NCBI GenBank assembly: GCA_022844165.1
Contig: JALHMH010000021.1
Coordinates: 16,646 to 80,645 of the forward strand
Source of the DNA: Lysobacterales bacterium
GTDB lineage: Bacteria; Pseudomonadota; Gammaproteobacteria; Xanthomonadales; SZUA-5
DNA: 64,000 bases
Direction of reading: 5' to 3'
The notes beneath the pieces were generated by a model. It saw only the letters and a program-made list of their open reading frames with translations. It was not told the DNA's origin and made no database searches. The position numbers and the translations under genes are program-made. Of the stretch, positions 1 through 64,000 are shown piece after piece. How positions within the stretch are numbered: the stretch's first letter is position 1; every line of letters starts with the position of its first letter.

Positions 1-284
1 CCGCGCTTTAGGGCTTCGATCGCTGTCGGCTTGTCCGAGATTGCCGAAACGATGAGGATGAGCGCTCCCGGATCGGTGCGCACCATCTCCGCAGTGGCGG
101 CGATACCGTCCATCTCCGGCATGGTGATATCCAGGGTGACCACGCGCGGTCGCTCACGTTTGAAGACCTCAATGGCCTCGCGACCGTTGGCCGCAGTCAG
201 GATTTGCTGGAACTTCCGGTGGCCCACCGCCCGCTGGATACGGTTTCGAATCACCTGGCTATCGTCGACAATCAGAATTTTCAT
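1..284 (-). CDS. CheY-like single-domain response regulator (partial, 3' end outside window)
   Basis: Not in the ORF track. Manual translation from ATG at 284: MKILIVDDSQVIRNRI...VVTLDITMPEMDG...ILIVSA, with receiver motifs DD, D-x-x-MP-x-x-DG and a conserved Ser. Starts 6 bp after the kinase stop. Confidence 0.9.
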   Translation of the reverse strand, partial: MKILIVDDSQVIRNRIQRAVGHRKFQQILTAANGREAIEVFKRERPRVVTLDITMPEMDGIAATAEMVRTDPGALILIVSAISDKPTAIEALKR

Positions 285-290
285 AAAGAG

Positions 291-2381
291 TCAGGCCGTC
301 GCAGGAAGGCGCACTTTGAATTGGGTGTATTGCCCCGCCCCTGTCGACACACCGACTTGACCGCCCAGACGTTTGATTCGATCTCTCACCAAGTCCAGGC
401 CCACGCCCCGGCCAGCCGTATCGCCGGGCAGATCGGCCGTTGAGAACCCGGGCTCGAAGATCAAACCGGCAAGCTGCCGCGGCTGCAATTGCACAGCTTG
501 CTCAGCAGTGACACGCCCCAGCTTCACCGCTCGTTGGCGAATGCGCTCAAAGTCGATACCGCGGCCGTCGTCCCGGAAACTAAATTCATAGGTGCCATCG
601 CTGCCGCGCGAGAACTGCGCATGCAACTGACCGCTTTCAGTCTTTCCTGCCTTGTTACGTTCGTCAGGAGACTCGATACCATGGGCCACGGCGTTGCGCA
701 CCAGTTGCAGCAAAATATCAAGCAGCGGCTGGCGCAAGTGGTCCGGGACCATGGCATCGTCCAGTCCGTGCATGTCGATACGGGCTCGCTTACCAAGTGC
801 CTGCGCCGCGCGCTGCGTGAGGTCGGCCGCCATTTCCCAGGGGCTCTGACGTTGCGGAGCCTCAGGTAGCGGCGCGTTTCGATCCACCGGTTTAGGGGCC
901 TGCGATTTCGACAACTCGCTCAAACGTCGAGTGACCTTGCGAACGGCGTCGAACTGGGCGAACAGGTCCTCCAGCCGAACGGTCACTGCCAGGAAGTCGT
1001 TCCCCGTCAATTCAGCTTCCCGAGTGCGTAAGTCCGCCAATTCGCGTTCTACGGCCTGCGCGCGCTGCACAATGACACCCAGATCGAGCGCCGACGCTTC
1101 ACCCTTGAGTGCGTGGATGGGCCGAAAGACCTGATTGATCAATTGATGGAACTCGTTTTGCGAACCCGCCTGATGTTTGAGCACCTCGTTGGCTTCGCGA
1201 AGCAATCGTTCCCAGCGTTCCAGGCGGACTTCGAGAAGCCCTTGTTCGACGTGGGTCAGATTCAAGAACAGATCCAATAGCCGCTCCGCCTGTTGATCGC
1301 TTTGCGCCTCGATTTGTTCCAACTTGCGCGAGAGCAGTACACGGTCGGTCACGTCGGTAACGGTGACAAGCAAATGCGCCAACTTGCCTCTCTCCAAAAC
1401 ACGCCTGAACGCAAATCCCAGCCAGCGTCGTTCGTTGCGGCCGGATTCGCCAGCCACCTGGACCTCAACTTCATCCAGTGGATTCAGCGATGCCACGAGG
1501 TGTTCGTTGACGCGATCGCCCAGTAAGAGGCCAACATAATCCCGAGCGGTGACCAAGGTCTCGTTTGCGACCATGCCCGACATCAACGAGAAGAACTCAG
1601 CCCCTGCCAGATCGCTGCGTTGCAGGGTTTTTGCCAGGTGTGCGGAATGTTGTGCGCCGAGTTTGAGATCTCGATCCAGCAGGAACAAACCAGCGGGTAC
1701 GGTCTGGAGAATTTCGTCGGTTTCCTTCTGCGCCGCGCGGACCTTCTTCAGCTGTCGCGAATACAAAAACACCAGAAAGAAGAAAAAGAACACGGCAACC
1801 GCAGCACCGACGGTCTGCAGAACTCGAATTCGCCCGGCAGTCGCAAAATTGTCGTTACTCACTTCGCCAACAAAGCGTGACGCCAAACCGGATAGAGCGG
1901 GTTCGGCGGCTCGCGCGTACTCGAGCGCCTTTTGCAGCTGCAAGTCATCCGGCGCGCGATGCGTATCAACGAGCGGGCTGATCCGACCAGCAAACTTCTG
2001 CCATTGCCCATCCAATTGCTCGAACGTCGCCTTGGCCGCCACCGGCACGGCATCGCGTGCCAGGGCGATCGTGACAACAGGGCTGAACTTGACATCGCCG
2101 CCCTCACGCAGTGCATCCATCATCTGGTTCATTGCATCGAAGTCGCGTTTTAACTCGGCGCGCGCCGAGTCGCGCGCCGCTCCAGATGCCGCACTGACCT
2201 CCAGAAGCCAGCGCATCACGCGCTGAATTTCCAATCGCTGCCGACCGGCCACCTGGACAGTCAACCCGTTACGCTCAACTTGCGCACCGGTCCGATATCC
2301 TGCGTATCCAAGTCCACCACTGATCAGCAAAAAAGCCAGGATCAGCTGAATTTCCGGGCCAAACCAACGTGGCAGCTTCAC
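291..2381 (-). CDS. Membrane-anchored CheA-like histidine kinase (PilJ/NarX-like sensor, Hpt, HATPase; no CheW domain)
   Basis: Two TM helices flank VAGRQR...QWQKF. Hpt motif FRPIHALKGEA; CheA-type N box LVRNAVAHGIE, G1 DDGRGID, F box IFEPGFSTA, G2 GRGVGL. Start moved to GTG 2381 (AGGGGG RBS upstream) because the longer ORF start lies inside a repeat. Confidence 0.85.
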   Translation of the reverse strand: MKLPRWFGPEIQLILAFLLISGGLGYAGYRTGAQVERNGLTVQVAGRQRLEIQRVMRWLLEVSAASGAARDSARAELKRDFDAMNQMMDALREGGDVKFSPVVTIALARDAVPVAAKATFEQLDGQWQKFAGRISPLVDTHRAPDDLQLQKALEYARAAEPALSGLASRFVGEVSNDNFATAGRIRVLQTVGAAVAVFFFFFLVFLYSRQLKKVRAAQKETDEILQTVPAGLFLLDRDLKLGAQHSAHLAKTLQRSDLAGAEFFSLMSGMVANETLVTARDYVGLLLGDRVNEHLVASLNPLDEVEVQVAGESGRNERRWLGFAFRRVLERGKLAHLLVTVTDVTDRVLLSRKLEQIEAQSDQQAERLLDLFLNLTHVEQGLLEVRLERWERLLREANEVLKHQAGSQNEFHQLINQVFRPIHALKGEASALDLGVIVQRAQAVERELADLRTREAELTGNDFLAVTVRLEDLFAQFDAVRKVTRRLSELSKSQAPKPVDRNAPLPEAPQRQSPWEMAADLTQRAAQALGKRARIDMHGLDDAMVPDHLRQPLLDILLQLVRNAVAHGIESPDERNKAGKTESGQLHAQFSRGSDGTYEFSFRDDGRGIDFERIRQRAVKLGRVTAEQAVQLQPRQLAGLIFEPGFSTADLPGDTAGRGVGLDLVRDRIKRLGGQVGVSTGAGQYTQFKVRLPATA

Positions 2382-2474
2382 AAATCCCCCTAAGGTTGCG
2401 CTGAAGAGCGCAACAGTTTGCCCATCAAAATATCGCACTGCGTCACACAATGAACGCAAGGTGGCTGCTGGTTG

Positions 2475-2490
2475 TGTGATCGCCGTCACG
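2475..2490. promoter_or_regulatory. Candidate CRP/Clp-type binding site
   Basis: TGTGA-tcgccg-TCACG matches TGTGA-N6-TCACA at 9/10 positions. A second TCACA half-site is at 2443-2447; both lie upstream of the CheA-like gene. Confidence 0.4.
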
Positions 2491-2510
2491 GCGCGAAATG
2501 CCGTCTCTAA

Positions 2511-2651
2511 CACGTTGTTGAGAAACGCACTTCCGGTGCGCTTCTCAAGTCGCGAGTCCGGACTCGCTCTCGATGGATCAAGCACTTGCGTGCTCGATCC
2601 ATGAGCGAACCATCCATGGTTCGTGCTGGCAGCCTGCTTCTCAACAGCCTG
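2511..2651. mobile_element. MITE-like non-autonomous repeat, copy 1
   Basis: Imperfect terminal inverted repeats CACGTTGTTGAGAA / TTCTCAACAGCCTG, flanked by CTAA on both sides (2507-2510, 2652-2655). Four internal hairpins; homologous to 35835-35983. Confidence 0.65.
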
Positions 2652-2861
2652 CTAACCCGCATATTTTATGAGGTCGCGAGGAAATGGCCTGATTTCGTTG
2701 CAACGGCGAGGAATACTCGAAGTCGATCAAAATAACAGACTGTTCACTGCCATTTCCTCACTAACGCGGCCCTCGCTGGTTCTTTGCGATCTTCCGCGTT
2801 CTCTCATGAAATATTCGGGCTGATGACAGCAACAATTTCTGTTGCGATGCGCCCAATTAAC

Positions 2862-2899
2862 AAAAAAACCTACGCTTGGCGCAAGCCGCCGGGCGTTGG
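2862..2899 (-). terminator. Possible intrinsic terminator downstream of the 2917-3771 gene
   Basis: Imperfect GC-rich inverted repeat followed by T7 on the minus strand; the stem has mismatches. Confidence 0.3.
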
Positions 2900-2916
2900 T
2901 CGTTCTTGCCGAAGCT

Positions 2917-3771
2917 CTACTTCGCCTTTGTGGCGAAAGCATGCTCGAGCAAAGGCGTGGAGAAGCCCTCGGCAATCACGTGCCCGGTTGCATACCGATA
3001 GAGCGCGGCGGAATAAATGCCCTGCAGGGCCGCCTGGATCAACCCCATGAATATCGTCAGAATCACGCCGGTTGCAACGAGTGTGAACCCCAGGGCCGCA
3101 CTACCGCTGGAGAAACCGACGACAGCGAGTCCTCCGAAGACGACCCAAAGAACCACATAGCCCAGGCCAAACACAATACCCACGCCGCCTTGACCAATGA
3201 CGTTTTCGCCCCAGGTCTTCTTCAGAAGCTCCGCGCTTTCCTTCACTGCCTGCATCGGACCAACGTTCTTATGAACCAACACCGGCACGACCATAAAGGA
3301 GGCCATGGTCCATGCGACGCCGATGAGTCCGACCACAATCTTGCCCAGCCAGCCAGCGCGTTCTTCGATTGCCCGCAAAATGAGACCTACCGTCGCAGCG
3401 ATGACCGCGTAACCTAAAATTTGGCCGACGCGCGCCCATGCAATGCGGAAGCCATCGGCAACCGTTGGATCTCCACCTTCCAGGCGGATCGAAGCTGCTC
3501 CGATCAGCGCCGTATTAAAGAAAAATATGACGAAGTACTGGACGAGGTAAAAAGCAAACAGCCAAACCCAAAAACCGATCGGCACGTCGCCGCCCTGTAC
3601 AGAATCTCCCTGGCCCATGAACATCATTACGCCCGGGAGAATGAAGCTGATTGCAACAAGAACTGCTGCGACAGACGACACCGCCGGGAAAACCAGCAGC
3701 TCTCGATCTTTCTGAAGAACTGACGCGCTGGCCTTGATGAGGTCCCAACTACGTGCAAACTTATCGAACAT
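2917..3771 (-). CDS. Conserved multi-pass membrane protein (DUF6159-like)
   Basis: MFDKFARSWDLIKASASVLQKDRELLVFP..., about 6 hydrophobic helices, KKTWGENVIG motif. Start placed at ATG 3771. Confidence 0.7.
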   Translation of the reverse strand: MFDKFARSWDLIKASASVLQKDRELLVFPAVSSVAAVLVAISFILPGVMMFMGQGDSVQGGDVPIGFWVWLFAFYLVQYFVIFFFNTALIGAASIRLEGGDPTVADGFRIAWARVGQILGYAVIAATVGLILRAIEERAGWLGKIVVGLIGVAWTMASFMVVPVLVHKNVGPMQAVKESAELLKKTWGENVIGQGGVGIVFGLGYVVLWVVFGGLAVVGFSSGSAALGFTLVATGVILTIFMGLIQAALQGIYSAALYRYATGHVIAEGFSTPLLEHAFATKAK

Positions 3772-3901
3772 CGTCTCGCCCCGTTTGATTGGTCCAGGCG
3801 TGAAGCCTAGCGTTTTTCTGAACGTCGCGTCAGGGGTTCGGATCCGCAAGCGCCCTTCGTCAGCCGCGTATGCTTCGCTCTAAATCTCCCAAGCGACTGC
3901 C

Positions 3902-6442
3902 GTGACCGATACCACCGACCATACGCCCCTGATGCGCCAGTACTTCGCGCTGAAAGCCGAGCAGCCTGATTTGCTGCTTCTGTTTCGTATGGGCGATTTT
4001 TACGAGCTGTTCTACGACGATGCCAAACGCGCAGCAAACTTGCTCGACATCACGTTGACCCAACGAGGTCAGTCGGCGGGCGCCCCGATACCGATGGCCG
4101 GCGTACCGGTGCATGCTCTCGATGGGTATCTGGCGAAACTTATCAAGCTTGGCGAAGCGGCGGCAATTGCCGAACAGATTGGGGATCCGCGCGAGGCAAA
4201 GGGCCTTGTCGAGCGCCGAATCACGCGCATCGTCACTCCAGGCACAGTGGTCGATGACGGTCTGGTAGACGTCCGCCGTGACAACCTGCTGCTCGCGATT
4301 GCTCACGGCCAGGAATGCGGTCTTGCGTGGCTCGATCTGGGCGCAGGCATTGTGCGACTGATGCAAGTCGCCATTGGCGATCTTGACGCTGAACTGGCGC
4401 GCTTGAATCCAGCGGAAACACTGATTGCAGAGGGCGTCGCGACGCCACACGACGCCGGAATGGTGCGGCAAATGTTGCCGTGGCATTTCGACAATGACGC
4501 CGGGCGTCGTGCGCTACTGGCACAATTTGGGGTGCAGGATTTGTGTGGCTTTGGGGCCGAAAAAAGTGGCAACGCCTTAGGAGCTGCCGGTGCGCTGCTG
4601 CAGTACCTGCGCGACACGCAGAAGACCACCCTTTTGCGTCTTGCGGGACTCGCCGTAGAACAGAGTTCGGACACGCTTCACCTGGACTCGGCGACACGTC
4701 GTCATCTTGATCTCGATGACGATGCTTCCGACCGCCGCAACAACGCACTCATCGGCGTTCTTGACGAATGCCTGACCGGCATGGGCGCGCGGCTGCTCAG
4801 GCGGTGGTTGGCGAGGCCGTTGCGTGACCGAGCAACGCTGGGCGGGCGGCTTGACGGCATTGATGCACTGCGCACCTCAGTCTTGATCGATCGAGTGCGC
4901 GAGTTATTGACTCCGATCGGCGACGTTGAACGAATGTTGGGGCGGGTTGCCCTGGGTTCGGCCCGACCTCGTGATCTGACCGGCCTGCGACGGGCACTGG
5001 GGTTGTTGCCCGCCATTGGCGATTGCATAGAGCGCGACGGCATGCCACCACTTCTGGCAATGGCACGATCGTTCGTCGATCTCGATTCGTTGCACGCGCA
5101 TCTCTCGCGTGCTTTGGTTGAACAGCCGCCACTGCTGATGCGCGATGGTGGCGTCATCGCCGATGGTTTCGACGCTGAACTCGACGAGCTCCGGCGACTA
5201 TCTGCAGGCGCCGACCAGTTCCTGATCGAACTCGAAGCACGCGAACGCGAGGCTACTGGTATCGCAAATCTTCGTGTCGCCTACAACCGTGTGCACGGCT
5301 ATTACCTGGAGGTGACCCGCTCGCAGTTGGATCGTGTGCCCTCGGGCTGGTCGCGGCGCCAGACTTTAAAGGGCGCCGAGCGCTTCATCACCGACGAACT
5401 CAAAAAATACGAAGATCAGGTACTTGGGAGCAAAGAGCGCGCCCTGATGCGCGAACGCGCAATCTACGAGTCGCTGATCGAACACGTGCAACAGCTTTTG
5501 CCATCGTTGCGCGCAGCCTCGGATTCGCTTGCGCATCTCGATGCGATTGCCTCGCTGGCACGCATCGCAGAGCGTCAACGCTGGACGCGACCGAATTTTG
5601 GCAATGAACCCGGCATTCGTATCGAGCGCGGCCGCCATCCGGTGGTCGAAATTGTGCGCAAAGATGCGTTTGAGCCGAACGATCTTTGCCTGGATTCGGC
5701 AACCCGGATGCTGATCATCACCGGGCCGAACATGGGCGGGAAAAGCACATTCATGCGCCAGAACGCACTGATCGTGTTGTTGGCGCATATCGGTTCGCAC
5801 GTGCCGGCGACGCTCGCGTACATTGGACCGATCGATCGTATTTTTACCCGCATCGGCGCTGGCGACGACCTAGCGCGAGGGCAGTCGACCTTTATGGTCG
5901 AAATGAGCGAGACCGCACGCATTTTGCACAACGCCACCGCGCAGAGTCTGGTGTTGATGGATGAGATCGGCCGCGGAACGAGCACTTACGATGGACTAGC
6001 AATCGCGCGCGCCTGCGCAGTCGAACTTGCGCAGCGCAACCGCGCTTTCACGCTGTTTGCCACGCATTACTTCGAACTAACCGAGCTCGCCGACGAAGTG
6101 CCGGCCGTTGCAAACGTGCATCTGGACGCTATCGAACATGGTCACTCGTTGGTCTTCTTGCACGCGGTCAAGCCGGGTCCGGCGAATCGCAGTTTTGGCT
6201 TGCAGGTTGCCGCGTTGGCGGGGCTTCCGCAGACTGTGCTCAAGCGGGCTCGCGATACGCTGCGTGCGCTTGAGGCCGGACATCGCGTTTCGCCCCAGGC
6301 AGCGACAGTTCCTGCCCAATTCGACCTCTTCGCAGCACCGCCATCTGCGGTTGTGGTGGCATTGCAGGACATCGACCCAGACACGCTATCGGCAAAGCAG
6401 GCGCTCGACTTGGTTTATCGCTTGAAGAGTATGAGCGCCTAA
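3902..6442 (+). CDS. mutS: DNA mismatch repair protein MutS
   Basis: [18 protein letters not shown] mismatch-binding motif, Walker [40 protein letters not shown]. Confidence 0.98.
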
Positions 6443-6447
6443 GTTGC

Positions 6448-7362
6448 TCAGGCCGGCGGCGGTTTTGCCGCATCCACGACCCGGTTCCTGCCACGCCCTT
6501 TGGCATCGTACAGCGCCTGATCAGCGATTCTCAGCAATTCGGCCGTGCTGCGCATCTCCTGTGTCTGAGCCGCGACACCGATGCTGACGGTTAGATTGAG
6601 CGCCTTCCCGTCGTCGATCGGTAAGGCGGTCGCCTGCAGATCAGCTCGGATCCGTTCGGCAAGCGCCATAAACTTGTCGTGATCGGATGCCTGGGAAAAC
6701 ACCAGAAACTCTTCACCACCGAGCCGACCACCCACCATTTCAGTGCTCAGGCACTCTTTGACGACTGCGGAGAAGCCGGCCAGCACACGATCTCCGGCCA
6801 AATGCCCATGGATATCGTTGACTTTCTTGAAGTGGTCAAGATCGAGCAGCATGACGCGCAGCCGTCCTGGCTCGCGTCGACCGCGGTCAAATGCATGTTC
6901 CAACATCTCACGCGACTGGCGCCGATTGTAAAAACCGGTGAGGCCATCAAACACCGCGTGATTCAGCAATTCCCGGTGATAGGTGGCCTCGGCACTGCCT
7001 TCACCGAAAAATTTGAGCTCGCAGTGACCAACGCGCAAACGATCGCCATCGCGCAACCCAAACTTGGTGATTTGCTCACCGTTGACGAAAGTGTGATTTG
7101 TCGAACCCAGATCCTCGACCGTGTACCCATCGCCATCTCTGGCAATTCGGCAATGCCGCCGCGAAACGGATGAGTCGCTCAATGCAAGGCCACAGTCCTC
7201 AGCCCGTCCGATCACCAGAGGATTGTCGTCGACTCGCGCCTCCAGGCCAAGTTGCGCACCGGCCACGACAACCACACACGCCGGCTCGCGCCGCACACGC
7301 TCTTCTGCTGGCGTGATCAGGCGCGTTGTGGTGCTATTGGGAGGTGTGTTTTGTTCGGTCAT
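6448..7362 (-). CDS. FHA-domain diguanylate cyclase
   Basis: FHA motifs IGR...VSRRH...DLGSTNHTFVNG; GGDEF motifs DGLTGFYNRR, DLDHFKKVND, RLGGEEF, ADQALYDAKGRGRN. Confidence 0.9.
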   Translation of the reverse strand: MTEQNTPPNSTTTRLITPAEERVRREPACVVVVAGAQLGLEARVDDNPLVIGRAEDCGLALSDSSVSRRHCRIARDGDGYTVEDLGSTNHTFVNGEQITKFGLRDGDRLRVGHCELKFFGEGSAEATYHRELLNHAVFDGLTGFYNRRQSREMLEHAFDRGRREPGRLRVMLLDLDHFKKVNDIHGHLAGDRVLAGFSAVVKECLSTEMVGGRLGGEEFLVFSQASDHDKFMALAERIRADLQATALPIDDGKALNLTVSIGVAAQTQEMRSTAELLRIADQALYDAKGRGRNRVVDAAKPPPA

Positions 7363-10300
7363 TCGTTTTCCGACTCGAAACCTTCGCCGAATACGCCGAT
7401 TGTATCGACGTCTGTGCTTTCGTTGTTGACCAGACTGGGATCCGGTACGTTTGGCGGCGGTTGCACTGCAGCTGTATTGGCCACGATCTGCTCAGGTGTC
7501 AGTTGCACCGCAGCAGTCAACGTAAACGTCGCCTGCGAACCGCTCGCCAGACTCACCAACACGTCAATCGAACCCGTGCCACTGGCGGGACACGAACCGT
7601 TGCCGTTGACGCCACATGTCCATGTGGCTGCGCTCAACTGCGCTGGCAGGATATCCGTTATGCGCGCGTTGGTCACGGGTTGTGGACCATTGTTTGTCAC
7701 CAGAATGACGTAGGTGACCTGGCTTCCGCCGGGCAGCAGACGCAAACCGTTGCGTTTGACAATCGCCAGATCGGCATTGGATGCACTGACCGTGTGGGGT
7801 TCCAGATCGGTCGACGGCAAGAAGTTCGCGTCTCCCAGGTAACGTGCCTGCAGATCAAAGACTCCGGCATTCTTCGGTACAAAGCTGCAACTCAATGCCG
7901 GTAAGAACGCGCTACAACTGCCGACGCCATCCGTGATGAAGATCTCGCCCGTGGGCGTGCCGGCGCCGGGGGTAACAACAGCCAGTGCCGTGGTCACAGT
8001 GATTGGCTCATTCAGCGCCGAAGGATCTGGCGTGTCTGCAACGATCGTGATTTGAGTGGCAGCGGGGTTCACAGCGTGCGCTTGCGTCGCTGATTGACTG
8101 CTGGCCAACAAAGGCGTGCCTAGGAAACGGGCTTGCACCGCGGTTGTGATCGCCAGACTGGACGACAACTGGCAACTATTGGCACTGGCAAGATTGATGG
8201 TACATGTCTGGTTGTCGGTCAGCTGGCGCACTTCCACCAAGCCCGTGGCCACCGGCATCGCGCCGTCGGTGACAGCGACTGTCACCGTGTAAGGCTGTCC
8301 GACAATGCTGGGCTCAGGCGCAACATTGGCAATCGTTGTCGTTGTCGGCAATGGCCCGGCGATCGTGTGGGTGGCCGTGCCACTGGAGTTGACAAACGCA
8401 GTACTGCTGCCATTAAACGCCGCAGTCAGCGTGATCAGCCCGGGCGCGCCAACGCTTGTCAAGGTACAGGTGCCAGCTGATCCGGCGCCTGACAGCGGCG
8501 CCAGCGGCGCGACGCAACTACCACCACGACCATCGTTGATGGTCAAAGCACCAGCCGTGGTAAATGGCGAAGGAGCGTCTGGCACAACTTCTACAGTCAC
8601 GTTGTATGGATCGCCAGCAAAAGTGGGGTCCGGCGTATCGGCAACGATGACTGTGGTCGTTGCGTAGTGCGACAGCTCAGAGGAGCGACCCTGTGCATCT
8701 GTGGCGATCGCAACCAACACGCTGTCGTCGGTTAACGTCACGCCACTCGGGATATTGAAGTTGAAACTTCCGCCGATCGGACCCCTGTCGACGGTCGGCG
8801 GCACCAGCGTTCCACTGCCCAGGTACGCGCCCAGCTCATCACCTTCGGCAACAAAAACATCGATCCGGATCGGGTAATTATTAGGGGCCGATAGCGCTGG
8901 CGTGTCCAGCGTTAACGTGACATCGACCTGATCGGGATCGGGCGAGGTGTTGATACTGAAGGCAGAAAACACGGGAAAGTTCTGCAGATCATTCGGCCCG
9001 ATGTCGGCATCGCCAGCGTCGTTGGCCGTTCGCCCATCGCCCGCCAGATCAAGGGCCAATCCGCCGTTGCTGTTGATCAGGTTGGGGCCAAAAACGGCGA
9101 CCCTGCCGACATTGCCAGCCGCATTCGTGAACAGCACGCCATTGCCGCCGTTGAAACGAATCTGATTGCCAATCGGGTCGCCAACCGCCAGGCCGATATC
9201 AACTTGCGAATCGACCAGGCCGGAAATGTGGACACCGTTGCCGCCGTTGGGCAACGCAGACAGTCCGGAGGCGCTGGTACCGATGCGATTGGCGAAGATA
9301 GCGGCGCCCAGGTCGAAGCACGCACTGCCAACAACAACGCACTGCAGCCGCACGGCATCTTCGTCATGACCACTGATCACGTTGTTGCGCAAGTACAGCC
9401 CCGTACTGGCGGGCCCTGAAACCTCAGCGTACAAACCACGCCGACCATTTGCCGCGAAGCTCACAGTCCCGGTCCGATCGGTCCCGATATAGTTGAGCTC
9501 CGCTTGTAGAGCATTGCCGCTGGTCAACTCCAGCGCCTGCTCAGAGAAGCCTGCAAGTACGTTGCGTGACATCGGCGCACGCACCGGATCGCCAACAACA
9601 ACGTCGCCGACCGAGCGCACGCCGACCGCTTGCGCACTACCGACGGTCGTGCCGTCGGCGCGTAGCCCGATCAGATTGCCGAATACGAACAGGACGTTTT
9701 CAGGTGCGCCACTACCGACAATTTGGGCCCCGGAAAAGCTGTGGACGGCAATTCCCTCCACGCGACTCGGCCCACCGCCCAGCGCGAATACCAATCCATC
9801 AGTGCCAGCACCGGTCAGCGAACCGTCGATCTCAATCTGGATAACCATATTGAGCGGCCCGAAGCCAAGTTCCGAATTAGGCACTGAACCGGGCTGGGAA
9901 TTTCCGTCGAACCGGATGTTGTTCGGTAACATTGGCAACGCGCTGCCAGGCGTAATGACGTGCGGCCCAGCTCCAGGGATATTGAATTCGATGTCTGCCC
10001 CCGGACCAAACAACACCGCACCCGCCATGGCTCCTCGAAGCGTGCAATCGTTCAATGCCGCCGTACACGCCTGGGCCGCAGGAGATGAATCATCGTCGCT
10101 GCGATCTACCACGAATGTGCTCTGAGCAGCCGCCAGGCGCACAGCGTTCGGGATGTTGGTCAACACGAATCCCGGAAAATCGTTGCTGCCCAGGGCAACC
10201 GCACCGCTGCGGCTGCCGCTGTAGGTAATGAAGTCGAAGACATCGGTCGGCGTTGGCGTAAAGCTCAGCGCGAGTGCGTCCAGCGTACCTGCGAGTGTTA

Positions 10301-13300
10301 CATTGCCATTGATTGTGAGACGGTCGTACTCCATCCCCGCCACCGTACCGCTGGCCTGCATGATGAACCGAGTCGTCGGCTGGGCAGTGAAATCTCCCTG
10401 TACCGTCAAGATGCCTGGGCTGGTGCCGGGGCGGATTTCCACCTGCCCAACATCGAGATCGGCGCCGATCGTTCCGGATCCGCGCAACGTCCCATTGTTG
10501 AACACCAACACAGTGCTACGGCTCAACGTGGCGCCAGCAGCGATATCGATGATCGATCCTGCTGAGCTTAGCAAGTTGCTTTCCAGCAGCAACTGGCCAG
10601 CATCGACGTTGAGCGTGCCATCGAGCTGGAGATTGAAGCCGGCACCCAGCGAGTTGCTGCCGGTCGAGCTGCTACCCAGAATACCTGCGGCCTGAACCAC
10701 CACAGCGCCACAAGGTGGTGCAACCAGGCACTGAATTCGGGCAGCTTCGAGCGAAGAGCCGTTGAGGTTCAATCCGCCGATCACATCTACTCTGGCGCTG
10801 CCGTCTAGCAGTAGCGTGGTTTCATTGATGTCCATCGCGCCCGCAACCTCAATGGTGCGATTGCGCAAAATACGTTGTGCGGGCGACTGCCGAATCATAT
10901 TCAGCGCCGAACCAACGGCAACACGGAACAACGCTGTGCCCAGGGTTGCTGTGATTTCGCCGCCATTCCAAAGCAGTGTTCCGGTTAAATTGATGTCATC
11001 CTCGCCACTGATTTGGGCGCTTTCGAGCAGGACATCAACGAGTTCGACGGAAGCTCCGGTCGTCGAAAATTCCACCACACCGCCCAAAAGTTCGACCGGT
11101 CCCGGATGGGCGTAGCCGCCGGTGAAGATCAGGGAACCTGCGCCGGACTTAATCCAGAATCCATCGCCACTGATCGGCAACGGGCCAGTCATCGTTCGGG
11201 TCACCGATACGGGAAGATCAAATTGCAGCTCGCCACCGGGCGCCACGTTGTGAGATCCACTGTCGATGCCGCCGCCGCTGATCTCCAGTCGCCCTTCAAT
11301 GACATTGACTTGTCCCGAATTTTGAAAGGGAACATTCGCCGTAATCACGGCGAGACCTCCGCCCAGTTTATTGAACGTGCCGGCGTTATCGAAAAGGATG
11401 AGCGGCGCGCCGTCGCCCGAGATGGTGGATAGGCCGTCGATACTTGCTCTGAATATGCCCGGGTTTGCAATTTGAGCATCTGCGGCAACCACAATGTTGC
11501 CGCCGGTCCACAGGACGTCCCCAGAGTTCACCCAAGACCGTGCGCGCAATGTCTTGACGCCGCCGCCGAGCGTTGCGGTTGCGCCTGCCAAGAGTATCAG
11601 CTCGTCGCTGCTCGGTGAGACGCCAGCCAATTCCCCGCCAAGCCAGGTCAATGTGCCAGCAACTTCAAGATCTCCGTTGCCACCGATCGTCCCAGCTTCG
11701 ATGGTCAGATTGTTCACGGTGCGGTTTCCACCCAGTGCGACGTTCGCGAGCGGCGTTGATGCACTGACCACCGCGGTATCGGCAGCGCCAGGCGTACCCG
11801 CCGGCGTGCCAGAACCGGTGGAACAACCATTCCAATTCGCAGGGACGTTCCACGCACCCGCACCGTTGACGTTCCAGGTGCAGGTCGCAGTGACTTGTTC
11901 GGCATAGAGCAGATCATCGCCCGTCAGCTGCAATGCGAATGCCGCATTCGGATTCCCGATGAGTGCAGGAACCTGAGCAAAACCCGCTGGTCCATCGACC
12001 ACTGTGAAAGGCCCTGTGCCGTTGGCGACGGAACAGCTGCTGGGCATCACGCGCAGACTGCCATTGAGCGTCAGGCCCGGGCCGGCGAGCAGTTGCCTGG
12101 CCTGCCCACACGTCGGTCCTTTCTCCGCCGAGAACATGGGCAACAAAGGCACAGCCAGCACGCCAGCAGAACCCTGCTGATAAGCCCCGGTGATCGACGC
12201 CGCGAGTCCAACTTGCAACTCACCTCCGGTTTGCGTAAGCGCTCCTGTAATGGTGCCATCCAGAAATATGCTGCCGTTGGATTGCTGCAAGGCCGACGCC
12301 GTCGTCAGACTCGCCGAATCGCTGATCCGCAGTTCGCCGGAACTCTGCACGAATCCACCACCCACGGACAGGGTTGATGCATTCAGAATCTGGATGGAAC
12401 CGTTGGCGAGCAGCACATCATCGTCAACCTGCAGGCCGCCGAATTGAACGTTGACCAGGGCGGAAAACAGGTCATTGACCAGGAGGTCGATGTCGGGGCG
12501 CAACCGAACCAAATTAGGCTCCGTCAGTCGCAGAATGCCACCGACGGTCACAGTGGTTGCGCATGAAGCCGGCAGCTCGCAGGCAAAATCCAATGTCCCG
12601 CTGTCTGCGGCCACGGTCAGTTGGCCACTGGGAAGAATGGTCAGTTGCGCGCCGGCATCGAACAGCTGCTCACTGCGAACTTCGTGCTCCCGATAGACCT
12701 GGAGGTGAATATTGTCGTAGGTCGTGGATCCAACGCTACTGAAGAACGCATCGTTCCCAGCTACCGCGATCGATCGAACGCCGCCGTTACCATTCACTCG
12801 AGCCGAGGTTGTGAGCCCATATCGGTGAAGCACCACGACAGATCCGCTAAGGTCGACGACAGCATTGGCCGATGCTGTGAACCGCGACAACTCGCGCGGA
12901 GTTGCCCACGTTGGCAGCACCACACGCGTGCCCGCCCCTTCTGCGTGCAGACCAATGCCGCGTTCCGGCGCGGAGAGAAGGGTGCTGGTGGCTCCAGTTT
13001 GGAACCAGTAAGTGCCGGCGCGGCCTTTGAGTGAAAGCAGACTCCCAAGCGCTCTGGGTTGCGTGATGCGCAGGGTCGACGCTGCGGCAACGTGTAGAAG
13101 ACCATTGTCGGCACCAGGGATGTTGAAGGTCGTGTCGCCAAGCGCCAGCAGTTTGCCGTCGATGTTCAGCGATCCGGCATCTGCGGTGTCGAAGATCTGT
13201 GGTCCTCCGCGCACTACAAGGCGACCCGTTGGGCTGACATTGAAGCTGCCCAAATTGAAGTTCGCGTTACCACCCTGAAAGCTCCAGGTGCCGGCCATGG

Positions 13301-14312
13301 TCAGCGTACCTTCGATGGACATCGAAAAGTTGGCCGCAAGTATCTCCACACTCGAATTCGTCGGCACCGTCAACGTGGTCGAAGGCCCGATACCGATCGT
13401 GCCATCAAGCAGACGTAACGCATGGCCGATGGTGAGATTCTGTTCGATGGAAAGTGTGGCATCACCAATGACGATCTCGCCGACAGTGCCACCGACTGAA
13501 ACATCGTACAGGACCTCAGGACCGCCATTGATCGTCGCTCGATCATTGGCCCCAGGCGCGACGCCGCAGCTCCAATGCGATGGATTGCTCCAACTACCCA
13601 GGCCCGGTCCGATGTAGTTACAGTCATTGGCCGGAAATCCAGAGAAAACCGTCAACGTGGTAGGCGACGACATCGACATCGTATGGTCCGGGTTACCCAG
13701 GAACTGCGCCACAACATCGTATGCGCCCGGGGCCAGAAACACGATGTCGCATGAGGTCGCTGGCGATTGCACGAAACAACGCCTGGTTTCCGTAGGTCCA
13801 GTCGCCGTGACTTCGGTTACACCAGATGGTGTGCCTCCGCCCGGCGCATCCACCGTTGTGTTGACGATGATCGAAACCACGGACTGTGGCGATGCCGTTG
13901 GGGGTGCCACGTGCGTCGTCGTCGTTACAGCGGTATTGACGATGTACTGCGCCGTAGCGGATGAAGGATCGAACCCCGGCGCGCCGTTGTAAGCGGCTAC
14001 CACGCCGCGAATGCCGGCGGGGATGGAGCTGAAGGAAGGCGTGAAACTGCAACTACCCGTGGCAGCATCCGTGCCACTGGACACTAAGGTCGCGATGCAG
14101 CTTTCGTCTGGAAGGCCCGTTGCCAAGATGACATTGCCGGTGGGTGATCCAGCACCATTGCTGAGAACCTCGACCGTAAAGTTAGCCAGCTGGCCGACAA
14201 AAATTTCGCTCGGCGAACCGACAACAGACGTCAATGTCGGCGCCGCAAATGCCGAGGAATTCGACAACGCCAGGATGACCGCCGCCGCCGCAATGCTGCC
14301 GCGATTGACCAT
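7359..14312 (-). CDS. Very large secreted/surface protein (Ig-like repeats, beta-helix-like passenger repeats, CSLREA-like motif, DUF11-like domain)
   Basis: Signal peptide MVNRGSIAAAAVILALSNSSAFA (ATG 14312, AAGGGGG RBS). G/A/T/S/V-rich. Repeated W-x3-(N/H)W motifs, DCTLRGAM, DADIGPNDLQNFP, repeated VADTPDP Ig-like units, ADLAIVK...YVILVTNNGP, C-terminal GVFGEGFE. Confidence 0.8.
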   Translation of the reverse strand: MVNRGSIAAAAVILALSNSSAFAAPTLTSVVGSPSEIFVGQLANFTVEVLSNGAGSPTGNVILATGLPDESCIATLVSSGTDAATGSCSFTPSFSSIPAGIRGVVAAYNGAPGFDPSSATAQYIVNTAVTTTTHVAPPTASPQSVVSIIVNTTVDAPGGGTPSGVTEVTATGPTETRRCFVQSPATSCDIVFLAPGAYDVVAQFLGNPDHTMSMSSPTTLTVFSGFPANDCNYIGPGLGSWSNPSHWSCGVAPGANDRATINGGPEVLYDVSVGGTVGEIVIGDATLSIEQNLTIGHALRLLDGTIGIGPSTTLTVPTNSSVEILAANFSMSIEGTLTMAGTWSFQGGNANFNLGSFNVSPTGRLVVRGGPQIFDTADAGSLNIDGKLLALGDTTFNIPGADNGLLHVAAASTLRITQPRALGSLLSLKGRAGTYWFQTGATSTLLSAPERGIGLHAEGAGTRVVLPTWATPRELSRFTASANAVVDLSGSVVVLHRYGLTTSARVNGNGGVRSIAVAGNDAFFSSVGSTTYDNIHLQVYREHEVRSEQLFDAGAQLTILPSGQLTVAADSGTLDFACELPASCATTVTVGGILRLTEPNLVRLRPDIDLLVNDLFSALVNVQFGGLQVDDDVLLANGSIQILNASTLSVGGGFVQSSGELRISDSASLTTASALQQSNGSIFLDGTITGALTQTGGELQVGLAASITGAYQQGSAGVLAVPLLPMFSAEKGPTCGQARQLLAGPGLTLNGSLRVMPSSCSVANGTGPFTVVDGPAGFAQVPALIGNPNAAFALQLTGDDLLYAEQVTATCTWNVNGAGAWNVPANWNGCSTGSGTPAGTPGAADTAVVSASTPLANVALGGNRTVNNLTIEAGTIGGNGDLEVAGTLTWLGGELAGVSPSSDELILLAGATATLGGGVKTLRARSWVNSGDVLWTGGNIVVAADAQIANPGIFRASIDGLSTISGDGAPLILFDNAGTFNKLGGGLAVITANVPFQNSGQVNVIEGRLEISGGGIDSGSHNVAPGGELQFDLPVSVTRTMTGPLPISGDGFWIKSGAGSLIFTGGYAHPGPVELLGGVVEFSTTGASVELVDVLLESAQISGEDDINLTGTLLWNGGEITATLGTALFRVAVGSALNMIRQSPAQRILRNRTIEVAGAMDINETTLLLDGSARVDVIGGLNLNGSSLEAARIQCLVAPPCGAVVVQAAGILGSSSTGSNSLGAGFNLQLDGTLNVDAGQLLLESNLLSSAGSIIDIAAGATLSRSTVLVFNNGTLRGSGTIGADLDVGQVEIRPGTSPGILTVQGDFTAQPTTRFIMQASGTVAGMEYDRLTINGNVTLAGTLDALALSFTPTPTDVFDFITYSGSRSGAVALGSNDFPGFVLTNIPNAVRLAAAQSTFVVDRSDDDSSPAAQACTAALNDCTLRGAMAGAVLFGPGADIEFNIPGAGPHVITPGSALPMLPNNIRFDGNSQPGSVPNSELGFGPLNMVIQIEIDGSLTGAGTDGLVFALGGGPSRVEGIAVHSFSGAQIVGSGAPENVLFVFGNLIGLRADGTTVGSAQAVGVRSVGDVVVGDPVRAPMSRNVLAGFSEQALELTSGNALQAELNYIGTDRTGTVSFAANGRRGLYAEVSGPASTGLYLRNNVISGHDEDAVRLQCVVVGSACFDLGAAIFANRIGTSASGLSALPNGGNGVHISGLVDSQVDIGLAVGDPIGNQIRFNGGNGVLFTNAAGNVGRVAVFGPNLINSNGGLALDLAGDGRTANDAGDADIGPNDLQNFPVFSAFSINTSPDPDQVDVTLTLDTPALSAPNNYPIRIDVFVAEGDELGAYLGSGTLVPPTVDRGPIGGSFNFNIPSGVTLTDDSVLVAIATDAQGRSSELSHYATTTVIVADTPDPTFAGDPYNVTVEVVPDAPSPFTTAGALTINDGRGGSCVAPLAPLSGAGSAGTCTLTSVGAPGLITLTAAFNGSSTAFVNSSGTATHTIAGPLPTTTTIANVAPEPSIVGQPYTVTVAVTDGAMPVATGLVEVRQLTDNQTCTINLASANSCQLSSSLAITTAVQARFLGTPLLASSQSATQAHAVNPAATQITIVADTPDPSALNEPITVTTALAVVTPGAGTPTGEIFITDGVGSCSAFLPALSCSFVPKNAGVFDLQARYLGDANFLPSTDLEPHTVSASNADLAIVKRNGLRLLPGGSQVTYVILVTNNGPQPVTNARITDILPAQLSAATWTCGVNGNGSCPASGTGSIDVLVSLASGSQATFTLTAAVQLTPEQIVANTAAVQPPPNVPDPSLVNNESTDVDTIGVFGEGFESENE

Positions 14313-14429
14313 AAGAACGCCCCCTTGAAATCCGCTGCACAAAGTCTACTTCGCCTCTGAACCCAACTGTGAGCTTCGTGACGGCGACGTCAGACAATTC
14401 ACGAAGTCTGGAATACGGGGCAGATGCTG

Positions 14430-17400
14430 TCAGCCCCGTCCCTTCTGCCGGTTCCATGCCTCAGCAGCCTGGCGCAACACGGGACCCAGGTGAATACGAT
14501 GGCGTGGCGACAACAAGTCGAGCGGCAACTTTCGCTCATCGTCCACAATTCGCGGATCTGCGCCATGTTCGATCAGCGCATTGCCGCATTGGATCAAACC
14601 ATGACGACACACCCAGTGCAGCGGCGTACGACCCACGGAATCGACTGAATTGGCATTGGCTCCGGCGGCCAGCAGCGCCAGCAGCGCTGGCTTGAGACGT
14701 GCATCGTCGCGGCATGCGACATCGGACAATCCGGCACCGACCAGGAACAACAACGGAGTGAATGCCCCGCTGGGTTGTTCCGTATTCGCGCCAGCAACCA
14801 GGAGGCGTTCGAGCGCCGATTGCACCAGCGGTTGCGGTCTCGACGCGTCAAGAACTTGACGTATCACCGCCCAGAGCGGCGTCTCGTCGCCACCATCGAC
14901 GCTCGCGCCGCGTGCCAGCAGCAGATCGATCATGGGGGTGCGTAAACAACCCGCCGCGAGGCCCAGTGCAGTGAATCGTCCGGCGATCGGGCTTTCCAGG
15001 GAGACGCCCCGAAGATGCAGGAACTCCACCACTTCAACTTGCCCAGCAAGCACTGCCGCACCCAGCGGTGTGATGCCGCGTTTGGAAGGCGCACCAAGAC
15101 TCGCGCCACGTTCGATCAACGCGCGCATCAGCTCGATCTGCCCCTTACCCGCCGCGTGGATCAACGCCGAATTGCCGTCTTCATCCCCTGCATCGACATC
15201 AATCCCCAGTGCCAGCAATCGATCAATTGTCGCCAGATCGCCACGCTTGCCCGCCGTCGCCAAAGCCCGTCCATCGAGTAGCGTGCCCGGGTGGGCGCCG
15301 GCCGGCCAATCGAGCAATTGCGCCAATTCAAACTGGCCGTTGTAGCGCGCAACACCCGATGCCGTGCTGCCATCGCGCGCGCGCCGGGCCGGGTCGGCGC
15401 CGGCTCGAATCAGTACTGGGGCGAGTTCGCGCGCATCGGCACGCCTGGTGGCGGCCAATTGAATCAGCAGTGGATTGCCCTGCGCATCGACCGTGTTCGG
15501 ATCAGCACCCGCTCTGAGCAGACGGTCGATCGCCGCTAACGGCCAATGCAGCACACCTGAGAGATTGGGTTCACTGTCGGTCGCCAGCCATTCGCGCCGT
15601 GTTGCAAGCGTATCGATCAAGGCGAGCAGCTTCGCCGTATCGCCCGAGTGCACGTGCAAATTCATCAGCGCCGACCACGGATTGCCGGTGGCGCGCTCAG
15701 CAAGAGCTTGCAGATACGTCCATGGTATCGGTTCGTGGGCGCATAGCCTGGAAAACACACTCGGTTCGTCCGGCGCCGCAAACAGGTCGATATTCAGCAC
15801 ACTTAAGGCGTCGAGATAACGTTGGTCGTTGTGCGCCGACGCCGCAGCCAGAGCCTGAGCGATTTGCGTCAGCGAAATACCAGGTGCGGCGAGAAGCTCC
15901 TGAAACAACGGGAACCGACCTTGAACCGCGGCCCGGACCAGCAGTTCACCCGGGATATCTGGTCGGATGTTCTGTGCGATCGCCGGGTCCTCGCTGCGGT
16001 GCGCACTTGGAACCGCGTAATGCGGGTCGAGCGCCATGACCTGCGGCCAACGTCCCGCAGCCGCGGCCACATCCACCGCGCGTCGCCCTTGATGGTCGAT
16101 GACATCGACATCTGCACCCATTTCGACCAACAAGCGGACTGTGTCGGCGTTCGAGTTTGCAGCGCCAGCTGCCAGATGTAACGCGGTCCGTCCCTCCGCA
16201 TCTACACCTTCCGCACTGAGCTTATGCAGAAACAACCGCTGCAGGACTCGATTCGCGCCTGACCGTGCAGCCTCCGTCAGCGCACTGCGCCGGGAGTCGT
16301 CGGTTGCGCCGATGGGCGCCCCTGCCGCAATCAAGACGTCGACGATCTCCGCGTTATCGGCGAGCGCCGCGACCATCAACGCAGTTCGCCCGTTCGGACC
16401 TCGGCTGTCGACCTTGGCTTTGGCCTTCAGGAGTGCCTTAACGCCGCGAGGATCATCACCATCGACAGCCGCCGCGAACAACAGAGCCGAGGTTGCTCCA
16501 GCCACTTCGGCACGCGCGCCGCACTTGAGCAGGAACTCGAGCACAGACCAATTGGCGGCTTCGGCAGCCAGCGCCAGAGGTGTCATACCCTCGCGATTGA
16601 TCGCGTTGATCTGTGCGCCGGCATCGATCAATACCTGTGCCACGCCGGGATCGCGTGTCAGTGCAGCAAAATGCAAGGGGGAATTGCCGGCAGCGTCGGT
16701 CAGCGTCACGTCGGCACCGTTCGAGATCAGCGTCATCACCGCTTCAGCGCGACCGTCGTAACTGTCTTTGGTGGCCGCCAATAGTGGCGTCGTACCATTG
16801 GCAGCGAGATTGACATCGGCACCGTCGGCAATCAACGCGCGTAATGCACTCAAGTCCGGCATGGTCGCTGCGATGACCAATGGCGAACGCTGATCGGCCG
16901 CATGCAACGGTGGCAGCGCATTCGGATTAGCGCCCATCGCCAGCGCGTTCTTCACGCCTTTGGCGTCGCCGTGTCGCGCGGCGCTGAGCAGGTCGTCGTC
17001 AGGCGAGGGTAACGTCTCGGCTGGCAGTTCGGGCAGCGACTGCGCCACGTTGCCGTCCAGCAGAAATGACGGCACATCGCGCACCACACGCGGCCTGTCG
17101 CGTTGCGCCAAGGTCTTGCGCATCGCCAACTCGACCGCACCCAGCGCCACGCCGATCGTGAAAACAACGCGAATCCAGGCCGAGTCAACGAATCGATGCA
17201 TCACCATCGGCGTCAGCAGTGCGGCCAGTAGCGTCATGCTCACCGCCAAACCATTGCGGAAAAACGCTTCGCGATCGTCGCAAAGATCGCCAACCCGCGC
17301 CGTCAAACGTTGCCAGAGTGACCGGTTCTCGCCTGGATCAGGCAGGCGCGACGCAATCAGCAGCACCGGCATCGGCCAAAAGCGCCACTGGACGAAGATC

Positions 17401-17726
17401 GCAGCGACCAGAAGCGCTGCCATCAGCAAAAAAGAGGCCACCGAGCCAATGGTCGCCAGAACTGGCCCAAACACGACTTGAAGCGCAGCGCCGAAGAAGC
17501 TGATCAGCGCCAACCCGAGTCCTAACCGCGGCAGCCGTTCACCCTGCACGAAAGGCTTCGCCCACAGATCAGCCAGTCCGAGTCTGGCGACCAAGGTGAA
17601 CCAGATGGCCGGCCACAACAAAAACGCAATCGGGGCTGGTTCCAGCGCGGCAACGATGAGCAACAGCAACCCCGCAGCGCCAAACGCTCCGGCCAATCGC
17701 AAACGAGGAGAGGTAACATCGGTCAT
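14430..17726 (-). CDS. Membrane-anchored multi-ankyrin-repeat protein
   Basis: About 6 N-terminal hydrophobic helices, then many ankyrin repeats (GNSPLHFAA, GMTPLALAA, GRTALMVAA, GRTALHLAA, GNSALIHAA, GRTPLHWVC). Confidence 0.9.
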   Translation of the reverse strand: MTDVTSPRLRLAGAFGAAGLLLLIVAALEPAPIAFLLWPAIWFTLVARLGLADLWAKPFVQGERLPRLGLGLALISFFGAALQVVFGPVLATIGSVASFLLMAALLVAAIFVQWRFWPMPVLLIASRLPDPGENRSLWQRLTARVGDLCDDREAFFRNGLAVSMTLLAALLTPMVMHRFVDSAWIRVVFTIGVALGAVELAMRKTLAQRDRPRVVRDVPSFLLDGNVAQSLPELPAETLPSPDDDLLSAARHGDAKGVKNALAMGANPNALPPLHAADQRSPLVIAATMPDLSALRALIADGADVNLAANGTTPLLAATKDSYDGRAEAVMTLISNGADVTLTDAAGNSPLHFAALTRDPGVAQVLIDAGAQINAINREGMTPLALAAEAANWSVLEFLLKCGARAEVAGATSALLFAAAVDGDDPRGVKALLKAKAKVDSRGPNGRTALMVAALADNAEIVDVLIAAGAPIGATDDSRRSALTEAARSGANRVLQRLFLHKLSAEGVDAEGRTALHLAAGAANSNADTVRLLVEMGADVDVIDHQGRRAVDVAAAAGRWPQVMALDPHYAVPSAHRSEDPAIAQNIRPDIPGELLVRAAVQGRFPLFQELLAAPGISLTQIAQALAAASAHNDQRYLDALSVLNIDLFAAPDEPSVFSRLCAHEPIPWTYLQALAERATGNPWSALMNLHVHSGDTAKLLALIDTLATRREWLATDSEPNLSGVLHWPLAAIDRLLRAGADPNTVDAQGNPLLIQLAATRRADARELAPVLIRAGADPARRARDGSTASGVARYNGQFELAQLLDWPAGAHPGTLLDGRALATAGKRGDLATIDRLLALGIDVDAGDEDGNSALIHAAGKGQIELMRALIERGASLGAPSKRGITPLGAAVLAGQVEVVEFLHLRGVSLESPIAGRFTALGLAAGCLRTPMIDLLLARGASVDGGDETPLWAVIRQVLDASRPQPLVQSALERLLVAGANTEQPSGAFTPLLFLVGAGLSDVACRDDARLKPALLALLAAGANANSVDSVGRTPLHWVCRHGLIQCGNALIEHGADPRIVDDERKLPLDLLSPRHRIHLGPVLRQAAEAWNRQKGRG

Positions 17727-17952
17727 GGATTCAGTATAGGCACCGAAGGCGGGTTCTCCCGACTTAAGCTACACACAAACGAACCGGGTAGTCCGATGTG
17801 CTCTCGAATTTATAGCCTGGCGAGGCATCGCCTCAGACCGTCCGGCGCTGGTGGCTCACTGAGCGAACTGTCGACTTCAGAAACGAAAAAGAAGGGTGCT
17901 CCGCCAAAACTGTCAGGACCTGGCCCCTTCTCCAATCCGCGAAAAACATTTG

Positions 17953-18969
17953 TCAAAGTCCCGTCCGAATGACCTCACAGGCACGCTGGATCTGCGCCGC
18001 CGACGCATCCAGATGGGTCACTAAACGCACGGTCGTCGGGCCAAACGCTGAACCGCGGATCCCGTTTTCAAGCAGCCGCCCCAGGAAGGTCGCAGCCGTC
18101 TCAGGTGCCTGCACCTCAAAAATGACGATGTTCGTCTCGACCGGCTGAATCTCAGCAACCATCGGGCAGTCGCTGAGTGCCGTAGCAAGTTGTTGGGCGT
18201 GTACATGATCGATGGTCAGGCGTTGAATGTGATTTTGCAGCGCGTACAATCCAGCCGCGGCAAGTCCACCGATCTGGCGCATGCCGCCGCCGAAACCCTT
18301 GCGCAGGCGGCGAGCCTTTGCAATGAACGGTGCCGATCCGATCAGCAATGATCCGACGGGAGCGCCCAGACCCTTGGACAAGCAGATCGAGAGGCTGTCG
18401 CACAGTTCCCCCCATTTGTGCGGCGCATCGCCCGTGACGGCCAGCGCGTTGAACAACCGTGCGCCATCGAGATGCAGTTTCAGCTCGCGCTCCCGGCAGA
18501 GCTTGGAAATCGCACAGGCTGTCTCCAGGCGCTGGACGGCGCCGCCCGCAGCATTCACTGTGTTCTCGATGACGACGAGCCGCGAACGCGGCAGCCAGTC
18601 GGCCTTGGGTTTGATCGCGGCAGCGACGTGATCGGCGCGCAAGATGCCGCGATCGGCGCTGACCGGGTGAACCGCAATTTGCGAGTGCACGGCATAACCG
18701 CCGTTTTCGTAGCGATAAACGTGTGCCATATCTGAGCAGATCAGCTCATCCATCGGCTGGGTGTGCGCTTTGATTGCAATCTGATTGCTCATGACCCCGG
18801 AGGGCATAAACAGCGCTGCCTCATGCCCGAACAGCTGCGCGGCATGGGCCTGCAATGCGTGTGCTGTGGGATCTTCGTTGAACACATCGTCGCCTACCGG
18901 TGCGGCAGCCATGGCTTCAAGCATCGGCAGCGTCGGGCGGGTAACCGTGTCGGAGATAAGATCGATCAT
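17953..18969 (-). CDS. ltaE: Low-specificity L-threonine aldolase (PLP-dependent)
   Basis: MIDLISDTVTRPT, VGDDVFNEDPT, LHLDGARLFNA, PLP-lysine motif CLSKGLGAPVGS, GGGMRQ, VRLVTHLD. Start at ATG 18969. Confidence 0.92.
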   Translation of the reverse strand: MIDLISDTVTRPTLPMLEAMAAAPVGDDVFNEDPTAHALQAHAAQLFGHEAALFMPSGVMSNQIAIKAHTQPMDELICSDMAHVYRYENGGYAVHSQIAVHPVSADRGILRADHVAAAIKPKADWLPRSRLVVIENTVNAAGGAVQRLETACAISKLCRERELKLHLDGARLFNALAVTGDAPHKWGELCDSLSICLSKGLGAPVGSLLIGSAPFIAKARRLRKGFGGGMRQIGGLAAAGLYALQNHIQRLTIDHVHAQQLATALSDCPMVAEIQPVETNIVIFEVQAPETAATFLGRLLENGIRGSAFGPTTVRLVTHLDASAAQIQRACEVIRTGL

Positions 18970-19202
18970 TTGAGCGTTCCATAGACAGAGCACGTAACCA
19001 TAGCGCGACGCCGTGCGCCGTCGTTGCAGCTTCATGCCGAACACAACGCCACTGGCGCCGTGCGCTGCCGTCACGCACATTTGAAAGCCTGCTGCGCCGC
19101 AGCACATGCTGCGCTTTTTCTTCGCGTGCGCAGAGCGTAGTGTCCGGTGTATGGCAGATGCGTGTCGGAATTGCGAACCTTGACGGAAGGGAGATAGAGA
19201 CG

Positions 19203-21242
19203 ATGCCAAGTTATGCCACGAAGGACATTCGCAACGTCGCCTTAACTGGCCATGCCGGTGCCGGCAAAACCACATTGTTCGAGGCGTTGTTGCTCGCCGG
19301 CGGCACGATCAATGCGGCCGGCAGCATCGAGCGTGGCAGCACGGTTTCCGATTACGACCCGATGGAGAAAGCCCGCCAGCATTCGCTGAACACGGCAATT
19401 GCGTCGATTGATCACGGCGGGATTCATGTCAATTTGATCGATACCCCCGGTTACCCGGACTTTCGCGGACCTACGCTCTCGGCACTGGCAGCTGTAGAAA
19501 CTTGTGCGGTCGTCGTCAACGCAGCGCATGGAATCGAGTTCTCGACGGTACGTTTGATGGAGTACGCCAAAGCGCGGCGTTTGTGTCGGTTGTTGATCGT
19601 CAACAAGATGGACGTCGACGAGACCGAGCTGGAACTGCTCGTTGAGCAGTTGCGCGACAGCTTCGGCAACGAATGTCTGCCGATCAACCTGCCTGCCAAA
19701 GGTCGTGCGAGTGTGGTCGATTGTTTTTTCAAGCCCAGCGGCGAATCCGACTTTGGCAACGTGACCGACGCACATCAGCGGATCATCGATCAAGTGGTCG
19801 AGATCAACGAAGATGTCATGGGCCATTATCTCGAAGAGGGTGAAGCGGGTTTGTCCGGGCAAGAGTTGCACGATGCTTTCGAGCAGTGTTTGCGTGAGGG
19901 CCACCTGGTGCCGATTTGTTTCGTATCGGCGCGCACCGGTGCTGGCGTCAAAGAGCTCTTGGACCTGTTCGAAAAGCTGATGCCGAACCCGAGCGAAGCG
20001 AATCCGCCGCTTTTCGTGCAAGGCGAAGAGTCCTTTCGCACCGAGCCGGATCCGAAAAAACACGTCGTCGCCGATGTCTTCAAGATCATCAACGATCCTT
20101 TCGTCGGCAAACTCAGTGTCTTTCGGCTCTATCAAGGCACCGTACGTAAGGACACACAACTTTTCGTCGACGATGGCAAGAAACCGTTCAAAGTTGGGCA
20201 CTTGTTCAAGATCAAAGGCAAGGAACACAGCGAAATCGACGAAGCCGTGCCCGGCGATATAGCAGGGGTTGCGAAGGTCGAGGAAATTCACTTTGATGCG
20301 GTGCTGCACGATAGCCACGATGAAGATCGGATCCACCTGAAACCAATCGACTTTCCGCAACCCATGTTCGGCCTGGCCATCGAGCCAGCCACGCGTGGCC
20401 AGGAGCAGAAGCTATCGAACGCGCTGCACAAGCTGCACGAGGAAGATCCCTGTTTTCGCATCGAGCACCACAAGGAACTGAACGAAACCGTGATTCGCGG
20501 ATTAGGCGAATTGCATTTGCGCGTGATGCTCGAACGCATGAGGGATCGCTACGGCGTTGAGGTGACCACGCGCCCACCACGCATTGCTTATCGCGAGACG
20601 ATTTCAGCCAATGCGGATGGCCATCATCGGCACAAGAAACAAACCGGTGGAGCTGGCCAGTTCGGTGAGGTGTTCCTGCGTGTCGAACCGCTGCCGCGTG
20701 GAACCGGTTTCGAGTTCGTGGATGAAGTCAAAGGCGGCACGATTCCGGGGCAGTTTTTACCGGCGATTGAAAAAGGCGTGCGCCAGGTTCTGGAAACCGG
20801 TGCTGTGGCCGGCTACGCGATCCACGACGTACGCGTCATCGTCTATGACGGCAAGCATCATCCGGTCGATTCCAAGGAAGTGGCATTCGTCAGCGCCGGC
20901 AAACGTGCATTTCTCGACGCACTGAGCAGAGCGCGTCCGCTGGTGCTTGAGCCGATCGTGAATCTCGATGTCACGGTACCGTCCGATCATATGGGCGATG
21001 TCACCGGCGGCCTGGCCACCAAACGAGCGCGTATCAACGGCACCGACTCCGCACGTGGCGGCGAGCTGATTGTCAAAGCGCAAGTGCCGCTCGCCGAAAT
21101 CAGCGAATATAGCAATGAACTCAAAGCCATGACCGGGGGCCGCGGCCGTTACTCCTTGGAGTTGAGTCATTTCGAGGCCGTGCCGGGCAGTGTGCAAAAG
21201 CAGCTGATGGAGGCGTACAAGCCCAAGCACGAGGAGGAATAG
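19203..21242 (+). CDS. fusA: Elongation factor G-like paralogue (EF-G2 type)
   Basis: G1 GHAGAGKTT, G3 DTPGYPDF, G4 NKMD, GLGELHL, PRIAYRETI, KKQTGGAGQFGEV, LEPI. Not in an rpsL-rpsG-tuf context; RGITI is replaced by RQHSL. Confidence 0.88.
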   Translation: MPSYATKDIRNVALTGHAGAGKTTLFEALLLAGGTINAAGSIERGSTVSDYDPMEKARQHSLNTAIASIDHGGIHVNLIDTPGYPDFRGPTLSALAAVETCAVVVNAAHGIEFSTVRLMEYAKARRLCRLLIVNKMDVDETELELLVEQLRDSFGNECLPINLPAKGRASVVDCFFKPSGESDFGNVTDAHQRIIDQVVEINEDVMGHYLEEGEAGLSGQELHDAFEQCLREGHLVPICFVSARTGAGVKELLDLFEKLMPNPSEANPPLFVQGEESFRTEPDPKKHVVADVFKIINDPFVGKLSVFRLYQGTVRKDTQLFVDDGKKPFKVGHLFKIKGKEHSEIDEAVPGDIAGVAKVEEIHFDAVLHDSHDEDRIHLKPIDFPQPMFGLAIEPATRGQEQKLSNALHKLHEEDPCFRIEHHKELNETVIRGLGELHLRVMLERMRDRYGVEVTTRPPRIAYRETISANADGHHRHKKQTGGAGQFGEVFLRVEPLPRGTGFEFVDEVKGGTIPGQFLPAIEKGVRQVLETGAVAGYAIHDVRVIVYDGKHHPVDSKEVAFVSAGKRAFLDALSRARPLVLEPIVNLDVTVPSDHMGDVTGGLATKRARINGTDSARGGELIVKAQVPLAEISEYSNELKAMTGGRGRYSLELSHFEAVPGSVQKQLMEAYKPKHEEE

Positions 21243-21314
21243 CGGCATCGCCGGGATCGCGGCGTTGTGACGCGCATTGCGAAGTCATGGTGCCCCGGAT
21301 GATACGATTACCGA

Positions 21315-22661
21315 ATGCGCATTCTGTTCTTTGGCTTGGGAATCATGGCAACTGGCGTATCGCACAGCGATACGCTGACGGTGGTCGACATTCGCTCATT
21401 GGACCAGGACAGCGTCGCGAAGCTGATCGAAAGCAGCGGCGCGGAGTTCAGCGCCGAGATGGGCTCACAGCTGGTACTTGGCGGCACAACGCAGCACTCC
21501 GCGTCCGCGTTCAAAGATTTGCCCTCCCGCGAGGTCGAAAATGTTCGCATCGATCAGTTGCTGCTGCACAAGCGCGGCTGTGGTGGGGTCGAGTCGAAGA
21601 TAGTGGGGCGCGTCATCGCCGCCGATGGCAATCAAGCACTCATTGAAGCACCGATGCGTTTTGTGCCCTATGCACCGCCTGGCGGGGAGTTTCTCCGCCT
21701 GCAGGCGCACAATGTGCTGCTGCGCGATCTGTCGAGCGATGTTCGCAAAGCAGCGAAATCCGATGCGGTCGTGCAGTCTGCCGTTGATAGCGTCGATACC
21801 AGCCGCTGGTTCTCGCGTCTTTCAACGCTCGCCAGCTTCGATCGTTCGACCTTCAACGATACCGACAGCAACGCCGCGCGCGATTGGCTCGCGGGGCAAT
21901 TCACCGCCATGGGCTATACGGTCGCGACGCCAAGTTTTTCGGTCGTTTTCAACCCGTACAACGTCGTTCGGCAAAACGTAACCGCGACTCGAATTGGCAA
22001 CACGTTTCCCGATCAGTGGATTGTCGTCGTGGGTCACTACGATTCGCGCAATCGGAACATTCTGAGTACATCGCCCGCACCTGGTGCCGAAGACAATGCG
22101 TCTGGTTGTGCAGGTGTTGTCGAATTGGCTGACGTCATGTCGAGCCGCTCTTTGGCACGGAGCGTGTTGTTTGCCTGCGTGTCGGGTGAAGAACAAGGAC
22201 TGATCGGCGGCGACGCTTTGGCGCAGTCGATGGTGCTCGACGGCCGGCTGGACGATACGCGTCTGGTGATCAATCAGGACATGATCGGCTTTTCCATCGA
22301 CAACGATTTCGACGTGGTCATTGAAACCGAGCCCGAGTTCGAAGGCATTCTGGCTCAGTTCGCGACCGCAGCCGCGACTTACGCACCAGGCCTGCGAGTC
22401 GTGCAGGATCTGCTGCCCTGTTGCTCGGACCACATGCCGTTTCTGGCACGCGGCGCGCCGGCCATGCTCAGTATCCAGGGCGACTTTTCTGAGTACGGCA
22501 CGCACTATCACAATACCAGCGACATACCGTCCAACATCACCAATGCCCAGGCCCTCGGCGGACGCATATTGCGGATGAACGCCGCGGTGCTGGCGCAGCA
22601 CGTATTGGACCGCTTACCGGGCGACACATTGCTGTCTAGTGGCTTTGAAGCCGGCGAATAA
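21315..22661 (+). CDS. Secreted M28-family zinc aminopeptidase
   Basis: Signal peptide; metal-ligand motifs VGHYDS, PGAEDNASG, GEEQGLIG, NQDMIG, SDHMPF, YHNTSD. Confidence 0.9.
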   Translation: MRILFFGLGIMATGVSHSDTLTVVDIRSLDQDSVAKLIESSGAEFSAEMGSQLVLGGTTQHSASAFKDLPSREVENVRIDQLLLHKRGCGGVESKIVGRVIAADGNQALIEAPMRFVPYAPPGGEFLRLQAHNVLLRDLSSDVRKAAKSDAVVQSAVDSVDTSRWFSRLSTLASFDRSTFNDTDSNAARDWLAGQFTAMGYTVATPSFSVVFNPYNVVRQNVTATRIGNTFPDQWIVVVGHYDSRNRNILSTSPAPGAEDNASGCAGVVELADVMSSRSLARSVLFACVSGEEQGLIGGDALAQSMVLDGRLDDTRLVINQDMIGFSIDNDFDVVIETEPEFEGILAQFATAAATYAPGLRVVQDLLPCCSDHMPFLARGAPAMLSIQGDFSEYGTHYHNTSDIPSNITNAQALGGRILRMNAAVLAQHVLDRLPGDTLLSSGFEAGE

Positions 22662-22691
22662 CGTGTGTTGCGACCGGGTGAGTCCTCGTCG

Positions 22692-23339
22692 TCATTCCAC
22701 TTCCATCTGCCGCAACATACGCTCGATCTGCGACAGTCCCCAAGCCGGGCGATTCGGCGCCGCCTGTTCGGCCTTAATCAGTGGTAGCGCTCGTTGCAAC
22801 AAGTCGCGAGCTTCCTTTTTGTCGCCGCCCCACATCTCTGGGGTATTGAACAAACGGTTGGCAGCCAGAAACAGCACCCGCGGATTCTCTGGCGCCAGCC
22901 TCATGGCATTGTCCAACAGTCTGGCGGACTCCGGACCCAGCGAGCGCCCCTTGGCGGGATTGATCGCAATTGAGAGCCCATAGCAGCCAGCCAATAGCGC
23001 ATCCGCCTCGGCTTTCATAGTTGCATCAGTACTCACGCTCGCTAAGGATTGTGCGCAAGCTACGATATGGCCGGCGGCACGATCCTTATCTTGCAGTTGC
23101 AAACTTGCTGCCAAATAGCTGGCATAGGCAGCCTGGTAACAACTGTCGCCATTGGGCGAGGCTTTGCAAGTCGCCAGCCAATTGGCGGCGACCTGCGCTA
23201 CACGCTCAGGTTCACCGGCTATTTCGCCTAGCTGTCGATCACGCACCTCGGCAGCAATTTGCGTTGTTCCAGACTCGGTCTGCGCATTGGCCATCGTCGC
23301 AAACCCAACCAAGACGACCGTCGCCAATTTCATAGCCAC
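22692..23339 (-). CDS. Exported TPR-like hypothetical protein
   Basis: Signal peptide ending ANA; helical repeats, PENPRV...TPEMWGGD, P-x-WG near the C-terminus. Start could be 23333. Confidence 0.65.
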   Translation of the reverse strand: MAMKLATVVLVGFATMANAQTESGTTQIAAEVRDRQLGEIAGEPERVAQVAANWLATCKASPNGDSCYQAAYASYLAASLQLQDKDRAAGHIVACAQSLASVSTDATMKAEADALLAGCYGLSIAINPAKGRSLGPESARLLDNAMRLAPENPRVLFLAANRLFNTPEMWGGDKKEARDLLQRALPLIKAEQAAPNRPAWGLSQIERMLRQMEVE

Positions 23340-23392
23340 CTCGCCACTACTTCGGGTGAAACAAGCTTAAAAGCATGTCTCGAGCAAGCGTA

Positions 23393-23430
23393 GTGACTGA
23401 AGTCAGGGTGGATAACGTGACACTTGTCAC
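23393..23430. promoter_or_regulatory. Tandem GTGAC-N4-GTCA dyads, candidate response-regulator operator
   Basis: GTGACtgaaGTCAg (23393-23406) and GTGACacttGTCAC (23417-23430), 24 bp apart, upstream of the 22692-23339 gene. Confidence 0.4.
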
Positions 23431-23443
23431 GCGTCAACATCCG

Positions 23444-24142
23444 TCAGCCGCCGACGAACAAATCCTCGGCACGCCGAAACAGGATCCACGAGGTCGCAAT
23501 GTACTTGTCGCCGCCGCGCGGACGATTGCCGCGGTGGGTGTGTGTAAATGCCGCCGGTGCGATCAGCAGCGCGCCGGTCTGCGGGTGAATCTTGCGCTGC
23601 TGAAACAGGAATTCGGTTTCGCCCTCATCGAAGCCATCGTTGAGATACAAGGTCCAGAGCAATACGCGGTGCAAAGCTTCGCACTGTTGATCGCGAGGAT
23701 ATTGCTCGCAGTGCCAGTACGGATAACCGCCGCTGTCACGGTTGTAACCCTGCACATTGATGCTGCCCGGCCGAAACGCATAGCGCACGATGTTTACAAG
23801 TTGCTCTTCATCCATGCGTTGCACATCGTCCGCCTGCAGCATCCGCTCGGTGCCGCTCACAGGGTCGCGCCAACCCAACGCCAGTGGCGATACCAGTACT
23901 TGCGGATATCGCCGCAAATAGGCACAGAAGGCGCCGATCATTGCGCCATTGAGCGCCTGCTCAATGTCGCGCCATTCGGCATGTTGGGAAATTGTGATGT
24001 CGCGGCTGTTCTTCAGAGCCGGATCGACCCCTCCGCCAACACGACCCGGCAGTTGATGAGGACTGGCAAGGAATCGCGAGATGATCGCGGCGCACATCGC
24101 GCCGGACAACGCTTCGGGATAGACCTCGATAAAGTCGGACAT
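23444..24142 (-). CDS. 2OG-Fe(II) oxygenase family protein
   Basis: GGYPYWHCE (H-x-E), LYLND-x-FDEGETEF, FTHTHRG, DKYIATSW. Start at ATG 24142. Confidence 0.85.
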   Translation of the reverse strand: MSDFIEVYPEALSGAMCAAIISRFLASPHQLPGRVGGGVDPALKNSRDITISQHAEWRDIEQALNGAMIGAFCAYLRRYPQVLVSPLALGWRDPVSGTERMLQADDVQRMDEEQLVNIVRYAFRPGSINVQGYNRDSGGYPYWHCEQYPRDQQCEALHRVLLWTLYLNDGFDEGETEFLFQQRKIHPQTGALLIAPAAFTHTHRGNRPRGGDKYIATSWILFRRAEDLFVGG

Positions 24143-24318
24143 GGCTGGCAACCAAAAGACCGCTCTGGGAGCCGATCAGCATATAGAGGTGGCAGCCGCG
24201 GCGCCAAATCGCACTGCCATCATTGGCTGAAAACAACCATTTATTGTCTTTTCAGCCAGTGCGCGTTTTGCCTGAGAGGCATTAACCTCTGCACCCATCA
24301 CGAGAAGGAAAATCTGCC

Positions 24319-24837
24319 ATGCCATTCCAATTCCCAGTCGCCTCTCCCACATCCAGTCAGAACGACTTCGACTTCCTGGTCGGTTCATGGGAAGTCAGAA
24401 ATCGCAAGCTCAGGGATCGGCTCGTCGGCTGCCAGGAGTGGGACGAGTTTTCGTCCCGACTGCAATTGCGCAAAGCCCTGCTCGGCAAAGCCAATGTCGA
24501 ACGTTATACGGCGGAGTTCGACGGCAAGCCTTTCGAGGGTATGGCAGTACGCTTGTTCGATCCACAGTCGCGGCTTTGGACGATTTATTGGCTCGACAGC
24601 AATAGCCCAAAAATGGACCCGCACCCGGTCGTCGGCTCGTTCGATGCAGGCGTAGGTAAGTTCTATGCCCGCGACAACTTGCGTGGTCAGGACATTGTTG
24701 TGATTTATCAATGGGACGCTCGCAACCCTGAGGCCCCCATTTGGTCGCAAGCCTTCTCGGCCGACGACGGCGCAAACTTCGAGTGGAACTGGATCATGAC
24801 CCTTAGTCGAGACCTTTCCGTGGTCGGTTCGGAGTGA
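24319..24837 (+). CDS. Conserved hypothetical protein (DUF1579-like beta-barrel)
   Basis: DFDFLVGSW-x-VRNRKL, WTIYW, WSQAFSADDG-x-x-FEWNWIM; AAGGA RBS upstream. Confidence 0.7.
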   Translation: MPFQFPVASPTSSQNDFDFLVGSWEVRNRKLRDRLVGCQEWDEFSSRLQLRKALLGKANVERYTAEFDGKPFEGMAVRLFDPQSRLWTIYWLDSNSPKMDPHPVVGSFDAGVGKFYARDNLRGQDIVVIYQWDARNPEAPIWSQAFSADDGANFEWNWIMTLSRDLSVVGSE

Positions 24838-25043
24838 TCAATGCGAGCGATCAACGCTCCTGACGTCACGCTCTGCCAGAACAGCGCTTCTCGCACCGCG
24901 CTGTACGACAACAAGCGGCAAGTCTTGCGCCGACCGGCGCTTCAATGCGCCTGACCAGATCGACGTGCACCCACTGACTCGCACCGCGTTCGCTGGTACC
25001 AAAACCGAATGCAGCATGAAGATCTTCGGGTACTGGCAGAAAT

Positions 25044-25478
25044 TTACTGGCTCTTGGCCTCACCAGCCCGAATTCTCGAGCCTAGTTTGACGCCTAACCA
25101 TGCCATCGGCAGATACGCCAGCAGTAAGTCCGCAGCGATAAACCAGGCGGGTGCCGGAATCATTACGCTGGCTGCGATGCCGCCCGCCAGATTAACCACC
25201 CCAACGCCCAGGCCGATACCCAGTTTGTACGAACAGGCGATGAGCGCCGCCACCAGTGCGCCGACCAGTGTGCCGAGCGCGTGTGCCAAAAACGGCGACA
25301 GAAAATGCCGTGGCTCGAACAAGTGAATGGATGTGCGCAGGCTCTCGACATCGCTAGGATCAACACCCGCTGGCGGTGGAATCAACATGGGGCCCAAGAC
25401 CACGATCACCATATTGACGACGCCACCAGCAAGCAGACCGGCCAGTACAGCGAGCAAACCGCGAGCAAAATTGGGCAT
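25044..25478 (-). CDS. Small membrane protein (about 4 TM), hypothetical
   Basis: MPNFARGLLAVLAGLLAGGVVNM...IPPPAGVD...FLAHALGTLVGA...PAWFIAADLLLAYLPMAWLG; AAGGAG RBS before ATG 25478. Confidence 0.75.
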   Translation of the reverse strand: MPNFARGLLAVLAGLLAGGVVNMVIVVLGPMLIPPPAGVDPSDVESLRTSIHLFEPRHFLSPFLAHALGTLVGALVAALIACSYKLGIGLGVGVVNLAGGIAASVMIPAPAWFIAADLLLAYLPMAWLGVKLGSRIRAGEAKSQ

Positions 25479-25511
25479 GGACAACTTCTCCTTTCGACCG
25501 AGCAGTACGAG

Positions 25512-26435
25512 ATGCAAACGATAAGCGTGGGTGGAACAGCTGGCTTGCCAAATCTTGCGAAACCCGACTACGAGTCGCGCGTTAATCGAGTGATCGACTT
25601 CGTTCTGCAGAATCTTGCAGCCCCGCTCGAACTCGACCGCCTGGCGCAAATTGCGAATTTCTCGCCTTTCCATTTCCATCGGATCTTTAAGGCACTGATG
25701 GGCGAAACGCTCTCGGATTTTGTCCGCCGCGTGCGCTTGCAGCGAGCGATTCAGATGATGTCGTTTCGACGCACGACACGACTGACCGACATCGCGCTCG
25801 CGTGCGGCTTTGCATCAAGTTCCGATTTCTCGCGAAGCTTCAAGCAGCACTATGGCGTTGCGCCGAGCGCGTTCGACCTGGCCGCACATCGCGACGCGCA
25901 TCGTGCTGGCTTTACGCCAGGAATGGCGCGCTTGCCATCGGGCCTGAATCCTGATGGATTCAAGATCAGCTTGCGCAGAGTGTCGTCGCAATTCGTCGCC
26001 TATATTCGGGTCAGCGATTGCTACTCAAACCGTGCCGGGGAGAGCCCCATTCAGCGCGTCCAACAGTGGGCCGAACAACGCGGATTCGCGCAGGGCCAAT
26101 GGCTCGGTTACATGTGGGACGACCCCGAAGTCGTACCCAGGGAACAGTGCCGCTACGATCTGGGTGTGCGAATCCCGCATCGCATTCAAGCCGAGGGGGA
26201 AATTTGCTGCATCGAATTCCCACCGATGACATTGGCCACTGTCGAGATGTATGGGGGCATCGATCTCGAACTGCGCGCCATCGACTGGTTCTACGGCACG
26301 TGGCTGCCGGCCAGCGGCTATGTGCCCGACGAACAACCCTGTTTTGAGGCTTTCGTTGGGCGGCCCTTCGCGCACGGCAACGAATACTTCGAATTACAGC
26401 TACAGTTTCCCGTGGTCAAGTGCGATATGGCATAG
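25512..26435 (+). CDS. AraC-family transcriptional regulator with C-terminal GyrI-like effector domain
   Basis: YESRVNRVIDFV, ANFSPFHFHRIFK, IALACGFASSSDFSRSFK, DDPEVVP-x-x-QCRYD, WLPASGY. Exact start uncertain. Confidence 0.9.
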   Translation: MQTISVGGTAGLPNLAKPDYESRVNRVIDFVLQNLAAPLELDRLAQIANFSPFHFHRIFKALMGETLSDFVRRVRLQRAIQMMSFRRTTRLTDIALACGFASSSDFSRSFKQHYGVAPSAFDLAAHRDAHRAGFTPGMARLPSGLNPDGFKISLRRVSSQFVAYIRVSDCYSNRAGESPIQRVQQWAEQRGFAQGQWLGYMWDDPEVVPREQCRYDLGVRIPHRIQAEGEICCIEFPPMTLATVEMYGGIDLELRAIDWFYGTWLPASGYVPDEQPCFEAFVGRPFAHGNEYFELQLQFPVVKCDMA

Positions 26436-26445
26436 ATCATGTCGA

Positions 26446-27456
26446 TCACCCCTCTTGCTCAATGAGCCTTCGAATAGGTTGAGGCAGACCGAGAGCGAGC
26501 GCCTCATCACGCGCGAACCAGCGTAGCCCACCTTCGGCAACGGCCGTTGATGCATCAGCCACTCGCCAGACATGCATGTCGAGACTGAAATGCGTGAACT
26601 CATGGCGTACCATGGTATCGGCGCACCGCTTGGGTGCATCGAGCCCGTTTGCGGCGCAGATTTCGGCAATCGTCTCGCCGTCTGGAAACGCGAACAGTCC
26701 GCCCCAGATGCCCTGGGCGGGCCGCTGAATGAGTGCGAGCCGCTGCTGATCATCGTGGAGCCAAAGGAATGCGCGAGAGCGCAGCGGCCGCTCGCGCCGA
26801 GTTCGCGGCATTGGGTACTGCGCGACCATGCCGCTTGCGTATGCAGAACAGTGTTCTTGTACTGGACACTCGACGCACTTCGGCGCTCCGCGCGTACAGA
26901 TCGTCGCGCCAAGGTCCATGATCGCCTGCGTGTAATCGGCAAGGCGGTTGTTGGGCAAAAGCGCCTCCGACAAAGCCCAAAGGCGCGCCTCGTTTTGCGG
27001 CGAACGCGTATCGCCTTCGATGCAGTGCAACCGCGCCAATACGCGACGCACATTGCCATCCAGAATCGGGAATCGCTGGCCAAGCGCCTGGGCCAGGATT
27101 GCGCCCGCCGTCGACCGGCCGATCCCAGGCAACGCGAGCAGAGCATCGAAGTCCGGCGGCAGATCACCGCGGGTACGGCACAGTATCGCCGCACGATGCA
27201 GATTTCGCGCGCGACTGTAGTACCCCAAGCCAGACCACAACGCCAGCACGGTATCAAGCGGCGCATCTGCAAGCCTGGGCAGATCTGGAAATCGCGCGAT
27301 GAAGCGCTCAAAGAATGGGAAGACCGATTGCACCTGCGTTTGCTGCAACATCACTTCGCTGACCCAGACCCGATACAGCGTGCGCGACTGTTGCCATGGC
27401 AAATCGTGGCGACCGTGGCTATCGAACCAAGTCAGAAGATCCGTCGCGAAACTCAT
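26446..27456 (-). CDS. mutY: A/G-specific adenine glycosylase MutY
   Basis: GRHDLPWQ, VSEVMLQQTQV, WSGLGYYSRARNLH, HhH LPGIGRSTAGAI, LDGNVRRVLAR, Fe-S motif C-x6-C-x2-C-x5-C. Confidence 0.96.
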   Translation of the reverse strand: MSFATDLLTWFDSHGRHDLPWQQSRTLYRVWVSEVMLQQTQVQSVFPFFERFIARFPDLPRLADAPLDTVLALWSGLGYYSRARNLHRAAILCRTRGDLPPDFDALLALPGIGRSTAGAILAQALGQRFPILDGNVRRVLARLHCIEGDTRSPQNEARLWALSEALLPNNRLADYTQAIMDLGATICTRGAPKCVECPVQEHCSAYASGMVAQYPMPRTRRERPLRSRAFLWLHDDQQRLALIQRPAQGIWGGLFAFPDGETIAEICAANGLDAPKRCADTMVRHEFTHFSLDMHVWRVADASTAVAEGGLRWFARDEALALGLPQPIRRLIEQEG

Positions 27457-27524
27457 TCCACAGTTTGACCCTTTTGCTGGTGCTGAAAACAACGAAGCGG
27501 CGAACGCATCGGTATGCCCTGCCC

Positions 27525-28703
27525 TCAACCAATATCACTTGGCAACAGCGCGTCGACGAACTCGCGCGGCTGGAACTCGCGCAAATCTTCGCGCTTCTCA
27601 CCCACGCCAATGAAGCGCACCGGCAACTTCATTTCGCTGCACAGCGCGAACAGGATTCCACCCTTAGCGGTCCCATCGAGTTTGGTGACAACGATGCCGG
27701 TCAGTCCCACCGATTGGTGAAACTGGCGCGCCTGATTCAGCGCGTTCTGGCCAGTGCCACCATCGATCACGAGCAGCGTTTCGTGCGGCGCGCTTTCATC
27801 GATCTTGGACAGCACACGTTTGACCTTCGCCAGTTCCTGCATCAAGTGACCCTGCGTATGCAGCCGGCCCGCTGTGTCGGCGATCAGCACATCGATGCCG
27901 CGGCTCCTGGCCGCCTGCAAAGCGTCGAAAATCACACTTGCCGAATCGGCTCCACTGCCCTGCGAAATCACCGCCACATCGTTGCGCGCGCCCCAGGTCT
28001 TGAGCTGTTCCACTGCCGCCGCGCGAAACGTATCGCCGGCCGCCAACATCACTGACAGGCCCTGGCCCTTGTAGCGTTTGGCCAGCTTGCCGATGGTGGT
28101 CGTCTTGCCGGCACCGTTGACGCCCACAGTTAGGATCACGAACGGCTTCTTCTCGCGAGAAATCGCCAAGGTCTGTGCGTACGGCGACAGCAATCCTGTC
28201 AGCGAGACACGCAGCGCATTGAGCAGTTCGCGCGCATCGGCGAATTCACGTTTGCGCATCCGCGCGCCAAGCTCGGTCACCAGTTGCGCGCTTGCATTGA
28301 CCCCGACATCCGCTTGAATCAGCGCCATCTCGAGTTCTTCGAGCAGAGCCTCGTCGAGTTTAGGATTGCGTTTGAATAAGCTTCCGACACTGGCCGAGAG
28401 TGCTCGGGCACTCGCAGCCAGGCGTTCGCGCAGGGTCATCGGGCGCGGCACTGTTTCTTTTTCTGTGGCGCTGACCTCCACAGCTGCCGTTGGCGCGATT
28501 TCGGTTGTTGCAGCGGGCTCGGCTGGAGCGGTGAGTTGCGCAGTCGATTCCATCGGTCCTGTTGTCGATTCGCCGGTGGCGGCGTCGGTTGTCAACCACG
28601 GCGGCGACGAATCGGAAGCCTGGACCGCGGCCTCTTGCGATGGAGCGCTCCCGTCCGGATTTGCATCTGCCGCAGTCTTGTCGCGGCGGAACCACTTGAA
28701 CAT
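27525..28703 (-). CDS. ftsY: Signal recognition particle receptor FtsY
   Basis: Acidic Ala/Thr/Pro-rich N-terminus, GVNGAGKTTTIGKLA, DTFRAAA, DTAGRL, TKLDGTAKGG. Confidence 0.97.
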   Translation of the reverse strand: MFKWFRRDKTAADANPDGSAPSQEAAVQASDSSPPWLTTDAATGESTTGPMESTAQLTAPAEPAATTEIAPTAAVEVSATEKETVPRPMTLRERLAASARALSASVGSLFKRNPKLDEALLEELEMALIQADVGVNASAQLVTELGARMRKREFADARELLNALRVSLTGLLSPYAQTLAISREKKPFVILTVGVNGAGKTTTIGKLAKRYKGQGLSVMLAAGDTFRAAAVEQLKTWGARNDVAVISQGSGADSASVIFDALQAARSRGIDVLIADTAGRLHTQGHLMQELAKVKRVLSKIDESAPHETLLVIDGGTGQNALNQARQFHQSVGLTGIVVTKLDGTAKGGILFALCSEMKLPVRFIGVGEKREDLREFQPREFVDALLPSDIG

Positions 28704-28835
28704 GTCGATAGAATCGATCAGAACGAAAGTCGCGAGTCTACCCGCGAGGCACGCAACATCGCGACGCAATGCACCAACGCGTTAAGCGAGGCACTGCTGC
28801 CGGCGGATTCAAACATGGTTCGAAAGGAGAGTCGC

Positions 28836-29871
<1,036 letters not shown>

Positions 29872-30050
29872 GCGGGCGTGTCGCGTAATCCGCGGCACAC
29901 GAATCGCAAGCCGAGCCAATTTCATGCTCACACTGCCGTCATCTCGCGCCCACAACGCGTAGAACGGTCCTCGCACAGACTCCGTGGCTGATTAACTCTG
30001 CGGGTGTCCATATGGGAGCTTCAGCCGTGCGCAGCTGGAACCGTGACGCG

Positions 30051-30662
30051 ATGAGAATTTTGGCGATCTTGTCAGGGCTCACCACAGCGAACATATCGAT
30101 GGCCACCGAACAGGTCCCGTATCAAGTCATCGAATCGCTCCGCGAGGACATTGAACTGCGCCGATACCAGCCGGTCCTGGTAGCTCAAACCGATATCGTG
30201 GCCGGAAGTTTTCGTGAGGCCAGCGATATTGGGTTCCGACGGCTGGCGGGCTTCATTTTCGGCGACAATTCGGGCGAGCAGAAAATTGCGATGACCGCAC
30301 CGGTCATCATGGAGTCGCCGATGGCGTCTGGCCAGAGTTCGGGAAACGGCATTTGGCGGATGGCATTTGCAATGCCTTCTGAGTGGAGCTTGGATTCGCT
30401 GCCGACGCCGCGACGAACGGATGTTCTTATCCGCGAGTTGCCGGCACGCAACGTTGCTGCGCTTCGCTTTTCTGGCCGAGGCAGTGATGCGCAGTTCGCC
30501 GAAGCTGAGGCGCAGTTGCGTCAGGTGCTTGACTTGAAATCGATCGAGGCTGGCGATGCGAGTACAGCTCGCTATAACGCCCCATGGGTTCCTCCATTCC
30601 TGCGTCGAAACGAAGTGCTGATCGAGATCCAGAGCCCAAGTGGTCCGCGTGACGTCCGCTAG
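30051..30662 (+). CDS. SOUL-family heme-binding protein
   Basis: ELRRY, GFRRLAGFIFGDN, KIAMTAPV, LPTP, FSG, ARYNAPW-x-PPFLRRNEV. Confidence 0.88.
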   Translation: MRILAILSGLTTANISMATEQVPYQVIESLREDIELRRYQPVLVAQTDIVAGSFREASDIGFRRLAGFIFGDNSGEQKIAMTAPVIMESPMASGQSSGNGIWRMAFAMPSEWSLDSLPTPRRTDVLIRELPARNVAALRFSGRGSDAQFAEAEAQLRQVLDLKSIEAGDASTARYNAPWVPPFLRRNEVLIEIQSPSGPRDVR

Positions 30663-31357
30663 CCTCCATCCTCCTTTCGTACAGTGCCATCGCTATTGGC
30701 GAGAAAGAAGTCGATATCCGCCTGGTCTGTTCCATCTGCAGGAATCAAACGCAACCAGGGCGGCTTCACAACGTCATGGTGTTCGAGAAAGGCTCGGGTT
30801 TCCTCGGCACTTCCGAAGACAAAAACCCAGAAACTGGACGACGCGCCGGTGCGGCCATCAGGGCTTCGATCACGTTTCTCGACCCATCCTGGTACGCGGC
30901 CGTCAATGATCAAGTTTGCGACTTTCCTGACATCGACCTGCTGCAGTTCGATCGAACCATCGTTCGCAAACGTGTAAGCGATCAGGGTATAGCCGACAGG
31001 TTTGTCAGGCCGCGCAGCGGCGGTGTTGTCCTCGAGCGCCGCTACGTAAGTCTGGTTGGCAGTTGCAGCGAACCCAAGCGTCATGTCCTGACCTAAGTCG
31101 TCGATGTCTGCTTTGCCGTTACCTTGCTCGTCCGTTCCCACGGAAAGCGTTTGCCAACGAGCGCAATCGGCGGCGACACGCAGGTATTGGCGCTCCTTTT
31201 CATTGCCCTCGTTGGGCAGGTCCTCGATCCGCCAATCGCCCACCCATCGTGCATCGCATGCCGCGAGCGGCATCTGTGGCGGCGATTGAAACTGCACCGT
31301 TTCGCAAGCAACAAGTAGCGCTCCGCTCAATGCACAAAACAATAACCTCGCGACCAC
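30659..31357 (-). CDS. Putative lipoprotein, hypothetical
   Basis: GTG 31357 with AGGAG RBS; lipobox-like LLVAC after a hydrophobic stretch. The longer ORF-track start overlaps the acyltransferase gene. Confidence 0.65.
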   Translation of the reverse strand: MVARLLFCALSGALLVACETVQFQSPPQMPLAACDARWVGDWRIEDLPNEGNEKERQYLRVAADCARWQTLSVGTDEQGNGKADIDDLGQDMTLGFAATANQTYVAALEDNTAAARPDKPVGYTLIAYTFANDGSIELQQVDVRKVANLIIDGRVPGWVEKRDRSPDGRTGASSSFWVFVFGSAEETRAFLEHHDVVKPPWLRLIPADGTDQADIDFFLANSDGTVRKEDGG

Positions 31358-31629
31358 AGCGGGATCTCCTGGATGGGGCGGCTGCTGATCTCGAATGGTA
31401 CGCGCTGGCCGCCATCCGTGCGCGCATCCGAGCGAAGTCCGAATCGACGAGCGGCCTGCTATTGTCTCGCGCACCGCCACGGCAAGCTGCGGACGCGTCC
31501 TCGGCTTATGTGGTGCGATCGATGGCGATGACCAAATCCACCAAAGAGATCGGCGGCCTCGAAGTATTTTGGAACCCTGGGTCAGGGCGCGAAGCGAGTC
31601 AATGCTCGGCGGTCTGAGGCGAAGCCTCG

Positions 31630-32718
31630 CTAGGTTCCTCGCCCCAGCAGCCATGCCGCACTGGGCCGGCTGATCCAGCGCTCGACACCAATCGCAAGCA
31701 GCACACAAAGCGCAATCGTCGGCGGATAGATGAGCGCGCCGAAGTGCCGATCGACTGAAACAGCCTTCCATAAGGCGACAATGCTCAACACGACGAACAT
31801 ATGCGTCAGATATAACTCGTAGCTCAATCGACCCATTCGCGTCAACCACCGCGGCGCAGTTTGCCAATTCACTCGATGCAAGCCGAGCACCAGCAGCGTA
31901 GCTGCCAAAACGATGTACAAAATGCTGGAATGACCCAGCGCGCGCCAGAGTTCGCCCGGCGCCCAAAGCTGTATCGCAAATGCAAGCGCTGCACACGCCG
32001 TCAGAGCGCGCGCAAATCCGATGCTGTAGCGCCAAGACTGGGCGAGCAGCGCGGCCAGCACACCACCCGCGATCGCGGACATTGCAGGCAGATAAGCCTT
32101 CTCTTGCCAGATGTCATTGCCGTCATACCAACCGCGCGTCATTGGCAGCGAAAACAGCAGTACCAGCAATAAAAGCGCCAGCCAGCGCTTCGACAAAAGC
32201 ACACAAACGATGGGGAAAATCAGGTAAAACGCCTCTTCGATCGACAACGACCAAAGTACATCCCAGGACGCTGGCAACCATCCCACTTGCCCTTCGTACC
32301 AGTTGATATGCAAAAACATGGCGGCGACTTGTGCCCGGAACAGCGACTGTCCGTCCTTGTCGATGGTGTACCCAGGTACGCCGAGCCAATGCAGCGCAGA
32401 CAACACCACGATCAGCACCAACAAAAGCGGTGCAATACGCGCAAATCGTTGGCGATAGAACATCCGCCAATCGATCAGCGTTAGTGCGCCGTAGCGATCC
32501 AGCGCCCGCCGTGCGATCAAAAAACCGCTCAGAACGAAGAACACATAAACAGCCAGATACCCGTTATGCGAGAGCATCGCAATCAGACGCGCATGCAAGA
32601 ACTCCGCAAGTACGCCATCGCGCAGCGGCAGCCGAAATGGCAAAGCCAGGTGATGCAGGATGACCAGCAGAATTGCCATCCCGCGAACGGCATCGATGCC
32701 ATTGTTGCGCTCATTCAT
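31630..32718 (-). CDS. Acyltransferase-3 (OafA-like) membrane O-acyltransferase
   Basis: RNNGIDAVRGMAILLVILHH, VFFVLSGFLI, FYRQRFARIAP, LWSLSIEEAFY, GRLSYELYLTH. Confidence 0.9.
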   Translation of the reverse strand: MNERNNGIDAVRGMAILLVILHHLALPFRLPLRDGVLAEFLHARLIAMLSHNGYLAVYVFFVLSGFLIARRALDRYGALTLIDWRMFYRQRFARIAPLLLVLIVVLSALHWLGVPGYTIDKDGQSLFRAQVAAMFLHINWYEGQVGWLPASWDVLWSLSIEEAFYLIFPIVCVLLSKRWLALLLLVLLFSLPMTRGWYDGNDIWQEKAYLPAMSAIAGGVLAALLAQSWRYSIGFARALTACAALAFAIQLWAPGELWRALGHSSILYIVLAATLLVLGLHRVNWQTAPRWLTRMGRLSYELYLTHMFVVLSIVALWKAVSVDRHFGALIYPPTIALCVLLAIGVERWISRPSAAWLLGRGT

Positions 32719-32902
32719 TTTCTGCAGGTGTGGACGTTCGAAAAATCGGCAAGCCAACCAGCTCGTGCGTGGCGGTGCGAGCCTGTTGCTTAGAATTTGC
32801 CACGGGTCGTTGCGCGTCGCCCGCGCTGCGGCGATGTCGCCCTGTCCACCAAACGACGACGAAATGCGGCCGGGAACGTATCCCGGCTGCGAGTGGTCAG
32901 CC

Positions 32903-34363
32903 TTAGTGCCCTCCGCCATCCAACTCCTTCATTGCCGAAATCAACGCAGCGCCGGCGGCCTGGCCATCCATGAATAACATGCGTGCGTTGTCTTGGTAGA
33001 ACAGCGCGTTCTCGATGCCGGCAAAACCAGTGCCCTTGCCGCGTTTGATGACGATGACGTTCTTGCTCAAGGACACATCCAGGATCGGCATGCCGTAGAT
33101 CGGACTGGACGGATCGGTCTTGGCCACGGGATTGACCACATCGTTGGCGCCGATCACGATCGACACATCGGTGTTGGCGAACTCTGGATTAATGTCATCC
33201 ATGTCGGCGATCAGATCGTACGGCACACCGGCTTCGGCAAGCAGCACGTTCATATGCCCGGGCATGCGCCCAGCCACAGGATGGATCGCAAATCGCACCT
33301 TGACGCCGCGTTTCATCAACTGCTGCGTCAACTCCCAGATCTTGTGCTGCGCTTGCGCCACAGCCATGCCATAACCGGGCACGATGACCACACGCTCGGC
33401 GTACGCCATCATCACCGCAGCATCGCTGGCTTCAATCGGCTTCTGGCTGCCGCTGATCTCTTGTGCCGCAGCTCCACCACCGCCGAAATTACTGAACAGC
33501 ACATTGGTGATCGGCCGATTCATCGCCTTGGCCATGAGCTGGGTCAACAACGTGCCGGCAGCGCCGACCACCATGCCGGCGATGATCAACGCCGGGTTCT
33601 GCATGACATAACCTTCGAAAGCCACCGCCAAGCCAGTGAATGCGTTGTACAACGAAATCACGACCGGCATATCCGCACCGCCGATTGGCAGCGTCATGCT
33701 GACGCCCAGCACCAGACACACGATAAAAAACGCGACAATGATGCGTTCGTCGAGTTGGAACAGCAGCATGCCCCCAAGCACCACGGCAGCGACAAACAGC
33801 AGTAAGTTGAAAGCCTGCTGTCCGGGAAACGTGTAGCGCTTGTCCATCCAGCCTTGCAGCTTGGCAAAGGCAATCAACGAACCCGAGAAACTCACAGCAC
33901 CGATGAGTGCCCCGACAACCGCAAGCAGTGTCTTGGTGAATCCGAATTGCGCCTGGGCAGCCTGCATGTCCATCGCCGTGATTGCAGCACCTGCCAGCGC
34001 CGCCGCCTTGAACAATTCCACCGCACCGATCGCCGCTGCCGAGCCGCCGCCCATGCCGTTGTACAGTGCGACCATCTGCGGCATGTCCGTCATCGCGACT
34101 TTCTTGCCGCTGATCCAGGCCACGGACGTGCCGATCGTTACGGCCGCGATACACAGCAGCAAGTTATCGAGATGCAACGCGTAATTGCCGCTGGCATCAA
34201 AAAAGTAGAAGTAAAACGTGACAACACCGGCAATCACCATGCCGATACCGGCTTGCACGATGCCTTGCCGCGCCGTGACCGGAGAAGCCATGCGTTTCAG
34301 GCCCAGAATGAACATCACCGCAGCGATGAAGTACGCCGCTTGAACGAGGGTCAAAAGCGTCAT
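32903..34363 (-). CDS. pntB: NAD(P) transhydrogenase beta subunit
   Basis: MTDMPQMVALYNGMGGG, IGGADMPVVIS, VPGYGMAVAQAQH, IHPVAGRMPGHMNVLLAEA, GANDVVNP. Confidence 0.97.
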   Translation of the reverse strand: MTLLTLVQAAYFIAAVMFILGLKRMASPVTARQGIVQAGIGMVIAGVVTFYFYFFDASGNYALHLDNLLLCIAAVTIGTSVAWISGKKVAMTDMPQMVALYNGMGGGSAAAIGAVELFKAAALAGAAITAMDMQAAQAQFGFTKTLLAVVGALIGAVSFSGSLIAFAKLQGWMDKRYTFPGQQAFNLLLFVAAVVLGGMLLFQLDERIIVAFFIVCLVLGVSMTLPIGGADMPVVISLYNAFTGLAVAFEGYVMQNPALIIAGMVVGAAGTLLTQLMAKAMNRPITNVLFSNFGGGGAAAQEISGSQKPIEASDAAVMMAYAERVVIVPGYGMAVAQAQHKIWELTQQLMKRGVKVRFAIHPVAGRMPGHMNVLLAEAGVPYDLIADMDDINPEFANTDVSIVIGANDVVNPVAKTDPSSPIYGMPILDVSLSKNVIVIKRGKGTGFAGIENALFYQDNARMLFMDGQAAGAALISAMKELDGGGH

Positions 34364-34366
34364 GGA

Positions 34367-34657
34367 TCAGCCCCCCTTCTTGCTGGACTTGAACATTTCC
34401 AGCATGCGCTCGGTGACCACATAACCACCGGCTGCATTTCCTGCACCGAGCAGAACGCCAATGAAACCGATGACTTTTTCGAGCGTCGTGTCGGCGTGCG
34501 CCAGCACGATCATGGCGCCGACCATTACGATACCGTGCACAAAGTTGGAGCCGCTCATCAGCGGCGTATGTAGTATCACTGGCACGCGACCGATGATCTC
34601 GTAGCCGGTGAACGCCGCGAGCATGAAGATGTACAGTGCAACAAAGCCGTCGATCAT
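34367..34657 (-). CDS. pntAB: NAD(P) transhydrogenase alpha subunit part 2 (membrane)
   Basis: VPVILHTPLMSGSNFVHG, GGYVVTERMLEMF; lies between pntAA and pntB. Confidence 0.93.
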   Translation of the reverse strand: MIDGFVALYIFMLAAFTGYEIIGRVPVILHTPLMSGSNFVHGIVMVGAMIVLAHADTTLEKVIGFIGVLLGAGNAAGGYVVTERMLEMFKSSKKGG

Positions 34658-34666
34658 GGCATTCCC

Positions 34667-35791
34667 CTAGCCTTCAATTGCTTTACGCGTTGCTTCATGC
34701 ACGATCTTCCCGTCGTGCGTCAGCGCGCTCTTGGCGATCAGTTCGTCGTTCCAATCGGGTTTGGATTCGCCGCCTTTGACGAATAACGAAAGAAAGTTCA
34801 GTTGATTCCGGGCATACATCTCGCTGGCGTGAATTGCACCCATGCTGGCCAGATTGAGCGGCCCTGCAAAAGTCACGCCGTTCTGGATAAAAGTCGCGCC
34901 AGGCTGCGTAAGCGCACAGTTGCCGCCTGTCTCCGCCGCCAGATCGACCACCACTGCGCCTGGTCTCAAATTCGCCGCCATTTCGGCCGACACGATCTTT
35001 GGTGCCGCACGCCCTGGCACGGCCGCAGTGCAGATCAGCACGTCATAGTTTTTCAGTTGCTCGCCCAGACGCCGGCTCTGTTCAGCACGTTCTTCAGCCG
35101 TCAGTTCTCGCGCGTAGCCGCCATCGCCCTTCGCCGATACACCCAGATCCAAAAACTTACCGCCCAGCGACTCGATCTGTTCTTTGGTTTCCGGGCGCAC
35201 GTCGAAAGCTTCTACCGCGGCCCCCAGGCGTTTGCTGGTTGCGATCGCCTGCAGTCCGGCAACGCCCGCGCCAATGATCAGCACCTTCGCGGGGCGAACC
35301 GTGCCGGCGGCGGTCGTCAGCATCGGAAAGAACTTGCCCGACAATTCCGCCGCAATTAAGGTGGCCTTGTAGCCGGCCATGCCCGCTTGCGATGACAACA
35401 CATCCATGGCTTGTGCGCGCGTGGTTCGCGGCAACAACTCTAGAGAAAAACCGGTGATTTTTCGATCGCGCAGCGCCTTGACGCGCTCCGGATTCAAATG
35501 CGGTTGCAGGTAACCAACGACAATCGCGCCTTCTTTCAGGAGTGCGATGTCATCGACGCCGAGTGGTTGTACGTGCATCACAATATCGGCGCGGCTTAGC
35601 GCCGCTGCGCGCGTATCGACCAGTTCCACGTCGGCATACAGCGACCCCGGCATCTGTGCGGCGTCGCCAAAACCAGCCTCGGCCACCAGTGTGGCGCCAA
35701 GTCCCTTTAGTTTCTTTGCAACTTCCGGCACCAGCGCACAGCGCTTCTCGCCGATTGCCAACTCACGCACCACGCTAATGGTAATGCCCAT
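34667..35791 (-). CDS. pntAA: NAD(P) transhydrogenase alpha subunit part 1 (NAD-binding)
   Basis: EKRCALVP, RTTRAQAMDVLSSQA, IGAGVAGLQAIAT, GGYAREL, DLAAETGGNC. Confidence 0.95.
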   Translation of the reverse strand: MGITISVVRELAIGEKRCALVPEVAKKLKGLGATLVAEAGFGDAAQMPGSLYADVELVDTRAAALSRADIVMHVQPLGVDDIALLKEGAIVVGYLQPHLNPERVKALRDRKITGFSLELLPRTTRAQAMDVLSSQAGMAGYKATLIAAELSGKFFPMLTTAAGTVRPAKVLIIGAGVAGLQAIATSKRLGAAVEAFDVRPETKEQIESLGGKFLDLGVSAKGDGGYARELTAEERAEQSRRLGEQLKNYDVLICTAAVPGRAAPKIVSAEMAANLRPGAVVVDLAAETGGNCALTQPGATFIQNGVTFAGPLNLASMGAIHASEMYARNQLNFLSLFVKGGESKPDWNDELIAKSALTHDGKIVHEATRKAIEG

Positions 35792-35834
35792 CGGAAAATG
35801 TCTCCCCCGCGTGAAAACCCCGACGGAAGACTAG

Positions 35835-35983
35835 CACGATGTTGAGAAGTGCTTTCCCGCACTTTCTCAACGTCGCGAGTCCGGCGCAGGTTTGAACTCG
35901 CTCTACATAGATCAAGCACTTGCGTGCCAGATCCATGAGAAACCATCCATGTTCGTTCCAAAAGGCTGTTTCTCATCAGCCTT
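35835..35983. mobile_element. MITE-like non-autonomous repeat, copy 2 (more degenerate)
   Basis: Preceded by CTAG; ends CACGATGTTGAGAA / TTCTCATCAGCCTT. Shares GTCGCGAGTCCGG, ACTCGCTCT, GATCAAGCACTTGCGTGC, GATCCATGAG and AACCATCCATG blocks with 2511-2651. Confidence 0.6.
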
Positions 35984-36090
35984 CTGTTCCGGCAAATTAC
36001 CATGGCGGGTTGGTTATCCTTCAACCAGCAACAAGCGACGCTCAAATTGCTGCACAATGTTCAGGCGGTCGACGCACGGGGGCGTTGTCG

Positions 36091-38904
36091 ATGGGATTGA
36101 GTCGCTGGAATTGGAAAGCAAAGATCGGCTCTTGGATCTTGATCTTTGCTGGGATGTCCGAATCGGGTTTGGGTGCTGGTTTTGTCGGAAAGCCGCCCAT
36201 CGAGCGCTTCGAGATCCCGCTTCAAGTGTATCCGAGTCACTTTGCCATCGAACAGACCGCTGACGGCAGAGTCCATGTCGGCAGCCACGATGGAATATTG
36301 AGCTTCGATGGCGAACGCTGGTCGCTGCTAAAGACCAACGGTCAATTGGTGCGCAGCCTTGCCACCACGGGAAATCGGCTGTATGTCGGAGGCTACGATA
36401 CATACGGTTATGTCGATCGCGACCCGGGTGGGTATGCGACCTACACTGATTTATCAGCACAGCGCGCTGCGACATCGGCGCCCGATGGTTTCGCGGATAT
36501 CTGGCGAATTGCAGTCACCGACGATGGCGTGTTTTTTGTCGCTCTGCATCATGTGTTCACGTTCGATCCCGAAACCGGTCAGCAGCGCTATCTAAGTCAC
36601 CCGGGTCGCTTCGGCGGAATTGCACAGTGCAACGGCAAAACCTGGTTGCAGTTTCGCGGCGAGGGATTTCGGCGCTGGATCGACGGCGCCTGGCAACCGA
36701 TGCCGCATACGAACAGCTTAAACGAGTTAATCAGCATCGTGCTGCCGGAGTCCTCGCAAAGCTGTCTGGCGCTCGGGAATTCCGGTTTGCATCGACTGAC
36801 CGAAAGCTCGGTCGAACGCTTGCCGTTGCCGGATCGAACGCCCCTACAGTGGTTCCATCAGGGCATACGTTTGCCCGACGGATCCCTGGCAGTTTCAACC
36901 TCTGTTGGCCAGGTCTTCCTGTTGAGCGCGAATGACCAGCAATGGCGAACGATTCCCGTGCACTCCGGTTTCCTGACCGATATTGACTATAACGATGGGG
37001 CTCTCCTGGTCGCGGCCACAACAACGATCTACCGTTTTGCCTGGCCCAACGCCTTCTCGACGTTCGGCACCACCGATGCTCGCCGCAGCTCCTTGACCGG
37101 TGCCCGGCAAGTGAACGACCGCTTATTGCTGTTCAGCGATGCCGATGTCTGGCAACTTCCGGACCAGGGTGGAGCTGCCGCCATACAGCCGCTGCAGCTC
37201 ACGCAGTCGTCTTCGTACGATTGGCTTGCGGTTGATGGAACGCAGTTGCTCGCCGAAGGTCACGCGTTAGTCGAGCTGGCGGCAGCGCCGAGAGTTGTCG
37301 ACCCGTCAGTCTATCCGCGGTTATTGGTCGCCGATCGATTTCGCACAAGCAGCGTTTTCGTCGGAACCGAGCACGGTCTGCGCCAAATGCGCAAGGCTGG
37401 CGGTTGGACCTTGCAGCCGGATCCTGCTCCACTGGACGGCATGCTGGTGACCAGCCTTGTCCAACCAGATCGGCATAGCGTCTGGATCGGGTCGCGCAAC
37501 GGCGTATGGCGGCATCGACTGGACGACTCAGGCCGCGTGCTCGCCGGAGTTCGGGTTGAACTGCCCCAGAGCGACGATCCGGAAGCACACATCTACATGG
37601 ATGGCGAGCAGTTGATTGCATCTAATGCTCGTGGGATCTACGCCTGGGACAATGATCGGTTCTTGCCAGAACCGCGATTCTCCGACTTGATCGATTTGCG
37701 CACACGTTCAGATGAGGCCCTGCAGTTGGTCATCGATCCACACAACAAACGCCGATGGGCATTTACCAGTACCGAGTTGTTTACGGATCGTGGCCAGTGG
37801 CGTTCGATCCCGTTTCGTTATTCGAATATCGGCCCGATCATTGAGGCGTTACCGATCAATGCATCGACGTTGTTGGTTGTCGGCCTCGACGGTGTGATGC
37901 AGTACCAGGATCACCTTGAGGCGCCGCACAGAGCGGTGGCGAAACTACAGTTCACGTCGGTGACTATGGTGACTGCGAATGGCAGCGAGCGGCCACTGCC
38001 CTTGGCGCCGCAAGACCGGGTGAGTCTCGCGCCCGACGACATCGGTGTTCGCTTCCAGTTCGCATTGTCTGGCTTACGCACCGGAAAGACACTGTATCGG
38101 GGCCGGCTGTTTCCCTATGAACAAGAATTCTCGGAATGGGCGTCGAGTGCGGGCTATACCTACACCCGGCTGAGACCTGGCGAGTACGAATTGGAGGTCC
38201 AGGCCCGCGACGAGCATGGTACGGTCCTGAGCATGCCGCCCTATCGCATTGCGTTTTCGCCAAAATGGCACGAACTGACGACTGTGCGGATCATGGCGTC
38301 GGCGCTTGCCGTGGCCCTCCTTGCCGTGCTGGGATGGCTGATGTATCGGCATCGCACACGCGTGCTGCGGCGCCTTGTCGCCGAACGCACAGAAGCGCTG
38401 GCGCAAGCCAATCGAAAACTTTCGGATCTTGCCCACCAGGATGCGCTGACGCAAATTCCCAACCGGCGCCGTTTTGACGAATACTTCTCCGCATTATGGT
38501 CAACATGCGGCCAGAACGGCAGGCACTTGGCTCTGCTGTTAATCGACGTCGATCACTTCAAGGCCTACAACGATCGCCACGGACATGCTGCGGGCGATGA
38601 TCTATTGCGCGCGCTGGCGCGTGTGCTCGCAGCTGCACTGCGACGCAACGAAGACCTCATTGCACGTTATGGCGGCGAGGAGTTCGCCGTCATCATGCCG
38701 GGTGCGCAGCTCGACGCTGCCGTCGCCACCGGCGAATTGCTGCGAAAAGTCGTTGCCAACGCCAACCTTGATGTCAGCGTTTCGATTGGCGTCGCCAGCG
38801 CAAAACCAAGCCTGGATCCCAACCAGGCCGAGTTGTTCGAGCGCGCCGACAAGGCGCTGTATCGCGCAAAAGAAGGCGGCCGCAATCGTGTCGAGTCGGA
38901 TTGA
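36091..38904 (+). CDS. Periplasmic beta-propeller/Y_Y_Y sensor diguanylate cyclase
   Basis: Propeller-like repeats, YTYTRLRPGEYELEVQARD (Y_Y_Y), one TM helix, DALTQIPNRR, DVDHFKAYND, RNED I-site, RYGGEEF. Start approximate (ATG 36091); the ORF-track start lies within the repeat. Confidence 0.88.
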   Translation: MGLSRWNWKAKIGSWILIFAGMSESGLGAGFVGKPPIERFEIPLQVYPSHFAIEQTADGRVHVGSHDGILSFDGERWSLLKTNGQLVRSLATTGNRLYVGGYDTYGYVDRDPGGYATYTDLSAQRAATSAPDGFADIWRIAVTDDGVFFVALHHVFTFDPETGQQRYLSHPGRFGGIAQCNGKTWLQFRGEGFRRWIDGAWQPMPHTNSLNELISIVLPESSQSCLALGNSGLHRLTESSVERLPLPDRTPLQWFHQGIRLPDGSLAVSTSVGQVFLLSANDQQWRTIPVHSGFLTDIDYNDGALLVAATTTIYRFAWPNAFSTFGTTDARRSSLTGARQVNDRLLLFSDADVWQLPDQGGAAAIQPLQLTQSSSYDWLAVDGTQLLAEGHALVELAAAPRVVDPSVYPRLLVADRFRTSSVFVGTEHGLRQMRKAGGWTLQPDPAPLDGMLVTSLVQPDRHSVWIGSRNGVWRHRLDDSGRVLAGVRVELPQSDDPEAHIYMDGEQLIASNARGIYAWDNDRFLPEPRFSDLIDLRTRSDEALQLVIDPHNKRRWAFTSTELFTDRGQWRSIPFRYSNIGPIIEALPINASTLLVVGLDGVMQYQDHLEAPHRAVAKLQFTSVTMVTANGSERPLPLAPQDRVSLAPDDIGVRFQFALSGLRTGKTLYRGRLFPYEQEFSEWASSAGYTYTRLRPGEYELEVQARDEHGTVLSMPPYRIAFSPKWHELTTVRIMASALAVALLAVLGWLMYRHRTRVLRRLVAERTEALAQANRKLSDLAHQDALTQIPNRRRFDEYFSALWSTCGQNGRHLALLLIDVDHFKAYNDRHGHAAGDDLLRALARVLAAALRRNEDLIARYGGEEFAVIMPGAQLDAAVATGELLRKVVANANLDVSVSIGVASAKPSLDPNQAELFERADKALYRAKEGGRNRVESD

Positions 38905-38941
38905 ACCACTGGTGCACGGATGATTGCCAAATGCGAGACAG

Positions 38942-38984
38942 AGCAAGTTCGCGCCGCAAGCGGCGCTCTTGCTACCCGTGGGTA
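38942..38984. repeat. REP-like palindrome / possible bidirectional terminator between convergent genes
   Basis: AGCAAG-ttc-GCGCCGC-aa-GCGGCGC-t-CTTGCT hairpin followed by TACCC-gt-GGGTA; the minus strand reads GTAG...GAGCG...CGCGA. Confidence 0.4.
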
Positions 38985-39024
38985 CGCCCGGCCTGCGCCG
39001 CGCGCCCACCCTCTCAAAGAGCCG

Positions 39025-39978
39025 TCAGGGTCGCGCCGCCAGCGCTGGATCTTCCGGTCGAATTTGTTTCAGGTCAGCTTTCGACACGCCCATCCAGAGC
39101 AGGATCGGATTGCAGAAAAAGATCGACGATAGCGTACCGATGGCAATACCAACGATGCTGGTCAACGCAAAGTTCTCGACGACTGGGCCGCCCAGGAAAA
39201 ACAACGAGAACAAGGCCATGAACACGGTAATACCAGTGATCAACGTTCGCGACAGGGTGTTGTTGATTGCTTTGTTGATACTCTCAACGGGCCCCATTTT
39301 GCGCGCACTGCGAAAGATCTCGCGGACCCGGTCGAAGACCACAACCTTGTCGTTAATCGAATAACCGGCGACGGTCAGCACCGCAGCAAGCACCGTCAGA
39401 TCGAAGCTCAGCTGCAACAGCGAGATAAATCCAAGCGTGATAATCACATCGTGGATCTGCCCGGCCATTGCCGAAAACCCGAAACGCCATTCGAAGCGCA
39501 TCGCAACGTACAACATGATGGTCAAAAGAACGAAGACGACCGCAATGACGCCGTCTTCTTTGAGCTCGTCGCCAACCTGCGGGCCGACGAATTCGCTACG
39601 TTTGATGTCGACGTTGATGCCGGCCTGAGCGAGCGTTGATTTGACTCGATCGACCACCTGCGCCTGGGCCTTGGCATTGTTGGCGTTTTCGCCCGCCAGT
39701 GGCGGCACACGGATCGCGATTTCCCGCGAGCCACCAATGCTTTGCACGGTAAAGCCATCGAAACCGCCTGCGGCGAGCGTGCCTCGGACCTTTTCGCTGT
39801 CCAGCGCTTCGACAGACGTCGCTTCGATCAGCGTGCCACCGGTAAAGTCCAGCGCGAGGTTCAGACCGCGAGTTGCCAGGAGGGCCACCGACGCAATCAT
39901 CAGGAACACTGAGACAGCCATCGACATCTTGCGCCAACTCATGAACGGGATGTTGGCATTCGGGTTGAAAATTTCCAT
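39025..39978 (-). CDS. secF: Protein translocase subunit SecF
   Basis: GLNLALDFTGGT, EFVGPQVGDEL, HDVIITLG, GYSINDKVVVFDRVRE, TLSRTLIT. Confidence 0.97.
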   Translation of the reverse strand: MEIFNPNANIPFMSWRKMSMAVSVFLMIASVALLATRGLNLALDFTGGTLIEATSVEALDSEKVRGTLAAGGFDGFTVQSIGGSREIAIRVPPLAGENANNAKAQAQVVDRVKSTLAQAGINVDIKRSEFVGPQVGDELKEDGVIAVVFVLLTIMLYVAMRFEWRFGFSAMAGQIHDVIITLGFISLLQLSFDLTVLAAVLTVAGYSINDKVVVFDRVREIFRSARKMGPVESINKAINNTLSRTLITGITVFMALFSLFFLGGPVVENFALTSIVGIAIGTLSSIFFCNPILLWMGVSKADLKQIRPEDPALAARP

Positions 39979-39996
39979 CGTAGTTCTCCTACCCGA

Positions 39997-41856
39997 TCAA
40001 ACGGAAATAGCCGCGACTTTGCGCTGGCGGTTGTAGATCGCAGCCATGATCACATTAGTGACCACAACTGCACTGAACATCGACGTCAACAATCCGGCGA
40101 GTAAGGTGACCGCAAAGCCACGCACCGGGCCGGAACCAAAGGCGAACATCGCCAGCGCCGCAAACATTGTCGTCAGGTTTGCGTCGAGAATTGTGCCCCA
40201 CGCCTTTTCGTAACCAGCCCGTAGCGCCGCCAGTGGTGAGTTACCCGCGCGCACCTCCTCGCGAATGCGTTCGGCAATGAGCACGTTGGCGTCGACTGCC
40301 ATACCCACAGTCAGTACGATGCCAGCGATTCCCGGCATCGTCAGCGTTGCGCCAAGAAAGCTCAAAACTGCCGTTAGCAAGAGTAAATTGACGCTAAGAC
40401 CAACTACTGTCACAACACCGACCAGTCGGTAATAGACCATGACAAACAACGCGATCAGCGCCGTGCCGATCAGCATCGCCTCCAAACCACGCTGAATGTT
40501 CTCTGCGCCCAGCGACGGCCCGATGACTCGCTCTTCGATGATGTCGATCGGCACCGCCAGGGAACCGGCGCGCAAGAGCAAAGCCAGTTCGGTGGCCTCT
40601 TGCATGCTGTCGAGACCCGTGGTTTGAAACCTCGGCCCGAAGACGCCACGAATATTGGCGACACTGATGATTTCTTTGGTTTCGCGCGAGGTCCGTACCT
40701 CTTTTCCATCGACAATTTTGACTTCGGGCACTCGTTCGATGAACACCACTGCCATCGGTCGGCCGACATTGTCGGTGGTGAAATCGAGCATGCGCCTGCC
40801 GCCCGCTGCGTCCAGTGTGACCGAAACGGCGGGCGTACCCGACTCGGTGTCGAGCATGCTTGTCGCACCCGTCAACTGATCGCCCGTTGCGATGATCTCG
40901 CGCCGGACAACCACCGGCTCGCCTTCACGCGTGTACACCAGCAACGAATCCGGTGGAACTCGTCCGGTCTGTGCGATTTCAACCGCATTGACCGAGTCGT
41001 TGACCGCCCGGTACTCCAGGGTGGCGGTTGCGCCCAAGATCGTCTTTGCGCGCGTAGGATCCTGCACGCCGGGCAATTGCACCACAATGCGCGTGGCGCC
41101 CTGCTGTTGAATGATCGGCTCGGCCACGCCCAATTCGTTGATTCGATTGCGCAGCGTGGTGATGTTCTGTTCGATGGTCGCGCGCTGCGCCTGGGCCACG
41201 GTCTCTGGGCGAATGACGGCCTCGAGAATCGTCTCCGAGGCATCCCGGCGGGTGACGATCAGGTCCGGCAACTGCTCCGTCAGTTCGGTGTAAGCGCGCT
41301 CGCGATCCTCACGCGTGGTCAGTTCGACGACAAAGCCATCTGCGGTTCGCGTAACACCACGATAGGGGATCTTTTCGGCACGCAGCATCACATACAGGCC
41401 GTCGATGTAACCCTCATCCAGTTTGTCGCGAGCCGCCTGCTGATCGACTTGCATCAGGAAGTGAATGCCACCGCGAAGATCCAGGCCCAAGGTCATCGGC
41501 TTGCCGCGAATCGCGCTCAACCATGAGGGAACCGTGCTGGCGGTATCCAGTGCGATGGTGTACTTCTCGATGCCGAGTTCTTCCACCAAGGCTGTGTGCG
41601 CAGCAAGTTGCGAGTCGTTTTCAGCAAAGCGCAGCGTCAGCCGATCGTCATCGATCCTGACGTTGTCGAAGGCGATTTTCTTGCCCTTGAGCGTGCCCTC
41701 GACGCGGCCTTGCAGCAAATCGTTGACCACTTCGCCGCGATTGGCCGAAATCTGGATTGCCGGCTGACCAGGAAACGCATTCGGCAGTGCGTACAGGAAT
41801 GCGAACACAACCAGGGCTGTGACCAGCCCGATCTTCCATTTGGGGATTTCAAACAT
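39997..41856 (-). CDS. secD: Protein translocase subunit SecD
   Basis: LGLDLRGGIHF, RNRINELGVAEP, IGPSLGAENI, GMAVDANVLIAERIREE, DANLTT. Confidence 0.97.
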   Translation of the reverse strand: MFEIPKWKIGLVTALVVFAFLYALPNAFPGQPAIQISANRGEVVNDLLQGRVEGTLKGKKIAFDNVRIDDDRLTLRFAENDSQLAAHTALVEELGIEKYTIALDTASTVPSWLSAIRGKPMTLGLDLRGGIHFLMQVDQQAARDKLDEGYIDGLYVMLRAEKIPYRGVTRTADGFVVELTTREDRERAYTELTEQLPDLIVTRRDASETILEAVIRPETVAQAQRATIEQNITTLRNRINELGVAEPIIQQQGATRIVVQLPGVQDPTRAKTILGATATLEYRAVNDSVNAVEIAQTGRVPPDSLLVYTREGEPVVVRREIIATGDQLTGATSMLDTESGTPAVSVTLDAAGGRRMLDFTTDNVGRPMAVVFIERVPEVKIVDGKEVRTSRETKEIISVANIRGVFGPRFQTTGLDSMQEATELALLLRAGSLAVPIDIIEERVIGPSLGAENIQRGLEAMLIGTALIALFVMVYYRLVGVVTVVGLSVNLLLLTAVLSFLGATLTMPGIAGIVLTVGMAVDANVLIAERIREEVRAGNSPLAALRAGYEKAWGTILDANLTTMFAALAMFAFGSGPVRGFAVTLLAGLLTSMFSAVVVTNVIMAAIYNRQRKVAAISV

Positions 41857-41930
41857 GCCAAACCCTTTGCTGCTCGGTACCGAGCGTCAGTGACTGTATT
41901 GCCGCCGAACCGGCAGCTGCCTTCGAGCGC

Positions 41931-42254
41931 TCAGCCCTTGTAGGTGCCCTTGGGAACCACGGCGCCAACCGAGTGCTTCTGCACCTGTATGCGGACGCCA
42001 TTGGCAATTTCCAAGGTCACGAAGCTTTCACCCACATCGTCGATACGGCCAAGAATGCCTCCCTGGGTGACCACTTCGTCACCGCGACCCAGGGCGTCGA
42101 CCATGCCCTTGTGCTCACGCATACGCTTTTGCTGCGGCCGGATCAGCAAGAAATAAAAAATCGCAAAAAACACCACGAGCATGATCAGACTGGGCCACAT
42201 GCTCGGCTGCGCCGGCGCACCTTGCGCGTAAGCGGATGAAATCAAGAAATCCAT
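41931..42254 (-). CDS. yajC: Preprotein translocase subunit YajC
   Basis: FYFLLIRPQQKR, GDEVVTQGGILG; immediately upstream of secD. Confidence 0.96.
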   Translation of the reverse strand: MDFLISSAYAQGAPAQPSMWPSLIMLVVFFAIFYFLLIRPQQKRMREHKGMVDALGRGDEVVTQGGILGRIDDVGESFVTLEIANGVRIQVQKHSVGAVVPKGTYKG

Positions 42255-42340
42255 CGACGTTTCTCAGTGACGCCGCATACCGCGGCAAGACAGCCGCCGA
42301 GTATGCCATAGCCTTGCGAATTGCGACTCTATGCAATCGC

Positions 42341-43096
42341 TCACAGGCGGGATTGAGATACGGCGAATACCAGCAAGACGACGACTTCGACCGCTTGATT
42401 GCCGGCGCCCAGCGTATCGCCGGTGATCCCGCCCAATTGCGATTTGAAATACCAACCGACCAATAGTGTGGTGAATACTGCCGCCAGGAACGCAATGATG
42501 GTGCCGGGACTGAATGCCAGTGCCGCGCAAATGGCGAGCGCAAACCCGGTTCCGATCGCGCCTTCCCGCCAGCTCATGGCATCGGCCATCGGCTTGTTGC
42601 TGCCGCTGCGCACGTACGGCAAAAACAGCATGAGCCAGAGGCTCGATGTGCGCGCCAGTGTGTGCGCAACGACCAGCGCCACGAAAGCCTGGTACGCATC
42701 GAGCGGTACCAGTGCCCCCACTCTCAGCAACAGGCTGATCACCAGCGCGATGGCACCGTAACTACCGATACGGCTGTCTTTCATGATTTCCAGTTTGCGT
42801 TCGATGGTCAGGCCACCGCCGAGCCCGTCGGCGGTATCAGCCAGTCCATCCTCGTGAAATGCGCCGGTCACGACGACGAGCCCGAGCACGGTCAGCATGG
42901 CCGCTAGAAACGGCGTCAAGTACAGTGCACCGAGCGCAAAGATCCCAGCTCCGATCGCCCCCACAGTGAGGCCAACGATCGGAAAATAGCGCGCCGAATG
43001 TCCCAGGCTTTGCGCGTCCGGGTAGGCAAGTCGCGCCACGGGCAGCCGGGTCAGGAACATCAATGCCGTGGCCAGAAGTCGCAGCTGGCGTGTCAT
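42341..43096 (-). CDS. cobS: Adenosylcobinamide-GDP ribazoletransferase (cobalamin synthase)
   Basis: FLTRLPV, TGAFHEDGLADTADGLGGG, IMKDSRIGSYG, GGITGDTLGA. Confidence 0.95.
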   Translation of the reverse strand: MTRQLRLLATALMFLTRLPVARLAYPDAQSLGHSARYFPIVGLTVGAIGAGIFALGALYLTPFLAAMLTVLGLVVVTGAFHEDGLADTADGLGGGLTIERKLEIMKDSRIGSYGAIALVISLLLRVGALVPLDAYQAFVALVVAHTLARTSSLWLMLFLPYVRSGSNKPMADAMSWREGAIGTGFALAICAALAFSPGTIIAFLAAVFTTLLVGWYFKSQLGGITGDTLGAGNQAVEVVVLLVFAVSQSRL

Positions 43097-44109
43097 GCCA
43101 ACGCCCGGCTGATCTGCGCCGATTCGAAACTCGCCATATCTCTTAAGATCGCACAGGCGGCTTGCAATAGCGGCACCGCCAGTGCCGCACCGCTGCCTTC
43201 CCCTAATCGCATGCCCAGATCCAAGAGGGGACGTGCACCCAACGCTTCCAGCACAAGATCATGTCCAGGCTCGGCGGATCGGTGGGCAAACACCAGCGCC
43301 CGGCGGCAATCAGGATCGATGGCACACGCGAACAACGCCGCCGCACTGGCGACAAAGCCATCCACCAGGACCAGAATGCCTGCCCCGGACGCCGCCTGCA
43401 TGGCACCGGCCAAAGCGACGATCTCAAAGCCGCCCAATTCCCTTAGCAAGACCAAAGGATCCCTCTGATCAGCACCGACCCGCGTGATGGCTTGCGAAAT
43501 CAGCATTGCTTTGCGCTGAATGCCATCGACGTTGAGCCCAGTGCCGGGACCGACAACCGCTAGCGCCGGGATGCCCAATAATGTCGCTACCAGCGCGGTC
43601 GCTGAGCTGGTATTGCCGATGCCCATTTCGCCGAGCACCAAGAGTCGAGCTTCGCAACGCGCGACAGCCGCCCTGCCCGCTTCGAATGCCGCGGCTAGTT
43701 GGTCGCTGGTCATTGCGGGTGCATCTACGAAGTTCGCTGTGCCAGGTCCACAATGCGCGTCGACCACATTGGTCATCGGCTCAAGCGCTGATGCCACGCC
43801 AACATTCACCACCTCCAGCCGCGCAGAAATCAGCCCTGCGAGCACGTTGATCGCCGCACCGCCATTGGAGAAATTGCGCACCATCTGCGCGGTGACCGAT
43901 TGCGGATAGGCGCTCACGCCCGCCGCAGCGATGCCGTGATCTGCGGCGAACACGACCACGGCTACCGGATCGAGGTCTGGCCTCAGCGTGCCTTGAAATT
44001 CGGCAATATCGACTGCCAATTGCTCTAAACGACCCAAGGATCCAGAGGGCTTGGTTTTGTTATCAATCGCCGCCAGGGCACGGATGCGCCAACTGCTCAT
44101 GTTGATCAC
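43093..44109 (-). CDS. cobT: Nicotinate-nucleotide-dimethylbenzimidazole phosphoribosyltransferase
   Basis: KTKPSGSLGRLE, FAADHG, GGAAIN, GEMGIGNTSSA, GGFEI, LDLGMRLGEGSGA. Start is 44109 or 44100. Confidence 0.95.
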   Translation of the reverse strand: MINMSSWRIRALAAIDNKTKPSGSLGRLEQLAVDIAEFQGTLRPDLDPVAVVVFAADHGIAAAGVSAYPQSVTAQMVRNFSNGGAAINVLAGLISARLEVVNVGVASALEPMTNVVDAHCGPGTANFVDAPAMTSDQLAAAFEAGRAAVARCEARLLVLGEMGIGNTSSATALVATLLGIPALAVVGPGTGLNVDGIQRKAMLISQAITRVGADQRDPLVLLRELGGFEIVALAGAMQAASGAGILVLVDGFVASAAALFACAIDPDCRRALVFAHRSAEPGHDLVLEALGARPLLDLGMRLGEGSGAALAVPLLQAACAILRDMASFESAQISRALA

Positions 44110-44176
44110 CGGAACAAACTTCGATCAGCATAACCGGTCGGCTTCTGTTCCGCGCCAGGCCTGCACTTGGCAACGA

Positions 44177-46156
44177 TCACGGTGGCGCATTTCTGCCTTC
44201 TGCCGCAGTCGCAGTGTTGTCAAAGAACCGGTGCGTTGCGGGTGATGAACGCAGGTTACGAAGGTAGTCGATCACCTGCGCATTCGGTGGTTCTGGCTTC
44301 GGCATGGCCAGATGACGATGCAGCATCGTCTCCATCAGGAACAGATTGGTTTCGCGGGCGATATCGTCGCGTTGGCGATGGCCTGCGCCATGGTCGATCA
44401 AAACCGTCACGTCCTTCTCCGCGAGTTTGGCGCGAGCGGCGTATTCAATGATGCCGGCGATGCCGACGCGCTCGTCGCTACCGCCGGCGACGATCAAAAC
44501 CGGGCGGGTCAGACGCTGCACGTTTGCGAGCGGCGATTGCGCACGCAGGCGCTCCATATGCGCCTGATCTTCAACGTCGAGCTTCAGCATCTTCAGCCAG
44601 TCCGCCATCGGCACGACGCTGTCTAATCGCACTGACTCGGCGTTGCGCAGCACCCATTCCAACGTCCAGGCAAAATCCGGCGGTGGCACAAAAGCCACCG
44701 CGGCGCGGTAAAGCTCGGGGGCGAAGGTAACGCCCAGGAGTGCTGCGTAACCGCCGTAGGATGCGCCGACGATCGCGATGCGCTGCGGATCGCCCATGCC
44801 GGCGTCGAGCAAAGACCGCACGCCTTCATCGATGTCGCGCTGCACGCGCCCATGACCGAAATCGCCACCCGCCGCCACCATGTACGCGTGGCCGTGCCCG
44901 GTTGATCCGCGATGGTTAGGCTCGAACACGATCGCGCCGCGGCTGGCGATGAACTGCGCGAGTCCGTTGTAGATGGGCTGCCAGAGATTCCACGGACCGC
45001 CATGCGCTACCACCACCAGCGGCAGTGTTCGAACATCGCCCGGCGGCACACTGATGAAGCCGTGCAAACGCATGCCATCGCTGGCGGTCCAGGTATACGG
45101 CTGCTTAGTAAGTCGGGCTGGCGACGCGCCACCGCGCTCGTCGATCAGCAGCTCGGTGCGCAGGGTTTCTGGATCGAACAAATGCCAGCGCGCGAACTGC
45201 CGCGCACTGTGCCGCTCCTCGATGAGCCATCGCGATGCGGCGATCTGTGGCCGCAGAGCGCTGCCGGGAAACGCCTGCTGCAGATGCCGAACGGCGGCCA
45301 GATCGCGCGGTTCGATAGCAGCGATCTGCGCGACAGTGCTGCGATATCCGGCGATGCGCGGCCGACCGGTTGCATCTACCGCAAGAAAGTCGAGATCCGC
45401 CTCGCCGCGGGGATCGCGGGCCAGCAGCGTTTTGCTTCCGCGGCGATCAATGCGCACGAGCCGCGCCAATCCAAGCGCGTCGCCCTCGAGCGAGTTGCTG
45501 CGCAACAGCAACTCGCCGGCGTCGTCGAAGACAGGCGAGCAACGATGCAGATCGCCGCAGCGCAAGGTCTCGCGCAGCGAGCCTGCAGAATCGAGTCGAT
45601 ACAGTACCAAAGCCAGATCTTCGATGCGCTGCAACCAGCTCAGCCTGCCTTCCGACGCGAGGGCATAGCCGCTGATGCGCCGCGTATCCTCATACAACAG
45701 CTCGATTTCGCCGCCGACGGCGTAGCGCTTTAGCTGCCAGCGTTGCGCGCTGTGATCGCCGGGCGCGACAACCGTGATCGCCGCGGCGTGCGTCGCATCG
45801 ACGCGCCACTCACTGCGCTCCTCGAGTTGCGTCAACAGACCAGAACCACTCTGCCCTGCCACCGCAAGCGCGAAGATCTGCGTCGGCGCTGCAAGCAGCA
45901 ACCAGCGGCCATCGCGTGTGTAAATCAGCTCTTGAGCGGGCGTGTGCGCCATCGCGCGGCGGGGCCTGGCTCCGTCCAGCGTTTGCAGCCAGACCGCACG
46001 ACGGGCGCCCTCTTCGGCCAACCAGGCGACCGACTTTCCATCTGGCGCGATGGTCGTGGCGGAGATTTCTGCTCGCGCCAGGAATTCGCTGCGCGTCGGC
46101 ATCGCCATCGCCACGGGCGGCAAACAGCACAGAGCTACAGCGAGCCAGCGCCTCAT
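44177..46156 (-). CDS. Exported S9-family (prolyl oligopeptidase-like) serine peptidase
   Basis: Signal peptide MRRWLAVALCCLPPVAMA (ATG 46156, ATGA overlap with the upstream gene); propeller region; HGGPW, NHRGSTGHG, nucleophile GASYGG, Asp in GGSDERV, His in GAGH. Confidence 0.9.
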   Translation of the reverse strand: MRRWLAVALCCLPPVAMAMPTRSEFLARAEISATTIAPDGKSVAWLAEEGARRAVWLQTLDGARPRRAMAHTPAQELIYTRDGRWLLLAAPTQIFALAVAGQSGSGLLTQLEERSEWRVDATHAAAITVVAPGDHSAQRWQLKRYAVGGEIELLYEDTRRISGYALASEGRLSWLQRIEDLALVLYRLDSAGSLRETLRCGDLHRCSPVFDDAGELLLRSNSLEGDALGLARLVRIDRRGSKTLLARDPRGEADLDFLAVDATGRPRIAGYRSTVAQIAAIEPRDLAAVRHLQQAFPGSALRPQIAASRWLIEERHSARQFARWHLFDPETLRTELLIDERGGASPARLTKQPYTWTASDGMRLHGFISVPPGDVRTLPLVVVAHGGPWNLWQPIYNGLAQFIASRGAIVFEPNHRGSTGHGHAYMVAAGGDFGHGRVQRDIDEGVRSLLDAGMGDPQRIAIVGASYGGYAALLGVTFAPELYRAAVAFVPPPDFAWTLEWVLRNAESVRLDSVVPMADWLKMLKLDVEDQAHMERLRAQSPLANVQRLTRPVLIVAGGSDERVGIAGIIEYAARAKLAEKDVTVLIDHGAGHRQRDDIARETNLFLMETMLHRHLAMPKPEPPNAQVIDYLRNLRSSPATHRFFDNTATAAEGRNAPP

Positions 46157-47931
46157 GATTGCGCCTCGCGATCCAGTTCGATCAGCCAGAAGGCCGCCAA
46201 CATTGGCAAGCCGAAGAGGCCGCTTGCCACGATCCAGGGCCAACGTCGCAGTCCGTCAACGGTCCGCAATCGCCACAGCGTCGACAGCGTGGCGATCAGC
46301 CCTAGTACGATCGCCAATGCCCAGACGGCACGCGGCGCGAGCGCAGGCGCGGCAAGCTCCAACGTTGAGGCATCTGCAAACAGATGCTTTGCGTATTTAC
46401 GAACGGCGTGGAGACCAGGCGAAATCCACACCGCCTGATAGCGATAGAGCCAAACGTGGTCATACGACAACGCGCGCCGCCCGATCTCATCCGCCGAACC
46501 ATCGCTGCGCAGGACATGCGCCGTTTGGAATGGCGGCGTGCGATTCGCGTCATTGGAAAGATGTCCGAAGGTAGCGACGATCAAATGCCCGTCGACTAAC
46601 TCGATCAGATCCAGGTTGCTCAGGTCGCCATAACGCCCCGGCAACGGCAAGCGCGCGCGTGGCGCCACCACATCACGCGTGGCGACAAACGGCCGCGCGT
46701 CGAAAATGTACAACGCGCGATCGCTGAGCGCCGCGTAGGCCTCGCCGATGGGCGCCAGCGACACCAGCGGTTCGTCGCCCAGATCGACGCGCTGACGGAC
46801 CTGCTGCGACTCGCTCTCATAGTGATAGACGCGGCCGCGCGCGATCAGCACCGCATCGCCATCGCGCATGCCCGGCAAGCGGCCGAACAGCAACGGTGGA
46901 TGCGGGAACTTCAAGCTAAGCGTCGCGGCGTCAGCGCCGTCGCGGATGCGATATCCGTGCAGTTGCCCATCGTCATGGCTGAACACATAGCGCACGCCTA
47001 AGCGCTGGTCATCAAATTCCATCGGCCTGACGTTGGCCAATTCAAACCACTGCGGCAACCGCGATAACCCCGAGCCAACCGACGTTGGTTCGGACAACTT
47101 CACTTGCTCAGCCAAGAGCGGTGCATCGGCATGGCGACTGGCTGCAAGCACTGCGAGCATGCGTTCTTGTTTGGTGGCCTTGACCATTTCGATACGTCCG
47201 CCGGGCGGAGGCACGGAGTTGTTCGGGTGCGTGCCCCAGGCGATCCAGATCAGTTCAATCGCGGCAAAAGCGATCAGCGCAAGAAAATACGTGGCCATCG
47301 CCAGCGGTAGCGCAATCGCCGGTATGCCTGCCGTGCGCGGCGATCCTCGATTGGCCTTGAACAGCGCCGCCACCATCCAGACGGACCACGCCAAGGCGAG
47401 CGCCTGCAACCCAAGCGCCGCCCAGCCGGTAGCATTTGCATTGATCAGCCAGAACAACAGCACGATGCCGATGACCGCGTAACGCCGCGGCGCGAGTGCC
47501 GCAAATACGCCGCAACAGTAAGCGCACGTTGCGATCTGCCAACCCGCCAAGGCCAGCAGCCAATGGCGCGTATCGACAACACGTGCAGTCAGCGTTTCTT
47601 GCCAAAGCGCAGTCAGAATGATGGGCAGCGCCACGACCAAGACCAATACGACCCCGCCTGCGCCCAACAAAGACGAAGCGATCGCCCCAGGCGAGCGCGG
47701 GCGGTGGATCAAACTGAGCCAAGGATTCGGTCGCGCGTAGATCGCAAACTGTGCGAAGCCAGACAATCCACCGACAAGCGCATAGACGGCACCGAAACTC
47801 CAGTGCACGGCAAGGTTCTGCTGGCCCAGATCCATCATTCGGCTCAAGAAGATCAACCCGCCCAAGTGCGCCAATGCGAGCAGCCAGGCGTACATCGCCA
47901 ACCGAGACCACTCGGCTCGAAAAAGTGTCAT
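46153..47931 (-). CDS. Putative ABC transporter permease-like membrane protein with large extracytoplasmic domain
   Basis: About 7 N-terminal TM helices, a ~280-aa soluble region and 2 C-terminal TM helices; directly follows the ABC ATPase. Confidence 0.65.
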   Translation of the reverse strand: MTLFRAEWSRLAMYAWLLALAHLGGLIFLSRMMDLGQQNLAVHWSFGAVYALVGGLSGFAQFAIYARPNPWLSLIHRPRSPGAIASSLLGAGGVVLVLVVALPIILTALWQETLTARVVDTRHWLLALAGWQIATCAYCCGVFAALAPRRYAVIGIVLLFWLINANATGWAALGLQALALAWSVWMVAALFKANRGSPRTAGIPAIALPLAMATYFLALIAFAAIELIWIAWGTHPNNSVPPPGGRIEMVKATKQERMLAVLAASRHADAPLLAEQVKLSEPTSVGSGLSRLPQWFELANVRPMEFDDQRLGVRYVFSHDDGQLHGYRIRDGADAATLSLKFPHPPLLFGRLPGMRDGDAVLIARGRVYHYESESQQVRQRVDLGDEPLVSLAPIGEAYAALSDRALYIFDARPFVATRDVVAPRARLPLPGRYGDLSNLDLIELVDGHLIVATFGHLSNDANRTPPFQTAHVLRSDGSADEIGRRALSYDHVWLYRYQAVWISPGLHAVRKYAKHLFADASTLELAAPALAPRAVWALAIVLGLIATLSTLWRLRTVDGLRRWPWIVASGLFGLPMLAAFWLIELDREAQS

Positions 47932-47938
47932 GTCCGTG

Positions 47939-48847
47939 TTACCTCGAATGTGTGGGTGTGGCGTGGTTCTTCGCGAGGAACGCGTTCACCGCGCGGTCCA
48001 GGCTCACCGGCATGCAGTTCGCGCTGCGCGCACCATTGCTTCGCAAGAATTCGGCGAATGCCGCGTCTTGATCGAGTACGAAGTAGTGATGCAAACCGTC
48101 AAGCTTCTGGCGCATCAAATAACCTGGAATCGTTGCCGGCTCGGGCCCCATGAATGGGATGTCGCAAATCCAATGGCTGATGCGCGCACAGAACTCATCG
48201 GGCGGCGAGTGGCTCATCAAACGACCGCGTTCGAGCACAATCAGATCGTCGGCGATCCGCTCGATCTCCTCCATCTGGTGCGAGCAATAAATCACCGTGC
48301 AGTGCTCGGTGGCGTTGCTGTACATCAGCGACTCCAGGAACGCGCGTTTGGCGACCACATCCAGACCCAGCGTAGGCTCATCGAGGATCAGCAATTGCGG
48401 CGACTGCGCCAGAGCCAAGGCCAAGTTGAATCCGGCGCGTTCGCCGCGCGATAACTCACGCACGCGTTGCTCAGGCAGCACCTGATAGTGTCCGATCACC
48501 TCGTCGAAGGCGCGGGCATTCCAGCCCTTGTACTCGCGCTGGCGCATGGATTTGAGTTCGCGTACGCGCATCCATTCGGGCAGGGTGTGCTCCTCGTTCA
48601 CATAACCGACGAGTGTGCGATCGCTCGGTGTCAACGCGCTGCAATCGCGGCCCAGAACGCGCGCCGTCCCGGCGCTCGGGCTCAGGAACCCCAACAGAAT
48701 GCGAAACAGCGTCGACTTGCCGGCGCCATTGGCGCCGACCAGGGCATGAATTCGCCCCGGCGCAATCGCCAGCGACAAGTCATCGAGCGCAAATTTGTTG
48801 CCGAAGCGCTTGCTCAAACCTTCGGTCTCGATCACCAGTTGGCTCAC
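47939..48847 (-). CDS. ABC transporter ATP-binding protein (YtrB-like)
   Basis: Walker A GANGAGKST, signature LSRGE, Walker B LLILDEPT, H-loop CSH. Confidence 0.93.
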   Translation of the reverse strand: MSQLVIETEGLSKRFGNKFALDDLSLAIAPGRIHALVGANGAGKSTLFRILLGFLSPSAGTARVLGRDCSALTPSDRTLVGYVNEEHTLPEWMRVRELKSMRQREYKGWNARAFDEVIGHYQVLPEQRVRELSRGERAGFNLALALAQSPQLLILDEPTLGLDVVAKRAFLESLMYSNATEHCTVIYCSHQMEEIERIADDLIVLERGRLMSHSPPDEFCARISHWICDIPFMGPEPATIPGYLMRQKLDGLHHYFVLDQDAAFAEFLRSNGARSANCMPVSLDRAVNAFLAKNHATPTHSR

Positions 48848-49251
48848 GCGCGCCTCCGTTGCAAAGCCGCAAATTCGGCATCGATGCGCGTATGCACGTC
48901 ATCAACCGCAACATTCAGCGGTACAACTTCGGCAACAAAGCGTTGCACCGCATCGTCGAGGCGCCGCTCACGCTCGCCGCGGCTCAATCGCTGGCGCCGT
49001 GGCGCCACGTACAAACCCATCCCCTGGCGTGCCTCCAGCCAGCCTTCCGTCGTCAGTTCGCCATAGGCTTTCGCCACCGTATTGGGATTGATTCCCAGCT
49101 GCTGCGCCAGGCCGCGCACACTGGGCAACTGGTCCCCAGGTTCAATCTCGCCAGTGGAAATTTTGATCCGCACTGCGTCGGTAATCTGACGCACGATTGG
49201 ACGCGTATCGCCGGTGGCGATATCGATCATCAGTGGAGTCGTTCGTGCCAT
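48844..49251 (-). CDS. GntR-family (YtrA subfamily) transcriptional regulator
   Basis: PIVRQI, PGDQLPSVRGLAQQLGINPNTVAKAY, G-x-G-x-YV, short C-terminal helix; upstream of the ABC genes. Confidence 0.92.
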   Translation of the reverse strand: MARTTPLMIDIATGDTRPIVRQITDAVRIKISTGEIEPGDQLPSVRGLAQQLGINPNTVAKAYGELTTEGWLEARQGMGLYVAPRRQRLSRGERERRLDDAVQRFVAEVVPLNVAVDDVHTRIDAEFAALQRRRA

Positions 49252-49263
49252 CGGCCTGTCTTA

Positions 49264-49288
49264 ACTGTACTAGTTGTAATAGTACAGT
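49264..49288. promoter_or_regulatory. YtrA-type operator palindrome
   Basis: Perfect dyad ACTGTACTA-N7-TAGTACAGT, 12 bp upstream of the regulator start. TTGACA on the minus strand at 49305-49310. Confidence 0.75.
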
Positions 49289-49369
49289 ATAGATCCGCCT
49301 CTGCTGTCAAGTCCTGGTGCAAGCAGTAGGGCAAAAGACAGGGACCGACCCGATGCGGAGTGGCTCGGC

Positions 49370-49826
49370 TCAGTCCTCGAAATCGACGACCGACAGCTCT
49401 TCATTGCGGCTCAGATATCCGCACTGGCGAGCGCCCCACGCTGAAGAGATGCAGTTCAGCATCGAGTTGTATATCGGCTCGGCTGTGTCATTGATGCCGG
49501 CATCCCCGCGAATCATGAAGATACCGAACAATTCGCGTTCGAAATCGACCCACGGGAAAAGCCGAATGCGCCCAAACTGTGGATCAGAGGTTTGGTGGGC
49601 GGGCTGCGCACTTTGTCGAACCAACTTCCCAAACCATAGCGAATCGGTGGCTCAGCATTCGACGGTGCGGAGGCGATCGTGATGGACGTGCAACGACCGG
49701 CGAGATGCTGATCGAGTTCGCTACAAGCTCCAGCAGCACGTTGCCCCATGCGTCTGAATCGTCGCCGAAGTACATCTCCGGCCGGCGGCGAACCGACTCA
49801 CGCCAGCGCTGAGTCCCTTCGTGCAT
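49370..49826 (-). pseudogene. Chimeric remnant: GyrB/ParE-like ATPase N-terminus joined to a serine-hydrolase-like C-terminus, frameshifted
   Basis: Frame 1 MHEG...ESVRRRPEMYFG...LLELVANSI, shifting to DQHLAGRCTSITI; then YGLGSW...IHSLGAFG, shifting to FPWVDFERELFGIFMI...VVDFED-stop. Confidence 0.55.
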
Positions 49827-49845
49827 GAACGAGCAAGAGAATCGG

Positions 49846-51591
49846 CTAGGCCAACGCCGCCTCCACTCGCTCGCATTCGGCCTTGAGCTTGCCGGGCGCC
49901 CGAGCGCCGAAGCTTTCCAGATAACGCTTGATTTCGCCGAATTCGTTGCGCCAGCCAGCTTCGTCCACCGTGAGCAGCGATTCGAGCGCGGCACTGATGT
50001 CGTCGAGGCCGCGCAGGTCCAGATCCTTCGCTTTCGGCAGCAAGCCGATCGGCGTTTCCTGCGCGCCCACTTTGCCTGCGCAGCGCGCAAGTATCCACTG
50101 CAATACCCGCAGGTTGTCCGAGAACCCTGGCCACAGGAATTTACCGTCGGCGCCTTTGCGGAACCAATTGACGTGATAAATCCGCGGTGGTTGGGAGAGT
50201 TTGTCGCCTACCTTGAGCCAGTGAGTGAAATAATCGGCAAAGTTGTAGCCGCAGAACGGCTTCATTGCCATCGAGTCGCGACGCACCACGCCCACCGCCC
50301 CGGTTGCTGCGGCCGTGGTTTCCGAGGCCATGGACGCGCCCACCAGCACACCGTGCTGCCAATCGCGTGCCTCAAAAACCAGTGGTACCAGAGATTCACG
50401 GCGACCACCAAAAATCAACGCGGAGATCGGCACGCCGGCCGGTTCGTCGGCCTCTGGTGCGAAGCTCGGGCACTGCCGCATCGACACGGTGAAACGCGAA
50501 TTGGGATGCGCTGCCGGGCCATTTTTCGGATCGTAGTCGCGGCCCTGCCAGTCTTTGACTGGCACCGCATCGGACAATCCCTCCCACCAAGGCTGGTTGT
50601 CGGCCGTGACCGCCACATTGGTAAAAATGGCATCGCGATTGAGCATCTCGACGGCATTGCGATTGGTCTTGCTGCTGGTGCCGGGCGCAACGCCAAAGTA
50701 CCCAGACTCGGGGTTGATCGCCCACAAGCGCCCATCGTGCCCCGGGTGCAACCAGCAGATGTCATCGCCAACGGTCCAAACTCTCCAACCTGCGTGTGAC
50801 AGCGGCGGAATCAGCATCGCCAGGTTGGTCTTGCCGCATGCCGAAGGAAACGCCGCGGCCACATAGTGACGCTCGCCTTGTGGGTTCTCGATCCCGACGA
50901 TCAACATGTGTTCGGCGAGCCAGCCTTCCTGCCGCGCTTGCCAACTCGCGATGCGCAGCGCGTGGCATTTCTTGCCGAGCAGCGCGTTGCCGCCGTAACC
51001 CGAGCCGTAGCTCTTGATCATCAGCTCTTCCGGAAAATGCATGATGAAGCGGCGCTCCGGATCGAGCTCGCCGATCGAATGCAAGCCGCGCACAAAGCGC
51101 CCTTCCCTTTCGATGCGCGTCAAGGCAGCCGCACCCATACGCGTCATGATGCGCATATTGACGACGACGTACGGACTATCGGTGATTTCCACACCACAGC
51201 GTGCGAACGGCGAATCGATAGGACCCATGCAATAAGGCACTACGTACAAGGTGCGCCCGCGCATGGACCCAGCGAACAGCGCATCGATTTGCGCATGCGC
51301 CGATGCCGGTGCCATCCAATGATTGTTGGGACCCGCATCGTCCTGATTCTGGCTGCAGACATACGTCAGGTGTTCCACTCGAGCAACATCGTTCGGATGC
51401 GAACGATGCAGATAGCAGTTTGGATGGGTCTCCGGGTTAAGCGTCAATAGATCGCCGAGTTCGACCATTCGCGCAATCAGCGCATCTCTTTCGGCTTCTG
51501 ATCCATCGCACCAATGGATACGATCCGGTTTTGTCAGAGTGGCAACTTCGGCCACCCACGCGTTGAGTGAATCCAGCGACGAAGGCATCAT
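49846..51591 (-). CDS. pckG: Phosphoenolpyruvate carboxykinase (GTP)
   Basis: DVARVE, YGSGYGGNALLGKKCHALRIAS, WLAEHM, AFPSACGKTNLAM, VGDDI, AHPNSRF, VNWFR. Confidence 0.96.
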   Translation of the reverse strand: MMPSSLDSLNAWVAEVATLTKPDRIHWCDGSEAERDALIARMVELGDLLTLNPETHPNCYLHRSHPNDVARVEHLTYVCSQNQDDAGPNNHWMAPASAHAQIDALFAGSMRGRTLYVVPYCMGPIDSPFARCGVEITDSPYVVVNMRIMTRMGAAALTRIEREGRFVRGLHSIGELDPERRFIMHFPEELMIKSYGSGYGGNALLGKKCHALRIASWQARQEGWLAEHMLIVGIENPQGERHYVAAAFPSACGKTNLAMLIPPLSHAGWRVWTVGDDICWLHPGHDGRLWAINPESGYFGVAPGTSSKTNRNAVEMLNRDAIFTNVAVTADNQPWWEGLSDAVPVKDWQGRDYDPKNGPAAHPNSRFTVSMRQCPSFAPEADEPAGVPISALIFGGRRESLVPLVFEARDWQHGVLVGASMASETTAAATGAVGVVRRDSMAMKPFCGYNFADYFTHWLKVGDKLSQPPRIYHVNWFRKGADGKFLWPGFSDNLRVLQWILARCAGKVGAQETPIGLLPKAKDLDLRGLDDISAALESLLTVDEAGWRNEFGEIKRYLESFGARAPGKLKAECERVEAALA

Positions 51592-51806
51592 GTTTCCCTA
51601 CAATCAATAGCTTAGATATGTTTGGCGTGGCCAATGAAGCGAAACATAGCCGGGGATCGCGTTTCATGCAATCGAATGCACGTGCCGGTTTGCATGGAAC
51701 GATAGTGAGACCCCGCTTCGGCCACACGAGCCAGCCAGATTCATTGCCTCTGCACTGTGGGCGCCTCGGATTCGGACGCCGCCCATGACAACGCGGTACT
51801 GGCGCT

Positions 51807-53552
51807 CTACACCGGCAGCAGCGATTGTTGTTGCTCTTCGTGATAGACGGAGACTCGATCGCGGCCCGCGTCCTTTGCCATGTAGAGAGCAGCGTCCGCT
51901 TTGATCATCAGTTCGCGCAATTCGTACCCAGACTGATCCGTGCTGGCGATGCCAAAGCTGGCGGTGAGCGGACGCTGCGCGTCATTGGTCCCATACGGCA
52001 CCTTGCGCACAGACAATCGGCACAGTTCGGCGCGTTTCGCCGCATCGCTCTTGGAAACTCCCGGTAACAGAATGGCAAATTCTTCGCCGCCGATGCGACC
52101 GATCAACTCTCCTTCCGCTACATGTGCGCACAGTTCAGCGGCGGCTCTTTGCAAAACGTCGTCGCCTTCGGCGTGTCCGTAGCGATCGTTAATCAGCTTA
52201 AAGAAATCCAGATCGATCAAAATCAAGCTCGCGAAAGTCCCTCGGCGCTTCGCTTCCTCGAGTTTTTTCGTGACTTGTTCCACGAAGTGTCGGCGATTCG
52301 ATACCTTGGTCAGTGAATCGCGCTGCGATAGAAGCTGAAAATGGCGTCGAACCCGCATCGCTCGGATCGACCAATGCAAGCCAAACGCCAACAGGCTCGT
52401 CAGCAAAGCAACCGCAAGCCAGGCAGTTTGGGCATTTTTCGTCGACACCTGCTGCTGCAAAACCAGCACTTCGTTCTGCCGATTGAGCGACTCGATCTCC
52501 AATGACTTTGCGTTCGCTTCGAATCTGGCCATTTGATAGGCCAGAGAACGCCGACCAACATCGTCGGCATAACTCATCTCAGCACTCAACAGTTGCTCGT
52601 GCGCGAACAGGGCCGCATCGGTCCTGCCCAGCGATTTTTCGGCCTCATACCGGACTCTCCACGCCAGCGATCGCGATTCGGTGGAAAGTTCAGGGGATGC
52701 TGCATCTATCGCGCGTTGCGCCTCATCGATTGCCGCTTCGAACTTGCCTTGCATGAGGAATGCACGGGCCTTTATGGCAGCAATATCGATGAGCAGGTAG
52801 GGATACCGCGTTGCAGCCATTGACTCGGCGCGTGTTGCCAATAAGCTCAGCGCCGCTTCGGGTCGCCCGTTCGACAGATGCAACCGAGCCAGCTGGGTTC
52901 GCATCAGGCCACTGAAAACCTCCTCGCCTTGGTTTGAGCAACGTTCTGCCCATTGCGAATACTCGGGATCAACATCGTTCAATTCGCCGGCGCGTACTCG
53001 AGCTTCCAGTATCAGCATTTGAGCGCCGCAGCGCGCCCAGGGCTGGGCACCTTCGCGAATCAGCCGTTGACTGTATTGCAAGCTCTGTTGGTACTGCGCA
53101 CTGTGGTTCAGCAATTGCGCAATGACCCCGAGCGCCTGATCGCGTGCGGCAGGATCACTCACGTGTTCCACATCGCCAATCAGTTCATTCAGCTGCTCAT
53201 ACGCCTCAACATAGCGACGTGCCACAGTCAGAGCATTCAACATCGTGACCCGACTGCGAAACCGAATGACTGGGTCTTCGGCGTCGGCAATGAGCCGCTC
53301 AAACTCATTGATGGCCGAGACGAAGTCGCCGCTGAACGAATCGCGCCACGCGAGCAGATAGGCCAGGTGGTCGCGTTGCCGGTCCGTCAGGCGCGACTCA
53401 TCGGCCATGATGAGACTGAGTTCGCGATTGAACTCAGTCATGGACGTGCGTTTGACGTCCTCTGCCCGAGCCAGGCTTTCGTCAACGCTCGCTCCCGCGG
53501 CAAATGCCGCGAAAGCGCATGCGCCTACGAGAAATTGAAAGCAACCTCGCAT
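51807..53552 (-). CDS. Diguanylate cyclase with periplasmic TPR-like sensor domain
   Basis: Signal peptide MRGCFQFLVGACAFAAFAAGA; ~350-aa helical repeat region, coiled coil (EIESLNRQNEVL), one TM helix; DSLTKVSNRR, DLDFFKLINDRYGH, RIGGEEF, ADAALYMAK. ATG 53552 overlaps the upstream TGA. Confidence 0.9.
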   Translation of the reverse strand: MRGCFQFLVGACAFAAFAAGASVDESLARAEDVKRTSMTEFNRELSLIMADESRLTDRQRDHLAYLLAWRDSFSGDFVSAINEFERLIADAEDPVIRFRSRVTMLNALTVARRYVEAYEQLNELIGDVEHVSDPAARDQALGVIAQLLNHSAQYQQSLQYSQRLIREGAQPWARCGAQMLILEARVRAGELNDVDPEYSQWAERCSNQGEEVFSGLMRTQLARLHLSNGRPEAALSLLATRAESMAATRYPYLLIDIAAIKARAFLMQGKFEAAIDEAQRAIDAASPELSTESRSLAWRVRYEAEKSLGRTDAALFAHEQLLSAEMSYADDVGRRSLAYQMARFEANAKSLEIESLNRQNEVLVLQQQVSTKNAQTAWLAVALLTSLLAFGLHWSIRAMRVRRHFQLLSQRDSLTKVSNRRHFVEQVTKKLEEAKRRGTFASLILIDLDFFKLINDRYGHAEGDDVLQRAAAELCAHVAEGELIGRIGGEEFAILLPGVSKSDAAKRAELCRLSVRKVPYGTNDAQRPLTASFGIASTDQSGYELRELMIKADAALYMAKDAGRDRVSVYHEEQQQSLLPV

Positions 53553-53794
53553 CAAGCCGCCCGCTGCTGTGGCGCCTCTTTCTCGTCGTCCTTGTCGTCC
53601 TGTTGCTGATCATCATCCTGGCGGTCCGGATCAACGGGAAAAATGGCGCAGACCAGATTGTGGCGTGCACCGAGCATCTCCGTGAGTGCACGTCGGTCGC
53701 GGCGTGCAATCGCCGCCAAGAGCGCATCGGACGGCTGGTTCGGGTGCGGCCGGCCGATCGCCAGCGATTCCAGATAGGCAATTTCTGTGTTCAT
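53552..53794 (-). CDS. Putative borosin-type RiPP precursor peptide (short binding-domain-like leader, hydrophobic core, acidic follower)
   Basis: 80 aa: IAYLESLA...ALLAAIARRDRRALTEMLG, then NLVCAIFPVD, then a D/E/Q-rich tail. AGGGGG RBS; start and stop overlap both neighbours. Confidence 0.72.
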   Translation of the reverse strand: MNTEIAYLESLAIGRPHPNQPSDALLAAIARRDRRALTEMLGARHNLVCAIFPVDPDRQDDDQQQDDKDDEKEAPQQRAA

Positions 53795-54279
53795 GGTGTA
53801 AACCCCCTAGGTGAAGTGGCGCCTAAGAATAATCGGAACGAGTTGGCAGTTGTTGAATTATTTACACAGTTCTCGACGAGACGGGGGCTTTGTGGGGCCT
53901 GGACAAACCCCAGCCGCTTGGCAAGTCGGCACATGGGCCGGTTTTCTTCAGCAATCCACATGGCCAGACGCTCCTGGCAAAGCAACGGTTGCCGAAGCCA
54001 CAGGCCCATAATCTGCGTCCCCATTCCGCGTCGCCACCAGGCTTTAGACAGTAAAATTCCCAGTTCCAGGTACGGCGCACGCTTGCGGGCACAAAGAAGT
54101 GCCAGAGGACTCCCATCCAGTTCTGCAAGCTCATGCGTTCCCGCGCGGACGGCAGCATTGCAGCAACGCATCGACTGCGTTCGGGTCAGTGGCGCGCATA
54201 CCCATCGAGTCACTTCCGGATCGCAGTACAGATCGGCATAGAAATCTGCGTCGTCAATGCCAAGTGGTCTGATTCTCAC
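53791..54279 (-). CDS. GNAT (RimJ/RimL-like) acetyltransferase, divergent
   Basis: IRPL-x3-DADFYADLYCDPEVTRWV, ELGILLSKAWWRRGMGT (acetyl-CoA motif A), N-x-x-MCRLAKRLGF. Confidence 0.72.
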   Translation of the reverse strand: MRIRPLGIDDADFYADLYCDPEVTRWVCAPLTRTQSMRCCNAAVRAGTHELAELDGSPLALLCARKRAPYLELGILLSKAWWRRGMGTQIMGLWLRQPLLCQERLAMWIAEENRPMCRLAKRLGFVQAPQSPRLVENCVNNSTTANSFRLFLGATSPRGFTP

Positions 54280-55055
54280 GCTTCTCTTGCATCCAACAAG
54301 TCCAATGCGCGGTACACATCGTTGTTTCGGCTAAGCGCCCTGCCGGGCGGGATCACCAGCGTATCGGCGAGCGAAATGTCTGCACCCGGCAGGTCGCAGA
54401 GCGAAACGGATATGCAGCTCGGACGTTCGATGGGCAACACTGCGGCCCGATACAAGATGCAACGATGATCGCGCGGATACATACGAGCCAATTCATCGAC
54501 CAATAACTTCCGATACGAAGGTCCGGTCGCCAGGCGGCTCAGGGATCGATCGCCGACCATGGCAACTTGCCACAGGATCAAATATGCGCTGGGATCAACC
54601 TGCCGACGGTAAAGCAAGAACTGGCTGGCTTCGTAATGCTGACACCCGACTTCGCCGGGGTCGAAACCAAGATCTGCGTATAGGCAATCTGCTGCCGAAA
54701 CACCCGGCTCCATGATCGCATCCAGCCCAACAGCGCGCGCACGACGAATCACCTCGTGCGCCACCCAGGCAAAAACGCCGGGGTGCCCATAAAACGCGGC
54801 GACCACTTCCTGCCCACCCTGGCCGGCGCGGACAACATCCTCCACCATGGCCTCATAGCCGATTTTGCGCGATCGCCCGGGTACGTAGTGCGGTTGCAAG
54901 CTGCGCGCGTTCGGATTGAGCTCGGCCAACCACAACTCCACGATGCCATCAGAGACGTTGCTGAAGACAACGTCTGCGTTTTCGATCAGGTAGCGCGCGC
55001 GGGGGGTTAAGTGCGCACCCAGCATCATGCCAATACCGACACAGTAAATGGCCAA
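54276..55055 (-). CDS. Split-borosin-type peptide backbone alpha-N-methyltransferase (tetrapyrrole methylase fold, SonM-like)
   Basis: CVGIG, SLQPHY-x3-RSRKIGYEAMV, FYGHPGVFA, MEPGVSAADCLYADLGFDPG, GCQHYEASQF, LILWQVA, TLVIPP. TTG 55055 with GGAG RBS. Confidence 0.88.
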   Translation of the reverse strand: MAIYCVGIGMMLGAHLTPRARYLIENADVVFSNVSDGIVELWLAELNPNARSLQPHYVPGRSRKIGYEAMVEDVVRAGQGGQEVVAAFYGHPGVFAWVAHEVIRRARAVGLDAIMEPGVSAADCLYADLGFDPGEVGCQHYEASQFLLYRRQVDPSAYLILWQVAMVGDRSLSRLATGPSYRKLLVDELARMYPRDHRCILYRAAVLPIERPSCISVSLCDLPGADISLADTLVIPPGRALSRNNDVYRALDLLDAREA

Positions 55056-55161
55056 GGGGGAATCTCCAGCTGAACCGATAGACAGATCATCACACAAGCC
55101 GTGCGCGCGAACTCGGTATGCTGGGCCGGCGCATGCGGCGCGGCGACTTGACGAGTACAGC

Positions 55162-56526
55162 TTGGGGACTGCGCCATACACCAAAATTCCGTTCGATCGG
55201 CTGGTCGCGTATTCGGCCTTGCAGCTGCCGCTGGCAATGGCGGCGTTGCCGGTCGTGCTCAACGTCACGCACTACTACGGCGAAATTCTAAAGTTGTCGC
55301 TGGCGATGATCGGTCCAATTCTCATTGTCTCGCGCATCATCGATGCAATCCAGGATCCGATCATCGGGCATGTGAGCGATCGTCTGACACGATTTAAGAG
55401 TGGTCGGCTGATTCTCGTCGGCGCAACGGTACCGTTGTTGATGGCTGGTTTCTTCATGCTGTTCGACCCACCAGCGATGTTTCACCCGGTGGGCGATGGC
55501 CCCAACCCGAATTCAACTCTGCTCAGTATCTGGCTGTTTGCAGCACTCGTACTTGTGCACCTGGGCTACGCTTGCGTATCGATCAGTTATCACGCCTACG
55601 GCGCTGAACTCTCAGACGATTACAACGAACGAACTCGCGTGACCGTCGGCCGCGAAGTGTTCGGCCTCACGGGCATGATGATTGCCGTCGTCTTGCCGAC
55701 CTGGCTCACCGCCCGATTCGGCGAAGCCGCCGGATACCAGTGGTTGGGTATCGTGTATTTGCCGATCGCATTGTTATCGGCGCTACCGACGCTGCTGTAT
55801 TCGCCACCTTCGGTGCACGGACCTGTTCAACAAAAGCCTGGCAGTTTGATGGCGTCTTTTTTTGCGCCGCTGAAAAATCCGCTTTATCGTCGATTGCTGC
55901 TGGTGTTCGTTGTGAATGGGTCCGCACTCGGCATCGCGGTGAGTGTGATGCTGTTTTACGTGGAACACGTGCTGGGCGGCGGCAAACTCCAGGCTGGCAT
56001 CATCCTCCTGGCCTATTTCGTTTCCGGCGCTGCCAGTGTGCCACTCTGGATGTTTTTGTCGCGCCGTTGGAGCAAAGCAGCCGCCTGGTTGTTCGGCATT
56101 CTGTTGACAGTTGTCGCTATGGCTATCGCGGCGTTCTTTGGCCGAGGCGACATCGGATTGTTCGTTGCGGTTTCGGTCATCACGGGACTCGGCCTTGGCG
56201 CCGATTACGGCTTGCCGCCATCGATACTCGCAGACGTGATCAATGCTGAAGAAGGGAAAGACTCTCGCGGCGCCACGGGCGCGTACTTTGGCATCTGGGC
56301 TTTGTCGACCAAGCTCGCAACCGCAATCGGCGCCGCGGCTTCGCTTCCGGTGCTCGCAGCGCTGGGCTTTAACCCAAGCGCCGGATCTTACGACACAACT
56401 GCGTTGATTATTGTCTACATCTTTTTACCCATCGCAGTAAAGCTCATCGCTGCTGTATTGCTGTGGCGGATCCAGATTGAAGCCGAGCGCCCGCCTGTGC
56501 GAGAGATCTGGGCAGCGCGTCACTGA
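55162..56526 (+). CDS. MFS transporter (GPH / MFS_2 family)
   Basis: SRIIDAIQDPIIGHVSDR, GAELSDDYNERT, SILADVI, GAYFGIW; about 12 TM helices. Start uncertain (TTG 55162 avoids overlap with the divergent methyltransferase). Confidence 0.85.
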   Translation: MGTAPYTKIPFDRLVAYSALQLPLAMAALPVVLNVTHYYGEILKLSLAMIGPILIVSRIIDAIQDPIIGHVSDRLTRFKSGRLILVGATVPLLMAGFFMLFDPPAMFHPVGDGPNPNSTLLSIWLFAALVLVHLGYACVSISYHAYGAELSDDYNERTRVTVGREVFGLTGMMIAVVLPTWLTARFGEAAGYQWLGIVYLPIALLSALPTLLYSPPSVHGPVQQKPGSLMASFFAPLKNPLYRRLLLVFVVNGSALGIAVSVMLFYVEHVLGGGKLQAGIILLAYFVSGAASVPLWMFLSRRWSKAAAWLFGILLTVVAMAIAAFFGRGDIGLFVAVSVITGLGLGADYGLPPSILADVINAEEGKDSRGATGAYFGIWALSTKLATAIGAAASLPVLAALGFNPSAGSYDTTALIIVYIFLPIAVKLIAAVLLWRIQIEAERPPVREIWAARH

Positions 56527-56807
56527 AATTGAGCTAGCGCAGCTTTGCATAGCGCGCCGTCACGGTCTGAGCGGCAGGTGTCGCGCATGGCCTCACAGGC
56601 GGCAATGCCCAGCGTCGAGCCAATACCCTTGACCGCATCTGCCATCGCATTCTCCAATGCGCTTTCGCGGTTCGGCTCGATACTCTCGTCCACCTTTCGT
56701 TCCACCGCATTCACGCATTTTCCATACGCGACTTCCACTGGATCGCGCATCAGCCACCAGGCGATCCCCGCCGCCAACAACAGCATCGTCGCTACCAGAA
56801 TCTTCAT
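56520..56807 (-). CDS. Small membrane-anchored Cys-containing hypothetical protein
   Basis: N-terminal hydrophobic anchor, four Cys, GAGGA RBS; fills the gap between two plus-strand genes. Confidence 0.6.
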   Translation of the reverse strand: MKILVATMLLLAAGIAWWLMRDPVEVAYGKCVNAVERKVDESIEPNRESALENAMADAVKGIGSTLGIAACEAMRDTCRSDRDGALCKAALAQFQ

Positions 56808-56898
56808 TGTCGTGATCCTCGCTGGAAAGACGGCAACAGCCTAATCCAGGCCATGTATCGAACGCCAGTTCTGCCGCTCACAATGGCATTATCGAGGG

Positions 56899-59800
56899 AT
56901 GTGTCCGAATCGAACGCGCCGTTATCTTCGACTTGCCATCCTGATTCTCGGCGGGGCGTTCGCTATGCCTGCTGTGGCGTTCGACGCTACTTTTCGGCAG
57001 CTGGGCGCAGATCGCGGACTGTACCAATCGACAATTTCGGCGCTGGTGCAGGATCGTACGGGGTTTCTCTGGATCGGCACACAATCCGGATTGCATCGAT
57101 ATGACGGGCAAGCGATCGAATTCCTGCGTTTGCGGCACGATGCCAATGCGCCCGAAGAGCCCTTTGTTACGGCGCTCGCCGCGGACCACTCGGACGGATT
57201 GTTCGTCGGCACTCCGACCACAGGTATCGGTCGCCTCGATCTGCGAACACTGCGCTTCGCGGCTTGTCCGCCGAGCGCTCACAGCGATCCCGACCGCGCC
57301 GATCAGATTATTCAATTGCGCATCGACCACAAAAACACGCTTTGGATCGTCAGCCATGCAGGCATCGAGATCCTCGAGCCTGATGCGAGCCGGCGACAGG
57401 TGGTTTACCGCGACGCGGAACCATCGACCGTACTCGGAGGCCGCACGATTCTAGGGATAGCCCCGCACGGCAATCGAATGCTGATGGCAACGAAAAGACA
57501 GTTGCTGCGCCTGTCGAAACAGGATGCGCCGGAAGTGCTTCTGGATGGCGATGTGGGCACGATGGAGTCGATCGCTACGCGCGTCGATGGTGGGATCTGG
57601 ATCAAGGCGTCGCGGGGCTTGTTTCGTTACGACAACGGCAAGGTCGAGTATGTGGCGTCCATCAATGCTCAACCCACCACCTCGGTTGTGGTTTCGAATC
57701 TTCTCGACGACGGCCTCGGCGCAGTCTGGTATGGCGTGAGTGGGCACGGTCTGGTGCGTGTCGACTGCACAACCGGAAGGTCGCATTGGTTTCACGGCGA
57801 GGATCGCGTTCCAGGCAAGCTGCCGGCCGACAACATTTCGGTACTCTTGCGCGACGCCAGTGGTTTGATCTGGACAGGCACTGAGTTCAGCGGGCTCTGG
57901 TCGGCACCAAGCGAGGGCAGCCGCTTTCGCACGATTCGAGACCAACCATCGACGGGCAGTCAGACCAGCACCAACAACGTGCGCGCACTGGCAGCGCTTG
58001 GAGAAAGCGTTTTTGTCGGCACCGAAGGACACGGCCTGAAGCAATTTCATTGGCCCACTCAGCAGTTCGAGGACGTGACTGCATGGCTGCTGACGGCGCT
58101 TGCTGAGGCGAACCTGGCGCCGCCGAAAGAAATACGCGTTCATGGATTACGCTCCGACCATGAGGACGTCCTTTGGGCAGCTACCAGTGAGGGTGCGTTC
58201 CGGATCGACGTGCCCGCGGCATCGGCAAAGCTGATTCCGATGCACGATGCGCTGCCAAAAGGTCCGCTGCAACGTTTCGTGCGCAGCACGCTGATCGTCG
58301 GAGACGAGGTTTGGTTCGGCACGCAGGCAAATGGAGTCATACGTTGCGACTCGAACTTCGAACGATGCCGCCAATACCGACATGAAACCAGCAGCTTGAG
58401 CAACGACCTGGTCTTGATGTTGGAGAAGGATCGCCAGGGTCGTATCTGGGCGGGAACACTCGATGGGTTGAACCTTTATGACGCTGCCAAAGATGACTGG
58501 CAATCGTTCGGCGTCGATGACGGGTTGCCGAGTTCTGTGGTTCGGCACATGTTGTCGGGCTCTGAAGGCAGGGTCTTTTTCAGCACCCACGGCGGAGTCG
58601 CGCGGCTCGACATCGTCGAAGGGCGCATTCGCTTCGACAGCGACTTCGCGATTAACCAATCCCCAGACCCGACGACTTATGCCATTGCTGAAGACACGAA
58701 TGGCATGTTCTGGCTATCCGGAAATCGAGGGTTGATTGCCTTCATGCCGGACTCCGGTCATTTTCACACGTTCGGCCCTGAAGACGGGCTTCAAGGGTTC
58801 GAGTTCAACGGCGGATCGGTGGCTGCTATCGATGGCAAACTGCTGTTTGGTGGGATTGGTGGAATCAACGCGTTCGATCCTGCACAGATCCGCGTATCGC
58901 AGTTTACAGCCCGGTTGGCGATCACCGCATGGTCGATCGATGGAGCCGCTGGAGCGCCACTCGCGCCTGGCGAGACACTACGTCTGGCGGCTCACCAGCG
59001 CCAGATCAACTTGTCATTCAGCGCTTTGGATTTCCGCGCCCCATCACGAAATCGCTACGCGCACCGACTACTCGGATTCGACGATGTCTGGGCTGAAGGC
59101 GTGGGTCGTGGCCAGGTGAGCCTGACCAATCTGGCACCGGGCAACTACACGCTACAACTTCGGGCCAGCAACAGCGATGGTGTCTGGAACGAAAAGCTCG
59201 TCGAGATACCCGTCAGCGTTGCTGCCCCTTGGTGGGGAACTCAACAAGCTCGGTTCGCTTACGCAATCCTCGTGGTGGTCAGCGCAGGATTGGCATGGCT
59301 GGTGTTTCGGCGCCGCCGTCAGCGGCGCCTGGCCTATGTTGACGCATTGCGGCTTCGCGAGGATCGCCTGAAGCTGAGCCTTTGGGGTTCGGGCGACGGT
59401 TTCTGGGATTGGGATCTGCGAACGAACACGATTCATCGCGAGGGCCTGGATCGCGTGCTTGGCATGCCACGCAGCGAAATGGAGATGGACCTGAGCGATT
59501 GGAAAACCGGGGAGGTGCATCCTGACGACCTGCCCAAGGTGAACGAACGCATTTTCCGGCACGTTCATGGCCAGGCTGAGCACTATGAATCGGAACACCG
59601 ATTGCGCGGCGCCGATGGCAACTGGATCTGGATTTTGGCGCGTGGCAAGGTTGTCGAACGCGATGCTGCTGGAAACGCGCAGCGCGTGTCGGGCACGGTC
59701 CGAAACATCGAAACTCAAAGACGCGCACAACATGAAGCACGCGTTGCCACGGAGGTGATCCGAACGATGGGCGAAGCGGTCGCGGTGCTCGACTCGGAAT

Positions 59801-61377
59801 TCAGGTTCCAACAATGCAATCCGGCCTTCGAGCGCATGAGCGGTTACACGACGACTGAGTTGCGCGGATTGTCCTGGTCGATGTTCGACAGCACCAAGCA
59901 CGATCCGGCCTTCTACGAACAGCGCATCGGCGCGCTTTCCAGGCACGGGCAATGGCGTGGCGAATGTTGGCAACGCGACCGCAAGGGCGACGACTTGTTG
60001 TTTGCGCTTGATGCCGTGATGACGCGAGACCGGGAGACGGATGCGCCCTATGTGGTCCTGGTGCAAACCGACATTACGGCTCGTAAGCTCGCTGAAGTAG
60101 AACTTCGCCAAATGGCCAGTTTTGATCAGCTCACGGGACTTGCGAATCGCTCGGCGTTGATGAAAGAGCTGGGACAGCGCCTGTTGGAGGCGCGCGCACG
60201 AAACGCACCGGTCGCCATGCTGTTTCTGGACCTGGATCGCTTCAAACAAATCAACGACAGCTTAGGTCATGCAGCCGGCGACGAACTCTTGCGAGCTGTC
60301 GGCCAGCGCCTCGTGAGCCACCTTCCGCAGCTCGCCTTTGTGGCGCGTCAGGGTGGCGACGAGTTCATTGTGCTGCTCGACGACAGCGCTGGCGCAAGAC
60401 ACGCAGTGGACGTCGCCAGACGACTGCTCGATGCCTTCGCCGCACCGATCGATATCCGCGGAAGCGCGGTCAAGATCACCCCGAGTATCGGTATTGCGCT
60501 CTATCCCGATCACGCCAATAACGTTGAGGACTTGATGCGATTTGCGGACGCAGCGATGTATGCGGCCAAGGGTGAAGGGCGTAATTCGATCTTCGTTTAT
60601 CGCGATAGCCTGGCGAGTCATGGAAAACTACGTTTGGAATTGGAGCAAAGCGTTCGGCGCGGTAACGGCTTCCGCGACTTTTCGGTGCATTACCAGCCCA
60701 TTTTTCGCCTGACGGACCGGACACCGGTTGCCGTGGAAGCGTTGTTGCGCTGGCGTTTGCTGGACGAAGAGGTTTCACCTTCCGTGTTTGTTCCACTCCT
60801 CGAAGAAAGCGGGCTGATCATCGAAGTTGGGCGGTTCGTGCTCACTCAGGCACTGGGTCAGCTTGCCGAATGGCGAAGGGCCGGGATGCACGCCTTGCGC
60901 GTCTCGGTCAATCTCTCGACTTTGCAGTTGCTCCGTGCTGAGCTGGTCGGCGAGATCAGGTTAGCACTCGAGAGTGCTGGGTTGCCCGGTAGCGCACTGG
61001 AGCTCGAACTGACCGAAACGCTGGTGATGAGCAATCCAGAACAAGCGATTCGTACGCTCAGCGATTTAAAGGCACTGGGTGTGGTCATCGTCGTCGACGA
61101 CTTCGGCACGGGCTACTCGTCGTTGAGTTATCTGAAACGCCTTCCTATCGATAAGCTCAAGATCGACCGCGAATTCGTCCGCGACTTGATCGATGATGCC
61201 GACGACGCGCTCATTGTGGAGACCATCCTGGCGATGGCGGACGCGTTGAAGATCGGCGTTATTGCCGAGGGCGTGGAGAACGAAGCTCAACTCGCGTTCC
61301 TGGCCGAACACGGCTGCACCGAAGTGCAAGGATTCCTGCTCGGCAGGCCGTTGCCGGCCGCTGAACTCTGGAACTGA
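56899..61377 (+). CDS. Beta-propeller/Y_Y_Y sensor with PAS-PAS-GGDEF-EAL output (c-di-GMP cyclase/phosphodiesterase)
   Basis: Signal peptide; QDRTGFLWIGTQSGLHRYDG propeller repeats, TNLAPGNYTLQLRASNSDG, TM helix, VHPDD PAS, DQLTGLANR, RQGGDEF, VEALLRW, ELELTE, DDFGTGYSSLSYL, AEGVE, QGF. Confidence 0.93.
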   Translation: MCPNRTRRYLRLAILILGGAFAMPAVAFDATFRQLGADRGLYQSTISALVQDRTGFLWIGTQSGLHRYDGQAIEFLRLRHDANAPEEPFVTALAADHSDGLFVGTPTTGIGRLDLRTLRFAACPPSAHSDPDRADQIIQLRIDHKNTLWIVSHAGIEILEPDASRRQVVYRDAEPSTVLGGRTILGIAPHGNRMLMATKRQLLRLSKQDAPEVLLDGDVGTMESIATRVDGGIWIKASRGLFRYDNGKVEYVASINAQPTTSVVVSNLLDDGLGAVWYGVSGHGLVRVDCTTGRSHWFHGEDRVPGKLPADNISVLLRDASGLIWTGTEFSGLWSAPSEGSRFRTIRDQPSTGSQTSTNNVRALAALGESVFVGTEGHGLKQFHWPTQQFEDVTAWLLTALAEANLAPPKEIRVHGLRSDHEDVLWAATSEGAFRIDVPAASAKLIPMHDALPKGPLQRFVRSTLIVGDEVWFGTQANGVIRCDSNFERCRQYRHETSSLSNDLVLMLEKDRQGRIWAGTLDGLNLYDAAKDDWQSFGVDDGLPSSVVRHMLSGSEGRVFFSTHGGVARLDIVEGRIRFDSDFAINQSPDPTTYAIAEDTNGMFWLSGNRGLIAFMPDSGHFHTFGPEDGLQGFEFNGGSVAAIDGKLLFGGIGGINAFDPAQIRVSQFTARLAITAWSIDGAAGAPLAPGETLRLAAHQRQINLSFSALDFRAPSRNRYAHRLLGFDDVWAEGVGRGQVSLTNLAPGNYTLQLRASNSDGVWNEKLVEIPVSVAAPWWGTQQARFAYAILVVVSAGLAWLVFRRRRQRRLAYVDALRLREDRLKLSLWGSGDGFWDWDLRTNTIHREGLDRVLGMPRSEMEMDLSDWKTGEVHPDDLPKVNERIFRHVHGQAEHYESEHRLRGADGNWIWILARGKVVERDAAGNAQRVSGTVRNIETQRRAQHEARVATEVIRTMGEAVAVLDSEFRFQQCNPAFERMSGYTTTELRGLSWSMFDSTKHDPAFYEQRIGALSRHGQWRGECWQRDRKGDDLLFALDAVMTRDRETDAPYVVLVQTDITARKLAEVELRQMASFDQLTGLANRSALMKELGQRLLEARARNAPVAMLFLDLDRFKQINDSLGHAAGDELLRAVGQRLVSHLPQLAFVARQGGDEFIVLLDDSAGARHAVDVARRLLDAFAAPIDIRGSAVKITPSIGIALYPDHANNVEDLMRFADAAMYAAKGEGRNSIFVYRDSLASHGKLRLELEQSVRRGNGFRDFSVHYQPIFRLTDRTPVAVEALLRWRLLDEEVSPSVFVPLLEESGLIIEVGRFVLTQALGQLAEWRRAGMHALRVSVNLSTLQLLRAELVGEIRLALESAGLPGSALELELTETLVMSNPEQAIRTLSDLKALGVVIVVDDFGTGYSSLSYLKRLPIDKLKIDREFVRDLIDDADDALIVETILAMADALKIGVIAEGVENEAQLAFLAEHGCTEVQGFLLGRPLPAAELWN

Positions 61378-61399
61378 GGAGCGGCAAGCCCGCGGTCAC

Positions 61400-64000
61400 T
61401 CACCTGCGCCGCGCCTTATCGCGTTTGAACATCTCGGCCAGGAACCGACCCGTATGCGAGCGCTTCGACTTTGCGATGTGTTCGGGCGTGCCAACGGCAA
61501 TGATCTCGCCACCGCCATAACCGCCCTCCGGACCCAGGTCGATGACCCAGTCAGCCGTCTTGATGACGTCCAGATTGTGTTCGATGACGACGACGGTATT
61601 GCCACGACCGACGAGCTCGTGCAGCACACTCAGGAGCTGCTCGATGTCATGAAAATGCAGACCAGTTGTCGGTTCGTCGAGGATATACAAGGTCTGTCCG
61701 GTATCGCGCCGCGACAACTCGCTGGCGAGCTTCACGCGTTGTGCTTCTCCGCCTGAAAGTGTCGTCGCCGATTGTCCGAGCGTGATGTATGACAAACCCA
61801 CGTCGAGCAGCGTCTGCAGCTTGCGCGCCAGCTGCGGCACGGGCTCGAACAGTTTGAACGCGTCCTCGACGGTCATCGCCAGGATGTCGGCGATCGAATG
61901 GCCCTTGTACAAGATCTCCATCGTTTCGCGGTTGTACCGCTTGCCGCCGCATACATCGCAGGGCACATAAACGTCCGGCAAAAAGTGCATCTCAACTTTG
62001 ATCATGCCGTCGCCCTGGCAGGCCTCGCAGCGCCCACCCTTGACGTTGAACGAAAACCGCCCCGGCAGGTAACCCCGCGCGCGAGACTCCGGCACTTGAG
62101 CGTAGAGCTCGCGAATTGGCGTGAACAATCCGGTGTAAGTCGCTGGGTTCGAACGAGGCGTGCGACCAATCGGGCTCTGATCGATGTCCACGACTTTGTC
62201 GAAGAACTCCAAGCCACGAACTTCCTTGAACGATGCGGGCGACCCGTTGGCGCCATTCAACCGAATCGCCGCGAGCTGGTGGAGCGTATCGTTGATCAAG
62301 GTCGATTTACCCGAACCCGAGACACCGGTGACGCAGACAAAACACCCTGCAGGCACTTCGAGATCGACGTTCTTGAGGTTGTTGCCACTGGCACCTGTGA
62401 GCACGATCTTCTTGTCCGACGGCTTACGCCGAACCGCCGGTGTCTGGATGCAACGCTCGCCGGTGAGGAACTTTGCGGTAATGGACTCGGGGGCTTTGCT
62501 GATGGCTGCGAAGTTGCCTTGCGCTACCACCCGTCCACCATGCACGCCTGCGCCGGGGCCGATATCGACGATGTGATCGGCAGCACGAATCGCATCTTCA
62601 TCGTGCTCGACGACGATGACCGTGTTGCCAAGATCGCGCAGCCGTAACAAAGTGCCCAGCAGTCGTTCGTTGTCGCGCTGATGCAAACCAATCGACGGTT
62701 CATCGAGGACGTACATGACGCCGACCAGCCCAGCACCGATCTGGCTGGCGAGACGAATGCGCTGCGCCTCGCCGCCGGACAGCGTTTCCGCCGAGCGATC
62801 CAAAGTGAGGTATTGCAGCCCAACATCAGACAAAAACTGCAAGCGTTCGCGAATTTCCTTCTGAATTTTCAGCGCCACCTCACCACGCCAACCCTCAAGC
62901 TCAAGGGACTCAAAGACCTCTAGTGCGCGGCTCACCGGCAGGGCTGTGCACTCCTGAACGGCACGCCCGGCGACACGAACATGGCGTGCCGAACGATTCA
63001 GCCGTGCGCCACCGCAGTCGGGACAAGTCCGATGCGAGATGTACTTGGCCAATTCCTCGCGCACGGCTTGCGACTCGGTCTCCCGATACCGCCGTTCGAA
63101 GTTGGTAACAATGCCCTCAAAGGGCTGCTTTTTCTTCAGACTGTTTTGGCCATCGCCGAAATAGCGAAATTCGATCGTTTCGCTGCCGCTGCCGAACAAC
63201 AGCGCATCGCGAATGCGCTGCGGCAGATCACGCCATGGCGTTTCGACATCGAATTTGTAGTGGCGCGCGAGCGACGTCAGCAGCTGAAAAAAGTAGGGAT
63301 TGCGTCGATCCCAGCTGCGAATAGCACCTGCAGCCAACGGCCGCTCCGGATGCGCCACCACTCGATCTGGATCGAAGAATTGAGTGACGCCGAGACCATC
63401 ACAGGTGGGACACGCACCGGCTGGCGAATTGAATGAAAACAGTCGCGGTTCGAGTTCTTGCAGCGAGTAATCGCAGACCGGGCAGGAGAACTTCGCCGAA
63501 TACAGTTGTGATGGCGCGCGTTCGTCGTCCATGTTGACCACAATCGCCAGTCCATCTCCTAAACGCAGCGCCGTCTCGAACGATTCCGCAAGCCGCTGCT
63601 TCAGGTCTGCGCGCGGCCGGAAGCGATCGACAACCGCCTCAATCGTATGTTTGCTGCGCAGCGCAAGCGTTGGCACGGCCTCGATTTCGTGCACGACATT
63701 GTCGACCCTCACACGCACAAAGCCTTGCGCTCGCAACTGCTCAAAGACCTGCACGTGTTCGCCCTTGCGTTCCCGAACCACCGGCGCCAAAAGCATGTAG
63801 CGATGTTCATCCGGCAAAGCCAGCGCCGCGTCGACCATCTGACTCACCGTTTGCGCAGCCAGTGCGATGCCGTGGTCGGGACAATGCGGCACGCCGACGC
63901 GCGCATACAGCAAGCGCAGGTAGTCATAAATCTCGGTCACCGTACCGACCGTCGAGCGAGGATTGTGCGAGGTGGATTTCTGTTCAATCGAAATCGCCGG
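61400..64000 (-). CDS. uvrA: Excinuclease ABC subunit A (partial, 5' end outside window)
   Basis: [10 protein letters not shown], zinc fingers, [68 protein letters not shown]. Confidence 0.98.

What the first reader, a model, noticed from the sequence alone, without database searches (positions are those of the whole stretch)
51807..55055. Translationally coupled borosin methyltransferase - GNAT - precursor - TPR diguanylate cyclase operon: candidate modified-peptide input to c-di-GMP signalling
Seen: four minus-strand genes whose stop and start codons overlap (GTGA 54276-54279, ATGA 53791-53794, TGATG 53550-53554), so they very likely form one unit. Known: the first protein carries the borosin alpha-N-methyltransferase signature (YGHPGVF, EPGVSA-x-DCL-x-ADLG-x-DPG) and the Tyr/Arg/Tyr arrangement of the OphMA/SonM active site (HY...R...GY). 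Split borosins act on a separate small precursor, and some occur near GGDEF genes. Inference: the product may be a backbone-N-methylated, possibly acetylated, peptide or small protein that is sensed by, or modulates, the periplasmic TPR domain of the cyclase, rather than an antibiotic. I know of no demonstrated function for this arrangement.
Basis: partly seen in the sequence, partly recalled or inferred. Interest (0 to 1): 0.9.

Follow-up and report, generated by a model that had tools for sequence, protein, structure and literature searches.

The report
Split borosin operon with dedicated cyclase
This is a four-gene peptide-modification operon of a published type (a "split borosin" cluster), whose small precursor gene is almost always paired with its own membrane-bound c-di-GMP cyclase in related bacteria, which hints at an untested signalling role.

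Summary
Four minus-strand genes overlap stop-to-start.

**What the genes are**
- The first is a close homologue of the borosin backbone N-methyltransferase SonM (E 9e-65), with its Tyr/Arg/Tyr active site.
- The 80-aa protein belongs to a family whose profile matches only SonA precursor chains in the PDB.
- Its layout is a hydrophobic motif, then Pro53, then a polyanionic tail. This matches SamA1 of Shewanella amazonensis, where methylation licenses cleavage before the Pro and releases an unmethylated acidic peptide.

**What is already published:** GGDEF genes occur in 56% of split borosin clusters and PF13302 acetyltransferases in about 26%. TPR-GGDEF-methyltransferase fusions are also described. 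This is a new member of a known kind.

**What I add**
- In 80 related loci, 87 of 90 cyclases of this sensor type follow a precursor gene. Extra precursor+cyclase pairs occur without a second methyltransferase.
- Between cassettes of one locus, sensor and precursor differ strongly while GGDEF domains stay alike.
- 54 of 57 genomes with the sensor also have the methyltransferase.

**Limits:** Peptide sensing by the periplasmic domain stays unproven. I found no exporter, no charge complementarity and no pepsin-like maturase in this genome.

The parts
54276..55055 (-). Borosin-type backbone alpha-N-methyltransferase (SonM/SamM1 homologue), 259 aa from TTG at 55055. The longest ORF runs to 55268.
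   Evidence: PF00590 E 2.7e-19. PDB SonM 7ltc_A E 9.3e-65 over residues 74-319 of the long ORF; OphMA about 3e-38. YGHPGVF and DCLYAD motifs. Y57/R63/Y67 are invariant in 11 relatives and align with SonM Y58/R67/Y71. A GGAGA box lies 7 nt before the TTG.
53791..54279 (-). GNAT acetyltransferase (162 aa), PF13302 type. It is an accessory enzyme of this cluster family. Its start GTG overlaps the methyltransferase stop (GTGA).
   Evidence: PF13302 E 3.7e-11 and PF00583 E 4.1e-5. It aligns end to end (positions 1-146 of 148) with an HMM of cluster-linked homologues. Homologues occur in 41 of 80 related loci. No PDB sequence hit at E<=0.01.
53552..53794 (-). SonA/SamA1-type borosin precursor, 80 aa. 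Its start overlaps the GNAT stop (ATGA) and its stop overlaps the cyclase start (TGATG).
   Evidence: Homologues in 12 of 39 relatives. Profiles of the family hit only SonA chains in the PDB (E 1.2e-5; 3.2e-5 with all 7 hits SonA). The fold model's best match among 48,161 chains is SonA 9cgw_B, Z 3.8, rmsd 2.0 A over 38 residues. The single sequence alone gave no PDB hit and no meaningful Pfam hit.
53669..53794 (-). Precursor residues 1-42: shortened borosin-binding domain (leader). It lacks about 13 residues present in most relatives.
   Evidence: Alignment A1. The profile match to SonA covers SonA residues 1-55. The AF2 model has helices 3-13, 23-30 and 34-41 with pLDDT 87-93.
53636..53668 (-). 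Precursor residues 43-53 (ARHNLVCAIFP): predicted methylation motif ending in the near-invariant Pro53. Cleavage is predicted between Phe52 and Pro53.
   Evidence: Pro at this column in 75 of 82 cassettes, Cys49 in 53 of 82, hydrophobic residues at 50-52. SamA1 is methylated at Phe52 and cut between Phe53 and Pro54. The assignment here is by analogy, not shown.
53555..53635 (-). Precursor residues 54-80: the polyanionic tail after Pro53, ending in QRAA. With Pro53 it forms the predicted 28-residue fragment (53-80, net charge -7).
   Evidence: Tail measured from Pro53: median length 33 residues and median net charge -8; 71 of 82 tails have charge <= -5 and 3 of 82 are strongly basic. The AF2 model is coil with pLDDT about 52. 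The SamA1 product is a similar acidic peptide.
51807..53552 (-). Membrane diguanylate cyclase, 581 aa from the ATG at 53552: N-terminal hydrophobic segment, TPR-like sensor, long stalk helix with a transmembrane segment, GGDEF domain.
   Evidence: PF00990 E 6.2e-43 with weak TPR hits. TIGR00254 E 3.3e-45. AF2 model mean pLDDT 91.6. The GGDEF domain matches WspR, SiaD and DgcB structures.
52533..53480 (-). Sensor domain (residues 25-340), an alpha-solenoid, predicted periplasmic. It is the only copy of this domain in the genome.
   Evidence: Helix pairs 38-307 in the model. It is flanked by a hydrophobic N-terminus (Kyte-Doolittle 2.05) and a second transmembrane segment from residue 378. Cys175 and Cys205 are present in 82 of 82 relatives. 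tblastn finds one copy in the genome against 38 GGDEF matches.
51828..52337 (-). GGDEF catalytic domain (residues 406-575). The GGEEF active site (52077-52091) is intact. The RxxD inhibitory site is replaced by AEGE.
   Evidence: GGEEF in 82 of 82 relatives. At the I-site, Arg occurs in 74 of 82 and Asp in 75 of 82, but the window has A479 and E482.
55056..55160 (.). Probable promoter region between the methyltransferase start and the divergent MFS_2 transporter gene, with a 14-nt block (55086-55099) shared with the same-genus relative.
   Evidence: DNA alignment with L013. The block occurs once in the window. The transporter reading frame upstream of 'TKIPF' is poorly conserved, so its true start probably lies near 55160. 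No consensus promoter was found.

Best explanation
Identity (probability about 0.95): this is a Type IV 'split borosin' operon of a Lysobacterales bacterium, of the sam/son kind described in Shewanella.

How it most likely works:
1. The SonM-like methyltransferase binds the helical N-terminal domain of the 80-aa precursor and N-methylates one or two backbone amides in the hydrophobic stretch V48-C-A-I-F52. This is inferred from homology.
2. As shown for SamA1, methylation licenses an endoprotease to cut before the near-invariant Pro53. This would release a 28-residue polyanionic peptide (P53 to A80). It is inferred by analogy, and the protease is unknown here.
3. The PF13302 acetyltransferase may acetylate the new N-terminus or a lysine. 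This is a guess.
4. The precursor, or its released peptide, is the dedicated partner of the cyclase encoded directly downstream and tunes its c-di-GMP output. The precursor-cyclase pair is the conserved, duplicated unit. One methyltransferase can serve several such pairs, and precursor and sensor domain diverge together.

I put about 0.45 on step 4 in any form, meaning the peptide or precursor modulates this cyclase. I put about 0.25-0.3 on the specific form in which the released peptide is bound by the periplasmic sensor domain.
For: Shown here:
- Gene overlaps.
- SonM homology at E 9e-65 and the conserved catalytic triad.
- Precursor-family profiles hit only SonA chains, and SonA is the best structural match of 48,161 chains, though weak at Z 3.8.
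- Pro53 is present in 75 of 82 cassettes and 71 of 82 tails are acidic, matching the SamA1 cleavage layout. A PF13302 GNAT is also in the sam cluster and in 41 of 80 related loci.

Coupling to the cyclase:
- 88 of 113 precursor ORFs are followed within 400 nt by a cyclase of this sensor type. Six more are cut by a locus end. 87 of 90 such cyclases are preceded by a precursor ORF.
- 14 of the 80 loci yielded two complete precursor+cyclase cassettes, and second cassettes commonly lack a methyltransferase of their own. There are 83 methyltransferase hits for 90 cyclases.
- In 14 same-locus cassette pairs the mean fraction of differing residues is 0.57 for the sensor, 0.69 for the precursor core and 0.76 for the tail, but only 0.23 for GGDEF.
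- The nearest neighbour by sensor or by precursor never lies in the same locus (0 of 28 each). By GGDEF it does in 8 of 28.
- Core and tail distances track sensor distance (partial r 0.47 and 0.49 given GGDEF) and not GGDEF distance (-0.10 and -0.13 given the sensor).
- 54 of 57 genomes with the sensor domain also carry the methyltransferase, out of 149 genomes of the order.
- The sensor is single-copy in this genome, next to the only precursor.
- In a same-family genome the cyclase and methyltransferase are fused, with a precursor ORF 17 nt upstream.
Against: - No pepsin-like PF00026 peptidase was found in this 99.97%-complete genome. The same search finds one in 22 of 149 genomes of the order, 21 of which carry the methyltransferase. 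The SamP step therefore has no candidate enzyme here.
- The precursor has no signal peptide. No exporter or protease family is shared by more than 21 of the 80 loci.
- Shewanellamide A was found only in cell pellets, not in supernatants. The Sam peptide was detected in cell extracts.
- Tail charge does not anticorrelate with sensor charge (Spearman 0.07, p 0.52). Here both are acidic, -7 and -11.
- The window's precursor has a shortened leader, with three predicted helices against five in SonA. On its own it matches nothing in the PDB by sequence.
- Co-divergence may only reflect that sensor and precursor both evolve fast. Related genomes are not independent samples.
- The 80 loci were chosen by the presence of the methyltransferase, within 6 kb on each side.
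Confidence: 0.45

Rival explanations
1. A cytoplasmic complex rather than periplasmic sensing. The methyltransferase dimer with its bound precursor docks on the cytoplasmic stalk or GGDEF part of the cyclase. Either it controls cyclase dimerisation and activity (as the small protein SiaC activates SiaD), or the sensor controls peptide maturation. The periplasmic domain then senses something else.
For: In relatives the methyltransferase is fused to the C-terminus of a TPR-GGDEF protein, with the precursor ORF directly upstream (Type X of Imani et al.). Precursor, methyltransferase and GGDEF domain are all cytoplasmic. There is no exporter. Shewanella peptides are cell-associated. SonM-SonA forms dimers of heterodimers, and GGDEF enzymes need to dimerise (general knowledge). 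SiaD-SiaC is among the structural matches of the GGDEF part.
Against: Cassettes of one locus differ little in GGDEF (0.23) but strongly in sensor and precursor. The cytoplasmic part therefore offers little room for cassette-specific recognition. Precursor core and tail distances do not track GGDEF distance once the sensor is accounted for. A fusion shows a functional link, not contact.
Confidence: 0.25
2. A conventional natural-product cluster. The operon makes an anionic (possibly acetylated) peptide with an external or unrelated role, such as antimicrobial action or metal binding. The cyclase is only co-regulated with it, or regulates production or immunity, without sensing the peptide.
For: Borosins are treated as RiPP natural products in the literature, and Lee et al. 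raise antimicrobial activity of anionic peptides as a possibility. A divergent MFS transporter gene lies next to the operon here and in the same-genus relative.
Against: Shewanellamide A showed no antibiotic activity and was absent from supernatants. The transporter is not found beside the cluster outside the same-genus locus L013: tblastn with the MFS protein hit only that one of the 11 relatives' loci. The one-to-one pairing of precursor and cyclase genes (87 of 90) and their repeated joint duplication are hard to explain by co-regulation alone.
Confidence: 0.15
3. The 80-aa protein is not cleaved at all. It acts as a small methylated regulatory protein whose conformation, switched by backbone methylation, is what the cell reads.
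For: No SamP-like peptidase in the genome. SonA changes secondary structure on methylation.
Against: The conserved Pro and the long disordered acidic tail match the SamA1 cleavage layout. Both characterised Shewanella systems yield fragments in vivo.
Confidence: 0.1
4. The methyltransferase is an ordinary tetrapyrrole or rRNA (CobA/CbiF/RsmI/YabN-type) methylase, and the gene neighbourhood is coincidental.
For: Pfam places it only in the general TP_methylase family.
Against: All 25 strong PDB hits are borosin enzymes; the remaining two of the 27 listed (Tako8, E about 4e-4) are noise. NCBIfam hits to YabN and a precorrin methylase are far below their cut-offs. The borosin motifs and triad are present. 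Synteny is conserved across the order.
Confidence: 0.01

Closest known systems
Shewanella amazonensis sam cluster: SamM1, SamA1, SamP (shewasin A) and a PF13302 acetyltransferase (Lee et al., bioRxiv 10.1101/2024.01.09.574750; I read sections 6, 8 and 9)
   Same: A separate methyltransferase and a precursor that carries its own binding domain. A bulky hydrophobic pair followed by Pro and a long polyanionic tail. A PF13302 acetyltransferase in the cluster. The window tail resembles the reported product PAEDEPEKEQQENEEEDEAPKA.
   Different: No PF00026 pepsin-like peptidase in this genome. The motif is Ile-Phe-Pro rather than Phe-Phe-Pro. The leader is about 13 residues shorter. The text I read does not say whether the sam cluster holds a GGDEF gene, and its figure is not held.
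Shewanella oneidensis son cluster: SonM, SonA, the GGDEF protein SO1480 and the cation efflux pump SO1481; product shewanellamide A (Miller 2021, PMC8429565, passages; Crone 2023, PMC10549244, sections 4 and 9 plus passages)
   Same: The order methyltransferase, precursor, GGDEF. The methyltransferase matches SonM over the full catalytic domain (E 9e-65). The leader is homologous to the SonA binding domain.
   Different: The SonA core is at the very C-terminus and the product keeps its two methyl groups. Here a 27-residue acidic tail follows the motif. The son cluster has no acetyltransferase.
Type X borosins: TPR-TM-GGDEF-methyltransferase fusion proteins, mostly in Xanthomonadales (Imani et al., bioRxiv 10.1101/2021.12.24.474128; whole text read)
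   Same: The same three modules (TPR-like sensor, GGDEF, borosin methyltransferase) in the same bacterial order. I verified one in a same-family genome, with a precursor ORF 17 nt upstream.
   Different: Here the cyclase and the methyltransferase are separate genes. The fusion-linked precursor is SonA-like, with no acidic tail.
Rap-Phr and other RRNPP peptide-receptor cassettes of Firmicutes (recalled from general knowledge; no call)
   Same: It works like this in outline: a TPR-type receptor gene paired with a small precursor gene, several diverged cassettes per genome, and receptor and peptide diverging together.
   Different: RRNPP receptors are cytoplasmic and their peptides are secreted and re-imported. 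There is no backbone methylation and no c-di-GMP output. No homology is claimed or tested.
SiaC-SiaD of Pseudomonas aeruginosa: a small protein that activates a diguanylate cyclase (PDB 7e6g, a structural match of the GGDEF part)
   Same: A precedent for a small protein that controls a GGDEF enzyme from the cytoplasmic side.
   Different: SiaD has no TPR sensor. The NCBIfam SiaD model scores 146 bits against a cut-off of 290. SiaC is unrelated to SonA as far as tested.

Membership tests
Borosin alpha-N-methyltransferase (SonM/OphMA family) | TP_methylase fold, closer to borosin enzymes than to tetrapyrrole, RsmI or YabN methylases | tested here: met
   PF00590 E 2.7e-19. PDB: SonM 9e-65, dbOphMA 2e-40, OphMA 3e-38, MroMA 4e-33, and no tetrapyrrole methylase at E<=0.01. 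NCBIfam YabN scores 24 bits against a cut-off of 525.
Borosin alpha-N-methyltransferase (SonM/OphMA family) | The YGHP and DCL(F/Y)AD motifs used for borosin detection (Imani et al.) | tested here: met
   FYGHPGVFA and AADCLYADLG in the sequence. Motif names are from the paper.
Borosin alpha-N-methyltransferase (SonM/OphMA family) | Active-site Tyr/Arg/Tyr (SonM Y58, R67, Y71) | tested here: met
   Aligned. Invariant Y57, R63, Y67 in 11 relatives. Residue roles come from Miller 2021.
Borosin alpha-N-methyltransferase (SonM/OphMA family) | Backbone amide methylation of a peptide substrate | not testable with these tools
   Needs co-expression and mass spectrometry.
Type IV split borosin precursor (SonA/SamA1 type) | Separate small ORF next to the methyltransferase | tested here: met
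   80-aa ORF, two genes downstream and translationally coupled. The equivalent ORF is present in 10 of 11 relatives' loci and counted as 113 ORFs across the 80 loci.
Type IV split borosin precursor (SonA/SamA1 type) | N-terminal borosin-binding domain homologous to that of SonA | tested here: met
   Met at family level: profiles A1 and A3 hit only SonA chains (E 1.2e-5; 3.2e-5). The window protein belongs to that family (E 3.4e-25 to the same-genus copy). Alone it gives no PDB hit and no Pfam LigA hit.
Type IV split borosin precursor (SonA/SamA1 type) | Five-helix bundle fold of the binding domain | tested here: inconclusive
   The AF2 model has three helices and the domain lacks about 13 residues. 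Foldseek found nothing. VIA-align ranks SonA first of 48,161 chains, but only at Z 3.8.
sam-type maturation (methylation-licensed cleavage) | Hydrophobic pair, then Pro, then a polyanionic C-terminal peptide | tested here: met
   I51-F52-P53 followed by a tail of net charge -7. Pro in 75 of 82 cassettes and acidic tails in 71 of 82. Compared with the SamA1 description.
sam-type maturation (methylation-licensed cleavage) | Pepsin-like A1 peptidase (PF00026) in the cluster or elsewhere in the genome | tested here: not met
   0 matches in the own genome, which is 99.97% complete. The same search finds it in 22 of 149 genomes of the order.
sam-type maturation (methylation-licensed cleavage) | PF13302 acetyltransferase in the cluster | tested here: met
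   PF13302 E 3.7e-11. Reported for the sam cluster.
Type X borosin (fused TPR-TM-GGDEF-methyltransferase) | Methyltransferase domain fused to the C-terminus of the GGDEF protein | tested here: not met
   The two are separate ORFs with two genes between them. A true fusion exists in a relative.
Diguanylate cyclase (GGDEF) | GGDEF domain with an intact GG(D/E)EF site | tested here: met
   PF00990 E 6.2e-43. GGEEF at residues 488-492, conserved in 82 of 82 relatives.
Diguanylate cyclase (GGDEF) | RxxD inhibitory site five residues before the GGEEF motif (common but not obligatory) | tested here: not met
   The window has A479-E-G-E482, where 74 of 82 relatives have Arg and 75 of 82 have Asp.

The most novel reading that the evidence does not exclude
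Each precursor gene and the TPR-GGDEF gene behind it form a cognate peptide-receptor cassette. Backbone methylation by a shared enzyme is a licence for release of the peptide, and the peptide sets the output of its own cyclase. Genomes hold several diverged cassettes, as Rap-Phr systems do. This would be a RiPP-derived self-signalling input to c-di-GMP, and it would give the widespread bacterial split borosins their first physiological role.
Probability: 0.28. Interest if true: 0.85.

Novelty: new member of a known kind. Interest (0 to 1): 0.45.

Why it matters
More than 2,500 bacterial borosin clusters are catalogued, but the papers I read state that their native role is unknown. GGDEF genes are their commonest neighbours (56%), yet none of the borosin papers my four library searches returned reports a functional link, and borosin + c-di-GMP returned none.

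The window itself is an ordinary member of this class. The comparative pattern around it makes the question testable:
- The precursor and cyclase are paired one to one.
- The pair is duplicated together without the enzyme.
- The sensor and the precursor diverge together while the output domain stays alike.

The organism offers a minimal system of one methyltransferase, one precursor and one cyclase of this type. The cyclase lacks the product-inhibition site.

Tried and rejected
- **Complex prediction.** The machine was unreachable in all 12 tries, so there is no result either way.
- **Single-sequence searches of the 80-aa protein.** No PDB hit at E<=10. Pfam gave only a chance hit to GP67. None of the 82 precursors matched a meaningful Pfam family.
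- **Structure searches.** Foldseek with the precursor model found nothing at E<=0.001. Foldseek with the whole cyclase model returned only GGDEF structures, so the sensor fold was not placed.
- **GNAT.** No PDB sequence hit.
- **Signals.** The promoter and terminator scan was uninformative.
- **Expression.** No RNA holder was listed among public runs.
- **Charge complementarity.** The test between tail and sensor was negative.
- **Neighbour survey.** Most recurrent 'families' were frames without any Pfam domain. The named ones (DUF3014, NfeD, ABC-2) occur in at most 13 of the 80 loci.
- **False lead.** One of the 12 first hits to the 80-aa protein (G023, locus L020) was a low-complexity match without a methyltransferase or cyclase nearby.
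- **GNAT count corrected.** A first count by single-sequence search (8 ORFs) was far too low. The iterated HMM found 46.
- **Rejected idea.** I considered that the C-terminal Ala-Ala is an ssrA-like degradation tag. Only 11 of 82 tails end in AA, so I dropped it.
- **Unseen material.** I did not request supplementary files of the papers. The cluster tables of Imani et al. and Lee et al. may already list precursor-GGDEF pairing or this lineage.

Full report
**1. Observation**

The four minus-strand ORFs exist as described:
- a methyltransferase at 54276..55055/55268
- a GNAT at 53791..54279
- an 80-aa ORF at 53552..53794
- a 581/582-aa TPR-GGDEF protein at 51807..53552/53555

The methyltransferase most likely starts at the TTG at 55055. 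A GGAGA box lies 7 nt upstream, and SonM aligns from two residues after it. GC content is even across the region, 0.55-0.60. A consensus scan found no promoter, and no more terminator-like sites than shuffles give.

**2. The methyltransferase**

Pfam places it only in TP_methylase. Against the PDB, the top hits are:
- SonM chains at E 9e-65, matching the whole catalytic domain (query residues 74-319)
- dbOphMA at 2e-40
- OphMA at 3e-38
- MroMA at 4e-33

No tetrapyrrole, RsmI or YabN enzyme appears at E<=0.01. NCBIfam hits to YabN and a precorrin methylase lie far below their cut-offs.

The YGHP and DCLYAD motifs used to detect borosin enzymes are present. The residues aligned with SonM Y58, R67 and Y71, named as the catalytic set by Miller et al. 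(passages), are Tyr, Arg and Tyr. They are invariant in 11 relatives.

**3. The 80-aa protein**

On its own it matches nothing in the PDB or in Pfam.

It does have homologues in 12 of 39 related genomes (one of the 12 was a spurious low-complexity hit). In 10 of 11 loci fetched from them, a small ORF sits between the methyltransferase (or a GNAT) and a TPR-GGDEF gene.

A profile of 11 such ORFs hits SonA chains first, at E 1.2e-5 over SonA's binding domain. A profile of 82 gives 7 hits at E<=0.01, and all are SonA.

The AF2 model of the window protein has three helices (3-13, 23-30, 34-41) and a disordered remainder. Foldseek found nothing for it. An exhaustive alignment to 48,161 chains ranks SonA first, at Z 3.8 with rmsd 2.0 A over 38 residues, and the next chain scores Z 2.8. 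That is weak but consistent.

The window copy and its same-genus orthologue lack about 13 residues of the leader that other relatives have.

**4. Layout of the precursor**

Across 82 cassettes the conserved elements are:
- the leader
- an 'LLG' turn
- a variable hydrophobic stretch, often with Cys
- a Pro present in 75 of 82
- a tail with median length 33 residues and median net charge -8

Of the 82 tails, 71 have net charge <= -5 and 3 are strongly basic.

This matches SamA1 of S. amazonensis as described by Lee et al. (section 8):
- SamM1 methylates Phe52.
- The pepsin-like SamP cuts between Phe53 and Pro54 only when the site is methylated.
- The released peptide is acidic and unmethylated.
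- A PF13302 acetyltransferase sits in the same cluster.

By analogy, the window precursor would be methylated within V48-F52 and cut before Pro53, giving a 28-residue peptide of net charge -7. This step is inferred.

The own genome, which is 99.97% complete, has no PF00026 peptidase. The same search finds one in 22 of 149 genomes of the order. Of these 22, 21 also carry the methyltransferase, and in four the peptidase gene lies within about 3 kb of the cluster.

**5. The GNAT**

It matches PF13302 and aligns end to end with an HMM built from cluster-linked homologues. That HMM finds 44 ORFs of more than 110 aa in 41 of 80 loci:
- 25 lie just after the methyltransferase, and 20 of these directly precede a precursor ORF
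- 12 lie just before the methyltransferase
- 5 lie in front of the precursor of a second cassette
- 2 lie elsewhere

Its substrate is unknown.

**6. The cyclase**

The GGDEF domain is clear, and GGEEF is intact in 82 of 82 relatives. The AF2 model has mean pLDDT 91.6. It shows an alpha-solenoid at residues 38-307, one long helix at 311-409, then the GGDEF domain.

The following features fit a periplasmic sensor:
- a hydrophobic N-terminus
- a strongly hydrophobic segment from residue 378, present in 82 of 82 relatives
- two invariant cysteines in the sensor

The N-terminal segment passes my threshold in only 43 of 82 relatives, partly because I guessed their start codons. Imani et al. predict the same topology.

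The window enzyme lacks the RxxD inhibitory site that most relatives keep.

**7. What is already known**

The whole text of Imani et al. reports:
- GGDEF as the commonest domain in split borosin clusters (56%)
- PF13302 in about 26% of clusters
- Xanthomonadales as 22.5% of hits
- Type X fusions of TPR-TM-GGDEF with the methyltransferase

The son cluster consists of SonM, SonA, a GGDEF protein and an efflux pump. Its 16-residue product was found only in cell pellets, showed no antibiotic activity, and has an unknown role.

Full-text searches gave 13 papers for 'split borosin', 3 for borosin + GGDEF, 1 for borosin + diguanylate cyclase and none for borosin + c-di-GMP. None of those I opened tests a link to c-di-GMP. 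I did not see the supplementary tables. The Biochemistry 2022 paper of Cho et al., which I recall, is not in the searchable library.

A scan of one genome per species found 557 relatives of the methyltransferase. The best 80 loci are nearly all Lysobacterales: Rhodanobacter, Dyella, Frateuria, Arenimonas, Luteibacter, Steroidobacter and Lysobacter.

In these loci I counted:
- 83 methyltransferase hits
- 113 precursor-like ORFs on the same strand
- 90 cyclases with this sensor type

Of the 113 precursor ORFs, 88 are followed by such a cyclase within 400 nt, with a median inferred spacer of about 60 nt. Six are cut by the locus end. The other 19 are mostly extra precursors lying upstream of another precursor. 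Of the 90 cyclases, 87 have a precursor ORF just upstream.

Fourteen of the 80 loci yielded two complete precursor+cyclase cassettes, and second cassettes commonly lack a methyltransferase of their own.

For 14 pairs of cassettes within one locus, the mean fraction of differing residues is:

| Part | Mean fraction differing |
|---|---|
| Leader | 0.52 |
| Core | 0.69 |
| Tail | 0.76 |
| Sensor | 0.57 |
| GGDEF | 0.23 |

The nearest relative of a cassette by sensor, or by precursor, is never its locus-mate (0 of 28 each). By GGDEF it is the locus-mate in 8 of 28.

Core and tail distances follow sensor distance (partial r 0.47 and 0.49) and not GGDEF distance (-0.10 and -0.13). These correlations ignore phylogeny and are only suggestive.

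In 149 genomes of the order, 57 have the sensor domain and 74 have the methyltransferase. Of the 57, 54 have both. The 20 genomes with the methyltransferase but without this sensor mostly carry a more divergent enzyme.

The window's genome has one copy each of methyltransferase, GNAT, precursor and sensor, against 38 GGDEF matches.

In a same-family genome I confirmed an 850-aa TPR-GGDEF-TP_methylase fusion. A 72-aa LigA-like ORF lies 17 nt upstream, and it lacks an acidic tail. A second genome has the same layout.

**9. Interpretation**

Identity as a sam/son-type split borosin operon is secure. That the precursor and the cyclase form a functional pair is well supported by gene order, joint duplication and the phyletic pattern.

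How they interact is open. Several results count against it:
- There is no signal peptide and no conserved exporter or protease.
- The Shewanella peptides are cell-associated.
- There is no charge complementarity.
- Fusions tether the precursor-binding enzyme to the cytoplasmic end of the cyclase.

I therefore rank 'the precursor or peptide modulates its own cyclase' first, at about 0.45. Within it, the periplasmic version stands at about 0.25-0.3, and a cytoplasmic complex is the main rival at 0.25. The multimer prediction that could have separated them could not be run, because the tool was unreachable 12 times.

**10. Verdict**

This is a real, conserved operon and a new member of a published class. 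The cassette pattern I found across the order is, as far as my searches reach, not described in print. It turns the open question of what bacterial borosins do into concrete experiments.

Noticed in passing
window 52106-52117 (cyclase residues 479-482): The window's cyclase has AEGE where 74 of 82 relatives have Arg and 75 of 82 have Asp of the RxxD inhibitory site. The enzyme probably escapes product inhibition.
   Followed up: partly
window 55048-56526 (+) and 55086-55099: A divergent MFS_2/GPH-type transporter gene lies upstream. Its annotated ATG at 55048 would overlap the methyltransferase start. The frame upstream of 'TKIPF' is poorly conserved in the same-genus relative, so the real start is probably near 55160. 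A 14-nt block in the spacer is shared with that relative. tblastn with the MFS protein hit only the same-genus locus L013 among the 11 relatives' loci.
   Followed up: partly
L037:7331-7675, L062:7340-7645, L072:7411-7839: Three precursors carry strongly basic, Lys/Pro/Ala-rich tails (net charge +16 to +27) in place of the usual acidic tail, behind the same leader and Pro motif.
   Followed up: no
L033, L043, L055, L059, L091, L096, L103 (first precursor after the methyltransferase): 'Orphan' precursors that are not followed by a cyclase have short tails. These often contain repeated Cys-Cys-Met/Leu motifs and end in -CA or -RRA. They look like a separate precursor class within the same clusters.
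   Followed up: no
L108:1931-4719 (-) and L109:1951-4747 (-): Same-family genomes that have a split cluster also carry a Type X fusion gene (850 aa, TPR-GGDEF-TP_methylase) with its own 72-aa SonA-like precursor. Upstream lies a 705-aa Ser/Thr-kinase-TPR gene.
   Followed up: partly
G122:C11, G068:C45, G083:C39, G112:C42 (not fetched): In four genomes of the order a PF00026 pepsin-like peptidase gene lies within about 3 kb of the methyltransferase and sensor genes. 21 of 22 genomes with the peptidase also have the methyltransferase.
   Followed up: partly
window 56899-61377 (+): A 1492-aa protein with a C-terminal GGDEF-EAL-like region lies 1.6 kb upstream of the operon (seen in the translation). 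The contig holds further GGDEF matches. I did not analyse them.
   Followed up: no
window 49846-51591 (-): A GTP-dependent PEP carboxykinase (PF00821 and PF17297) lies directly downstream of the cyclase gene. It is an ordinary housekeeping neighbour.
   Followed up: no
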